DNA of 32,000 bases, taken from positions 1 through 32,000 of the forward strand of contig JAFVFD010000004.1 of the NCBI GenBank assembly GCA_017475605.1. Reading direction: 5' to 3'. Both the position numbers and the translations under genes were made by a program. Each line of letters starts with the position of its first letter. Position 1 is the first letter of the stretch. The notes below the pieces were generated by a model, which saw only the letters and a program-made list of their open reading frames with translations, had not been told where the DNA came from and did not search any database. Shown here piece after piece: positions 1-32,000 of this stretch. Origin of the DNA: Alphaproteobacteria bacterium. Its GTDB lineage: Bacteria > Pseudomonadota > Alphaproteobacteria > Rs-D84.

Positions 1-153
1 AAACGAAGTTTTTGTGGGCGTATGCCCACACAGGCACGCATGACCAATACGCAGATAAACAATTAGCAAACCCGCAAAAACGGATATGGTTAATAGAGTT
101 TTTGCATCTGGGTTTGGTTATTGTTTATCAAGGGGCGATGGCCCTGCCAAAAT

Positions 154-179
154 AAAAACCACCCGTCTGGGTGGTTTTT
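154..179 (-). terminator. Rho-independent terminator after the 183..572 gene (symmetric hairpin, could act in both directions)
   Basis: CCACCC-gtct-GGGTGG stem-loop at 159..174. On the minus strand it is followed by TTTTTATTTT and starts 4 nt after the stop codon at 183..185. Confidence 0.6.
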
Positions 180-182
180 ATT

Positions 183-572
183 TTACAATACTTTATAACC
201 GGCACGATTTGCCGCGTCCTTGAATGCCCCCCAACTATCAGCATCGCCCGGCATTGGTTCACCCCAATTGGTATTCACCACAAAAACAACACCATCTGCG
301 GATGTTATGGGACGGTCCATATTAAAACGCATTTTTTTGTTTTCAGGCACATCGTCCACCCGCATAACACAATCGTTTTGATATCCGCGACCCGTTTCAT
401 CACCATTACGGACATCACCAAAGATTTCCATAATTTCCCCATATATATGTTTACCGGCAAAAGCCTTTAATACATAAAAGACCACTTCTGATTTAAATAA
501 CATTTTACTGTCCCGCGGAAATGTTGAACCGTCTGGATAGACCATTTTATGCTGACGCACGCGTTCTGTCAT
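183..572 (-). CDS. Hypothetical protein, about 129 aa from the Met preceded by AAGGA (ORF open to 620; alternative start at 545)
   Basis: ORF track 183..620. The internal Met at 572 (MTERVRQHK...) has AAGGAT 9 nt upstream. It overlaps or abuts the stop (547..549) of the upstream co-oriented gene. No recognisable motif. Confidence 0.5.
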   Translation of the reverse strand: MTERVRQHKMVYPDGSTFPRDSKMLFKSEVVFYVLKAFAGKHIYGEIMEIFGDVRNGDETGRGYQNDCVMRVDDVPENKKMRFNMDRPITSADGVVFVVNTNWGEPMPGDADSWGAFKDAANRAGYKVL

Positions 573-1170
573 GGGTATTATCCTTTTGATTATTTTTGGT
601 TCTGTCCTGCCACAAGACATAATCTATTTTTTTAATATCTGAAACTTTTTCATTTGGGAACCGGGCATCAAAGGCGCGAATAATATTCTGACCTTCGTCC
701 GATTTCATATATTTGGCAAACCGTTTACAGTAATCGTTATAAGTGTTCACAATAATATTTACATCTTTAATGCCGTACAGTTTCCGCATTCCAAAATGTT
801 GTTTATTTGTTGCAACAACGGAATCCCATATCGGGGACCGATCGGGATATATCACATGTAACAATTTACTGGCAAAAGAAACCTCTGAACGATTGCTAAA
901 TGCCGACACCATTGCAAAAACATCAGCAAAAGATAAATCTTTTTCATATTTGATTCGTTCCAACAAATCAAAATATTTATCTATAAAATCTTGGGTACAA
1001 AACCGCGTAGAAAGCACAAAAAAATCTTGATACTTTTGTTTATATTCTGCCGATTTAGAAACATCAATTTTTCTAAGGTTTTCTATACAATATTTGTATT
1101 CGGTACGCTTTGTTTCCCCTTTGCGACTGCCTAACTTATCCATTATTGTATCAATACTGGTTATTATCAT
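547..1170 (-). CDS. Hypothetical protein, 207 aa
   Basis: Long ORF co-oriented and coupled with 183..572. It contains SFASKLLHVIYPDRSPIWDSVV, which I cannot assign to a named family. Confidence 0.55.
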   Translation of the reverse strand: MIITSIDTIMDKLGSRKGETKRTEYKYCIENLRKIDVSKSAEYKQKYQDFFVLSTRFCTQDFIDKYFDLLERIKYEKDLSFADVFAMVSAFSNRSEVSFASKLLHVIYPDRSPIWDSVVATNKQHFGMRKLYGIKDVNIIVNTYNDYCKRFAKYMKSDEGQNIIRAFDARFPNEKVSDIKKIDYVLWQDRTKNNQKDNTHDRTRASA

Positions 1171-1228
1171 ATTGTGTTTCCTTTCCTGTACTGTGGCACA
1201 ATCTTGTCCTGTTCGGCAAGTATATAAT

Positions 1229-1258
1229 TTGACAATTGCGACCGGTGCGTTCTATAAT
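1229..1258 (+). promoter_or_regulatory. Near-consensus sigma70 promoter (TTGACA-18 nt-TATAAT)
   Basis: TTGACA at 1229..1234 and TATAAT at 1253..1258. The predicted transcription start falls at about 1265-1266, on the ATG of the 39-aa lipoprotein ORF and 127 nt before tRNA-Leu. Confidence 0.55.
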
Positions 1259-1265
1259 ACGCGGT

Positions 1266-1385
1266 ATGAAGAAGTTATTTATCGGATTTTTAATTGTATT
1301 ATCACTGGCGGTGGCCGGATGCGGTGTAAAGACAAGCCTTGATCACCCAAGCCCATCGTACCCACGCGCATATCCGGTGCATTAA
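1266..1385 (+). CDS. Mini-lipoprotein, 39 aa (LptM/YifL-like lipoprotein-attachment-site peptide)
   Basis: Hand translation gives MKKLFIGFLIVLSLAVAGCGVKTSLDHPSPSYPRAYPVH. It has a textbook lipoprotein signal with lipobox LAVAG|C followed by GCGVK..L..P. It is below the 60-aa cutoff of the ORF track. No SD, consistent with a leaderless transcript. Confidence 0.55.
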   Translation: MKKLFIGFLIVLSLAVAGCGVKTSLDHPSPSYPRAYPVH

Positions 1386-1392
1386 ACATTCT

Positions 1393-1477
<85 letters not shown>

Positions 1478-1553
1478 ATTTACCTTGTTATTGCGAACGA
1501 AGTGAAGCAATCTGTATATCGTCTGACGGCTTTTCACAATGACAAAAAAATAC

Positions 1554-1582
1554 TTGCAATTTGGCGATTTATAACCTAATAT
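1554..1582 (+). promoter_or_regulatory. Putative sigma70 promoter of rpmG (TTGCAA-17 nt-TAATAT)
   Basis: TTGCAA at 1554..1559 and TAATAT at 1577..1582, about 30 nt upstream of the rpmG ATG. Confidence 0.45.
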
Positions 1583-1612
1583 TCAACGCAGTATTAATCA
1601 AAGGGCAAAAAA

Positions 1613-1792
1613 ATGGCATCTAAAAAAGGCAGCAAAGAAGTTATCAAGCTGGAAAACAAAGAAACCGGCTATTACTATACAACAACAAAAAATACCAAGT
1701 CGGAAAATACCGCCGGCAAAATGAAAATGCGTAAATACGATCCAAAGGTTCGTAAACACGTTGTCATGACCGAAGGTAAAATGTCCCACTAA
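1613..1792 (+). CDS. rpmG: 50S ribosomal protein L33, 59 aa
   Basis: Hand translation gives MASKKGSKEVIKLENKETGYYYTTTKNTKSENTAGKMKMRKYDPKVRKHVVMTEGKMSH, with the L33 hallmark ...YYTT.KN......K...RKYDP.VRKHV...E.K. Missed by the ORF track (<60 aa), which lists only the antisense ORF 1598..1789. Confidence 0.9.
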   Translation: MASKKGSKEVIKLENKETGYYYTTTKNTKSENTAGKMKMRKYDPKVRKHVVMTEGKMSH

Positions 1793-1830
1793 CTGGTTGT
1801 TGGTTGCAAGTTACTGGTTATAAGTTATTA

Positions 1831-1857
1831 AAACGGGTGCAATTGCACCCGTTTTTA
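1831..1857. terminator. Bidirectional rho-independent terminator shared by rpmG and the convergent lipoprotein gene
   Basis: ACGGGTGC-aatt-GCACCCGT hairpin at 1833..1852, flanked by an A-run and a T-run. Confidence 0.7.
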
Positions 1858-2232
1858 TTTATGATTTACTGGCACAACCACATTGCTTGGATACGTACAA
1901 ACATTGCCCGTTGCCGCATCAACCGCCAAACCGATTAAACCGCCAAATATAATATTACCAAAAACCCACCCATTAACTTGTGAGTCCGCGACCGCATAAG
2001 ACATTCGCGTTTTTTTGTCTTCTACGACTTGCACTTGAATATCTTTACATGATTTTGGGACGCTCATCATAGTTGGCAACATCATCGTTTGAGTGCCTGC
2101 TTTTGTCGTAATCTGGGCTTTGACATTGGAACCATCACTGGTCATAAAATTTATAGTATCCGGACCACCATCAACAATAGTCGCACAAGAACACAAACTT
2201 ATTAAAGACACACTAAGAAATATTTTTTTCAT
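1855..2232 (-). CDS. Putative lipoprotein, 125 aa, with glycine-zipper-like C-terminus
   Basis: ORF track 1855..2280. The Met at 2232 (MKKIFLSVSLISLCSC...) is preceded by GGAGA. It has a signal peptide with a Cys-containing lipobox-like LCSC. The C-terminus reads GWVFGNIIFGGLIGLAVDAATG. Confidence 0.6.
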   Translation of the reverse strand: MKKIFLSVSLISLCSCATIVDGGPDTINFMTSDGSNVKAQITTKAGTQTMMLPTMMSVPKSCKDIQVQVVEDKKTRMSYAVADSQVNGWVFGNIIFGGLIGLAVDAATGNVCTYPSNVVVPVNHK

Positions 2233-2596
2233 TGTTATTCTCCTAGTTTTAATATTTAACAAAAAACCACCAGAAGACATCAGGTGGTTGGAGTTTGAAC
2301 ACTATACTAGAAGAAATAGCGTGTGTTATTCTATATATTCCACACCCTCCAACCAGTGTTGGAGTTTTTCGTCTGTTCCAGACGCTTCTAGCAAGGGTGT
2401 TCAAGCCCATCAACAGAATACCTATTGACAAAGGAATTATAACATAAATACCCATATTATCAAATAAATTATATTATCATCTGTCGTCATACCGGCGGAT
2501 GCCGGTATCCAGTTGGCGCTTTGCGCCAACTTGTTTCTTTTTCGACCTGTAAATTTGTTTTTACAAACCAGATTTCGACATCCATCGGAACGACGA

Positions 2597-2623
2597 CAAA
2601 AAACCGCCCGAAAGGGCGGTTTT
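2597..2623 (-). terminator. Rho-independent terminator of parC
   Basis: CCGCCC-gaaa-GGGCGG hairpin. On the minus strand it is followed by TTTTTTGTCGTCG, about 30 nt after the parC stop. Confidence 0.7.
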
Positions 2624-2652
2624 GCTAATCACTAATATCTTACAATTAATAA

Positions 2653-4890
2653 CTATTTTCCAAACTTTCCGCTGCGGGGGAAACCAACTGGAATGGTGCG
2701 GCCCTGGCTGGCGCGCTTGCCGAACCATGGGGTAAAATCGTCCAACTTTGTTGTGCCACGACCCGTTGTCCAACCAAACCCGTCCGCCATATTAAAGAAC
2801 ATCGCATCCAAAACATATGTGCGTTCGGCATTATATTTCTGTAATATAACCCCCTTGCCCCGCGACATTTCTGGAATCTCGGATGCTGGGAATATCAGCA
2901 ATTTATCATTTGACCCCGAAAACGCAACCGTATCGCCCGCAACATCCACACACAAAATTGCCGGGTTCTTGTCGTCAACATTCATAATCTGTTTGCCGTT
3001 CTTGGTCTGGGCCAAGCAATTTTCACCAGACACAATAAAACCGGTCCCATGACGTGCAACAAGCAGATACTTTGCATTCGTATCCAGAACAAATGCGCGC
3101 ACAATATTTTCATCCGCGCCAATATCCGCCATCATACGTACAGATTCACCAAAACCACGCGCCGATGGCAAATCATTTGCGGCCAACGTAAACATTTTTC
3201 CGTTTGATGCAAATATATTGATTTTATCGGTCGACATCGCATGGAAAGCGGACAACAACTCGTCGCCTTCTTTAAACTTCATATCCAAATTGTTCAAATC
3301 CAGGTGGCCCTTGGCCGCGCGTATCCAACCCATTGTAGACAAGATAATGGTAAGTGGTTCTTTTTCAATAAATTCGTCCGCGTTCACGACAATTTCTTCG
3401 GTCTGTTCCGCCCATGTCGTGCGACGACGACCCAGTGCGGTTTTTTTATCATAACGTTTTTTAATGTCGTTGAACCATGCCTTTAATTGATTATTCTGCA
3501 TATCGGGCGATGCCAACAAATCTTGTAAATCTTTTTGTTCTTTCTTTAATTCGGCATCTTCGCGACGAATTTCCATTTCTTCTAATTTCCGCAAAGAACG
3601 CAGGCGCGTATTCAATATTGCCTCGACCTGAACCTCGGTTAATTTAAATTCAGCCATCAAGACAGCCTTGGCATCGTCTTCTGTTCTGATGATTTCAATT
3701 ACCCGATCAAGGTTCAGATATACAATCAACAAACCGCCCAATATTTCCAGTCTGCGTGTGATATTCCCCAGTCGCCAATTTGTGCGACGAATCAAAACAT
3801 TTTTCTGGTGCGCGATAAATTCACGCAACACATCACCAATGCCCATTACGCGTGGCGCACCCTTGGAATCAATCACATTAAAGTTCATATTGAACTTGTA
3901 TTCCAAATCGGTCATCGCGAATAAATGCGCCATCAGTTTTTCCGGCGGCACATTACGCGTTTTTGGTGTAATCACAATGCGCACATCAGTTGTTGATTCA
4001 TCAACAATATCATCGACCAGTGGCAATTTTTTCGCATCAATCAGGCCCGCTATTTGTTCCACCAACTTTGATTTAATTAACCCATATGGTATTTCAGTTA
4101 TTGCGATTTGATATCCGCCACGTTCCAGTTCTTCGACCGTCCAGCGCGCGCGAATACGAAATGCGCCACGTCCGGTATCATAAATCTTACAAATAGTGTC
4201 AAAATTATCGATTAAAACACCGCCAGTTGGAAAATCAGGTCCCACCAATTTTTTCATAATTTGCGATGTTGTCGCATCTGGCTTATCCACCACCAAATTC
4301 AACGCATCGCATATTTCCGCAACATTGTGCGTCGGAATATTTGTTGCCATACCAACCGCAATACCCATACCGCCGTTTGCCAACAGGTTTGGAAATGCCC
4401 CCGGCATAACAGTTGGTTCAACCGTCGTGCCATCAAAGTTCGGCATCATATCAACGCTGTCTTCGTCAATGCCTTCCATAATTAACATGGCGGCATCGGT
4501 CATTTTTGATTCTGTATAACGGTATGCAGCCTGGGGGTCGCCATCGATATTACCAAAGTTCCCCTGGCCATCAATTAATGGATAGCGCACAGAAAAATCC
4601 TGGGCCAAACGCACCATGGCATCATAAACAGATGAATCACCATGCGGATGGTAATGCCCCAACACATCACCTACGACGGTCGCACATTTACGAAACGCGG
4701 CCGATGGCGATAATTTTTGCCGCAACATAGAAAACAAAATACGGCGATGTACAGGTTTTAACCCATCACGCACATCGGGCAACGCACGCGATACAATCGT
4801 TGAAACGGCATACGATAAATAGCGTTCCGAAATCGCATCGGACAACTGTTGTGAATCAATTCTTTCGACAAAAGCAGTATTTTTTGACAT
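2653..4890 (-). CDS. parC: DNA topoisomerase IV subunit A, 745 aa
   Basis: GyrA/ParC N-terminal signature: [63 protein letters not shown] (catalytic Tyr). The 745-aa length and GNFGNIDGD fit ParC rather than the longer GyrA. Confidence 0.85.
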
Positions 4891-4998
4891 ATTCTAATCT
4901 TATTTTTACCCATAAAACTTAAAACATTACAAAAAAAATAACAACAGAAAAAAACAACAAAAATTAACAAAAAGTACGAAAAAAGGAATCTTTTTCAC

Positions 4999-5026
4999 TT
5001 GACACTTTTACACATTTGTATATATT
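4999..5026 (+). promoter_or_regulatory. Putative sigma70 promoter (TTGACA-16 nt-TATATT) upstream of the 5204 gene
   Basis: TTGACA at 4999..5004 and TATATT at 5021..5026. This would give a leader of about 170 nt. Confidence 0.35.
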
Positions 5027-5203
5027 GTATATACAAAACTGTTGGTTCCCTGATATTTGGGGCGGGCTGCCGAAGAAAGAATTGTGGCAAGCCGGGGCGG
5101 CGCAGATATAAAGTCGTCTGAATGTACGTAGCGTTTTTTCGCAACGGGCCAATCCAAAATTAACAAAAGCAATTTCTTATTGCGCAAGAAAGAAGGGAAC
5201 AAA

Positions 5204-5968
5204 ATGTCTGTAAAAACAACTCTTCCTGCTATTTTTGCCGGCCTTACGGTTATTTTGACCGCGTCAAATTACAGGGTTAAACCTACATGCAAACAATCAA
5301 ATTTACAAAAACCATTAATGTCACTACAAAGCATTGATGCATTACGTGTCCACTTTGATACCAGCGTTCATCAACATGACACTATATTACATGCCCAACA
5401 ACTTCCCGGATATATTATGGCGACACGAATTAAGCCACATGTTGTTGAAACAACGGCAATAAAAAATGGTGTACGATATGTTATGAGTAATGGCGACCAT
5501 ATTGAACGCCGCGGCGGCACAATCGCATGGCGCAACAACAACCCAGGCTGCATCCGCTATTCCGCCCACGCAGTTGAACTGGGGGCCACTGGCAAAGCCA
5601 ATGGTTTTGCGGTATTTCCAGATGAAGAAACCGGAACCCAGGCAATCGCATCATTGTTACGTTCAGATTCATATCTTAATTTAACCATCGGTGCAGCCAT
5701 AACGAAATATGCCCCACCACACGAAAACAATACTCAAAACTATATTAACAGCGTATGCAGAATGACTGGTTTGTCGAACAAACTAAGAATTTGTGATTTA
5801 AATTCTGAACAAATGGTCCACGTCGTTAACGCAATTCGCACAATAGAAGGCTGGCGCGAAGGAACCGAAACAACCACAGTGGCCAAAAAGCCTGATATTG
5901 ATTTTGATAAATATGCCAGGGCACTTAAATTAAAATCAAGTGCAAGATTATTGGAATACACATTATAA
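5204..5968 (+). CDS. Secreted or membrane-anchored protein of unknown function, 254 aa
   Basis: ORF track 5180..5968. The Met at 5204 (MSVKTTLPAIFAGLTVILTAS) has GAAGGGA 5 nt upstream. It has an N-terminal hydrophobic signal/anchor and a conserved-looking core GGTIAWRNNNPGCIRY...FAVFPDEETG..A...LL....Y..LTIGAAITKYAPPHENNT..Y. Confidence 0.6.
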   Translation: MSVKTTLPAIFAGLTVILTASNYRVKPTCKQSNLQKPLMSLQSIDALRVHFDTSVHQHDTILHAQQLPGYIMATRIKPHVVETTAIKNGVRYVMSNGDHIERRGGTIAWRNNNPGCIRYSAHAVELGATGKANGFAVFPDEETGTQAIASLLRSDSYLNLTIGAAITKYAPPHENNTQNYINSVCRMTGLSNKLRICDLNSEQMVHVVNAIRTIEGWREGTETTTVAKKPDIDFDKYARALKLKSSARLLEYTL

Positions 5969-5994
5969 AAAACGCACCAAACGGTGCGTTTTTT
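5967..5994. terminator. Bidirectional terminator between the 5204 gene and zapA
   Basis: AACGCACC-aaac-GGTGCGTT hairpin flanked by AAAAA and TTTTTT. Confidence 0.7.
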
Positions 5995-6268
5995 AATTTA
6001 ACTTGTGTTTAATCTCTCGAATTCGGGCCAATATTTCACGCAAATCTGCATCTGACACAGATTGTACCGGGCGATTTTTTATTTCGTCCGCCATCACAAT
6101 ACACAATGTTGCCAACAATGAACTTTCCGGCAACGGCCCTATTTTATCCAATATTTCGCGGGCGCGTGCATCAACCATTTTCCCCAGTTCAATCAGGCGC
6201 GGTTCCTGGCCATCTTCGCACCCCATGGTATAATTTTTATTAACAATAGGTATTGATACAACACTCAT
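5993..6268 (-). CDS. zapA: Cell division protein ZapA, 91 aa
   Basis: The size and pattern are typical of ZapA: V.IPIVNKNYTMGCEDGQEPRLIELGKMVDARAREIL......ESSLLATLCIVMADEI. Confidence 0.6.
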   Translation of the reverse strand: MSVVSIPIVNKNYTMGCEDGQEPRLIELGKMVDARAREILDKIGPLPESSLLATLCIVMADEIKNRPVQSVSDADLREILARIREIKHKLN

Positions 6269-6474
6269 TGTAACTTCTTTAGTATACTCAACGACTTGTC
6301 TATCATATCGGTTGCGCGTTTATTCTTGTCGCGCAGGCTTTTTACCTGCTCGTTCAAAATTGCGACCTCTAAATCAGTCTGACGTCCAGCAACAACGGCC
6401 GCGCCACGCAGACACGATGCCGCCTCTTCCAGTGCGGTCAGTTCTTGAAAGATTTGTTGCTTGATATCTGACAT
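6265..6474 (-). CDS. Small coiled-coil protein translationally coupled to zapA, 69 aa (resembles the DUF4164-type gene that precedes zapA in Alphaproteobacteria)
   Basis: ATGA overlap with zapA (6265..6268). The sequence is heptad-like and charged. The family assignment is from memory of the synteny only. Confidence 0.45.
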   Translation of the reverse strand: MSDIKQQIFQELTALEEAASCLRGAAVVAGRQTDLEVAILNEQVKSLRDKNKRATDMIDKSLSILKKLQ

Positions 6475-6543
6475 ACTGCCATTTTACGATATTTTTTATA
6501 TGCGTTCAACCCCAAAATGTGATATAATGCGCGCATAAGGGTC

Positions 6544-7542
6544 ATGGGGTTTGGGGACATGAAAACAAAAATCATTTATATTTCGGGTTCTGAAGTTTTT
6601 GATATGGCGGACATTCGGGCCGCCTTTGATACGGTGCGTGAAACACTGGGATTGGATAACGACACAATCTTGTTCGGTGTTCCGGTTGATGCCGATAATG
6701 CTTTTGAAAACAATGCGGAACAACCACAACCAAAAGAAGCGCCTGTTGTTGTGCCGGTTGATATCGCACCAATTACAAATGATACAGAACCGGTTGCGAC
6801 CCCTGACATTACAGAAGAAGAACCAGTTGAAAAGCCAAAACGCACCACGCGTCGCGCCGCGGCCAAGGTTGTGCCAATCACATCCGCGAAGTCTGAACCG
6901 GAAACTTCCGCAACCAAACAACAAACAAAAGAAGCCAAACCTGATGAACCGGCAATTCCTATCCTGTCTGTATTGGGTGCAAAACCTGATTCAGACGAAG
7001 AAACAAATGTTCCAAGCATCAATGAAACTATTGATACCGCGTCAACAGATGTTGCGCCGGAAAACACTGTGTCCAAGGCAGCATCAATCATTGATCCCGA
7101 CACACAAATGGTTTCAATAGCCGATATGTTGGCGGACGATGATGTACCGGTTGAACCGGGCGAAAAAACACTGGAAGATTTATTAGAAAGTATGCCATCA
7201 TTGGCCGCAGATGAAAAATCGATTTCCACCCCCATTGTGGAACCGGAACCAGAAATTGAACTTGATTCGACCCCGGTGGAAAAATCGGAACCCACCGATG
7301 ATACAGATGCGACATTGGAATTACTGGCTGCGGAATTCGCAGAATCAGAAGATAAAATCGTTACCCCGACCAAGACAGAAACACGCGGAAAAATTGGAAA
7401 ACTCAAAAACATTTTGCCTTTTAAAAAGGCCAAACGCGATGATTCCGGTATAATGGGCGACCTTTTTGGTTGGGCGGGCGTTGCCAATGATGAAGATTTC
7501 ACGATACCTGGATTTTTCGCCAACGCATCATCTAAAAAATAA
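6544..7542 (+). CDS. Acidic, Pro/Glu/Thr-rich low-complexity protein, 332 aa (start may be 6559)
   Basis: It has a globular N-terminus (KIIYISGSEVFDMADIRAAFDTVRETLGL), a long acidic disordered middle, and a basic/aromatic C-terminus (GKIGKLKNILPFKKAKR...GDLFGWAG). It lies 3 nt upstream of the next co-oriented gene. The antisense ORF 6576..7523 is judged spurious. Confidence 0.55.
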   Translation: MGFGDMKTKIIYISGSEVFDMADIRAAFDTVRETLGLDNDTILFGVPVDADNAFENNAEQPQPKEAPVVVPVDIAPITNDTEPVATPDITEEEPVEKPKRTTRRAAAKVVPITSAKSEPETSATKQQTKEAKPDEPAIPILSVLGAKPDSDEETNVPSINETIDTASTDVAPENTVSKAASIIDPDTQMVSIADMLADDDVPVEPGEKTLEDLLESMPSLAADEKSISTPIVEPEPEIELDSTPVEKSEPTDDTDATLELLAAEFAESEDKIVTPTKTETRGKIGKLKNILPFKKAKRDDSGIMGDLFGWAGVANDEDFTIPGFFANASSKK

Positions 7543-7544
7543 AA

Positions 7545-8015
7545 ATGAACACCGCTGAAATAGTACGATTATTGAAAAATTCTGGCATACGCGTGTTGGG
7601 CGCGGATTCCACATCTGTCTATGTCGAAGACCCATCTTGTATATTACGTGGATTTGAAACATTTATTGAATATGCGTGGGCCATTATCGCAATTGTTACA
7701 GGTGTATTATTATTAGGGTGGGCAATATCCCTTATTCGTGGTGCGAAAAACAATATAACAACCAATTTACGCAATTTGTTTTTAATGTTGATGACACTTA
7801 CCATGGCTGGTCCGATTGTAAATGTTATCTATGGTGGCGATGTGTTCGGTGCGGGGTGTAAAACAATTGCGGTATCAATGGACGATTTGAACACACTATT
7901 AGATGCCCGCCACAAAAAAATGTCTAAACGCAGTGGCGATTTATACGAAGATTTCCAAATCTATGATTCAGGCGCGATACAATCTGTAAGTATTGATGAA
8001 GAAGTTTTACAATAA
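7545..8015 (+). CDS. Membrane protein of unknown function, 156 aa
   Basis: Two predicted TM helices (YAWAIIAIVTGVLLLGWAISLI and LFLMLMTLTMAGPIVNVIYG). It is tightly coupled to 6544..7542. Confidence 0.55.
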   Translation: MNTAEIVRLLKNSGIRVLGADSTSVYVEDPSCILRGFETFIEYAWAIIAIVTGVLLLGWAISLIRGAKNNITTNLRNLFLMLMTLTMAGPIVNVIYGGDVFGAGCKTIAVSMDDLNTLLDARHKKMSKRSGDLYEDFQIYDSGAIQSVSIDEEVLQ

Positions 8016-8684
8016 GTGTAATTGGCGCGCCGAATATACAATATCGTTCGACACAACAATATGATCATATAATTCTATATTTAATCCCGCCAACACAGAC
8101 ATTACGTGTTTTGTTATTTCAATATCATCATTTGAAAAGGAATTATCTGACGCGGGGTGATTATGTACCATTACAATTGAACGCGCATTTTGTTCCAATG
8201 CGCGACGCGCTATTTCACGTGGATAAACTGCGCTGCTGTCAACAGTACCTGTGGTATGTATTTCATCACTAATCAACTTCAAATTATTATCAAGATAGAA
8301 TATATGTAATTCTTCGACCGATTTACCAGTCATTATTATACGACAATAATTATGTAATATTGTTTCGTTGTGAAATATCGGCGTGTCTTTCATTTGCCCC
8401 TTGTAATTTATGGTCATCATCTGCTGAACCAGTTTAAGAAAAATCGCTGTATTGCGCCCAACACCACGAACCGAAACTAATTCATCAATGGATGCAGACA
8501 AAACCTGATATACACCACCGAATTGTTTAACCAAACTGCGCGCCAATGGGCGCACATCGCGACGTGGTATTGCGTATGCCAAAAGTAATTCCAACTTTTC
8601 ATAGTCGGCTAATTGATTACTGACAAATTTGGCACGCAATCTGTCGCGATGACCGGCATAAAAGTTTTCGTCTTTATCCGGCAT
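8007..8684 (-). CDS. radC: RadC-family JAB/MPN domain protein, 225 aa
   Basis: N-terminal HhH (SIDELVSVRGVGRNTAIFLKLV) and a C-terminal JAB motif (IVMVHNHPASD.S.S..D...T). These are typical RadC features. Confidence 0.85.
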   Translation of the reverse strand: MPDKDENFYAGHRDRLRAKFVSNQLADYEKLELLLAYAIPRRDVRPLARSLVKQFGGVYQVLSASIDELVSVRGVGRNTAIFLKLVQQMMTINYKGQMKDTPIFHNETILHNYCRIIMTGKSVEELHIFYLDNNLKLISDEIHTTGTVDSSAVYPREIARRALEQNARSIVMVHNHPASDNSFSNDDIEITKHVMSVLAGLNIELYDHIVVSNDIVYSARQLHLL

Positions 8685-8698
8685 TTGCCCCCCCCCGC

Positions 8699-9460
8699 CT
8701 ATATCATACGTTCAGTAAAGATTGTAACACCATCTTCGGTAATGCCCAATGTGTGTTCCCATTGTGCCGACAGCCCCCCATCAACCGTACGCGCAGTCCA
8801 ACCGTCCGCATCAATTTTACATTCCGGACGACCGGTATTAATCATTGGTTCAATCGTGAATACCAAACCCGGCACCATTTTAACCTTGTCCCACATTTTG
8901 TCATAGAAATGATAAATCTGGGGATCGTCATGCATAACCTTGCCGATACCATGGCCAACGAAATCGCGCGAAATTGAAAACCCATGGGGTTTTACAACCG
9001 CTTCGATTGTTTTACCAATTTCGGACAATGGCACACCCGGCGCACAAATTGAAATAGCGGCATTTAACGCATCTTGGCATGTCTGGACTAATTCACGCGC
9101 ACGTGGCGACACATTACCAATCATATACATACGCGATGCGTCCCCATGCCACCCCTTGTATTCAGCAGTAAGGTCAACATTAACAATATCGCCGTCTTTT
9201 AATATCACATCATCACTTGGGATACCATGAACGATAACATCGTTAACCGATGTACAGATACTTTTTGGATACCCTTCGTACCCAAGGTCAGATGAACGCG
9301 CCCCATTTGCGCGCAAAAATTCTGCAACCATACGATCAATTTCACCGGTGGAAATCCCCGCCTTGATATATGGCGAAATATAATCAAAGCAGCGCGCGAC
9401 CAAATCGCCCGACACGCGCAAACGTTTAAAATCTTTTGGTGCATAAACAGATGCTAACAT
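8699..9460 (-). CDS. map: Type I methionine aminopeptidase, 253 aa
   Basis: Metal-ligand motifs are present: VIVHGIP, GDIVNVD, FVGHGIG, VFTIEPMIN, SAQWEHT. Confidence 0.9.
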   Translation of the reverse strand: MLASVYAPKDFKRLRVSGDLVARCFDYISPYIKAGISTGEIDRMVAEFLRANGARSSDLGYEGYPKSICTSVNDVIVHGIPSDDVILKDGDIVNVDLTAEYKGWHGDASRMYMIGNVSPRARELVQTCQDALNAAISICAPGVPLSEIGKTIEAVVKPHGFSISRDFVGHGIGKVMHDDPQIYHFYDKMWDKVKMVPGLVFTIEPMINTGRPECKIDADGWTARTVDGGLSAQWEHTLGITEDGVTIFTERMI

Positions 9461-9463
9461 TTC

Positions 9464-10453
9464 TTAGTTCCTTCTTTTTACGGCCAGTTTCGATGCGCGC
9501 ATTGCCAACTTTAACGAAAAATCACGCAACAATATTTCAGTTGGCATACCGGTGGTACGCAATTGGCCTTCTAGTTCTGATAACCTTGTTAATACCGATG
9601 TAATGTCCGCCGCCGACCATATTTTTAATGCGGTGCGGAACTTGTCTTCAACCTTCCAAAAAAGGCGTGGCAATTGCCCATCCACAACCGCGACCAGCAG
9701 TTTTTTAAAATGGCTGTCTAACATACGAATAAGCATATTTGGTTCGGCACCACTGTATAATAACCTGTCCAGTGCCATCATTGTTTGTGATAAATGCCCC
9801 GCCGTCAAAGAATATAAATAATCATCAGTATCAACCGCGCCGGTATCGGGCAAACATTTTTCAACATCTTCCAGTTCGACAATATGTTTATCACTTACAT
9901 ACACCGCGATTTTATTAAGAAATCCGCGCGTTATTCCGCGATCCCCCCCAAGGTGAGTTGTCATATAAGCCATCGCATCGGGGGTTATCTGTTTAATACC
10001 TGCGTCCGCGGACAAAACACTGCGAATTAATGTTTCCAATGTGCGTGCATCATCATTATAACATGCCAATGCCGCGATATCTTCGCCCCCTTCGAACAAA
10101 GAACGCAGTCCCCCACCCGCACGCAATTCGCCGGCGGCGACAATCACAAAGGCCGACAAACCAGGATGCGAAATAAGTTCGGAAATAACACCGGTATCGC
10201 TGTCGCCGGCATTAGATATAATAACCATCTTTTGTCCACCAAACATAGATGGTGTACAACTTTCCGCGAACAAGGCTTCCTGTTTGTTAATTAAATCATC
10301 CGCATCCAGCGCAAAAAGATTATCTTTTTCAATACCAAGTTTTTCAACAGCACGATCACAGTATTCATCAACCTGGCCGGCATCGGGCCCATAGACCAAC
10401 AATGCACGCACCCGCGCAATACCGTTTTTAAAATCAGAATCTTTCCACTTCAT
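9464..10453 (-). CDS. holA: DNA polymerase III delta subunit, 329 aa
   Basis: The N-terminal LVYGPDAGQVDEY and the length fit HolA. It occupies the conserved position immediately downstream of lptE, with a 1-nt TAATG overlap. Confidence 0.7.
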   Translation of the reverse strand: MKWKDSDFKNGIARVRALLVYGPDAGQVDEYCDRAVEKLGIEKDNLFALDADDLINKQEALFAESCTPSMFGGQKMVIISNAGDSDTGVISELISHPGLSAFVIVAAGELRAGGGLRSLFEGGEDIAALACYNDDARTLETLIRSVLSADAGIKQITPDAMAYMTTHLGGDRGITRGFLNKIAVYVSDKHIVELEDVEKCLPDTGAVDTDDYLYSLTAGHLSQTMMALDRLLYSGAEPNMLIRMLDSHFKKLLVAVVDGQLPRLFWKVEDKFRTALKIWSAADITSVLTRLSELEGQLRTTGMPTEILLRDFSLKLAMRASKLAVKRRN

Positions 10454-10926
10454 TATTTTTTATTTTCCGTATGCGCATATTTATATGTTTCTGCGATTGC
10501 GCGATTACCGATTTTATCAGCCAACACAGTAATTGTATTTTTCACCGCATGGTTATACGACGCATTAGCCGCCACCAAATAACGCACAAACGAATATGAT
10601 TCAGATGCGCTTTCCGACCCCGTCGCAATTACTGAATCACCCGCGCGCAAAGTATATGTTGCGGTAAGCAATATTTCCTGCCATGTGGAAATACCAGTTG
10701 CTTCCAATGCCTTGTACTTTGTCTTGGGTTCCTGTAACACAACACTAAGTGTATATTTTGCCCCCGCATCGCGTTGACCACCGAAATGCGCATTAAGTGC
10801 ATTACGCAATTCAATTCCATTTACCCCACTGGCAATAGGCGCAACATAAATATCCGTATCGTTATCTGAAAACATTGGGCGAAAACCACAGCCCGCCAAC
10901 AACAAAACCAATAATAATTTTTTCAT
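10453..10926 (-). CDS. lptE: LPS-assembly lipoprotein LptE, 157 aa
   Basis: Signal peptide with lipobox LLLAG|C followed by GFRPMF, which is the LptE/RlpB hallmark. It shows lptE-holA synteny. Confidence 0.75.
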   Translation of the reverse strand: MKKLLLVLLLAGCGFRPMFSDNDTDIYVAPIASGVNGIELRNALNAHFGGQRDAGAKYTLSVVLQEPKTKYKALEATGISTWQEILLTATYTLRAGDSVIATGSESASESYSFVRYLVAANASYNHAVKNTITVLADKIGNRAIAETYKYAHTENKK

Positions 10927-11014
10927 GACGCATGCCCTTTTTATTTGCCCCAGATGTTTTCCTGTTGCATTTTATCTTTATATTACCTAGACTTTTAATA
11001 AATCGCAAGGGGGA

Positions 11015-12253
11015 ATGATGAATATTTTTATTATGATTTTGGTGGCTCTGTTTATGGGGACCTATTACTTGATTTCAAGTCCGTCCCTGCGTATTCGCGA
11101 ACAGGAAATTGACTATACCATAACCCGCGCAGACCTGCGATCAATTGCGGAATGTACACTGGCGGCCCACAACGCGAAAATAAACAATACCACCTTTGAT
11201 GATGAATGTGTCGCAAATAATGAAATTAAAACACAAATTGTGTGTGTTAATTCCAAAAATGCCGTTACCCCATGCGACGGGGAAAAGAATAAAAAGGCGG
11301 TGTACACTTATATCCTTACCACGACCCGCAAGATTGATGATGATAAATATAACGATATGATGGAAATATTGGAACAATATTATGCCGATGTCGGAACATT
11401 TGGTGTATTTATTGACGGTCAAATTGTGTCTGCGGGGGGCGCAAAACGTGATATTCCACGTGCCATGTTAAAGGACAGCGAAATATCAGACGGCCAGTTA
11501 GTATATCTTACCCAATATTCTATTCCTGATACAATTGTTGATTATGAAAAAAACGATTATAACGACATATTGTGTCCATCTGGCACCGCCAAGGTGTATC
11601 GTTTTAGCCGCTGGCAATGTATTCCAATAAACACAAAAACCAATTGTGCGGGCGATATGATTTGGGATTCAGATACATCTGAATGTGTCCCGGACGAGTC
11701 GCGCAAACCATTATGCGCATCACAACAAACTGCTGTTATTGTTGATGATGTGTGGGAATGTCTGGACCCGTTTTCTGACAAAACCTGTACAGGCGACATG
11801 ATTGCACGATTGAATTATAATACACTAGAATGGGAATGCGTGTCGGACCCGAATGCGACAAAACCATCAAAAAAATGCGAACATATGATTGGTGGTGCGG
11901 TATACGGAAAATCGGGGGCGACATTGCGTATTCCACCATCTTCATGTACAGATTGCGAAACATTATATGTTGATTCAAATACATGCGCCGCTACATGTGT
12001 CCCTGACGCGTCCAAGATTGGCGATTCGCGTTGCTATCCGGCGGCAACCCGCACCTGTAACGGACCAACGCGTGGATTTTATTTCGGCTTTCCGGACCGC
12101 ACATACGCTGCAAATGTTCCGGCGGTTCGTGGAACGACGGTTCCACTGGATTCAACACATTCACGAAACAGAATGTTTAATTGTATGGATTGTGGCGAAC
12201 GTGGCATAGACGAATCAAAATCGTTACCGCCATATGTAATTGTGTGTAATTAA
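11015..12253 (+). CDS. Cysteine-rich exported protein with N-terminal hydrophobic anchor, 412 aa
   Basis: N-terminal TM/signal (IFIMILVALFMGTYYLI) and more than 25 Cys. There are repeated modules CAGDMIWDSDTSECVPDESRKPLC and CTGDMIARLNYNTLEWECVSDPNATKPSKKC. No family assigned. Confidence 0.6.
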   Translation: MMNIFIMILVALFMGTYYLISSPSLRIREQEIDYTITRADLRSIAECTLAAHNAKINNTTFDDECVANNEIKTQIVCVNSKNAVTPCDGEKNKKAVYTYILTTTRKIDDDKYNDMMEILEQYYADVGTFGVFIDGQIVSAGGAKRDIPRAMLKDSEISDGQLVYLTQYSIPDTIVDYEKNDYNDILCPSGTAKVYRFSRWQCIPINTKTNCAGDMIWDSDTSECVPDESRKPLCASQQTAVIVDDVWECLDPFSDKTCTGDMIARLNYNTLEWECVSDPNATKPSKKCEHMIGGAVYGKSGATLRIPPSSCTDCETLYVDSNTCAATCVPDASKIGDSRCYPAATRTCNGPTRGFYFGFPDRTYAANVPAVRGTTVPLDSTHSRNRMFNCMDCGERGIDESKSLPPYVIVCN

Positions 12254-12277
12254 AAAACGCCCAAACGGGCGTTTTTT
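12252..12277. terminator. Bidirectional terminator between convergent genes
   Basis: AACGCCC-aaac-GGGCGTT hairpin flanked by AAAAA and TTTTTT. Confidence 0.7.
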
Positions 12278-13094
12278 ATTTTTCATTATCTGATTTTTGA
12301 CGACTTTGATAATCAGCCAAATCTTTACGCGCCTGTTTGTATTGCGCAGCCGATACATATTTACGATTGGCCGCTGTAATTTGTGCGTTTTCAATTGCGT
12401 TATCCATACGATCTTCGGCTATTTCTTCTGGGGTTGATTCTCTTGGGTAATCTGCATCAACACTTGGCTTTTTCCCGGCGACCACATCGCGTACACCATG
12501 CGGATGGCGCGCGTGAATAACAGTCAACATTTGGGAACGATAGTTTTTGCGCTTAAAATCTTCCAAATTTTGACTGGCAATTATTCTTATTGCTTCCCGC
12601 AGCATAGACAATACCTTGTATGTATCATCAGAATGCCCATCAACCAAATGTATTGCCACCATATCATTATGGGTATCTATTTTATCGTACCATTGACCAC
12701 GACTGCGGCCGTTCAGCACCATGAAATTAATTAATTTATGACGAATTTTTTCAACAATTTCAAATGCTGGTACATCTTGCGATACCGGTGTATCACAAAA
12801 ACGATAGATGGCATCTTGTCTTTCCAGTGGGAACGGCGAAACTTTGCCAAATCGGGCTGGATTATAGGACATTTCATGCCACAATGCACGACAAATAACA
12901 TTACCATCAATTTTGCCAACCACAACAGTCGCAGATGTAATGGGTTTATCCCAATCTTGGGAATGCTTGAACTGGGCAAACGCATTTGCCAGCCCCGCCC
13001 CCGTCAATTTACCAAAATACGCACGATTCGCACTGTATTTCAGCACTTCGCGATTGGAAAATATTTTCTGTCTGGTTTTTTTATCCATACACAA
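12276..13094 (-). CDS. Hypothetical protein, 272 aa
   Basis: Long ORF with a charged C-terminal tail. No motif recognised. Confidence 0.5.
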   Translation of the reverse strand: MCMDKKTRQKIFSNREVLKYSANRAYFGKLTGAGLANAFAQFKHSQDWDKPITSATVVVGKIDGNVICRALWHEMSYNPARFGKVSPFPLERQDAIYRFCDTPVSQDVPAFEIVEKIRHKLINFMVLNGRSRGQWYDKIDTHNDMVAIHLVDGHSDDTYKVLSMLREAIRIIASQNLEDFKRKNYRSQMLTVIHARHPHGVRDVVAGKKPSVDADYPRESTPEEIAEDRMDNAIENAQITAANRKYVSAAQYKQARKDLADYQSRQKSDNEK

Positions 13095-13160
13095 CTCCCT
13101 TGGCTATAATATATATAGCACATATTTTTGTTTTGTCAATACCGCATTTATAACGAAACA

Positions 13161-13190
13161 AAAAAGTGGGGCATTTGCCCCACCCTTGTT
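13161..13190 (-). terminator. Rho-independent terminator of the acyl-CoA synthetase gene
   Basis: GTGGGGCA-tt-TGCCCCAC hairpin at 13166..13183. On the minus strand it is followed by TTTTTTGTTTCG. Confidence 0.65.
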
Positions 13191-14801
13191 TTATCCGTCA
13201 TAACGCTGATATTCGCCTTTGTCTAACAACTCTTTTACCATAAAGTGTTTGATTTTCTTGGCGGATGTCTGTGGCAATTCTTTGTCCGTAATCGCAAAGT
13301 GCTTTACCCACTTGTACTGCGCTATTTTAAGGTTAGACGCCTTGACCAACAATGCTATGTATTCTGGCTTGGTTCCCGGCTTTACTTGGAATACCGCATA
13401 GGGAACGACCTTGCCGTTGATTTTGTATTCAAATACGGCGGCCGCCAAAATATCGGCATTTTGTAAATACAGGTCTTCCATTTCTTCGGGCCAAATCTTT
13501 TTACCACTTTCCAGTACGATTAACTGTTTTTGACGGCCCTTGACAATAAGACGTCCCTTGGAATCTAACATTCCGACATCGCCCGTCTTGAACCAGCCAT
13601 CTTCGAACGCGGCGGCATTGGCTTCGTCATTACCGATATAGCCCGGCATTAACATATTTCCACGGAACCAGATTTCACCAACACCATCCTTGTCTGGATT
13701 GTGAATTTTTAATTCATTACCGACCAATGGCCCCGCATAGTGAATACCGCGCCCATCGATTTTTGGCACCGCCCAATTGAACAGCGCAGGCCCCGTTGTT
13801 TCAGTAAGACCAAAGCAATCACCCACCGAAAAGCCCAACTTTTCATAGAACTTGCGAATAGTTGGTTTTAATGGTGCGCCGGCAGAAACCAAAACGCGCG
13901 TGCGCCCACCAAAGATTTTGTGTACGGGTTCTGTAACCTTGTCCACCAATTTACCCAGGCCTATTTTACGCAATACTTTCTGCATTGATAAAATCATACG
14001 CATAAGCAACCACATATGTTTTTCGCGCGCCTGGTCCACAATCTTTTTATAGAAAACTTCCCAAATACGCGGAACGGCTGGTATAACCTCTGGCTTGTAT
14101 TCCGCCCAGTCTTTAATAAATTCGGCCGGTTTTAATACTGGCTGTAATAATAATTTGCCCTGCATGGTAACCGGACATACTACATTAATAACAATGCCGT
14201 ATATATGATAAAGCGGCAAAAAGCCATAGAATGTAAAGCCTGGTTTAACCACGTGAGTATAATATTCCGCGCCTTCGCATAATGCCAAAAGGTTTCCATG
14301 TGTAATACCCACAATCTTTGGATTTCCCGTTGAACCCGATGTAAATGACATCTGGGCAATATCGTCGTGATTCACATCTGCGGCGACAAAGTCCGCTTCA
14401 TCTGTGTCATCAACATTTTCGATATCAAACATTGGCACATCACATTCAAACATATGTGTTTTGTCCGCCAATGCCAATTTAGCCCCGGTGCGTGTCATCA
14501 TATTGATGTGTTCTTCGTGCGCCAAACCAGTATCCAGCAACAACGCACGTGCGCCCTGGGACAAAATCGCATAGTACGATTCGATGAATTCTGGGATATT
14601 TGAACACAACAATGCAACAACATCCCCTTTTTTAATTTTGAAACGTTTTGCCAACAATACAGCGCGCAATTTAACACGATGCAACAAGTCGGCATAGGTT
14701 CTGTTTTCACGCACAAAGAAAACCTTGTCCCGATTGCGCGCGCAAACATCCGCCAACATTTCGTACATATTTTTCATTTTATCTTTTACATGTTCTTTCA
14801 T
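13191..14801 (-). CDS. AMP-dependent synthetase / long-chain-fatty-acid--CoA ligase family protein, 536 aa
   Basis: AMP-binding motifs are present: FTSGSTGNPK, GFLPLYHIYG, FKTGDVGMLD, GRQKQLIVLESGKKIWPEE. The Met at 14801 (MKEHVK...) has AAGGGGA 8 nt upstream; the ORF is open to 14831. Confidence 0.8.
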   Translation of the reverse strand: MKEHVKDKMKNMYEMLADVCARNRDKVFFVRENRTYADLLHRVKLRAVLLAKRFKIKKGDVVALLCSNIPEFIESYYAILSQGARALLLDTGLAHEEHINMMTRTGAKLALADKTHMFECDVPMFDIENVDDTDEADFVAADVNHDDIAQMSFTSGSTGNPKIVGITHGNLLALCEGAEYYTHVVKPGFTFYGFLPLYHIYGIVINVVCPVTMQGKLLLQPVLKPAEFIKDWAEYKPEVIPAVPRIWEVFYKKIVDQAREKHMWLLMRMILSMQKVLRKIGLGKLVDKVTEPVHKIFGGRTRVLVSAGAPLKPTIRKFYEKLGFSVGDCFGLTETTGPALFNWAVPKIDGRGIHYAGPLVGNELKIHNPDKDGVGEIWFRGNMLMPGYIGNDEANAAAFEDGWFKTGDVGMLDSKGRLIVKGRQKQLIVLESGKKIWPEEMEDLYLQNADILAAAVFEYKINGKVVPYAVFQVKPGTKPEYIALLVKASNLKIAQYKWVKHFAITDKELPQTSAKKIKHFMVKELLDKGEYQRYDG

Positions 14802-14936
14802 AATATATTCCCCTTGGGTTTTTACATGCACATCAAATACAAAAACTGTGCCTGTATAATATGATTATAGTGCTTTTGCTTTATGAAAAACAACCTATTT
14901 TATGTTTTTATCTATATATGATACGTCCGAATCAGG

Positions 14937-14995
14937 AATCAATATATTGATTTCGAATCGACCTTTTACGATTCTTTTTATCAATATTTTGTGTT
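14937..14995. promoter_or_regulatory. Distal pair of NrdR-box-like sites in the nrdD upstream region
   Basis: Perfect 16-nt palindrome AATCAATATATTGATT at 14937..14952 and ATCAATATTTTGTGTT at 14980..14995. Both match the core of the NrdR box consensus acaCwAtATaTwGtgt. Confidence 0.4.
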
Positions 14996-15164
14996 TTTTG
15001 TATAAATCCGAATCGTTTTTTTACAAAAAGACAACACAAAAACACATTTTGTGCGACATATACCGATTCCGATTCGGTCTGTAATGCGCGGAATATTTAC
15101 CTTTTTAAAAGTAAAGCAAAAAATTAAAAAAAATTATTTTTTATATATTGTTAGAAAAGCCTAA

Positions 15165-15213
15165 ATACTATATATTGTTATCAAAATAACAAAACAGACA
15201 CTATATGTTGTGT
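15165..15213. promoter_or_regulatory. Proximal tandem NrdR boxes upstream of nrdD
   Basis: ATACTATATATTGTTA at 15165..15180 and ACACTATATGTTGTGT at 15198..15213, with starts 33 nt apart, 26 nt before the nrdD ATG. They match the NrdR box consensus acaCwAtATaTwGtgt, which typically occurs as a tandem pair before nrd operons. Confidence 0.6.
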
Positions 15214-15238
15214 TTTTTGACAAAAAAGGGTTAGTCAA

Positions 15239-17278
15239 ATGTCTGAAGCAAACGATAACGTTCCAACAATGCCAAAGTTATCTACCAAGATGACGGTGGC
15301 ACAAAAGCGCAGTGGTGAAACGGTACCATTTGATGCAATCAAAATATATAATGCTATTAAAAAGGCTGTGGCCGTTACGGCTGAAATAGATGATGCCAAG
15401 GTTGTCGAAATAACCCAGGCCGCACTTAACAAGATTGATGAAAAATATGCCGGCAAAACCCCAAAGGTTGAAGAAATCCAGGAAGCCGTTATCGAGGCTT
15501 TGATGGATGCCCGCGCATATAAAACGGCTGAATCATATATTATATATCGTCAAAAACGTTCTGAAATTCGTGATTCGTCGGTTGATGCGGTCGAAGTTAT
15601 CGAAGGCTATGTCGGCGGTTCAAATTGGCGAATCAAGGAAAACGCAAACATTGGCTATTCAATTGGCGGTTTGATTTTGCGTACATCCGAGCGCGTAACC
15701 GCGGAATATTGGTTAAACCTTTATCCACGCGCGGTGGCCGAAGCACACAAATCAGCGGCAATTCATATTCACGATTTGGGATGGTTGACCGGTTATTGCG
15801 CAGGTTGGTCTTTGCGCGAATTGTTATACGAAGGATTCAATGGGGTTCCTGGCTATTTACAATGTGAACCTGCGCGTCACATGGCGACCGCTGTATCGCA
15901 CATGGTGAACTTCCTTGGGACACTGCAAAACGAATTCGCCGGGGCCCAGGCATTTTCATCGGTTGACACATACCTGGCACCGTACGTCCGCATTGACAAT
16001 ATGTCCTATGCCGATGTAAAGAATGCTATGCAGACATTGGTGTTTAATTGTGCCGTTCCATGCCGTTGGGGAACCCAAACACCATTTATCAATTTTACAT
16101 TTGATTGGACATGCCCAAAAGATTTGCGTGAACAACATCCATTTGTTGGCAAAAAGCAGGTTGATTTCACATATGGCGATTTACAACCGGAAATGGACAT
16201 GATTAACAAGGCATTTTTGGAAGTCATGACCGAAGGCGATGCTATGGGCCGTCCGTTCACCTTCCCTATTCCGACATATAATATCACGCCGGATTTTCCA
16301 TGGAATCACCCAAATGTAAAACCGTTGTTTGATTTGGCGGCAAAATACGGTATTCCAAATTTCCAGAACTTCTTAAATTCGGACCTTAATCCAACTGATG
16401 TGCGTTCTATGTGCTGCAGATTGCGCCTTGACGTACGCGAATTGTTAAAGCGCGGTGGTGGTCTTTTTGGTTCTGCGGAAAAGACCGGCTCAATCGGTGT
16501 GGTAACAATCAATTTGGCGCGCCTTGGCTATACACACAAGGGCGACCGCGAAGGTTTATTCACCGAATTAAAACGTTTATTAGATTTGGGCCGCGATTCA
16601 TTGGAAATCAAACGTCAGATTATATCTAAAAATATGGAACGCGGGCTGTATCCATTTACAAAACGTTATCTGGGTAATTGGAACCATCACTTTTCAACAA
16701 TCGGTGTAAATGGTGCGAATGAAATGGTACGCAACTTTACAGACGACCGCGAAAACATCGCAACACCGTTGGGTAAAAAGTTAGTTTTAGATGTAATGGA
16801 TTTCATTCGTGAAAACCTTGCTAATTTCCAGGAACAAACCGGCAATCTGTATAATCTGGAGGCCACCCCAGCCGAGGGCTGTTCATATCGCTTTGCGAAG
16901 ACGGACAAGAAAAACTTTCCAGATATCATTACCGCCGGCACACCGGATGCGCCATATTACACAAATTCGACCCAGTTGCCTGTGAACTTCACTGACGATC
17001 CGTTCGTGGCATTGGAACACCAGGAAGAATTACAGCGCAAATATACCGGTGGCACGATGTTACATCTTTATATGGGTGAACCGGTATCATCGGGGGACGC
17101 GGCGCAGAAGATTGTACGAACGATATTTGAAAACTATCGTATTCCGTATATGACATTAACTCCGACATTTTCCATCTGTCCAAAGCATGGATATCTGCCG
17201 GGCCGGCATGAATTTTGTCCGAAATGCGATGCAGAAATTGCCGCAAATCAGAACGAAATTAAAACTGCCAACAACTAA
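15239..17278 (+). CDS. nrdD: Anaerobic ribonucleoside-triphosphate reductase catalytic subunit, 679 aa, lacking the C-terminal glycyl-radical motif
   Basis: N-terminal ATP-cone (VAQKRSGETVPFDAIKIYNAIKKA...YIIYRQKR). Class III core motifs SMCCRLRLD and NLEATPAEG. C-terminal Zn-ribbon-like CPKHGY-x9-CPKC. It ends with two tandem TAA codons. Confidence 0.9.
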   Translation: MSEANDNVPTMPKLSTKMTVAQKRSGETVPFDAIKIYNAIKKAVAVTAEIDDAKVVEITQAALNKIDEKYAGKTPKVEEIQEAVIEALMDARAYKTAESYIIYRQKRSEIRDSSVDAVEVIEGYVGGSNWRIKENANIGYSIGGLILRTSERVTAEYWLNLYPRAVAEAHKSAAIHIHDLGWLTGYCAGWSLRELLYEGFNGVPGYLQCEPARHMATAVSHMVNFLGTLQNEFAGAQAFSSVDTYLAPYVRIDNMSYADVKNAMQTLVFNCAVPCRWGTQTPFINFTFDWTCPKDLREQHPFVGKKQVDFTYGDLQPEMDMINKAFLEVMTEGDAMGRPFTFPIPTYNITPDFPWNHPNVKPLFDLAAKYGIPNFQNFLNSDLNPTDVRSMCCRLRLDVRELLKRGGGLFGSAEKTGSIGVVTINLARLGYTHKGDREGLFTELKRLLDLGRDSLEIKRQIISKNMERGLYPFTKRYLGNWNHHFSTIGVNGANEMVRNFTDDRENIATPLGKKLVLDVMDFIRENLANFQEQTGNLYNLEATPAEGCSYRFAKTDKKNFPDIITAGTPDAPYYTNSTQLPVNFTDDPFVALEHQEELQRKYTGGTMLHLYMGEPVSSGDAAQKIVRTIFENYRIPYMTLTPTFSICPKHGYLPGRHEFCPKCDAEIAANQNEIKTANN

Positions 17279-17314
17279 TAAATAACAAAAACAAAAAAAG
17301 AAAGGGGAGAAAAG

Positions 17315-17503
17315 ATGCAAACAGCAACAAACGCACAACGTACACCATGTGAAGTTTTTTCACGTTCAATGGGCTTTATTCGTCCGGTGTCTAATTTTAA
17401 CATTGGTAAATATTCTGAATTCTGCGAAAGAAAAACATTTACCGAACAAAACAGTTTGTCTGCTGGGGCGCGTCATGCTGATTTAATGAAAAAGGCGGCA
17501 TAA
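17315..17503 (+). CDS. Stand-alone glycyl-radical segment of class III RNR, 62 aa
   Basis: EVFSRSMGFIRPVSNFNIGKYSEFCERK matches the NrdD C-terminal radical motif (R-x-x-G-Y/F ... F/W-N-x-G-K-x-x-E ... R). It has its own SD, AAAGGGGAGA. It is in the same frame as nrdD, 36 nt after the nrdD stop. Confidence 0.7.
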   Translation: MQTATNAQRTPCEVFSRSMGFIRPVSNFNIGKYSEFCERKTFTEQNSLSAGARHADLMKKAA

Positions 17504-17507
17504 TACC

Positions 17508-18209
17508 ATGCGTGATATTCAGATTGGTGGGTTGGTTTCATTTACCACAATTGATTATCCCGGCAAATTGGCGGCTGTGCTGTTTTTGGTTGGGTGTCCG
17601 TTGCGATGTGCGTATTGTTCCAATCCACACTTACTGAATGTTGGACCGGGTGAATATGACCCGGAAAAGATTTATCAGTGGTTGCAAACCCGCGTCGGCA
17701 AACTGGAAGCGGTCGTTTTTTCCGGGGGCGAAGCGTTGATGCAGGGCGACGCAACCATTTCTTTTATGCGACGCGTACGTGAATTGGGTTTTGCAATAGG
17801 CCTGCACACGAATGGTTTTTATCCGAAAATGTTGGAACGCGCCGCAGAATTGGTTGATTGGATAGGCCTAGATTACAAGGCCACGCGTGAAAAATATGAA
17901 TCGTTGGTCGGCAACGCAATCGCATACGACAATATGATTCAATCACTGACATTTTGGCAATCGACCGGCAAAGATTTCGAGGTTCGCATAACATGTGATC
18001 CGCGATTTATTGATAAAAGCGATTTAATTGCGATTGTACGCGATTTAAACGCGCGTGGGGTACAAACAGTCGCGATTCAAAAATATATCGCACATTTCGA
18101 AGACGACGCGCATAAAACAACACCTGAAATGCGGGAACAGTTTTTTAATGACCCCGCCCTGCGCGACCAGATTTCCGCCTTGGTTCCCAACACTATTTGG
18201 CGGGAATAA
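17508..18209 (+). CDS. nrdG: Anaerobic RNR activating protein (radical SAM), 233 aa
   Basis: CX3CX2C cluster CPLRCAYC, GGEALMQ, and a position directly downstream of nrdD. Confidence 0.85.
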   Translation: MRDIQIGGLVSFTTIDYPGKLAAVLFLVGCPLRCAYCSNPHLLNVGPGEYDPEKIYQWLQTRVGKLEAVVFSGGEALMQGDATISFMRRVRELGFAIGLHTNGFYPKMLERAAELVDWIGLDYKATREKYESLVGNAIAYDNMIQSLTFWQSTGKDFEVRITCDPRFIDKSDLIAIVRDLNARGVQTVAIQKYIAHFEDDAHKTTPEMREQFFNDPALRDQISALVPNTIWRE

Positions 18210-18235
18210 AAATCCACCCGAAAGGGTGGTTTTTA
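18208..18235. terminator. Bidirectional terminator between nrdG and the convergent 524-aa gene
   Basis: CCACCC-gaaa-GGGTGG hairpin at 18214..18229, flanked by AAAAAT and TTTTTAT. Confidence 0.7.
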
Positions 18236-18236
18236 T

Positions 18237-19811
18237 TTAATTTGCGGAATGTCTGTGAATATATTTTTTTATTCGCCTATTTCGTTGTTTAAGAAATGCC
18301 ATTTCTTTTCTTGCTAAAACACGCCATTCGCGTACATTACTGGGGTAACCAGCAAATCGTTCATCGTCTTTTGTGTTGCGTCTAAGGAATATTTTAACCG
18401 CATACTTTCCACGTTTTTTCTTGACCAAATCTTGCAGCAAGAAAAAATCTATATATTCTTCAAACGTCCCGAACAGATTGAAAAACCAGGCATCCGCACT
18501 TAAAACATTTGTTAATGGTGTCGGGGTGTTTTTATCTTCGTACCAAATACGAATACATTCCATTGTTAAATCTATTCTGTCCGCCAGAACATATATATTT
18601 CCCCTTGATTGATTAACAGATTTCGGATCTTTTGGGAAAATCAGATTGCCACCGATGGTATAAGATTTATGAATATAAGTGTTTTTTCTTTTTTGATAAT
18701 TTCTGTCCTTCTCTAATTTTGTCAGTATCGGCATAATAAAGCGGTTATTGTGATGCGTATATAGATTGACAATGGTGTCCGCCCCCAACCTTTTAGTATC
18801 GTCGCCATTATAGCAAAGATAGTTTTCCATAAACGGCGATTCCGTTAATTTAAAGGGTTTTCCATTTGGCAAATCTTTATTATTCCACAGTAAAAAATGA
18901 TATCTGCGCAACAGTCTAGATTTCAAATCGGGGTCATTGTCAGAATTGTCCGTATTCCATAAATTGATTTCACAATCGTCTGAAAAATCGTGTTTTACAT
19001 CTATATCTTTTAAACACTTACATTGTTCGAACGCATCGCAATTTTTTTTCAGTTCCGCCATTTTTATACCATTTTGTTTTTGTAAATTATAATAAACATC
19101 TCGTACTGCATTTGGCAATTCATCGCCGTTTTTAGCATATTTAAGCGATGCATTTTGCCCGATTATTTTACAACCATTATAATTTCCCCCAAATATTTCA
19201 TATTTAAGTTTACCAATTGCTACTGTCTTTTTTATTGGTAATGTTATATTAAAATATTTTTCCATTTGTTCTTTGGCAGAACGGCCATTTACATAGATTG
19301 CTTCAAATGGCGATTCTGCCATTATTTGTTTCAGCAAACCATAACTGGCCAACGCACGATTTTTTATCAATTCGTTTTCATTCGCCCATGATTTTTTTGT
19401 TGCCCATGGGTATATATCCAGATGCACCAGAGTATCGTTATAATAGGATGCACCGAATAATTTATTCCCCATGTTTTCCATTTTATTGAACCAGTCATAT
19501 GGGTTGTTTTGGAAATATCCAATCAAAGATTCATAAACACATTCTGCATCAGTCTGACTTAACACATCGGTATCCATACACATCAAAGAACCTCTATCAA
19601 CAAATCGTTTATTGGTCCCCGTTAACAAAACACCACTGTTATTTGTAAATTCCAGTCCTGATGGATTGATGCCAATTGTCGCAAAACGCGCCTTTTCCGC
19701 ATTGCCAAAGAAAACCACAGGCACAGATTTTTCCACAATATCCATATTTTCCGGAATCGGATTTTCAAGATAGTTTATAATATATGCCCTTAATTTATTA
19801 CTAATACCCAT
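18237..19811 (-). CDS. Two-domain protein of unknown function, 524 aa (N-terminal half with Mug/UDG-superfamily-like motifs; C-terminal half unassigned)
   Basis: AGGGGG SD 9 nt before the ATG, and 67 nt downstream of the co-oriented ATPase gene. Residues 32-55, VVFFGNAEKARFATIGINPSGLEF, resemble the Mug motif VVFCGINPGLSS. The gene is strikingly AT-rich (12/60 G+C at 18661..18720 by hand count). Confidence 0.7.
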   Translation of the reverse strand: MGISNKLRAYIINYLENPIPENMDIVEKSVPVVFFGNAEKARFATIGINPSGLEFTNNSGVLLTGTNKRFVDRGSLMCMDTDVLSQTDAECVYESLIGYFQNNPYDWFNKMENMGNKLFGASYYNDTLVHLDIYPWATKKSWANENELIKNRALASYGLLKQIMAESPFEAIYVNGRSAKEQMEKYFNITLPIKKTVAIGKLKYEIFGGNYNGCKIIGQNASLKYAKNGDELPNAVRDVYYNLQKQNGIKMAELKKNCDAFEQCKCLKDIDVKHDFSDDCEINLWNTDNSDNDPDLKSRLLRRYHFLLWNNKDLPNGKPFKLTESPFMENYLCYNGDDTKRLGADTIVNLYTHHNNRFIMPILTKLEKDRNYQKRKNTYIHKSYTIGGNLIFPKDPKSVNQSRGNIYVLADRIDLTMECIRIWYEDKNTPTPLTNVLSADAWFFNLFGTFEEYIDFFLLQDLVKKKRGKYAVKIFLRRNTKDDERFAGYPSNVREWRVLARKEMAFLKQRNRRIKKYIHRHSAN

Positions 19812-19878
19812 TTATTATACCCCCTGATGTCCTGTTTTAAAATTATCATACAAAGTAATGGCATATTATGCTACGACT

Positions 19879-21948
19879 TTATTTAGCAAAGCCGATTTTT
19901 GCGTGGGTTGTTTCCCCCTTGACCGATTGTTCGGCGCGCAACATAGATATCAATTCAGATTTATCTGTGATATCCATAATTTCCGCCTTGGACTTTACAA
20001 CGCTAAAATCACCGGGGGCTAATTTAGTAAGGTCTGTAACATCGGCCACTGTAACAACCACCCCAAAGAAATCGTGAAACGCACGCACAACCATTTCCGG
20101 TGTTAAATAATCGTATTTAACCTTGAACGAGAATCGTCGCAGGGATGCCTTGTCCAAAGTATTCATAAGGTTTGTCGTACAAATAAACGGGTATTGCGCC
20201 GCCTCCATCTGGGTCAGCATTTCATTCACACAGCCTATTTCCCAACTGTGCATCGCATGCGACCGGTCGGTTAAAAAACTGTCCGCTTCATCAAATACCA
20301 ATATCGCCTTTTTCGCATTTGCTTCGGCAAAGGCGCGTGCGATATTTTGTTCTGTTTCACCGACAAACGCGCTTTTTAAATCACTGGCCCGTTTCTTTAA
20401 CAGCGGCATTCCCAGCGTTTCCGCCAAATATGTCGCATATGCCGTTTTACCCGTTCCCGGCGCGCCATACAGGCACAACGAAAATCGACGCATATTTTTA
20501 TCTTTGATTTTGTCCGCCAACACCTTTAAATCGGTATCCGTATTTAACAGCGAAACATCAAACGCAACCCCATTGTCATTTTTAATCGCTGGCGCAACCC
20601 CGGTCATCGCCATTGTTAAATTATCCAACGTATATTCAATAATATTTTCATCACCTAAAACCTTGGCATTTTTAACGGCGGTATCAACCAATGCCATTGG
20701 AACATTGTATTTGCCAATCAATTTTTTTAACCTTTCTGGCGACACCCCAAGATTATATTTATCGAACACGCGTTGCCATGCGTTTTGTTTCGCCGCATCA
20801 CCCGGATCAGACATTTTCAATGCAAATGTAAAACGACGAATATATGCCCGGTCCATTGTCCGAATATTATTCGTAATCCAAATAACAGGCTTTTTATTTT
20901 TTTCCAACTTGTTGTTTATATATAACTTGCTGGGGGTATTAACATTAAACGGATTCAATGAAAATACATCTTCGGCTTCGTCAAACAACACGATACTGTT
21001 GGTATCTTGCTTTAATATTGTTTGAACCTGGGCCAGATTGCTTAACCGCGCATCTTTATCGCTTTTTTCTGCATTGGTGGCATATAAATCTTTGCCGATA
21101 TCCGCACAGACTGCCTTGGCAAATTCGGTTTTTCCACACCCCGGTTCACCATACAGCAATATATTTACCCCGACTGTATCCGATTCAGTTGCGTGGCGCA
21201 GTATTTCCTTGATTTTATCAAAGTCATCGGCAATATATTCAAAGTTATTTTTCGTTAATTCTGTTTTAAGCGGTTCGCCCACAATAAGATTTCGCACATC
21301 GCGTGGTGTATCAAAATGCATCCCCAGCAGTTTTTTAAACATTACCGAAAAATCGTTATCACCAAATTTCTGAACCAATATGCCAGATTCAAACAGCGGA
21401 CTGTTTTGCGCCATGGCGCGCTGGATATTTTCAAGTGGCACCCCGGTCAACACCGCCAGGAAATCTTCACTTTCTTCACTCATAATATCGTTGCGCATGA
21501 TAACAAATTCATTTATAACGCGACGCAGCGGTTGAACCCGATTGATAGCCACAAATGCCTGTAAAATCGGCCGGCAATAGTCCGGCAAATAAAATGCATC
21601 ACACAACACATTAAAGTTTTTATCAAATGTTGGTTGCGTAATATCTACGACAAGTTCTGAACGGTATGCGTCCAGTATTTTGGACAAAGTATCCTGTGTT
21701 TTTTTATTTGGGACCATATCACACACGACAACCCTGCCCTGAAGCAGATTTTCCAAAAACACAGATTTACACTCGGTCGACACATGACCGGGCGCATCTT
21801 CTATCAATTTGCGAAAATCAAACCCGAACAAATCTTCGGAATAACGCGCAACGAATCTAAAGAATGTATCATAGTCATTGGGTTCGGCTTCGCCCGCAAC
21901 CAGGTTCTTTAAATAGTACAACGTTATTTGTCTTTCTTTTATGTTCAT
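19879..21948 (-). CDS. Tandem classical-AAA+ ATPase, 689 aa (about 250-aa unknown N-domain plus two AAA modules)
   Basis: AAA-1 has Walker A GEPGCGKT, Walker B IVLFDEAED, sensor VIWITNN and RRFTF. AAA-2 has Walker A GAPGTGKT, FVGETEQNIARAFAEA, Walker B ILVFDEADSF, FICTTNL and SLRRFSF (classical FtsH/Cdc48-like clade). AAGGA SD precedes the start. Confidence 0.85.
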   Translation of the reverse strand: MNIKERQITLYYLKNLVAGEAEPNDYDTFFRFVARYSEDLFGFDFRKLIEDAPGHVSTECKSVFLENLLQGRVVVCDMVPNKKTQDTLSKILDAYRSELVVDITQPTFDKNFNVLCDAFYLPDYCRPILQAFVAINRVQPLRRVINEFVIMRNDIMSEESEDFLAVLTGVPLENIQRAMAQNSPLFESGILVQKFGDNDFSVMFKKLLGMHFDTPRDVRNLIVGEPLKTELTKNNFEYIADDFDKIKEILRHATESDTVGVNILLYGEPGCGKTEFAKAVCADIGKDLYATNAEKSDKDARLSNLAQVQTILKQDTNSIVLFDEAEDVFSLNPFNVNTPSKLYINNKLEKNKKPVIWITNNIRTMDRAYIRRFTFALKMSDPGDAAKQNAWQRVFDKYNLGVSPERLKKLIGKYNVPMALVDTAVKNAKVLGDENIIEYTLDNLTMAMTGVAPAIKNDNGVAFDVSLLNTDTDLKVLADKIKDKNMRRFSLCLYGAPGTGKTAYATYLAETLGMPLLKKRASDLKSAFVGETEQNIARAFAEANAKKAILVFDEADSFLTDRSHAMHSWEIGCVNEMLTQMEAAQYPFICTTNLMNTLDKASLRRFSFKVKYDYLTPEMVVRAFHDFFGVVVTVADVTDLTKLAPGDFSVVKSKAEIMDITDKSELISMLRAEQSVKGETTHAKIGFAK

Positions 21949-21994
21949 GTGTTGTCCTTTTTTGTTATTTCATTTTTATTATGGTATCTTGTCT

Positions 21995-22009
21995 GGACAA
22001 AAATGGTCC
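21995..22009. promoter_or_regulatory. Candidate operator GGACAAAAATGGTCC (copy 1), between the divergent ATPase-operon and WYL-regulator promoters
   Basis: Exact 15-mer also present at 23375..23389. It contains GGAC/GTCC inverted half-sites and lies 47-61 nt upstream of the ATPase ATG. On the minus strand its TTGTCC overlaps a plausible -35. Confidence 0.5.
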
Positions 22010-22018
22010 TTTTTATAA

Positions 22019-22047
22019 TTGCGATTTCATTATTTTGATGATATAAT
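22019..22047 (+). promoter_or_regulatory. Putative sigma70 promoter of the WYL regulator gene (TTGCGA-17 nt-TATAAT)
   Basis: TTGCGA at 22019..22024 and TATAAT at 22042..22047, 10 nt downstream of the candidate operator. Confidence 0.5.
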
Positions 22048-22076
22048 TGTAAAAAGCACAGAAATCGGGGGTAAAA

Positions 22077-23141
22077 ATGCGTAAAAACTTTGCCAGAACC
22101 CATATCATGATTGACTTAATTACCATGCTTCAAGTTAACCCAATGACCGAGCAGGAAATTAAGCAGTTTTTATACTCGCAATACCGGGCCAGGCACCTTT
22201 TACGTCGTGGCACATACGAAATAAGCGACAAAACCGTCCAACGTTGGCTTTCCGATATAAAAAAGGAATATCCCGGTTGCCTTACCAAAGAAGGCGAAGA
22301 CCCCGAAACCGAAAAACCCAGATACCAATTATACATTGATGATTACCCCGCAGTGATTGAAGAAACCGAATTACAGGCCCTGCACAACGCAATCAAGCGC
22401 ATTTCCAATGACCCAAATGCCCGGGCGACATTGGGACTTTTAGAGGCAAAATTGTGGAACCGCTTTCAAACCGTCATGAAACACAAATCAACAAATGCCG
22501 CCACATACTATCGCGAATTAAATGAATCAGATATGCTTATCAATTCGGAAATGGTTGTGGTCGGCCCCCGCGCCCGATTTGACATTGACCCGAATATAAA
22601 AAAGACCATAGACAAGGCAATCGTAAAATCTGAAAAAGTTATCATTGAATATCATGGCGCAAAACGAACAATTCGACCAATGGGTGTGTTTTACGGCGAC
22701 AACAATGTATATCTGGTTGCGTTTGCGGAAAAAGATGGCAAACCGGTTGACACGACCCCATGGACATACAGATTGTCTGATATTACCGATGCCCGCAACA
22801 CACGCCAAAGATTCCCCAGCGACCCGACATTTTCAATAAAAGATTATACAAATAAAATGTTCGGGGTGTACAACGATCGTAACATATACGATATTGAATG
22901 GCTTATTGACAAGTCCGTTGTGCCCGAGGCTAAACGTTACACATTCCACCCGTCCCAGGGGGATTTTATCGATAACCCAGATGGTTCCGCGACCCTGCGT
23001 ATGCGTTGTGGCGGGCTGGATGCGATTTGTTCCCACCTGTTCCAATGGAACGGCAAAATCACACCCGTTGCCCCCGCCGAATTGGTCGCACGATATCGCG
23101 AACGGTTAAAAAACACATTAGCAACATTACCCGCGAAATAA
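22077..23141 (+). CDS. WYL-domain transcriptional regulator (wHTH-WYL-C-terminal extension; BrxR/CapW-like), 354 aa
   Basis: N-terminal wHTH (MIDLITMLQVNPMTEQEI...DKTVQRWLSDI). WYL-type core (VIIEYHGAKRTIRPMGVFYGDNNVYLVAFAEKDGKP...TYRLSDITDA). GGGGG SD precedes the start. Confidence 0.75.
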   Translation: MRKNFARTHIMIDLITMLQVNPMTEQEIKQFLYSQYRARHLLRRGTYEISDKTVQRWLSDIKKEYPGCLTKEGEDPETEKPRYQLYIDDYPAVIEETELQALHNAIKRISNDPNARATLGLLEAKLWNRFQTVMKHKSTNAATYYRELNESDMLINSEMVVVGPRARFDIDPNIKKTIDKAIVKSEKVIIEYHGAKRTIRPMGVFYGDNNVYLVAFAEKDGKPVDTTPWTYRLSDITDARNTRQRFPSDPTFSIKDYTNKMFGVYNDRNIYDIEWLIDKSVVPEAKRYTFHPSQGDFIDNPDGSATLRMRCGGLDAICSHLFQWNGKITPVAPAELVARYRERLKNTLATLPAK

Positions 23142-23145
23142 ACCG

Positions 23146-23328
23146 CTATCTTGAAAAAAGAAAGCGTCCGCGTTCATCATAAACCGTTGTAATATTACCA
23201 ACCCGAACACTTACGGTTGAATCATTATATCCAACCAGTGTCCCGGAAAGAGTACATTTGAATTCACCGCGTGTACCGTATACAGTTACGATGTTATTGC
23301 CGGTTTGTTTTACAAGTCCTATTGACAT
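23146..23328 (-). CDS. Small beta-rich protein with an internal repeat, 60 aa
   Basis: AAGGA SD at the same spacing as the ATPase gene. The 5' region is paralogous to that of the ATPase operon. Internal repeat: NIVTVYGTRGEF / NITTVYDERGRF. Confidence 0.55.
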   Translation of the reverse strand: MSIGLVKQTGNNIVTVYGTRGEFKCTLSGTLVGYNDSTVSVRVGNITTVYDERGRFLFSR

Positions 23329-23374
23329 GGCATATCCTTTTTTGTTTCTGCATTTACATTATTACATGCCCCGC

Positions 23375-23389
23375 GGACAAAAATGGTCC
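23375..23389. promoter_or_regulatory. Candidate operator GGACAAAAATGGTCC (copy 2), upstream of the 60-aa ORF
   Basis: Identical 15-mer at the identical distance (47-61 nt) from the start codon as copy 1. It is followed by an extra half-site, AGGACAAAAAA. Confidence 0.5.
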
Positions 23390-23455
23390 AAGGACAAAAA
23401 AGAAAAAACAAAAAATACCCATTCGGGCATTTATACATCTAATTTCTAAAACAAT

Positions 23456-23484
23456 TTGTCAAAAACATCAATATCTATTATAAT
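23456..23484 (+). promoter_or_regulatory. Putative sigma70 promoter of mcrBC (TTGTCA-17 nt-TATAAT)
   Basis: TTGTCA at 23456..23461 and TATAAT at 23479..23484, 41 nt before the mcrB ATG. Confidence 0.55.
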
Positions 23485-23525
23485 GTTCAATATATAATTC
23501 AACCACAACAATAGGAAATGTTGTT

Positions 23526-25472
23526 ATGAACCAAGACAAACTTTCAACTTTATTATCGTTGTATAAAGAACATTTTTCAACAAACTGGGAAAAAGAAAAT
23601 TATAAATGGGTTGCTGTCAAACAATTCCAAGACAATTGGGACATCGATGCGACAGATTTCTATACCATGCTGGATAACAGTTTAAAGGAAACAGACAATC
23701 TTTTAACCAGCGCAGGTTTTTTCCCAAAACTTATGATTTTGCGTTTTGCTGAAAAATATCCGTCACAGGTACGCAAAATGTTTCGTACTTTATTTGACGA
23801 AACAAAACCACTTGCTGGGCGCATCAAATCTTTCCAGGAATCATCTGATAAATTGATGGATTCATACGGCCAAGCCGGACATCACTACCAAAACGAAAAT
23901 ACAATCAGTATATATTTGTGGCTGCGTTATCCGGAAAAGTACTATATTTACAAATACAAGGTATGCAAAAATGTGATTTCGTTGTTGGATGCGCCGTATA
24001 AAATAAAAAAAGGCGAATCCTTTGACAATTTAACATCTTGTTTCGCCCTGTACAACGATATTCAAGAAGTTATGTTACGCGACAATGATTTAAAGACAAT
24101 CCTGCGTGAACATATCGGCAAAAATCATTACAAGGACACTAAATTGCACACAGCCGTATCGGATTTTTGCTTCTTTATAACAAAACAAACACAAACAACA
24201 GATGACGAACAAAAATCTTCGCACACATCTGGTGGTAAAAACTATTGGTGGTTAAACGCAAATCCAAAGATATGGCAATTTTCAACTGTTGCTGTCGGCC
24301 AAGAAGAAAGTTATACCGTATATAACGAAGGCCACCCCAGACGAATACACCAAAACTTTTTGGACGCAAAACCCGGCGATATTGTTATCGGATATCAGGC
24401 ATCACCAACAAAACAAATAACCGCCATATGCGAAATTACCAGATCTCAAGATGGAAATAATCTGTATTTTAAAAAAACGCAAGATGTTGATACACCTGTT
24501 GACTACAAAACCTTGCAAAATATGCCTGAACTGTCCAATATGCAGTTTTTCCAAAACCCCAACGGCAGTTTATTCAAATTAACACAAGAAGAATACGAAG
24601 CAATCATGCGAAAAATAAATAACACCACATATACCAAACAAGACTTCTTAAACGAAGTGTTTATGACTGAAGAAAAATACGACGATATCGTAGCCTTGCT
24701 TGAAAGAAAAAAGAATATTATTTTACAGGGCGCACCAGGGGTTGGAAAAACCTATGCCGCCAAACGTTTAGCCTATTCCATAATCGGCCAAAAAGATGAA
24801 TCTCGCATAAAAATGGTACAATTCCACCAAAATTATGCGTATGAAGACTTTGTCCTGGGATACAAACCAAACGGAAATGGTTTTGAATTAAAGACAGGTA
24901 TCTTTTATAACTTTTGTACCGTCGCCGCACAAGATCCGGACCAACCGTACTTCTTTATTATTGATGAAATTAACCGCGGTAATTTAAGCAAGATTTTTGG
25001 TGAATTGTTAATGATGATTGAACCAGAATATCGTGGCAAGTCGGTAACTTTGGCATATACCGACGAACCGTTTATCGTCCCACGTAATGTATACATTATT
25101 GGTATGATGAATACCGCCGATCGCAGTTTGGCATTAATTGACTATGCCCTGCGCCGTAGATTCGGTTTTGTGGGTATGGAACCAGGTTTTGATTCGGTTG
25201 GGTTTCAAAAATATTTATCAATGAATCAAAAACTTGCTCCATTAGTGGAAGCGATACAGACAATAAATCAAGACATCGCAAAAGATCCGTCTTTGGGGCC
25301 AGGATTCTGTATCGGACACAGTTATCTTTGTCCGACCATGGGTTCCGACAAAGCTGTAAATATTGAATCTATTATTACATACGATTTAATTCCACTTATC
25401 GAAGAATACTGGTTTGATAATGACAGCAAAAAGAGCCAACATATAAATACTCTAAAAGAACTGCTGAAATGA
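23526..25472 (+). CDS. mcrB: McrB-family GTPase subunit of a type IV restriction system, 648 aa, with extra N-terminal domains
   Basis: The C-terminal half has McrB signatures: GAPGVGKT, VQFHQNYAYEDFVLGY, FFIIDEINRGNLSKIFGELLMMIE, YIIGMMNTADRSLALIDYALRRRF. The middle (about residues 240-360) is PUA/EVE-like: NYWWLNANPKIW...GDIVIGYQASPTKQITAICEI. Confidence 0.9.
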   Translation: MNQDKLSTLLSLYKEHFSTNWEKENYKWVAVKQFQDNWDIDATDFYTMLDNSLKETDNLLTSAGFFPKLMILRFAEKYPSQVRKMFRTLFDETKPLAGRIKSFQESSDKLMDSYGQAGHHYQNENTISIYLWLRYPEKYYIYKYKVCKNVISLLDAPYKIKKGESFDNLTSCFALYNDIQEVMLRDNDLKTILREHIGKNHYKDTKLHTAVSDFCFFITKQTQTTDDEQKSSHTSGGKNYWWLNANPKIWQFSTVAVGQEESYTVYNEGHPRRIHQNFLDAKPGDIVIGYQASPTKQITAICEITRSQDGNNLYFKKTQDVDTPVDYKTLQNMPELSNMQFFQNPNGSLFKLTQEEYEAIMRKINNTTYTKQDFLNEVFMTEEKYDDIVALLERKKNIILQGAPGVGKTYAAKRLAYSIIGQKDESRIKMVQFHQNYAYEDFVLGYKPNGNGFELKTGIFYNFCTVAAQDPDQPYFFIIDEINRGNLSKIFGELLMMIEPEYRGKSVTLAYTDEPFIVPRNVYIIGMMNTADRSLALIDYALRRRFGFVGMEPGFDSVGFQKYLSMNQKLAPLVEAIQTINQDIAKDPSLGPGFCIGHSYLCPTMGSDKAVNIESIITYDLIPLIEEYWFDNDSKKSQHINTLKELLK

Positions 25473-26563
25473 TCAAAGATAAAAGTATTTATATCAAAAA
25501 CATATACTATATGCTGGGCTATGCCTTTCAGGCCATTCAGCATATGGGATATACCCAAATGGCCACAGAACAATTCGACAATATTCATGATTTGTTTGCG
25601 GCCATTTTGGGAAATGGTATGGTACACCAGATAAAACACGGCATATACAAAGAATATATCAATCATAATGATGATTTGCCGACCGTTCATGGAAAAATAA
25701 ATATATACAACACAATCCGAAATAAAATTTTACATCGTCAGGTTATAAATTGTGATTTTGACGAACTCTCTGAAAATAACATTTATAATCAAATTATAAA
25801 AACGGTCATTGATTTATTTATAACGCACAACAATGTAACCCAGAAGCACAAGACCGCATTAAAACAATGCCTTTTGTTTTTAACCAATGTTGATACGGTT
25901 GATTTAAAATCTGTACGCTGGAACGATATAAAGTTTCACAGAAATAATCAGACTTACAGAATTTTAATTAATATATGTTATCTTACATACCGCGGATTAA
26001 TACAAACAACCGAAAACGGACAAGAAAAACTTGCATCTTTTATGGACGAGCAAACTATGTGCCGACTGTACGAAAAGTTTATTTTAGAATATTATAAACA
26101 AGAATTTCGTGGTGTTTTAAAATCAGAATCTTCGCAAATTCCGTGGGGTCTGGACGAAGAAGACGATTCTGGGTTATTGCCTACAATGCAAACAGATATC
26201 ACATTGTCAAAAGAAAGCGCAAACTTAACCGATATTCTGATTGTAGATGCTAAATATTATACTCATATTTTATCTAATAAAAAATATTCCGATAATGACA
26301 GCCAATTAAAGATTCATTCTGGTAACCTTTATCAGATTTTTACATACGTAAAAAACAAGGAATACGAATTGACACATAAAAACATTTCCCATCGTATTTC
26401 TGGAATGTTATTGTATGCCAAAACAGATGAAGCGTTTTTACCCAATAATTCTTATATGATGAGTGGCAATCGCATAACCGTATCCACCCTTGATTTGTAC
26501 CAGCAATTCGATTGCATAAAAGAACAATTAAACACGATAGTAACACAACATTTTAATTTATAA
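25469..26563 (+). CDS. mcrC: McrC nuclease subunit, 364 aa
   Basis: ATGA overlap with mcrB. PD-(D/E)xK-type motif ...MQTDITL...LIVDAKYY in the C-terminal half. Size and position are typical of McrC. Confidence 0.8.
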   Translation: MIKDKSIYIKNIYYMLGYAFQAIQHMGYTQMATEQFDNIHDLFAAILGNGMVHQIKHGIYKEYINHNDDLPTVHGKINIYNTIRNKILHRQVINCDFDELSENNIYNQIIKTVIDLFITHNNVTQKHKTALKQCLLFLTNVDTVDLKSVRWNDIKFHRNNQTYRILINICYLTYRGLIQTTENGQEKLASFMDEQTMCRLYEKFILEYYKQEFRGVLKSESSQIPWGLDEEDDSGLLPTMQTDITLSKESANLTDILIVDAKYYTHILSNKKYSDNDSQLKIHSGNLYQIFTYVKNKEYELTHKNISHRISGMLLYAKTDEAFLPNNSYMMSGNRITVSTLDLYQQFDCIKEQLNTIVTQHFNL

Positions 26564-26600
26564 CAACCCAACGTGATGACAGTTCGAACTTTTATATCAC

Positions 26601-26630
26601 AAAAAAATGCCCATTCGGGCATATTTATTT
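26601..26630. terminator. Bidirectional terminator shared by mcrC and the convergent tRNA-Ser
   Basis: ATGCCC-attc-GGGCAT hairpin at 26607..26622, flanked by AAAAAAA and ATTTATTTT. Confidence 0.65.
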
Positions 26631-26632
26631 TA

Positions 26633-26722
26633 TGGCGGATGGGGAGGGATTCGAACCCCCGGAAGCCTTGCGACTTCAGCGGTTTTCAAGACCGTCGCAT
26701 TCGACCGCTCTGCCACCCATCC
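26633..26722 (-). tRNA. tRNA-Ser, anticodon TGA (UGA), type II, CCA encoded
   Basis: The minus strand reads GGATGGG..GCAGAGCGGTCGAATGC..ACGGT-CTTGAAA-ACCGC, then variable arm GAAGTC-GCAA-GGCTTC, T arm GGGGG-TTCGAAT-CCCTC, acceptor CCCATCC, discriminator G and CCA. Confidence 0.9.
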
Positions 26723-26844
26723 GAAACTTTTTCATTTTCCGCCGGTCTTTCAACCTGCGGTTTTGTTCGCTTACCGCACCTGGCGGTGCTGCTCACCACT
26801 CGTTCGCGCTCGGCTGCGCTTTGCTTGCCTTGCTGACTCGTATG

Positions 26845-26923
26845 CAAGACCGTCGCATTCGACCGCGGCTACCACCCATCCGAAACTTTTTCATCTTGCC
26901 GCCGGTCTTTCAAACTGCGGTTT
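26845..26923 (-). pseudogene. Diverged duplicate of the tRNA-Ser 5' half (to the anticodon loop) plus its 42-nt upstream region
   Basis: 26845..26923 aligns with 26687..26763 at about 73/79 positions (hand alignment, two 1-nt indels). The tRNA-like part, 26845..26881, ends exactly at ...GGTCTTG inside the anticodon loop. Confidence 0.75.
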
Positions 26924-26947
26924 GGATTTCGCCTGCGTATTCTATAC

Positions 26948-27754
26948 TTATTTTTTCCGAAACGCAATCGCAAAAATTACTGCACCCGCAACAAACATTA
27001 TCAGCGACAGTAATTGTCCCATGGTCAGCCCCCACCCCGTCAGGAAACCTATTTGCGCATCTGGCATACGGAATTGTTCACAAAACACGCGCACAATCGC
27101 ATACACCATACCAAACACCCCGGTCAATGCACCCACATGCCGACGAATATTTGTGAACCGATAAAGGCACACCATAATCGCCAACAAAAGTACACCTTCG
27201 CCCAATGCTTCATATATCGGGCTTGGGTGGCATGGAATTGTGGTATAGCCGTTAAACACAATCGCCCATGGCACATCTGTTGGTCGCCCCATAATTTCCA
27301 TATTTATAAAATTCGCAATACGTCCACAGAAAAGTCCTATTGGGGCCACCACCGCCATCATATCCAACACCGACAATGTGCGAATTTTATTTTTGCGTGC
27401 AAACAACCATGTTGCGAATAACACCCCGGCCAGACCGCCATGAAAACTCATTCCGCCATGCCAAACCGCGAATATTTCCAACGGATGCGCGATAAAGAAC
27501 AATGGATTATATACCAACACATAGCCCAATCGGCCACCCAACACCACACCTAAAATAACGGCGGTAAGCAAATCGTCCATTTGTTTTTTGTCCAGACAAA
27601 CTGGACACTTGGGCGATTTCATCATTTTTTTCAACAACCAATAGCCCGCCATAAACCCGGCGATATAGGCAATCGCATACCACCGCACATCCAGCCCAAA
27701 AAAGCTGAATGCGACGGGGGAAATGGGGTCTATTGCTATCGCCACAGGCAACAC
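26948..27754 (-). CDS. lgt: Prolipoprotein diacylglyceryl transferase, 268 aa
   Basis: Lgt signatures are present: FGLDVRWYAIAYIAGF, WHGGMSFHGGLAGV, GRIANFINMEIMGRPTDVPWA. The protein is polytopic. Confidence 0.9.
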   Translation of the reverse strand: MLPVAIAIDPISPVAFSFFGLDVRWYAIAYIAGFMAGYWLLKKMMKSPKCPVCLDKKQMDDLLTAVILGVVLGGRLGYVLVYNPLFFIAHPLEIFAVWHGGMSFHGGLAGVLFATWLFARKNKIRTLSVLDMMAVVAPIGLFCGRIANFINMEIMGRPTDVPWAIVFNGYTTIPCHPSPIYEALGEGVLLLAIMVCLYRFTNIRRHVGALTGVFGMVYAIVRVFCEQFRMPDAQIGFLTGWGLTMGQLLSLIMFVAGAVIFAIAFRKK

Positions 27755-27760
27755 CTTGTT

Positions 27761-28162
27761 TTAATGTTGCATCTGCTTTTCTGCGATTGCTAATTTTCTG
27801 CTGTACAGGCCAGGATTGCGTTTAGCCAACACTTTCAACAAATTGTAACGCACCTGTTCCATATCGCCCTTTTCAACCCACGCGACAATTTCAGACTTTT
27901 CATTTTCATTTACGCCTAATTTGTCCAGCGCACGTTTTATCGTATCTGTACAACTAGCGATGTTTTCTTTTGCCTTGGCAATGGCGCGCGGACTTGCAAA
28001 ACTGTCAGACAAAACCGCTTTGTTTTTAATAATCAATTCTGCGTTACACAAAACACTTTCTGCGCGGTCGCCAACTGTCAATGTCCCACCCAAAGATTCT
28101 TTATCCATTGTGCGTTTACGGTTCACTATATCCTGGCACATTTTTATATTAATCATTGTCAT
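27761..28162 (-). CDS. Hypothetical protein, 133 aa, immediately upstream of lgt
   Basis: The ORF ends 6 nt before the lgt start and is predicted helical. No motif recognised. Confidence 0.5.
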   Translation of the reverse strand: MTMINIKMCQDIVNRKRTMDKESLGGTLTVGDRAESVLCNAELIIKNKAVLSDSFASPRAIAKAKENIASCTDTIKRALDKLGVNENEKSEIVAWVEKGDMEQVRYNLLKVLAKRNPGLYSRKLAIAEKQMQH

Positions 28163-28233
28163 TTTATATCCTTTTAATCTTGAATTTGTATGGGCATTGT
28201 ATTATATAAATATCAAATAACAAGGAGAAAATT

Positions 28234-28944
28234 ATGGCAACCATCACAAAATCAGGCCAAGCCAATGGCATGGGTTTATACCTTAAACGCGTATTTGCGT
28301 TAATGTTTGGCGCGGTTGGTTTAACCGCAATTGCGTCTTATTTGACGATGTATACAAGGTTGGGTTTATTGCTTATAAACGGGACCGGTGGTATGTCTGT
28401 GCTGTATTATATATTGCTTTTTGGCGGACTGGCATTATCCATCTGGGCCCAGGCACGTGCTTTTCACATGAAGCCAGCGACGGCTGCGCTGATGTTGGCT
28501 ATTTACGCGATTACAATGGGCATTGTTATAAGTCCGATGTTGTTATTTTCCGTTGTTCATAATCCATGGACAATATTGTTTGCGTTTGCGATTTCGGCGG
28601 CCATGTTCGGCTGTATGGCGATATTTGGATATAAAACTGTCCGCGATTTATCGTTCCTGCGGATATTCTTGTTTATGGGAATGATTGGGTTAATCTTGGT
28701 TGGTCTGGCATCATTTATATGGCCGGCATTAATGGGCGGCACATTTGGCACAATAGTATGCTTGATTGGGGTATTGGTATTTGCGCTTTTCACCGCGTAC
28801 GATATGCAAACACTAAAATCGGCATACAATTATGTCGGCGACGACACACAAAAGAATCAATTGGCTGTATTGGGGGCATTACATCTGTATATTTCATTCG
28901 TTGCAATGTTCCAATATATATTAAGCCTTTTTAACCGCGATTAA
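28234..28944 (+). CDS. Bax inhibitor-1/YccA family membrane protein, 236 aa
   Basis: Seven hydrophobic segments. Family-typical FTAYDMQTLK and a C-terminal GALHLYISFVAMFQYILSLF. Confidence 0.8.
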   Translation: MATITKSGQANGMGLYLKRVFALMFGAVGLTAIASYLTMYTRLGLLLINGTGGMSVLYYILLFGGLALSIWAQARAFHMKPATAALMLAIYAITMGIVISPMLLFSVVHNPWTILFAFAISAAMFGCMAIFGYKTVRDLSFLRIFLFMGMIGLILVGLASFIWPALMGGTFGTIVCLIGVLVFALFTAYDMQTLKSAYNYVGDDTQKNQLAVLGALHLYISFVAMFQYILSLFNRD

Positions 28945-28965
28945 TAAAAACCAAAAGGAAAACAA

Positions 28966-29142
28966 ATGGCATACAAAATCAATCAATCACAATGCATCGG
29001 TTGCCACACATGTGCGGGCGTTTGCCCGATGGGCGCGATAAAGACCAATGGCGACGGCAAATGCGAAATAGACCCATCGAAATGCGTATCGTGTGGGACA
29101 TGCGCGGCAATGTGCCCGGTTAACGCTATTCAGGCAGAATAA
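28966..29142 (+). CDS. 2x[4Fe-4S] clostridial-type ferredoxin, 58 aa
   Basis: Hand translation gives MAYKINQSQCIGCHTCAGVCPMGAIKTNGDGKCEIDPSKCVSCGTCAAMCPVNAIQAE, with two CxxCxxCxxxCP motifs. AAGGA SD precedes the start. Below the ORF-track cutoff. Confidence 0.85.
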   Translation: MAYKINQSQCIGCHTCAGVCPMGAIKTNGDGKCEIDPSKCVSCGTCAAMCPVNAIQAE

Positions 29143-29161
29143 AAAACATAAAAACAATGGC

Positions 29162-29193
29162 AAAACACCGCCCACATGGGCGGTGTTTTTTTT
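29162..29193 (+). terminator. Rho-independent terminator of the ferredoxin gene
   Basis: ACACCGCCC-acat-GGGCGGTGT hairpin followed by TTTTTTTT. The core is identical to the terminator at 30585..30614. Confidence 0.75.
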
Positions 29194-29266
29194 ACCATAA
29201 AAATATAAAATTTTAAAAACACAAAATCGGCAAATTATATCGCAAACACAATGTGTTATCAAAAAT

Positions 29267-29310
29267 AAAAGTAGCCGAATTTAAACGGTGGTTTAAATTC
29301 GGCTACTTTT
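29267..29310. repeat. Perfect 20-bp inverted repeat (44-nt hairpin) in the upstream region of the Cys-rich protein gene
   Basis: AAAAGTAGCCGAATTTAAAC-ggtg-GTTTAAATTCGGCTACTTTT. A third, diverged arm copy (AAACCACCGTTTTAAATCGGCC) lies at about 29369..29390. Confidence 0.7.
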
Positions 29311-29422
29311 ATGTGTGTATTTTATTCGGTTTTTTGGGGCCTTGTCAACCGCAAAAATGGCCGAATCAAAACCACCGTTTTAAATCGGCCGAAAACAAAA
29401 TAAATGGGAAGGGAAAATCAAA

Positions 29423-30574
29423 ATGAAAATAAAATCAATGTGTCTTGGCTTAGTATTTCTGGCATTCGCCGCAATACAAAATAACGCATTCGCGGGATGC
29501 TCTACATATACATCACAACTAACAGGTAGCACATATTCCAGTTACACCAGAGAAACCGACCTTTTAGCAACGACGCAGGTGAATACGGGGGGAAATATGC
29601 ATTGCGCAACAACATCAACAAAATGGGCATATGACACCACCCAAAAGAAATACAGAAAAATAGAATATTGTCTTACCTGTCCGTCAAGTTATAGTAAGCT
29701 AGTAACAAATACAACCACTGTCGGTTCATGTACTATAAACTATGATATATGCATAAACTGTTCGGTCACAAGCTCCACACCAACCCAAGGCAGCCAAGCT
29801 GGTGTCGTTACAACTTCTAATTGCGAAACAACAACTACAAAATATCTTTTTTCATCAGTTGGTATGTATTATTATAAAATCACATCATGTAATGTCTGTG
29901 AAAATGGTTATCACAAAATAGTAAAAACTGAAAACAACGGGGACAGTCGATGCTCAACAACATATGACGATTGTACATGGTGTTCTGCAGGAACATATTA
30001 TAACCAAAGCGGAGACCCGACCACCTCTCGTTGTGTTGATTGCCCGGACGGGACATATTCAACAACGACAGAGTCAACATCGTGTACCACATGCCCCAGC
30101 GCATCAAACCCCGCCCAATACACAACATCAAGTCTTACAACCGTTGCATCGGTTGATACCGGCCATATAAAACAGGACAATGATACATCCGCCGATCAAT
30201 GTTATCTTGCGCGCGGAACATATTACGATGCGGCGGGCACATATACAACACCCGCATGCTTTTACAACAACACCGAACGCGCCAGCACGATGGATTGCTC
30301 TATTGTCCAGGGTGTTTGTACAACTGCGGCTGGTACAGCAGGTACCGTATATGCGACCCAAGGGGTGCCATTGGGTGCAACCGGCCAAGGCCAGGCATGT
30401 TGGTGCGGATATGGCGAAGGTAGTTACAATGGTTCGGCAAAGTGGCTTTATATCGGCACAATGGGACAAACAGCAAGTAGCTCAAGCGGATCATGTGCAA
30501 CAGCGTGTACAGAATCGTTTTGTACAAACCAGTTAAGTTTAACTGGAAGGCCAGAATTGTTGGGGTGTGATTAA
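29423..30574 (+). CDS. Secreted (possibly lipidated) cysteine-rich repeat protein, 383 aa, with CxxC...G.Y modules
   Basis: Signal peptide MKIKSMCLGLVFLAFAAIQNNAFA|GC. Repeats include CLTCPSSY, CNVCENGYH, CTWCSAGTYYNQSGDPTTSRCVDCPDGTYSTTTESTSCTTCP. These resemble furin-like / ephrin-receptor-like Cys-rich repeats. Confidence 0.7.
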   Translation: MKIKSMCLGLVFLAFAAIQNNAFAGCSTYTSQLTGSTYSSYTRETDLLATTQVNTGGNMHCATTSTKWAYDTTQKKYRKIEYCLTCPSSYSKLVTNTTTVGSCTINYDICINCSVTSSTPTQGSQAGVVTTSNCETTTTKYLFSSVGMYYYKITSCNVCENGYHKIVKTENNGDSRCSTTYDDCTWCSAGTYYNQSGDPTTSRCVDCPDGTYSTTTESTSCTTCPSASNPAQYTTSSLTTVASVDTGHIKQDNDTSADQCYLARGTYYDAAGTYTTPACFYNNTERASTMDCSIVQGVCTTAAGTAGTVYATQGVPLGATGQGQACWCGYGEGSYNGSAKWLYIGTMGQTASSSSGSCATACTESFCTNQLSLTGRPELLGCD

Positions 30575-30584
30575 AACCAAAACA

Positions 30585-30614
30585 AAAACACCGCCCACAT
30601 GGGCGGTGTTTTTA
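30585..30614. terminator. Bidirectional terminator between the Cys-rich protein gene and the convergent 30619 gene
   Basis: The same ACACCGCCC-acat-GGGCGGTGT hairpin as at 29162..29193, flanked by AAAAA and TTTTT. Confidence 0.7.
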
Positions 30615-30618
30615 TTTA

Positions 30619-31080
30619 CTAACGAAATGTACGGGATAAATATATTTCGTTTATTTTTTTAACCACATCCTTGGCAATGGCAAGTTTCGTGCGTAATTTA
30701 TGAACCATTAAATACTCGCCCCCCAACAACCCCGCATTTATTGGTATTGTATAAGACTGAATTTTTGTGCCCAAATCGTAATCGTATCCGTACTTTACCG
30801 CAAAACCCGCAATAACGGATGCTATTATTACCGTTGTTGTTGCCTGGACCCCCGCGCGCAAACGCATCATATCGCGCGCAATCTTTAATATTTTACACAT
30901 TAAATCATATTCCGCCTGGGTTATGTTTTCACCCGGCTTGGCTTGTTCTATTATTGCCTGTAATTTTTTAATAGATTCGCGCATTTTAATTCCGTTGTTA
31001 CTTATTGATAGTTCGCGAATTATTACATGCGTGCGCCTAAAATCAATATATTTATTGCAAATTGGCTTTTTCGGTATCAT
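30619..31080 (-). CDS. Hypothetical protein, start uncertain (ORF open to 31152; 153 aa from the Met at 31080)
   Basis: ORF track 30619..31152. The longest form would overlap the divergent glyQS start by 41 nt, so an internal Met (31080 or 30984) is more likely. There is one clear C-terminal hydrophobic segment (TTTVIIASVIAGFAV). Confidence 0.4.
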   Translation of the reverse strand: MIPKKPICNKYIDFRRTHVIIRELSISNNGIKMRESIKKLQAIIEQAKPGENITQAEYDLMCKILKIARDMMRLRAGVQATTTVIIASVIAGFAVKYGYDYDLGTKIQSYTIPINAGLLGGEYLMVHKLRTKLAIAKDVVKKINEIYLSRTFR

Positions 31081-31111
31081 AATATAGCGCGATAAAACAA
31101 AGGAAATTATT

Positions 31112-32000
31112 ATGCCAGCAAAAAGTGTTAATGATATTGTCGCATTGTGCAAGCGGCGCGGGTTTATTTTTACAGGTTCTGAAATCTATGGCGGATTGGG
31201 CGGCGCGTACGATTACGGCCCATATGGTGTGGAATTGATGCGCAACATCAAGAACGCATGGTGGAATGCCATGATTTATTCACGTAATGATATCGAAGGG
31301 TTGGATGCGGCGTTGATTTCCAACCGTTTAATGTGGAAATATTCTGGACACGAGGCATCGTTTTCCGACCCATTGGTTGAATGTAAAAAATGCGGCACCC
31401 GCATGCGCCAGGATAAAATGAAGGACCCAACTAAATGCGATAACTGTGGTTCAACCGACATTACCGAACCACGCGCATATCAATTGATGATGGGCCTGTC
31501 CATCGGTGCGATGGCGGATGGTGCGATTAACGCATATCTGCGACCGGAAACCGCGACAACGACCTATGTTAACTTTAAAAATGTACTTGATTCCACGCCA
31601 CATAAATTACCGTTTGGTATTGCCCAAATCGGCAAGGCTTTCCGGAACGAGATTTCGCCCCGCGGCTTTGTCTTCCGCATGCGCGAATTCGAACAGGCGG
31701 AAATGCAATACTTTGTGAACCCGGCGGACGATGAAAAGTATTTTGAAATGTGGAAGGCCACACGTATGGCATGGTGGATAAATGTTTTGGGAATACCGGC
31801 CGAAAAATTGCGTTTCCTGCCACATGTGAAATTGGCACACTATGCCAAGGCCGCGGTTGATATTGAATACGCATTCCCAGATGGCTTTGACGAAGTCGAA
31901 GGTGTCCATAACCGCCAGGACTTTGATTTGGGTTCACACACGAAATCCCAGGAAGAATTCAAGATTCACGCAAATGTTTTGAAAAATACGGACAGCACGA
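31112..32000 (+). CDS. glyQS: Glycine--tRNA ligase, homodimeric class II type, 5' part (runs off the window end)
   Basis: Hand translation gives MPAKSVNDIVALCKRRGFIFTGSEIYGGLGGAYDYGPYGVELMRNIKNAWW...GIAQIGKAFRNEISPRGFVFRMREFEQAEMQYF. AAGGA SD precedes the start. It is absent from the ORF track because no stop lies in the window. Confidence 0.9.
   Translation, partial: MPAKSVNDIVALCKRRGFIFTGSEIYGGLGGAYDYGPYGVELMRNIKNAWWNAMIYSRNDIEGLDAALISNRLMWKYSGHEASFSDPLVECKKCGTRMRQDKMKDPTKCDNCGSTDITEPRAYQLMMGLSIGAMADGAINAYLRPETATTTYVNFKNVLDSTPHKLPFGIAQIGKAFRNEISPRGFVFRMREFEQAEMQYFVNPADDEKYFEMWKATRMAWWINVLGIPAEKLRFLPHVKLAHYAKAAVDIEYAFPDGFDEVEGVHNRQDFDLGSHTKSQEEFKIHANVLKNTDST

Follow-up and report, generated by a model that had tools for sequence, protein, structure and literature searches.

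To our knowledge, the radical glycine of every characterised glycyl radical enzyme lies on the catalytic chain. In the window (the whole 32,000-nucleotide stretch of alphaproteobacterial DNA analysed here), the gene order is nrdD, a 62-aa open reading frame (ORF), and nrdG, all on the forward strand, and the glycyl radical motif is found on the small ORF. The locus raises the question of whether two polypeptides form one class III ribonucleotide reductase, or whether a single-chain enzyme has been obscured by error, is restored by recoding, or lies elsewhere and uses the small protein as a spare. Gene structure, conservation, selection, and complementary domain content make it highly probable that nrdD–small ORF–nrdG is a class III reductase whose usual single catalytic chain was split by gene fission, with the 62-aa chain supplying the radical loop. 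From this basis we infer assembly of the chains and activation by NrdG, and a benefit under oxygen may follow.

Upstream of nrdD, a consensus scan gave a promoter-like pattern match at 15148..15176 on the forward strand (TTGTTA, a 17 nt spacer, and TATATT), whose -10 hexamer overlaps the first of two predicted NrdR boxes. Box 1 (ATACTATATATTGTTA, 15165..15180) and box 2 (ACACTATATGTTGTGT, 15198..15213) agree at 13/16 and 15/16 positions, respectively, with acaCwAtATaTwGtgt, which we take to be the NrdR operator consensus and by which both were identified; their centres are 33 bp apart. The nrdD large chain (679 aa, 15239..17278, forward strand), recognised by Pfam NRDD and ATP-cone and by NF006126, ends in a tandem TAA TAA (17276..17281, forward strand), of which the second, in-frame TAA occupies 17279..17281. 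An A-rich spacer of 36 nt (17279..17314) separates the first stop from an ATG at 17315 that shares the nrdD frame, and it contains a Shine-Dalgarno sequence, GGGGAG (17304..17309, forward strand), 5 nt upstream of that ATG. The radical subunit ORF (62 aa, 17315..17503, forward strand) was identified by the C-terminal ends of the NRDD and NF006126 profiles. Its stop is followed after 4 nt by nrdG (17508..18209, forward strand), encoding a 233-aa radical-SAM activase of the NrdG2 type (TIGR02495, 1.8e-53, 180.8 bits against a cut-off of 131), and the operon ends at a bidirectional intrinsic terminator (CCACCCGAAAGGGTGG plus a T run, 18214..18237). The layout described in the initial annotation, with its tandem TAA, 36-nt in-frame gap, Shine-Dalgarno sequence, and motif-bearing 62-aa ORF, holds in every part on re-checking.

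Family models account for the 679-aa chain as far as the radical loop, which it lacks. It matches Pfam NRDD (PF13597) over profile positions 1-529 of 562 (3.6e-170), NF006126 over positions 4-654 of 684 (1027 bits, cut-off 548), and TIGR02487 at 465 bits (cut-off 326). An ATP-cone spans residues 22-109, the NxN flap reads ENAN (Asn at residues 135 and 137), and motif and alignment place the finger loop SMCCRL (residues 390-395) within the aligned barrel. The finger-loop cysteine of SMCCRL is the predicted thiyl-radical residue, a feature of class III membership. The zinc ribbon, C647-P-K-H650 … C660-P-K-C663 (17177..17227, forward strand), lies entirely on the large chain and aligns with the C-x-x-H … C-x-x-C of T. 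maritima NrdD (4COI/4U3E) and also with the C-x-x-C … C-x-x-C of P. copri NrdD (8P23). A motif scan of the 679-aa chain found no R-x-x-G-[YFW], G-[YF]-x-R-P, or [FWY]-N-x-G-K, in agreement with the earlier claim that this protein has no alternative radical motif. The radical glycine, a class III feature looked for on the barrel chain, has its motif on the 62-aa chain instead.

The 62-aa ORF contains EVFSRSMGFIRPVSNFNIGKYSEFCERK, and its core reads R9-T-P-C12-E-V-F-S-R17-S-M-G20-F-I-R-P-V-S-N-F-N-I-G-K32, with the Gly20 codon at 17372..17374. A variable leader precedes the core; a helix and then a conserved tail ending in KKAA follow it. The predicted resemblance to NrdD C-termini is confirmed by the HMM search, in which the small ORF aligns with positions 532-562 of 562 in Pfam NRDD and 649-683 of 684 in NF006126, although its NRDD score (21 bits) is under the 26.2 cut-off and its curated-model scores are all below theirs. 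Large and small protein thus cover different, complementary stretches of each of these models, far beyond what chance would give. The only other hit of the Pfam scan was a weak and presumably spurious Lipoprotein_10 match (E 0.0062), and no Gly_radical (PFL-type) domain was matched at E up to 1. In searches of the PDB, a narrow small-ORF profile gave no match and a broad one gave a single match, the T. maritima NrdD C-terminus (E 0.0035). AlphaFold modelling of the small chain alone (108-sequence alignment, mean pLDDT 62, pTM 0.24), of which only the secondary structure was used, places Gly20 at a hairpin turn with low confidence.

Close homologues of the small ORF form 247 clusters of 57-92 aa. 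Across 76 diverse homologues, C12, R17, G20, P24, K32, E35, and R39 are invariant, and in the relatives Gly20 is unchanged while being encoded by four different codons. With pN at 0.088 against pS at 0.64 and a median dN/dS of 0.066, purifying selection on the small ORF is strong. In T. maritima NrdD, YMRIVGY comes six residues after the same ribbon, and the cysteine that is invariant here eight residues ahead of the glycine is absent. Completion of the zinc site across chains by Cys12 was considered and rejected because the large chain already has the T. maritima-type C/H/C/C set.

The arrangement was then compared among species-level relatives, comprising Candidatus Enterousia and other gut Alphaproteobacteria. 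In all 80 relatives fetched, the motif-bearing open frame is only 61-123 codons long; an upstream nrdD ORF was found in 78 of them, giving 79 loci with the window. nrdD and the small ORF are separate in 79/79, and at every one the adjacent large chain lacks the radical loop. The small ORF measures 59-63 aa, nrdG begins 2-10 nt after it or overlaps it, and the gene order is invariant. The spacer after nrdD varies from 28 to 53 nt, with frame offsets of 0, 1, and 2 in 34, 24, and 21 loci, and GGGAGG, GGGGAG, or AAGGAG precedes the small-ORF ATG in 78 of the 79. The initial annotation had argued for two polypeptides from the tandem stops together with the dedicated Shine-Dalgarno sequence; the latter is borne out by these counts, whereas the tandem stop, present in only 2/79 loci, is incidental and no part of the design. 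The comparison of split with fused genes in related genomes that it proposed came out as split at all 79 loci, with no locus decaying.

Distant bacteria share this gene order: nrdD, the small gene, and nrdG stand side by side in Cupriavidus necator H16 on pHG1, where the small gene (WP_011154154) has 66 codons, and likewise in C. metallidurans, Ralstonia solanacearum, Paracoccus, Bradyrhizobium, and metagenome bacteria. One of the last has nrdR-nrdD(676)-small(59)-nrdG, and one further contig carries the split with a 570-aa large chain. The break point in these distant taxa is that of the window, past the zinc ribbon and ahead of R-x-x-C-E-V-W, and the spacer ranges from -4 nt in Ralstonia, where nrdD and the small ORF overlap in ATGA, to 142 nt on pHG1. 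RefSeq already calls the small gene and names it nrdD. The small-ORF family is large: a search with E up to 0.001 yields 1179 representatives (50% identity), and about 8000 clusters (90% identity) match the small-ORF profile. The best 150 of the 1179 representatives are all 47-121 aa long, and all but one begin with Met. As a separate observation, the C. metallidurans CH34 genome paper mentions, by citation, that C. necator H16 cannot denitrify completely without its pHG1 nrdDG locus (PMC2864759); the locus behind that requirement has the split form, which offers an in vivo hint.

That one continuous nrdD is hidden here by faulty sequencing or assembly, or by decay into a pseudogene, is next to impossible, for although characterised NrdDs are single chains and the window ORFs share a frame, the split recurs in 79 independent species-level assemblies, in all three frames and with no further disruption found in any of them, the small ORF has a dN/dS of about 0.07, and the same split is present in cultured Cupriavidus, Ralstonia, Paracoccus, and Bradyrhizobium, on replicons that are finished. 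Readthrough, frameshifting, or ribosomal bypass could instead join the ORFs into a normal single-chain NrdD, as the short A-rich spacer and common frame of the window might suggest. However, none of the three frame offsets is rare, the spacer extends from the Ralstonia overlap to the long pHG1 interval, the window places two consecutive stops in the path of the ribosome, and each locus retains an ATG with a strong Shine-Dalgarno sequence upstream. Because frames, spacers, stops, and start sites are so varied, no conserved recoding signal fits all of them, and recoding is extremely improbable. The earlier proposal of a genuine two-polypeptide class III reductase is strongly supported by the uniform separation of the genes, the varied spacers and frames, purifying selection, and the recurrence in distant taxa.

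Fused relatives of the same subfamily also exist, with ribbon and loop on one chain and loop sequences nearly identical to those of the split forms; the split and fused members were drawn from the matches closest to the query and give no unbiased ratio between the two. Their existence identifies the split as a fission. Canonical NrdD/NrdG systems (E. coli, phage T4 1H79, T. maritima 4COI/4U3E, and P. copri 8P23) share the ATP-cone, NxN flap, NRDD barrel, finger-loop cysteine, and zinc ribbon, as well as the R-x-x-G-[YF] … N-x-G-K glycine loop, the adjacent radical-SAM activase, and NrdR operators. They differ from the present system in that here the loop and C-terminal tail are on a separate 62-aa chain, the break falling between zinc ribbon and loop. 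Other glycyl radical enzymes, such as benzylsuccinate synthase BssABC and 4-hydroxyphenylacetate decarboxylase HpdBC, combine a large catalytic chain with small accessory chains. In those enzymes, however, the large chain keeps the radical glycine, and the small subunits, which are Fe-S or structural proteins, are unrelated.

The closest functional parallel, raised in the initial annotation, is GrcA/YfiD. E. coli GrcA/YfiD, phage T4 Y06I, and the small ORF are all small stand-alone glycyl-radical-loop proteins (PMC8683613), for which activation by the parent activase and action in trans inside a large barrel are presumed and of which phage-borne copies are known. The small protein might accordingly be a spare alone, rescuing a complete NrdD encoded elsewhere while the 679-aa protein functions independently of it. 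GrcA/YfiD and T4 Y06I play that role for pyruvate formate-lyase (PMC8683613), and the view of the genome is a 32-kb window, with room for a second complete NrdD outside. Lone copies in phages also resemble spares: the viral contigs number 576, and of the 80 that were examined at least 76 have the small gene on its own, often between lysis genes and an integrase. These copies come from uncultivated viral contigs, and a tblastn search of phage genomes gave only two weak matches. Against the spare-only role, the neighbouring large chain has no radical glycine at any locus examined and yet is conserved, scoring well above its NF006126 cut-off; lacking that residue, it would be inert without a partner. 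The invariant gene order and tight coupling to nrdG likewise speak against it, and a role as a spare alone is very unlikely. The parallel with GrcA therefore stands as far as a stand-alone radical module is concerned and fails as regards a spare, because the adjacent large chain has no radical domain of its own. GrcA (about 127 aa) is homologous to the C-terminus of pyruvate formate-lyase and serves as a spare after oxygen cleavage, its parent keeping a radical domain, whereas the small ORF is homologous to NrdD and is the sole carrier for the neighbouring enzyme, inside its operon.

The preferred reading of the locus is an obligate two-chain class III reductase, in which the radical loop would be a cheap and possibly exchangeable subunit. 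The 679-aa chain would keep the ATP-cone, the NxN flap, the ten-stranded barrel with its finger-loop cysteine, and the zinc ribbon, and the 62-aa chain, translated from its own ribosome-binding site, would supply the Gly20 beta-hairpin and the C-terminal tail. NrdG and S-adenosylmethionine would abstract hydrogen from Gly20, and the hairpin would sit inside the large-chain barrel, adjoining the finger-loop cysteine, predicted to be Cys392 or Cys393, with the radical passed on from it at the start of turnover and returned to it at the end. Oxygen cuts glycyl-radical chains at the glycine, so damage would cost only a 62-residue peptide, to be remade and possibly swapped.

Whether fission itself confers an advantage is a further matter. 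The two-chain enzyme may be real and its fission selectively neutral, with pieces that simply reassemble and have no part in exchange, repair, or regulation. Fused enzymes serve facultative anaerobes too, E. coli among them, which is why fission may be neutral, and the coexistence of fused and split forms with nearly identical loops in one subfamily fits that account. Reductases are also known to tolerate fission. In the class II enzyme NrdJa/NrdJb of Pseudomonas aeruginosa, a C-terminal module is likewise the product of its own gene further downstream and has to rejoin the catalytic chain (PMC5704485, PMC4520616). There, the separated piece is a cysteine-rich domain of 150-220 aa that delivers reducing equivalents and the radical source is adenosylcobalamin, whereas here it is the glycyl radical cofactor itself; since enzyme class and module differ, the likeness is one of analogy and not of membership. 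Neutrality is harder to reconcile with retention of the split, each small gene having its own strong ribosome-binding site, over a very large and old family. It also leaves the repeated capture of the small gene alone by phages hard to explain, unless supply in trans is useful. Neutral fission is thus a credible account, though on balance a doubtful one.

That phages carry lone copies is an argument for action of the small protein in trans, and it points to a possible new type of auxiliary metabolic gene. It also gives indirect support to the replaceable radical domain envisaged in the initial annotation, which may or may not hold. Taken further, the small protein of the two-chain reductase could be a diffusible, exchangeable radical cofactor that is activated by NrdG off the enzyme, docks into the large chain, and is replaced after oxygen cleavage, with copies on temperate phages sustaining the anaerobic dNTP supply of the host. 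We regard this extension as possible and put it forward tentatively. If it is true, 'spare part' logic would extend beyond pyruvate formate-lyase for the first time, and no earlier glycyl radical enzyme would have a natively separate radical-loop peptide.

Literature searches found no published account of a split class III reductase, only split class II enzymes and GrcA; a 1999 paper on pHG1 nrdDG (PMC93980) was outside their reach. The C. metallidurans CH34 genome paper, where it lists NrdDG as Rmet_5137 and Rmet_5139, omits the gene in between (PMC2864759). Surveys that equate a protein of about 680 aa with 'NrdD' miss an essential third gene. The GrcA literature explicitly asks whether stand-alone radical modules exist beyond pyruvate formate-lyase (PMC8683613), and the split NrdD answers that question for another enzyme. 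The presence of the split in the tractable C. necator H16, R. solanacearum, Paracoccus, and Bradyrhizobium makes it testable at once. How the buried loop gets out of the barrel and to the activase is a matter of debate, and with a loop that exists as a free 60-residue protein, activation, docking, and oxygen damage become directly accessible to experiment.

Rereading of positions 15100..18400 of the window, with its ORFs listed, gave the gene layout first described, at the same coordinates. On the forward strand, nrdD (15239..17278) encodes a large chain of 679 aa and stops at TAA, with a second TAA directly after. An A-rich 36-nt spacer carrying a strong Shine-Dalgarno (SD) sequence (GGGGAG, 17304..17309) leads to a small ORF of 62 codons in nrdD's own frame (17315..17503, ATG at 17315). 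The gene nrdG, encoding an NrdG2-type activase that scores above the TIGR02495 cut-off, starts at 17508. The initial annotation had read the small ORF as the C-terminal radical motif of NrdD, and model searches agree. The large chain matches positions 1-529 and the small chain 532-562 of Pfam NRDD (562 positions); on NCBIfam NF006126 (684 positions), the matches are 4-654 and 649-683, respectively. That the large protein holds no alternative glycine motif was also borne out, as a motif search of its 679 residues found neither R-x-x-G-[YFW] nor N-x-G-K.

Motif comparison places two NrdR-box-like palindromes, 33 bp apart, upstream of nrdD (15165..15180 and 15198..15213); they are overlapped by the -10 element of a promoter-like site found by pattern scan. 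A signal scan detected a bidirectional terminator 3' of nrdG. Because scanning of the spacer between nrdD and the small ORF gave neither a promoter nor a terminator signal, nrdD, the small ORF, and nrdG look like a single operon under predicted NrdR control. The stretch directly 3' of the operon (18237-26563) resembles a defence island, with genes for a DUF6994 protein of 524 aa, a 689-aa double AAA ATPase, a WYL-WCX regulator, an EVE-domain McrB-like AAA_5 protein, and McrC.

Close homologues of the small ORF form 247 clusters (57-92 aa), the longer of which are over-extended starts running into the nrdD 3' end in another frame. A one-genome-per-species scan found relatives in 212 genomes. 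The best 80 all belong to Candidatus Enterousia or other gut/rumen Alphaproteobacteria, which puts the window among them, and in 80/80 loci the motif-bearing open frame is just 61-123 codons. Spacing and frame were counted in 79 loci with a delimited upstream nrdD (78 relatives and the window). In these, 28-53 nt separate nrdD from the small gene, the small ORF encodes 59-63 aa, nrdG starts 2-10 nt past it or overlaps it, and GGGAGG, GGGGAG, or AAGGAG precedes the small-gene ATG in 78. The frame offset from nrdD is 0 in 34 loci, 1 in 24, and 2 in 21. Over 54 alignable codons, pN is 0.088, pS 0.64, and median dN/dS 0.066; Gly20, the radical glycine, never varies, yet four different codons encode it. 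Separate genes in 79 loci and this dN/dS exclude a sequencing error or pseudogene. Readthrough, frameshifting, and bypass are excluded by the occurrence of all three frame offsets, the varied spacers, and the SD-type site before the ATG. From the relatives' spacer, frame, ribosome-site, and selection data, the small ORF is a protein that is translated independently and is under selection. The earlier observation is confirmed, and these data, together with similar arrangements in distant taxa, support its two-polypeptide interpretation. The tandem stops, once counted as evidence for the arrangement, are incidental (2/79 loci).

Homologue searches and gene neighborhoods indicate that the split is far wider than the window's clade. 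An exhaustive HMMER search of 1.8 billion representatives returned 1179 matches with E no higher than 0.001. The best 150 range from 47 to 121 aa; all except one start with Met, and they comprise a leader of 2-58 residues and a common core, R-x-x-C-E-[VI]-[WFY]-[TS]-R-x-[MV]-G-[YF]-x-R-P-x-x-x-[FWY]-N-x-G-K-x-x-E-x-x-x-R. A profile search matched at least about 8000 clusters (90% identity), of which the best 120 are all 54-93 aa. By genomic context, a metagenome bacterium has the order nrdR-nrdD(676)-small(59)-nrdG(231). Large and small chains are 678 and 63 aa on a Bradyrhizobium ottawaense plasmid, 685 and 58 aa (ATGA overlap) on the Ralstonia solanacearum megaplasmid, and 676 and 66 aa on Cupriavidus necator H16 pHG1, with an unusually long spacer of 142 nt (locus L090, 3305-3446). 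The Cupriavidus metallidurans CH34 megaplasmid (L089) is also split. Like the window's, the H16 large chain ends short on NF006126 (positions 3-659 of 684). The break point is constant in the checked systems, 10-40 residues past the last zinc-ribbon cysteine and ahead of R-x-x-C-E. Among matching plasmid/chromid records, 148/161 come from genera with a verified split representative, and further named carriers are Rhodocyclaceae, Rubrivivax, Paraburkholderia, Candidatus Uhrbacteria, and Selenomonadaceae. One distant split system (L082, 1951-3981) has C-P-Y-P-H, not C-x-x-C, as its second zinc-ribbon half and a desulfoferrodoxin gene 3' of nrdG. Some large chains are just 570-581 aa (L088, 1714-3459; L093, 52-1764), as in Paracoccus ferrooxidans (581 + 60 aa) and a contig ordered large(570)-small(69)-activase. 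These probably lack the ATP-cone; if so, the split exists both with and without the regulatory domain.

Fused forms do occur as well. A chimeric query of zinc ribbon plus loop retrieved many fragments that carry both in a single chain, with 5-15 residues between them; some of the fragments are assigned by name to Actinomyces, Dermabacteraceae, Propionibacteriaceae, Planctomycetes, and candidate-phyla bacteria. Their loops are almost identical to those of the split forms. Thermotoga maritima NrdD has the window's C-x-x-H … C-x-x-C ribbon, but six residues later its own chain continues into YMRIVGY, without a Cys 8 residues before the glycine. The split thus arose by gene fission inside the NF006126-type subfamily. 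Cys12 of the small ORF (17348-17350), at that position, is invariant in all small subunits and the subfamily's fused relatives; the large chain alone supplies a full zinc site.

Some small genes stand alone (L091, 3231-3428; L092, 3501-3698; L136, 3968-4141). A Selenomonadaceae homologue adjoins a phage lysozyme, with nrdD and nrdG absent nearby, and the NrdD-type small gene was found in 576 viral contigs. In 76 of the best 80, examined 4 kb to either side (L094-L173), no nrdD-like or nrdG-like gene occurs within that distance; two have nrdD directly upstream, and in two an nrdD-like piece lies some 3 kb downstream. Beyond 4 kb, nrdD may still be present in these phages. The viral small proteins are intact, with ribosome-binding sites, and belong to phrog_4132, labelled function unknown in PHROGs. 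An endolysin lies within 2.6 kb in 31 loci, mostly upstream, a holin upstream in 21, and an integrase just downstream in several, the common layout being holin - endolysin - x - small gene - integrase. A position between lysis genes and integrase is a typical cargo site of temperate phages. In 7/80 loci, the small gene is directly 3' of two radical-SAM/SPASM genes (L111, 1722-3976; L160, 1207-2256), peptide-maturase-like (phrog_1802) and PapB/SCIFF-like below cut-off; these loci have no NrdG-type activase. The lone copies mirror phage T4 Y06I, a spare part for pyruvate formate-lyase, an analogy that points to in-trans supply of the small chain. They lend indirect support to the proposed replaceable module. 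The parallel with GrcA/YfiD is partial: the small protein of the operon is best read as an obligate partner, not a spare.

Following established NrdD and pyruvate formate-lyase chemistry, NrdG would abstract the Gly20 hydrogen. The small-chain hairpin would enter the large-chain barrel beside the finger-loop cysteine (SMCCRL, aa 390-395), its C-terminal helices sitting on the surface. AlphaFold modelled the small chain alone with low confidence (pLDDT 62), placing Gly20 at a hairpin turn between strands 15-18 and 21-24, with two helices after it, a pattern consistent with folding upon the partner chain. Within the Enterousia group, the small-ORF tail (17450-17500) follows the strongly conserved pattern N-S-L-S-A-G-x-R-H-x-D/E-L-M/L-K-K/R/M-A/V-A, the last residues always A/V-A; 12/140 diverse homologues end in -AA, where about 2 would be expected. 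It may serve as a protease tag or docking motif. With the zinc ribbon left on the large chain, the classical radical domain is itself divided. Oxygen cleaves a glycyl-radical chain at the radical glycine, so damage to the split enzyme would cost 62 residues only. As the selective reason for the split this is unproven, and neutral fission, without any such reason, is a serious rival.

The small gene is already called in RefSeq, where the Bradyrhizobium, C. necator H16, and Paraburkholderia copies bear the name nrdD or 'anaerobic ribonucleoside-triphosphate reductase'; other records label it hypothetical. Searches with the window and H16 proteins found no dedicated NCBIfam model. The open-access full-text literature yielded no description of a split class III enzyme, an absence that is no proof of novelty. 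Published reviews and phylogenies, whether of reductases or of glycyl radical enzymes, treat the radical domain as the NrdD C-terminus and name a single split reductase, class II NrdJa/NrdJb (PMC5704485). In the CH34 genome paper, NrdDG appears as Rmet_5137 and Rmet_5139, with the gene between passed over (PMC2864759). According to the GrcA paper (PMC8683613), just two spare-part proteins are validated, both for pyruvate formate-lyase, and others may exist. The two-chain class III ribonucleotide reductase appears to be an undescribed form of the enzyme, already called by annotation pipelines and widespread.

Follow-up and report, generated by a model that had tools for sequence, protein, structure and literature searches.

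The 32,000-nucleotide stretch of DNA analysed here (the window) carries a conserved core of a WYL regulator and a tandem AAA+ ATPase, and beside this core lies a slot whose content varies between genomes, filled in the window by a 524-aa protein. We read the module, with roughly even confidence, as an unnamed, horizontally shuffled conflict module in which a DriD-family WYL regulator and a Cdc48-like ATPase are combined with interchangeable DNA-targeting cargo, and we regard it as a candidate new defence family. Neither PADLOC nor NCBIfam assigned a system to the module. This agrees with an earlier note on this DNA, which had matched it to no named system, and the view taken there of a defence-like module in a variable island is supported.

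Layout of the locus and the tandem ATPase

All of the open reading frames claimed earlier were found at their coordinates, and so were the surroundings, with McrBC on one side, nrdDG, and a tRNA gene that proved to be tRNA-Ser. The features are:

15239-18209: nrdD/nrdG
18214..18229: G+C-rich hairpin separating nrdG from the 3' end of the 524-aa gene, scoring as a terminator on both strands
18237..19811, minus strand: ORF for the 524-aa cargo/effector, a UDG-like and DUF6994 fusion
19062..19811, minus strand: its N-terminal UDG-superfamily DNA-glycosylase fold, aa 1 to about 250 (AF2, Foldseek)
18270..19004, minus strand: its C-terminal DUF6994 domain, aa 270-514 (Pfam PF22507)
19879..21948, minus strand: ORF for the 689-aa tandem classical-clade AAA+ ATPase (Pfam AAA)
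21199-21948, minus strand: ATPase N-domain, aa 1-250
20614-21186, minus strand: ATPase D1, about aa 255-445
19882-20511, minus strand: ATPase D2, about aa 480-689
21995..22009: putative operator box 1, GGACAAAAATGGTCC (GGAC-N7-GTCC), in the divergent WYL/ATPase promoter region
22077..23141, plus strand: ORF for the 354-aa WYL-WCX transcription factor, DriD family (Pfam WYL, WCX)
23146..23328, minus strand: 60-aa ORF, a small conserved protein
23375..23389: putative operator box 2, the identical 15-mer GGACAAAAATGGTCC, upstream of the 60-aa ORF
23526-26563, plus strand: McrB (648 aa, with an EVE domain) and McrC
26633-26722: tRNA-Ser

The ATPase and 524-aa genes are separated by 67 nt and, as had been claimed, the 524-aa gene has a Shine-Dalgarno-like sequence of its own, a GGGGG run 8 nt upstream of its ATG. 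A terminator scan of this gap found none; a promoter-like site is present in it, so that the cargo could have its own transcription. At the 3' end, the operon and the variable slot both stop at the hairpin. The G+C content of the 524-aa gene and McrBC is 0.35-0.375, below the 0.42-0.44 of the flanks. The module bears several signs of an island, namely its position beside McrBC and a tRNA gene, the low G+C content of its cargo and its relatives on plasmids.

Pfam recognises AAA in two stretches of the 689-aa protein (144.6 bits), and the motifs quoted in the earlier note are all there: GEPGCGKT (267-274) and LFDEAED (321-327) in D1, and GAPGTGKT (495-502), FVGETE (528-533) and VFDEADS (551-557) in D2. 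Both modules keep Walker A/B, the sensor-1 Asn and double Arg (RR) fingers, and D2 has a canonical FVG pore loop. Cdc48/p97 were the best matches in a PDB search (E 9e-20), and the likeness to Cdc48/p97/VAT includes the two classical AAA modules, the aromatic-hydrophobic-Gly pore loop, sensor-1 and the double Arg fingers. However, the N-domain of Cdc48 is a double-psi barrel, whereas the N-domain here is modelled as all-alpha (pLDDT 90) with a possible winged helix, and this model gave no significant match to known structures; a proteasome or ubiquitin-like context is also absent here.

Among defence profiles D2 is closest to IetA (E 1.6e-37) and, as in Iet, a classical AAA+ ATPase is paired with an effector gene. 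The locus might accordingly be an Iet-type abortive-infection or toxin-antitoxin-like pair, in which the AAA+ unfoldase would constantly inactivate or restrain a toxic, DNA-damaging effector until infection freed it and the cell died; the D2 pore loop, which indicates a protein substrate, and a nuclease cargo potentially toxic to its own cell would both fit. We nevertheless consider this very unlikely. The ATPase scores 115 bits on NCBIfam IteA against an equivalog cut-off of 510, with only one of its two AAA modules matched, and many loci have the ATPase without cargo. IetA itself has one AAA module, whereas the ATPase here has two and a 250-aa N-domain, and the Iet partner is a protease (IetS), whereas the partner here is glycosylase/nuclease-like and Pfam found no IetS-type protease at the locus. 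The earlier exclusion of Iet was thus correct, although D2 is IetA-like. The pairing of an NTPase with a nuclease also recalls McrBC and GmrSD, as does the likely target, modified DNA; EVE-McrBC is directly adjacent here and GmrSD is among the cargo of some relatives. The ATPase, though, is a member of the classical clade of protein-threading ATPases, not of the McrB GTPase clade, and the predicted recognition step is base excision rather than base reading.

The DriD-like regulator and its operator

The earlier note described a WYL regulator divergent from the ATPase operon and set it beside regulators of the BrxR/CapW type. The divergent arrangement stands, with Pfam WYL and WCX domains in the protein and an operator in the common promoter region, but the type does not: the best matches in a PDB search were Caulobacter DriD chains (8tp8/7tzv/9pfq, E 4e-18, spanning the linker, WYL and WCX domains), and no BrxR or CapW structure was matched at E<=1. 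Six of the nine ssDNA-contact residues of DriD are conserved (Y168, R178, Y192, K202, R207 and Y240), while R204 and R288 are not and R176 falls in an alignment gap. The regulator thus has DriD, not BrxR/CapW, as its nearest characterised relative. The resemblance to CapW and BrxR (of CBASS and BREX) is that of a WYL-WCX regulator lying divergently beside a defence-type operon; however, those proteins are repressors, and the genes associated with the regulator here belong to neither CBASS nor BREX.

Between box 1 and the ATPase ATG there are 46 nt, and a CATAAT -10 element (21978-21983, minus strand) follows the box after 10 nt, which puts the box at -35 in the ATPase promoter. Its architecture agrees with the DriD consensus ATACGAC-N7-GTCGTAT, a GAC-N7-GTC palindrome with an AT-rich spacer that likewise occurs in the promoter region of the regulator's own gene, although the half-site is CGAC for DriD and GGAC here. 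Of 16 aligned WYL/ATPase intergenic regions, 14 conserve the box, 10-11 nt upstream of the -10 element; it has 27 exact matches in 916 kb of loci, and 18 of these precede the ATPase start by 59-95 nt.

The window holds two matches to the box, against 0.18 expected. Box 2 and the ATG of the 60-aa ORF are 46 nt apart, the same spacing as at the ATPase, and the promoter and 5'UTR of this ORF are paralogues of the ATPase ones, with identity at 45 of 64 positions. The ORF, named only in passing before, is conserved and carries a second copy of the ATPase promoter with its operator: the syntenic ORF in the relative L005 is 53% identical without gaps, and the box precedes both ORFs by 46-50 nt. Its only family match was a weak PADLOC one to ThsB/TIR-like proteins (E 0.006), probably due to chance. 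From these sequence features the 60-aa ORF is a probable second target of the regulator. Several boxes precede small ORFs, and in the L010 and L013 loci a box directly follows the ATPase stop, upstream of the next gene, which indicates that genes 3' of the ATPase can join the same regulon.

[quoted passage not shown] An alternative to immunity is a DNA-damage-response or repair module, in which a DriD-type activator would sense ssDNA from genotoxic stress and induce the ATPase, which would free DNA of stalled or cross-linked proteins, as eukaryotic Cdc48/p97 does; UDG-like glycosylase, nucleases, RecC-like and FtsK-gamma proteins would be co-induced, and the small proteins may be DidA-like checkpoint factors. 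The retained ssDNA contacts, cargo with repair-like UDG, RecC-like, UvrD-like and FtsK-gamma proteins, a UDG-like homologue that adjoins uvrC, and the small ORFs downstream of several boxes are all consistent with repair. The ssDNA signal cannot separate repair from immunity, because CapW, a defence regulator, is likewise ssDNA-sensing. Where DriD acts on recA, recJ and didA, the regulator here would act on genes of a mobile island, namely the AAA+ ATPase, variable nucleases and small ORFs, and as described below the behaviour of the cargo makes repair unlikely.

The core and its variable slot across genomes

About 80-82 genomic loci holding homologues of the ATPase were surveyed. In about 50-54 of 82 loci the ATPase has a WYL homologue close by, either upstream in divergent orientation or immediately downstream, and in 14 of 18 divergent loci the intergenic length is 126-149 nt; Melainabacteria copies of the ATPase are without a WYL gene, and in about 15 of 80 loci the ATPase has no co-directional partner. 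The slot usually holds a nuclease (DUF2779/Cas4-like, HNH, PDDEXK_4 or GmrSD) or a UDG. Among 105 co-directional, tightly spaced neighbours, Pfam found DUF2779 (11), Cas4 (9), HNH_3 (8), PDDEXK_4 (7), GmrSD (3) and UDG (2), and PADLOC matches included PDC-S26, HEC-06, SspE and mad8. In one locus (L012) a UDG domain of another family is fused to a DUF2779 nuclease. The ATPase and the 524-aa protein had been proposed as the unit; this was not borne out, the conserved part being the WYL regulator with the ATPase.

Exchange in situ was seen in L005, a relative with 80% identity that occupies the same nrdDG site and in which a 206-aa HNH (HNH_3) gene replaces the 524-aa gene. By blastn, identity is 75-82% across nrdDG, the ATPase, the WYL gene and the small ORF, and similarity is missing only across the 524-aa gene (window 18213-19926), synteny starting again at 18212, beside the hairpin. 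Such swapping between close relatives is not normal for repair genes. Cargo with type IV restriction-like GmrSD/HEC-06, SspE-like and PDC-S26 proteins, the low G+C content of the cargo, the adjacent McrBC, and a distribution that is patchy across phyla, with multiple copies in some genomes and others on plasmids, also argue against repair.

The 524-aa cargo protein and its proposed role

The earlier note had called the 524-aa protein an effector of novel architecture. The fusion is indeed unique, but both halves could be assigned. The N-terminal half belongs to a family absent from Pfam; its AF2 model (pLDDT 92.3) gave 13 top PDB matches in Foldseek that were all UDG/TDG/UdgX/SMUG1, the best being 4zby (E 1.4e-5, probability 1.0). 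Two family alignments place invariant residues in the motifs INPS (48-51), Y105 and H130-L-D132-IYPW, which share order and spacing with LNPG (71-74), Y121 and N145-F-E147-LYPW of Brig1. UDG-like enzymes are proven anti-phage effectors in Brig1 (PMC11078745) and Brig2 (10.1101/2025.10.29.685425), which also lie in defence islands and have the same best structural match, the S. tokodaii family-4 UDG 4ZBY. However, profile-sequence comparison with Brig1 was not significant (hhalign, E 0.25), so that the modelled resemblance is one of fold and motif only; fusion to DUF6994 and an operon shared with an AAA+ ATPase also set the domain here apart from Brig1 and Brig2. It keeps the catalytic positions and the Brig1-type motifs. 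The C-terminal half matches PF22507 (E 1.3e-51, 176 bits against a cut-off of 27) and retains all family-invariant residues (D293, D295, D345, N400, R403, R412, D414 and Y424). It is predicted to be a degenerate HNH/beta-beta-alpha nuclease-like domain, a fold described for DUF6994 as missing the canonical catalytic His (PMC11701544), and nuclease activity is therefore uncertain.

As a conflict module, the system may work as follows. The WYL domain would bind ssDNA from phage replication or DNA damage, and the regulator dimer would then occupy the box at about -35 and, by analogy with DriD, activate the ATPase-cargo operon and the 60-aa gene, although derepression is also possible. The glycosylase domain would flip out and excise a non-canonical or modified base of invader DNA, and DUF6994 would then bind or cut the damaged DNA; base excision would complement the adjacent EVE-McrBC, likewise a modified-DNA reader. 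An ATPase hexamer would thread a polypeptide through the D2 pore, remodelling or stripping a protein, so that cargo might be activated or recycled, or proteins that shield target DNA removed.

Alternatively, the 524-aa protein could be a self-sufficient, type IV restriction-like effector, a Brig-like glycosylase to which a nuclease-like domain has been added, that landed in an insertion hotspot by an unrelated WYL-ATPase pair with another function. Homologues of either half are mostly proteins of about 250 aa that stand alone, away from any such ATPase, which in part bears out the earlier worry that homologues of the two genes might not co-occur. Brig1 and Brig2 act as single genes, the PDDEXK_4 cargo corresponds to the single-gene candidate PDC-S26, the gap holds the promoter-like site, and the nrdDG flank recurs as an insertion site. 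Cargo does not co-vary with the ATPase N-domain either: unrelated cargo accompanies ATPases that share one N-domain (52-56% identity), so that no co-variation points to a physical ATPase-cargo interaction. We find this reading doubtful, however, since in dozens of loci the cargo is co-directional and the gap is terminator-free and very short (-14 to about 80 nt), the slot holds nucleases far more often than random neighbours would, and the L010 and L013 boxes lie between the ATPase stop and the next gene. The cargo families themselves also return to the core. In L099 the order is WYL, UDG-like (40% identity), a 131-aa ORF, a small ORF (about 53 aa) and the ATPase (51% identity along its whole length), with AGAC-N7-GTCT boxes at the locus, and in L058 and L066 DUF6994 is three genes away from the ATPase. 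Each half thus recurs near the core in other genomes, while the exact 524-aa protein is known from one Alphaproteobacteria MAG cluster only.

Gene content, flanks and neighbourhood of the module

Every ORF of the module was found where the earlier note had placed it, and the flanking nrdDG, McrBC and tRNA genes likewise matched its description. The ORF calls and flanking features are as follows:

15239-18209: nrdD and nrdG, one flank of the module
18214-18229: hairpin with a terminator score on both strands, closing the operon against nrdG
18237-19811, minus strand: gene for the 524-aa protein (ORF call)
19879-21948, minus strand: gene for the 689-aa ATPase (ORF call)
22077-23141, plus strand: gene for the WYL protein, 354 aa (ORF call)
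23146-23328, minus strand: 60-aa ORF (ORF call)
Flank opposite nrdDG: McrB with an EVE domain, then McrC, then tRNA-Ser

The ATPase and 524-aa genes are spaced by 67 nt that contain a Shine-Dalgarno-like GGGGG, and a terminator scan of this gap found none. The G+C content of the 524-aa gene and of McrBC (0.35-0.375) is below that of the surroundings. McrB (23526-25472, plus strand) is a long form, 648 aa in length, in which the AAA_5 GTPase module is preceded by an EVE modified-base-reader domain (aa 239-362) and, at the N terminus, by about 230 aa that have no assignment; it scored 301 bits, below the NCBIfam McrB equivalog cut-off of 637, and McrC passed its own cut-off (357 against 338). 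The nrdDG flank is a recurrent insertion site of the WYL-ATPase module, which occurs there in either orientation in several gut Alphaproteobacteria (loci L005, L008, L029, L031, L035 and L079, and the window).

Scanning one genome per species yielded at least 481 relatives of the ATPase, and the best 80 loci were analysed. Gut and rumen Alphaproteobacteria supplied most of these; Melainabacteria, Deferribacterales, Planctomycetes and others supplied the rest. The ATPase gene had a WYL homologue beside it, divergently upstream or directly downstream, in about 50-54 of 82 loci. Among the co-directional, tightly spaced neighbours of the ATPase (n = 105) the commonest Pfam families were all nucleases or DNA enzymes, namely DUF2779 (11), Cas4-like (9), HNH_3 (8), PDDEXK_4 (7), GmrSD (3), UDG (2), FtsK-gamma (2) and RecC-like (2), and several of these neighbours matched the PADLOC candidates PDC-S26, HEC-06, SspE and mad8. 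Locus L005 lies at the same nrdDG site and encodes an ATPase 80% identical to that of the window, with 75-82% DNA identity running through nrdDG, the ATPase and WYL genes and the small ORF. It can be seen that this similarity breaks exactly across window positions 18213-19926, where L005 has a gene for a 206-aa HNH_3 protein instead of the 524-aa gene. Because the HNH_3 gene sits there amid intact synteny, we conclude that the 524-aa gene occupies an exchangeable slot.

In other lineages, too, each half of the 524-aa protein is found with the core. On L099, a metagenomic contig, the gene order is WYL, UDG-like (40% identity), 131-aa ORF, small ORF and ATPase (51% identity along its full length), and in two further loci (L058 and L066) a DUF6994 gene lies three genes away from that of the ATPase. 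L012 encodes a DUF2779 nuclease joined to an unrelated UDG domain, and in L097 an ankyrin-repeat protein gene separates a UDG-like gene from a DUF2779 nuclease gene located two genes upstream. For most homologues of either half, however, no such ATPase lies nearby, and the earlier note's proposal that the ATPase and the 524-aa protein form the unit has to be replaced: the conserved pair is the WYL protein and the ATPase. The same distribution bears on the idea that the genes are unlinked neighbours and that the 524-aa protein is a stand-alone Brig-like effector; the many homologues apart from the ATPase speak for it and the recurrence of each half with the core speaks against it, and we consider it unlikely.

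Some other companions of the core were noted. Ankyrin-repeat proteins recur beside ATPase, WYL or UDG-like genes (L031, L032, L034, L035, L036 and L097), and in L032, L034 and L036 a 192-aa protein of this kind is encoded between the ATPase and WYL genes. In L007 (2173-5917; ATPase 59% identical) a divergent WYL gene is followed on the same strand by an unannotated gene for 440-448 aa and by a gene for a 431-aa HSP70/MreB-like protein, an unusual companion for a defence-type island.

The two halves of the 524-aa protein

The 524-aa protein, which had no PADLOC match, consists of two independent modules. Its C-terminal half is Pfam DUF6994 (PF22507; E 1e-51, 176 bits against a gathering threshold of 27) and retains all of the family-invariant residues, including the acidic D293, D295, D345 and D414. 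The Pfam authors describe DUF6994 as a degenerate HNH/beta-beta-alpha fold in which the catalytic His is replaced and two Asp are invariant (PMC11701544).

The family of the N-terminal half is not represented in Pfam, and its profile matched nothing among PDB sequences; it is plentiful as proteins of about 250 aa in a library of 1.84 billion proteins. Since the full-length alignment (A2) misaligned the two domain families, AF2 was run on the N-terminal domain alone, and the model built from 30 homologues had a pLDDT of 92.3. The top 13 Foldseek matches of this model were all UDG, TDG, UdgX or SMUG1 (probability 0.72-1.0), and the N-terminal half is thus predicted to have the alpha/beta UDG fold. 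The 30-sequence alignment has 13 invariant residues, and N49-P50, Y105 and D132-x-x-P-W are invariant or nearly so. The invariant INPS resembles the GINPG of MUG and TDG. Both the catalytic motif A and the base-pocket motif are present in this putative glycosylase.

Comparison with the anti-phage glycosylase Brig1, whose sequence was taken from the supplement of the Brig1 paper, aligned motif A (LNPG 71-74 in Brig1, INPS 48-51 here), the base-stacking Tyr (Y121 and Y105) and the pocket motif (N145-F-E147-LYPW and H130-L-D132-IYPW), the three functional positions having identical order and spacing. Membership of the Brig1 family was rejected: hhalign of alignment A1 against Brig1 gave E 0.25 over only 19 columns. 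Because this profile comparison was not significant, we describe the domain as Brig-like in fold and motifs and not as a member of the Brig1 family.

The fusion of the UDG-like domain to DUF6994 was found in one protein cluster only. The idea that the 298-aa gene preceding the closest DUF6994 homologue (L001) encodes a detached N-terminal domain was rejected, as BLASTP showed no similarity. In a Rosetta-stone test a UDG-like gene stood beside a DUF6994 gene in none of the 27 UDG-like loci, nor in any of the DUF6994 loci. The fusion seems, then, to be unique to its protein cluster. It is the first known case of a UDG-like domain joined to the HNH-like DUF6994, an arrangement suggesting that base excision and strand cleavage may be coupled. 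A UDG-superfamily family outside Pfam would join the emerging class of glycosylase effectors.

The tandem ATPase, its regulator and the operator boxes

The ATPase comprises two classical-clade AAA modules whose closest solved relatives are Cdc48 and p97. The Walker motifs and the FVGETE pore-loop motif listed in the earlier note were all found, and an alignment of 53 homologues shows that Walker A, Walker B, the sensor-1 Asn and a double Arg finger are kept in both D1 and D2. Pore loop 1 of D2 is aromatic-hydrophobic-Gly, of the kind typical of polypeptide-threading AAA proteins. The two modules with these elements and pore loop 1 are those of the Cdc48-like clade, whereas the N-domain of Cdc48 is a double-psi barrel and the 250-aa N-domain here is modelled (pLDDT 90) as all-alpha with a winged-helix-like element. 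Foldseek of this model against the PDB gave no significant match (best E 0.7), and a MarR/SlyA winged-helix match (probability up to 0.6) was likewise rejected as not significant. Some CoCoNuT systems also have Cdc48-like ATPases beside them, but in those the first module is inactive and only the C-terminal one active, and the partners are others.

No named system fitted the PADLOC and NCBIfam profile matches of the window proteins, and the ATPase gave partial PADLOC matches only (IetA, TRIP13 and DolB). The IetA match speaks for an Iet-like abortive or toxin-restraint pair. This match, however, is confined to D2, and NCBIfam NF042959 covered only aa 489-687 with 115 bits against a cut-off of 510, so the ATPase does not belong to Iet; moreover, no protease domain that could stand for the subtilisin-like IetS is encoded in the operon. 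The exclusion of Iet proposed earlier thus holds, and we regard an Iet-like pair as very unlikely.

Despite a PHROG match, relatives of the ATPase were nearly absent from phage collections (six IMG/VR contigs and one of 50,697 phage records); a phage origin was rejected, the family being essentially cellular. Some copies are plasmid-borne, such as loci in Leisingera and Azospirillum. On Leisingera thetidis plasmid pBMJM1_5 (L088; NZ_CP109792.1, 83554-90868) the ATPase, in a split annotation, is followed by a WYL protein, an ADP-ribosylglycohydrolase and a PD-(D/E)XK nuclease. An ADP-ribosyl glycohydrolase is likewise reported beside Brig1 and one Brig1 homologue (PMC11078745). A Deltaproteobacteria MAG (L078, 3080-7545) has a WYL gene followed by a tandem pair of full-length ATPase paralogues (679 and 687 aa) with an 86-aa ORF between them.

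The 354-aa regulator has WYL and WCX domains by Pfam, and its PADLOC match was to a generic WYL model only. The earlier note had linked it to regulators of the BrxR/CapW type; no CapW or BrxR chain was matched at E<=1, the window contains no CBASS or BREX genes, and the closest solved relatives proved to be structures of the ssDNA-activated Caulobacter regulator DriD (8tp8, 9pfq and 7tzv; phmmer E 4e-18 over aa 74-337). From this alignment the regulator is judged homologous to DriD across the linker, WYL and WCX dimerisation domains. Six of the nine ssDNA-contact residues of DriD are conserved, including Y168, R178, Y192, R207 and Y240, which correspond to Y192, R197, Y212, R232 and Y265 of the regulator, and K222 matches K202; R204 is replaced by V224 and R288 by D315, and R176 falls in an alignment gap.

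The length of the divergent WYL/ATPase intergenic region is nearly fixed (126-149 nt in 14 of 18 loci). Within it a palindrome, TGGACC-(A/T-rich)-GTCCA, is conserved at the -35 position, with 10-11 nt between it and the TATAAT-like -10 element downstream. In the window this is box 1 (GGAC-N7-GTCC, 21995-22009), which lies 46 nt from the ATG of the ATPase gene and is conserved in 14 of 16 aligned intergenic regions; its position is also locked. The exact sequence GGAC-N7-GTCC had 27 matches in 916 kb of loci, 18 of them 59-95 nt upstream of an ATPase start; because the half-site in L099 is AGAC, the common core is GAC-N7-GTC. The consensus DriD box is ATACGAC-N7-GTCGTAT with an AT-rich spacer (PMC10853764), and the window regulator likewise has in its own promoter the DriD-type xGxC-N7-GxCx box with an AT-rich spacer.

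The window contains two identical 15-mer boxes, against 0.18 expected by chance. Box 2 (23375-23389) and the start codon of the 60-aa ORF (ATG) are 46 nt apart, and the promoter and 5'UTR stretches of this ORF and of the ATPase gene are identical at 45 of 64 positions. A gap-free alignment of the 60-aa ORF with its L005 counterpart gave 53% identity; this counterpart was the sole homologue found by jackhmmer and is also preceded by a box. A weak PADLOC ThsB/TIR match of the 60-aa ORF (E 0.006) was judged to be due to chance. Further boxes were seen ahead of small ORFs and of a recurrent 131-135-aa protein in other loci, and directly after the ATPase stop codon in L010 and L013. The boxes at the ATPase, 60-aa ORF and small-ORF promoters point to a predicted small island regulon, including the ATPase operon and the 60-aa gene, under control of the WYL protein. 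A minus-strand terminator-like hairpin (23413-23432), with no minus-strand gene ahead of it, is present just upstream of box 2 and the 60-aa ORF promoter, and may screen that promoter against transcription arriving from the McrB promoter region.

Proposed mechanism and the predicted small-ORF regulon

Among the papers of the library searched, none describes a WYL plus tandem-AAA system, and no PADLOC system had all of its components matched, in agreement with the earlier note, which could match the combination to no named system. The interpretation in that note is partly supported: its view of the locus as defence-like stands, with the unit and the domain assignments corrected. We rate the module as a putative defence island module of a regulator-controlled ATPase plus nuclease kind. 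Its new features are a core formed by a classical unfoldase, control of the DriD type, and the fusion of a new family, predicted to be UDG-like, to DUF6994.

Drawing on the observed gene content, folds, motifs, operator and modularity, the best-supported reading, to which we give about an even chance, is that an ssDNA-sensing DriD-type regulator controls an ATPase-cargo operon whose products mount a glycosylase/nuclease-like attack on invader DNA. The WYL domain would bind ssDNA, and the regulator at the -35 box would, by analogy with DriD, activate the ATPase-cargo operon and the 60-aa gene, although derepression is also possible. The UDG-like domain would then cut out a non-canonical base in invader DNA and DUF6994 would bind or cleave the product, an action that would complement the adjacent EVE-McrBC. 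The ATPase may thread a protein client and thereby control the cargo or strip proteins off the target DNA. Against this reading, unrelated cargo accompanies ATPases that share the N-domain, about 15 ATPase loci have no co-directional partner, and DUF6994 is without the canonical His (PMC11701544). A DriD-style DNA-damage or repair module would share the homology and the box with DriD, and DriD-type regulators have so far been linked to DNA repair; the McrBC genes next door and the defence candidates matched by ATPase neighbours sit less well with it, and we think it improbable. If the attack on invader DNA is the correct reading, such regulators would extend to the control of mobile immune islands. 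Were the module to protect against phages, its core would be unusual, being a protein-threading tandem AAA+ protein as against a DNA motor, STAND or ABC ATPase, and the modular slot would serve as a natural catalogue of DNA-targeting effectors.

A bolder version, about which we are doubtful, is that a widespread anti-phage system has the Cdc48-like tandem unfoldase as its conserved engine, turned on by the DriD-type regulator at ssDNA and equipped with plug-in glycosylase/nuclease effectors, and that this engine unfolds or extracts proteins, such as phage DNA-shielding proteins or effector inhibitors, making invader DNA attackable. If true, it would be the first case of immunity centred on a classical-clade unfoldase that acts on nucleoprotein, and a DNA-damage-type WYL activator would be tied directly to immunity.

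The defined operator can be searched for genome-wide for further cargo, and the box with its 46-nt geometry marks otherwise invisible small ORFs as regulon members. The recurrent 131-135-aa protein (motif ...IRH..T.YD..DVFY...KKLNWNC...; no Pfam match) has a DriD-like box upstream in two distant loci (L007, 1505-2010; L099, 2093-2615) and looks like a further regulon member. Unrelated ORFs of 53-56 aa, each preceded by a box, directly follow or precede the ATPase gene in three loci (L010, 3434-3700; L013, 8077-8340; L099, 2616-2875), so small genes driven by a box seem to occur regularly in such islands.

Follow-up and report, generated by a model that had tools for sequence, protein, structure and literature searches.

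The window, a 32,000-nucleotide stretch of an 817-kb genome, carries on its minus strand a 524-aa open reading frame at positions 18237–19811, stop codon included, as seen from the ORF list and its translation; the strand was not mentioned in an earlier note on this DNA. The gene, whose product is designated P0001, occurs as a single copy in the genome. Direct reading of the sequence places a ribosome-binding site, AGGGGG (19820–19825, minus strand), 8 nt 5′ of the ATG. A terminator scan detected a bidirectional terminator-like hairpin (18214–18229) directly 3′ of the P0001 stop codon, which is common to the coding sequence and the convergent nrdG gene. Upstream, at a distance of 67 bp, on the same strand and with no intervening terminator, lies a 689-aa tandem AAA+ ATPase (19879–21948, minus strand; two Pfam AAA matches, IetA-like according to PADLOC), a possible operon partner. 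The 67-bp gap holds a promoter-like site, of a kind no commoner than in shuffled sequences. A WYL/WCX regulator (22077–23141, plus strand; Pfam, PADLOC), a recurrent partner of the ATPase, is oriented divergently.

P0001 is an accessory gene. Its neighbours are the WYL-AAA+ module on one side and nrdG on the other, EVE-McrBC is encoded in the same segment, and the GC content of the locus is 0.35–0.375 compared with 0.41–0.44 in the flanks. The family of its N-terminal half, related to uracil-DNA glycosylases (UDGs), was not found in 400 further genomes of the phylum, one of them from the same genus (G314), in which different genes are present between nrdG and tRNA-Ser. Two canonical UDGs are already encoded in the host genome. 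This genomic context is consistent with the earlier suggestion of a defence effector; as to the proposed thematic tie to EVE-McrBC, nothing was found beyond adjacency. As a whole, the interpretation put forward in the earlier note is partly supported.

P0001 consists of an N-terminal domain (residues 1–250; 19062–19811, minus strand), an inter-domain linker (residues 251–269; 19005–19061, minus strand) and a C-terminal domain (residues 270–514; 18270–19004, minus strand). The linker was delimited by a drop in pLDDT, to 58–64 where the N-domain model ends, and by the start of the C-terminal Pfam domain at residue 270. The AlphaFold (AF2) model of residues 1–265 has a pLDDT of 92.9 and a pTM of 0.88. 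All 35 Foldseek matches of this model at E ≤ 1e-3, and every row listed, are UDG-superfamily entries, with Sulfolobus tokodaii UDG (4ZBY) as the top match. VIA-align, which is independent of Foldseek, gave the best score to the family 5 UDG 2d3y (Z 12.1, rmsd 3.4, 177 aa), with 1l9g (Z 11.4) and UdgX (6ail; 11.2) close by, TDG at 8.7, SMUG1 at 8.3 and Mug at 7.1 and 6.8 (the lowest UDG-type score listed being 6.5), while unrelated folds reached Z ≤ 5.2. The assignment of the modelled N-terminal domain to the UDG-superfamily fold is thereby supported. Since the top matches in both Foldseek and VIA-align belong to the UDG superfamily, neither outcome that the earlier note had named as speaking against its proposal, a lack of UDG-fold matches or a confident match to an unrelated fold, was observed. 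A specific kinship with Escherichia coli Mug, to which the earlier note had compared the motifs, or with TDG is not supported, the Z-scores of these enzymes being well below the 11.2–12.1 obtained for families 4, 5 and UdgX.

Exhaustive HMMER searches recovered a UDG-like family of 841 representatives at E ≤ 1e-3 (449 at E ≤ 1e-10), each representing a cluster at 50% identity. Most members are stand-alone proteins of ~250 aa with no nuclease attached, and the libraries searched contain neither a Pfam model nor a family annotation for them. Among 87 relatives, seven residues (G36, P50, S51, E54, F55, R69 and T138) are invariant, and N49 and D132 are conserved at 98%. Residues 32–55 of P0001, VVFFGNAEKARFATIGINPSGLEF, agree with the quotation in the earlier note and include the FG and GINPS..EF motifs, to which G36, P50, S51, E54 and F55 (100%) and N49 (98%) belong. 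R69 lies in the KRF motif, H130 (88%), D132, W136 (91%) and T138 in LVHLDIYPWAT, and N175 (91%) and G176 (98%) in YVNG. The quoted motifs, for which coincidence had been considered, are therefore not chance resemblances: no columns are better conserved within the 841-representative family. A motif 1 is present as the loop G47-I-N49-P50-S51 (19659–19673, minus strand), located by conservation and by the model right behind the first core strand, predicted at residues 43–47. The motif-2 position, following strand 214–219, is loosely conserved (G218 80%, W219 72%, S/N220, N222 58%), and P0001 has G-Q-N-A-S there, with Q at 219. The family alignment contains no conserved His in the motif-2 region. 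The four invariant 4Fe-4S Cys residues of families 4 and 5 are absent from it, and Cys exceeds 30% in two columns only (64% and 47%).

The earlier note had called for both profile and structure searches; structure comparison gave the UDG fold, but the Pfam UDG profile (PF03167) gave no match to residues 1–270 of P0001 even at E ≤ 10. Sub-threshold PF03167 matches were found in 11 of the 87 relatives (E 6e-4 at best), PF03167 being the only family to recur. In profile comparisons EAIYVNGRSAKEQ was the sole stretch that aligned locally to real UDGs, and its matches are weak: hhalign E 0.018 against family 4, with four members at hmmsearch E 0.0075–0.077, and a 26-residue local hhalign match to ALAILGKQAYEQ of E. 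coli Mug at E 0.083. The family 4 HMM showed four weak local matches only in 155 members of the UDG-like family, and the HMM of the UDG-like family (A1) had no match among 33 real UDGs, including E. coli Mug. Neither this profile nor that of the C-terminal family (A2) matched PDB sequences significantly, and NCBIfam, PADLOC and PHROGs contain no model for either half of P0001. Among 50,697 phage records tblastn found no match to the N domain, and IMG/VR yielded no close relative.

The C-terminal half, which in the earlier note matched nothing that could be named, corresponds to Pfam DUF6994 (PF22507): residues 270–514 match positions 1–226 of the 226-position model with E 1.3e-51 and a score of 176 bits (cut-off 27). 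P0001 retains each of the 23 residues that are invariant in the family, including D293, D295, H305, N400, D411, R412, D414 and E418. The Pfam curators, in an independent description (PMC11701544), likened DUF6994 to HNH and type IV restriction domains and reported that Ala stands in place of the catalytic His and that two Asp are invariant. In structural comparisons of the AF2 model of this domain (pLDDT 93.6), only 14 of 48,161 chains reached Z ≥ 2. The best match was BrxU (7p9k, residues 439–580; rmsd 3.8, 138 aa), whose Z of 9.1 slightly exceeds the 7–8 that the tool gives as its noise ceiling, followed by the SspE C-terminal domain and DndI (both Z 5.7) and then by Cas9 HNH domains (2.4–2.7). 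The model thus indicates that the domain shares the fold of the GmrSD_C/DUF1524 nuclease domains of BrxU/GmrSD, SspE and DndI, and with it a nuclease fold can be assigned to the half left without a name. Foldseek alone found nothing significant for it, P0001 has no match to PF07510 (GmrSD_C), and the A2 profile matched none of 25 GmrSD proteins significantly. A weak hhalign match of A2 to 22 GmrSD_C domains (E 0.08) pairs YTIGGN-LIFP with LGNLxLL and N400 with the HNH Asn, and leaves the EH of EHIxPQ without a His partner. When the two halves of P0001 were modelled as separate chains, the complex prediction scored 0.00, which speaks neither for nor against contact.

The fusion of UDG-like and DUF6994 domains was observed at the P0001 locus only; elsewhere the two families occur as adjoining separate genes. 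The pair in L120/L121 is inserted between housekeeping genes, those flanking L120 being lpxD, fabZ and lptD; its UDG-like member (40% identical) and its DUF6994 member (A2 E 4e-46) both stand alone and converge on each other across a gap of 28 bp. The natural fusion together with this split pair implies that both activities would act on the same substrate. A UDG-like neighbour was found at none of 80 DUF6994 loci. A second candidate for a split form, in L005, where a 298-aa gene precedes the closest stand-alone DUF6994 gene, was rejected, as the 298-aa gene is unrelated to the UDG-like family. Several UDG-like relatives have a defence context: GmrSD genes adjoin them in L116, L118 and L203, L212 encodes a ResIII+RE_endonuc protein, and DUF2779 is found in L114, L118 and L202. 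Some relatives (L208, L215 and L218) have non-defence contexts.

A WYL + tandem AAA+ module like that of P0001 was also found beside stand-alone UDG-like genes (L114/L115 and L204), and a homologous ATPase module is accompanied by an HNH gene in L075. The closest relative of the ATPase (80% identity) is likewise located beside nrdG, and the slot of P0001 is taken there by a 206-aa HNH_3 protein. Across 20 ATPase loci, the WYL homologue (10–11 loci) is the only recurrent partner, and a conserved pairing of ATPase and effector as a general rule was rejected. Downstream of the ATPase, most genes encode unrelated ~200-aa proteins that match no Pfam family, and none of the 20 other ATPase loci contains a UDG-like or DUF6994 gene. 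Pairings of UDG-like with DUF6994 genes, and of the ATPase with a gene of either family, are minority events.

To our knowledge, few families of defence DNA glycosylases (Brig1–3, Dag) or of END type are known, and they were recognised only in 2024–2026. Brig1, Brig2 and Brig3 are anti-phage DNA glycosylases of the UDG superfamily (PMC11078745; 10.1101/2025.10.29.685425; 10.64898/2026.02.25.707755). By description, the basis on which they were compared, they resemble P0001 in having a divergent fold of the UDG superfamily that is revealed chiefly by structure, in being encoded by sporadic island-borne genes, and in the expected excision of phage-specific modified bases; S. tokodaii UDG 4ZBY is the best match of Brig1 as well as the Foldseek top match of the N domain. 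However, Brig proteins are single-domain, whereas P0001 carries a fused nuclease-like DUF6994, and Brig3 partners a separate sugar hydrolase, BapA. Brig1 and Brig3 have Tyr/Glu or Asp around positions 120–150, in contrast to the GINPS Asn loop near residue 50 in the P0001 family. The GmrSD type IV enzymes and their kin (BrxU 7p9k; SspE, DndI) share the predicted fold of the C-terminal nuclease domain and an architecture in which an N-terminal sensor is joined to a C-terminal nuclease acting against modified DNA. Their sensor is a DUF262/ParB-like NTPase rather than a UDG fold, P0001 lacks a Pfam GmrSD_C match, and DUF6994 lacks the canonical catalytic His. END nucleases combine an inactive EndoIII glycosylase fold with a type IIS-like nuclease (PMC12191111). 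Their likeness to P0001 is architectural only: a glycosylase fold is fused to a nuclease module directed against hypermodified phage DNA, and sensor and cutter are modular and swappable. Their glycosylase fold is HhH/EndoIII instead of UDG, and the nuclease also differs. Unlike in END, the glycosylase-type Asn loop is conserved in P0001, and the domain may thus be active. Mug, TDG, SMUG1 and the Thermus thermophilus and Thermotoga maritima UDGs have the same fold as the modelled N domain, and the Mug loop GINPG is similar to the G-I-N-P-x loop of P0001; a helix, strand 3 and a Gly stretch are weakly alignable between the P0001 family and UDG families 2–5. Unlike in those families, the last residue of motif 1 is an invariant Ser, with x-x-E-F after it, and neither an HPS nor an NPSGLS motif 2 is present. 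The N domain is also ~60–90 residues longer than the matched solved UDG chains (188–219 aa) and Mug (168 aa).

P0001 is predicted, with a confidence that falls just short of even, to be a two-module DNA-targeting defence enzyme that is modification-dependent (type IV-like). What each domain catalyses, on which base and in what order, and whether the ATPase is needed, we infer as follows. The N-terminal UDG-fold domain would scan DNA and flip a non-canonical base into its pocket, where the glycosidic bond would probably be hydrolysed, producing an abasic site. In Mug/TDG and SMUG the catalytic water is positioned by the Asn of the GINPG/GMNPG loop, and the near-invariant Asn49 of the G-I-N-P-S loop would act in the same way. 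The DUF6994 domain, with its non-canonical set of invariant acidic residues, would cleave the DNA, or process it in some other way, at the abasic site or close to it. P0001 possibly shares a transcript with the upstream tandem AAA+ ATPase, itself under WYL control, and may depend on it for licensing. In its most specific form, the proposal is a doubtful one: a UDG-like domain with a GINPS-x-x-EF motif would remove a modified phage base, the His-less DUF6994, a new beta-beta-alpha enzyme, would incise the abasic site, and the WYL-regulated AAA+ ATPase would switch on the system. If true, this would be the first function for DUF6994 and would define a new family of defence glycosylases. The locus offers a first functional handle on a widespread domain with a predicted GmrSD-type fold and an altered catalytic set, and points to a sizeable unannotated UDG-fold family with a sharply conserved active-site-like loop and type IV restriction genes nearby. 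If confirmed, it would add a new enzyme that detects or cuts modified DNA bases and widen the repertoire of modification-dependent immunity.

Other divisions of labour between the two domains were weighed against this proposal. The UDG-fold domain could be a dead sensor of modified bases, with DUF6994 performing all of the chemistry. Such an arrangement is unlikely, even though it has a precedent in the inactive EndoIII domain of END nucleases (PMC12191111) and would agree with the lack of a conserved motif-2 His, with the position of P0001 below the Pfam UDG threshold and with the full conservation of the nuclease-fold partner. The motif-2 His, however, is missing in Mug and TDG too, the retention of P50, S51, E54 and F55 along with the motif-1 Asn (98%) is more than binding seems to require, and most UDG-like members are stand-alone and nuclease-free and would therefore need an activity of their own. 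Conversely, the N domain could excise the base while DUF6994 served as a non-catalytic DNA-binding or regulatory domain, so that defence would operate through abasic sites alone, as in the nuclease-free defence by Brig1 and Brig3. This possibility, which is very unlikely, could account for the lack of the canonical catalytic His and for the non-significant hhalign comparison with GmrSD_C (E 0.08), but it leaves unexplained an unusually large number of invariant charged, active-site-like residues in DUF6994; moreover, the domain is widespread as a stand-alone protein, in at least 574 species genomes, and must therefore have a function of its own.

Two further explanations concern the role of the gene rather than its chemistry. 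As the toxic output of the WYL/AAA+ system, P0001 might damage both host and phage DNA upon sensing of infection by the ATPase, leading to ATPase-gated abortive infection with a target base that could be a normal one. The 67-bp spacing on a shared strand with no terminator behind the ATPase, the IetA-like nature of the latter and the homologous modules accompanied by UDG-like or HNH genes all agree with this idea, which is nonetheless quite unlikely: no particular gene is conserved downstream of the ATPase, WYL being the sole recurrent partner in 20 loci, the ATPase does not accompany most UDG-like and DUF6994 genes, and the 67-bp gap contains a promoter-like site, albeit one no commoner than in shuffled sequences. 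Finally, a third, divergent host repair glycosylase that carries an accessory domain and has no tie to phage defence would be in line with the UDG superfamily being mainly a repair family and with the relatives found among ordinary genes (L208, L215, L218 and L120). It is highly improbable, given that the host already has two canonical UDGs, that the gene is missing from the same-genus genome and from the 400 genomes of the phylum, that its GC content is below that of the flanks, that it lies between the WYL-AAA+ module and nrdG with EVE-McrBC in the same segment, and that its relatives recurrently adjoin GmrSD and restriction genes.

Multidomain relatives of the UDG-like family were also found. 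P0007, the nearest two-domain relative, was rejected as a counterpart of P0001, since its C-terminal half is different and unassignable. Two other members are fused to thymidylate-synthase-like domains, which hints at a role in nucleotide metabolism for part of the family.

The 524-codon open reading frame encoding P0001 (18237-19811, minus strand; ORF list and translation) is preceded by a ribosome-binding site (AGGGGG, minus strand) 8 nt upstream of its ATG. Past its stop codon lies a hairpin terminator (18214-18229) that is bidirectional and shared with the convergent nrdG. Read on the plus strand, the same interval contains many stop codons. The gene is present in a single copy in the 817-kb genome (94% complete), and its GC content is 0.35-0.375, versus 0.41-0.44 in the flanks.

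Residues 1-270 of P0001 match no model in Pfam, NCBIfam, PADLOC or PHROGs. HMMER, run exhaustively against 1.84 billion cluster representatives, revealed 841 relatives of the N domain (residues 1-250) at E<=1e-3, 449 of which reach E<=1e-10; stand-alone proteins of 240-260 aa form the majority. Conservation was assessed in an alignment of 87 relatives (A1), whose signature motifs comprise F35 and G36, the loop A-T-[LI]-G-[IL]-N49-P50-S51-x-x-E54-F55 (N49, 98%; P50, S51, E54 and F55, 100%), the motif H130-L-D132-x-x-x-W136-A-T138 (D132, 98%) and N175-G176; R69 is also conserved in 100%. Residues 32-55 as quoted in the earlier note are identical to the translated sequence, and the motifs picked out there proved to be the signature of a real family. 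The G-I-N-P-S loop, which shares its Asn with the GINPG loop of Mug, directly follows a predicted strand (43-47), the canonical site of motif 1 in uracil-DNA glycosylases (UDGs). When the 87 members were scanned singly, sub-threshold matches to Pfam UDG were found in 11 (best E 6e-4), and no other Pfam family recurred. No description of this UDG-fold family turned up in the searchable literature.

The AlphaFold2 model of the N domain, built on A1, reached a pLDDT of 92.9 and a pTM of 0.88. A Foldseek search of the PDB gave 35 matches at E<=1e-3; all of these, like the other rows listed, belonged to the UDG superfamily, led by family 4 (4zby, E 3e-5) and followed by UdgX, TDG and others. An independent VIA-align search of 48,161 chains ranked family 5 UDG highest (2d3y, Z 12.1 over 177 aa, rmsd 3.4), followed by family 4 (1l9g, Z 11.4), UdgX (11.2), Bradyrhizobium UNG (9.3), TDG (8.7), SMUG1 (8.3), SMUG2 (7.8), MUG (7.1 and 6.8) and vaccinia D4 (6.5), with unrelated folds all at Z <=5.2. 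An ESM Atlas look-up also indicated the UDG superfamily. A UDG-superfamily fold is therefore well supported for the modelled domain. The glycosylase-like fold proposed from sequence was borne out by the model and both structural searches, but the suggested kinship with Mug was not, the MUG scores falling well short of those of family 5, family 4 and UdgX. Sequence alignment to family 4 UDGs is weak and restricted to a helix, strand 3 and Gly stretch, EAIYVNGRSAKEQ of the earlier note, which also aligns weakly with Mug ALAILGKQAYEQ. In A1, no motif-2 His is conserved, and the four Cys that ligate the Fe-S cluster of families 4 and 5 are absent. D132, an almost invariant acidic residue of the HLD strand, may sit where UNG has its base-reading Asn. 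Going by established UNG mutagenesis, such a placement would favour a cytosine derivative as substrate, which we regard only as a lead.

The C-terminal half, previously considered unassignable, is a full-length match to Pfam DUF6994 (residues 270-514, E 1.3e-51). Some 114 close homologues were retrieved, with few exceptions as stand-alone proteins of 230-260 aa. When a single genome from each species was scanned by pattern, at least 574 species had a relative, the hosts including gut and rumen Firmicutes, Bacteroidales, Saccharibacteria, Melainabacteria, Actinobacteria and Methanomassiliicoccales. P0001 retains 23 of the 23 invariant residues of DUF6994, including D293, D295, H305, N400, D411, R412, D414 and E418 (whole-protein numbering). 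Foldseek returned no significant match for the AlphaFold2 model of this domain (pLDDT 93.6). The exhaustive structural search yielded just 14 chains at Z>=2. The first three places go to C-terminal nuclease domains, those of the GmrSD-family enzyme BrxU (Z 9.1 over 138 aa), SspE (5.7) and DndI (5.7), with Cas9 HNH domains and endonuclease I next. These model-based matches agree with the Pfam curators' description of DUF6994 as an HNH or type IV-restriction-like beta-beta-alpha core in which another residue takes the place of the catalytic His and two Asp are invariant (PMC11701544). An hhalign comparison with 22 GmrSD_C domains was non-significant (E 0.08), aligning the second strand and Asn with nothing facing the catalytic His, which is compatible with the His-replaced reading. 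A GmrSD_C gene lies within 6 kb of DUF6994 in 4 of 80 loci. At L173:4116-7038, the DUF6994 ORF is overlapped at its start by one containing GmrSD_C. In the ESM Atlas, one cluster has DUF6994 fused to DUF6508, and the DUF6994 fold also occurs within proteins of 730-907 aa.

Extra domains occur in about 40 of the 150 best N-family representatives, among which P0001 alone is fused to DUF6994. A split version is found at L120/L121, where separate genes encode a UDG-like protein of 241 aa, 40% identical to the N domain, and a DUF6994 protein of 252 aa (E 4e-46 with the A2 profile); they converge across a 28-bp gap as a two-gene insert amid lptD, rlmN, fabZ and lpxD. Such pairing is rare when DUF6994 is the starting point, with a UDG-like neighbour in none of 80 loci. 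Other N-family members carry an N-terminal thymidylate-synthase-like domain (P0101, E 1e-21; P0119, E 2e-26), a hint of a link to pyrimidine modification chemistry, sigma-70 regions 2 and 4 (P0138) or a TY-Chap3 domain (P0130).

The stand-alone proteins nearest to the N domain repeatedly occur with a WYL/tandem AAA+ module. One strand of L114/L115 encodes an ATPase (55% identical), a 132-aa protein, DUF2779, a GNAT acetyltransferase and the UDG-like protein, and one strand of L204 encodes WYL, the UDG-like protein, a 131-aa protein and the ATPase. At L203, WYL and a GmrSD_N protein lie 4-5 kb from the UDG-like gene. Elsewhere such relatives adjoin GmrSD genes (L116, L118), a ResIII+RE_endonuc protein (L212) or DUF2779 (L118, L202), and three loci (L208, L215 and L218) represent ordinary contexts. 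On three unrelated contigs, a DUF2779 protein (L114:5563-7032, L118:15032-16756, L202:4523-5986) is encoded no more than a few kb from a stand-alone UDG-like gene. The ~131-aa protein adjoining the ATPase (L114:3916-4314, L204:2220-2615; 50% identity between loci) had no counterpart in the window by tblastn.

The two folds, the full set of family-invariant polar residues, the fusion and split pair, the accessory status and the relatives' neighbours all point to P0001 as a defence protein that targets DNA in a modification-dependent way. Most parsimoniously, it would work in two steps: the UDG-fold domain would flip a non-canonical base out and probably excise it, and the DUF6994 domain would next cut or process the DNA. 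Catalysis by either domain, the base recognized and any gating by the ATPase are inferred. Precedents exist for the proposed role of the N domain in the UDG-superfamily defence glycosylases Brig1 (PMC11078745), Brig2 (10.1101/2025.10.29.685425) and Brig3 (10.64898/2026.02.25.707755), and for the layout in END nucleases, which fuse a glycosylase fold to a nuclease (PMC12191111), and in the sensor-plus-GmrSD_C architecture of type IV enzymes. The general strategy is known; what is new is a UDG-fold family without a Pfam model, its fusion to DUF6994 and a functional clue for DUF6994.

Four rival explanations are each less likely. The N domain could be a dead reader accompanying a nuclease domain, or P0001 could act as a glycosylase only. 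It could also serve housekeeping repair; against this, the host already encodes two ordinary Pfam-UDG proteins elsewhere (G000:C1:371654-372061 and G000:C1:301574-302053), and a search of 400 other genomes from the phylum, the same-genus G314 among them, did not recover the N-domain family. As an ATPase-gated abortive effector, finally, P0001 would depend on the tandem AAA+ ATPase, 67 bp downstream of which its gene lies with no intervening terminator. Among the side observations, the first host UDG clusters with family 4 (GEAPG-type) enzymes and the second has the GQDPY motif of family 1. The interval from nrdG to tRNA-Ser in G314 (C4:115900-123200, L074) is occupied not by the WYL/ATPase/UDG-DUF6994/McrBC segment but by genes for one aminoacyl-tRNA synthetase of class I, three glycosyltransferases and a beta-barrel protein of the outer membrane.

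The ATPase (689 aa; 19879-21948, minus strand) is IetA-like according to PADLOC and matches phrog_10401, 'ATPase', nearly end to end (E 9e-89); a WYL/WCX regulator is divergent from it, with EVE-McrB and McrC next. The matched PHROG is a phage protein family, and the ATPase has more than 1,800 homologues, many source-named as Alphaproteobacteria MAGs. Across 20 homologue loci, WYL was the sole recurrent partner (10-11 of 20) and the downstream gene was variable. In L075, the closest relative (80% identity), WYL and nrdG/nrdD flank the ATPase as in the window, and the slot of the P0001 gene holds a 206-aa HNH_3 protein (L075:8115-8735; 24.6 bits versus a cut-off of 24.8), representing either effector swapping or a homing-endonuclease-like insert. 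This protein also shows a faint NUMOD4 match. Beside the WYL gene of the window, a 60-aa ORF (23146-23328, minus strand) has homologues at other WYL/ATPase modules and appears to be a third gene conserved in this module; it shares 53% identity with a 71-aa ORF (L075:4611-4826) and 42% with a 61-aa ORF in the same-genus L098 (8213-8398).
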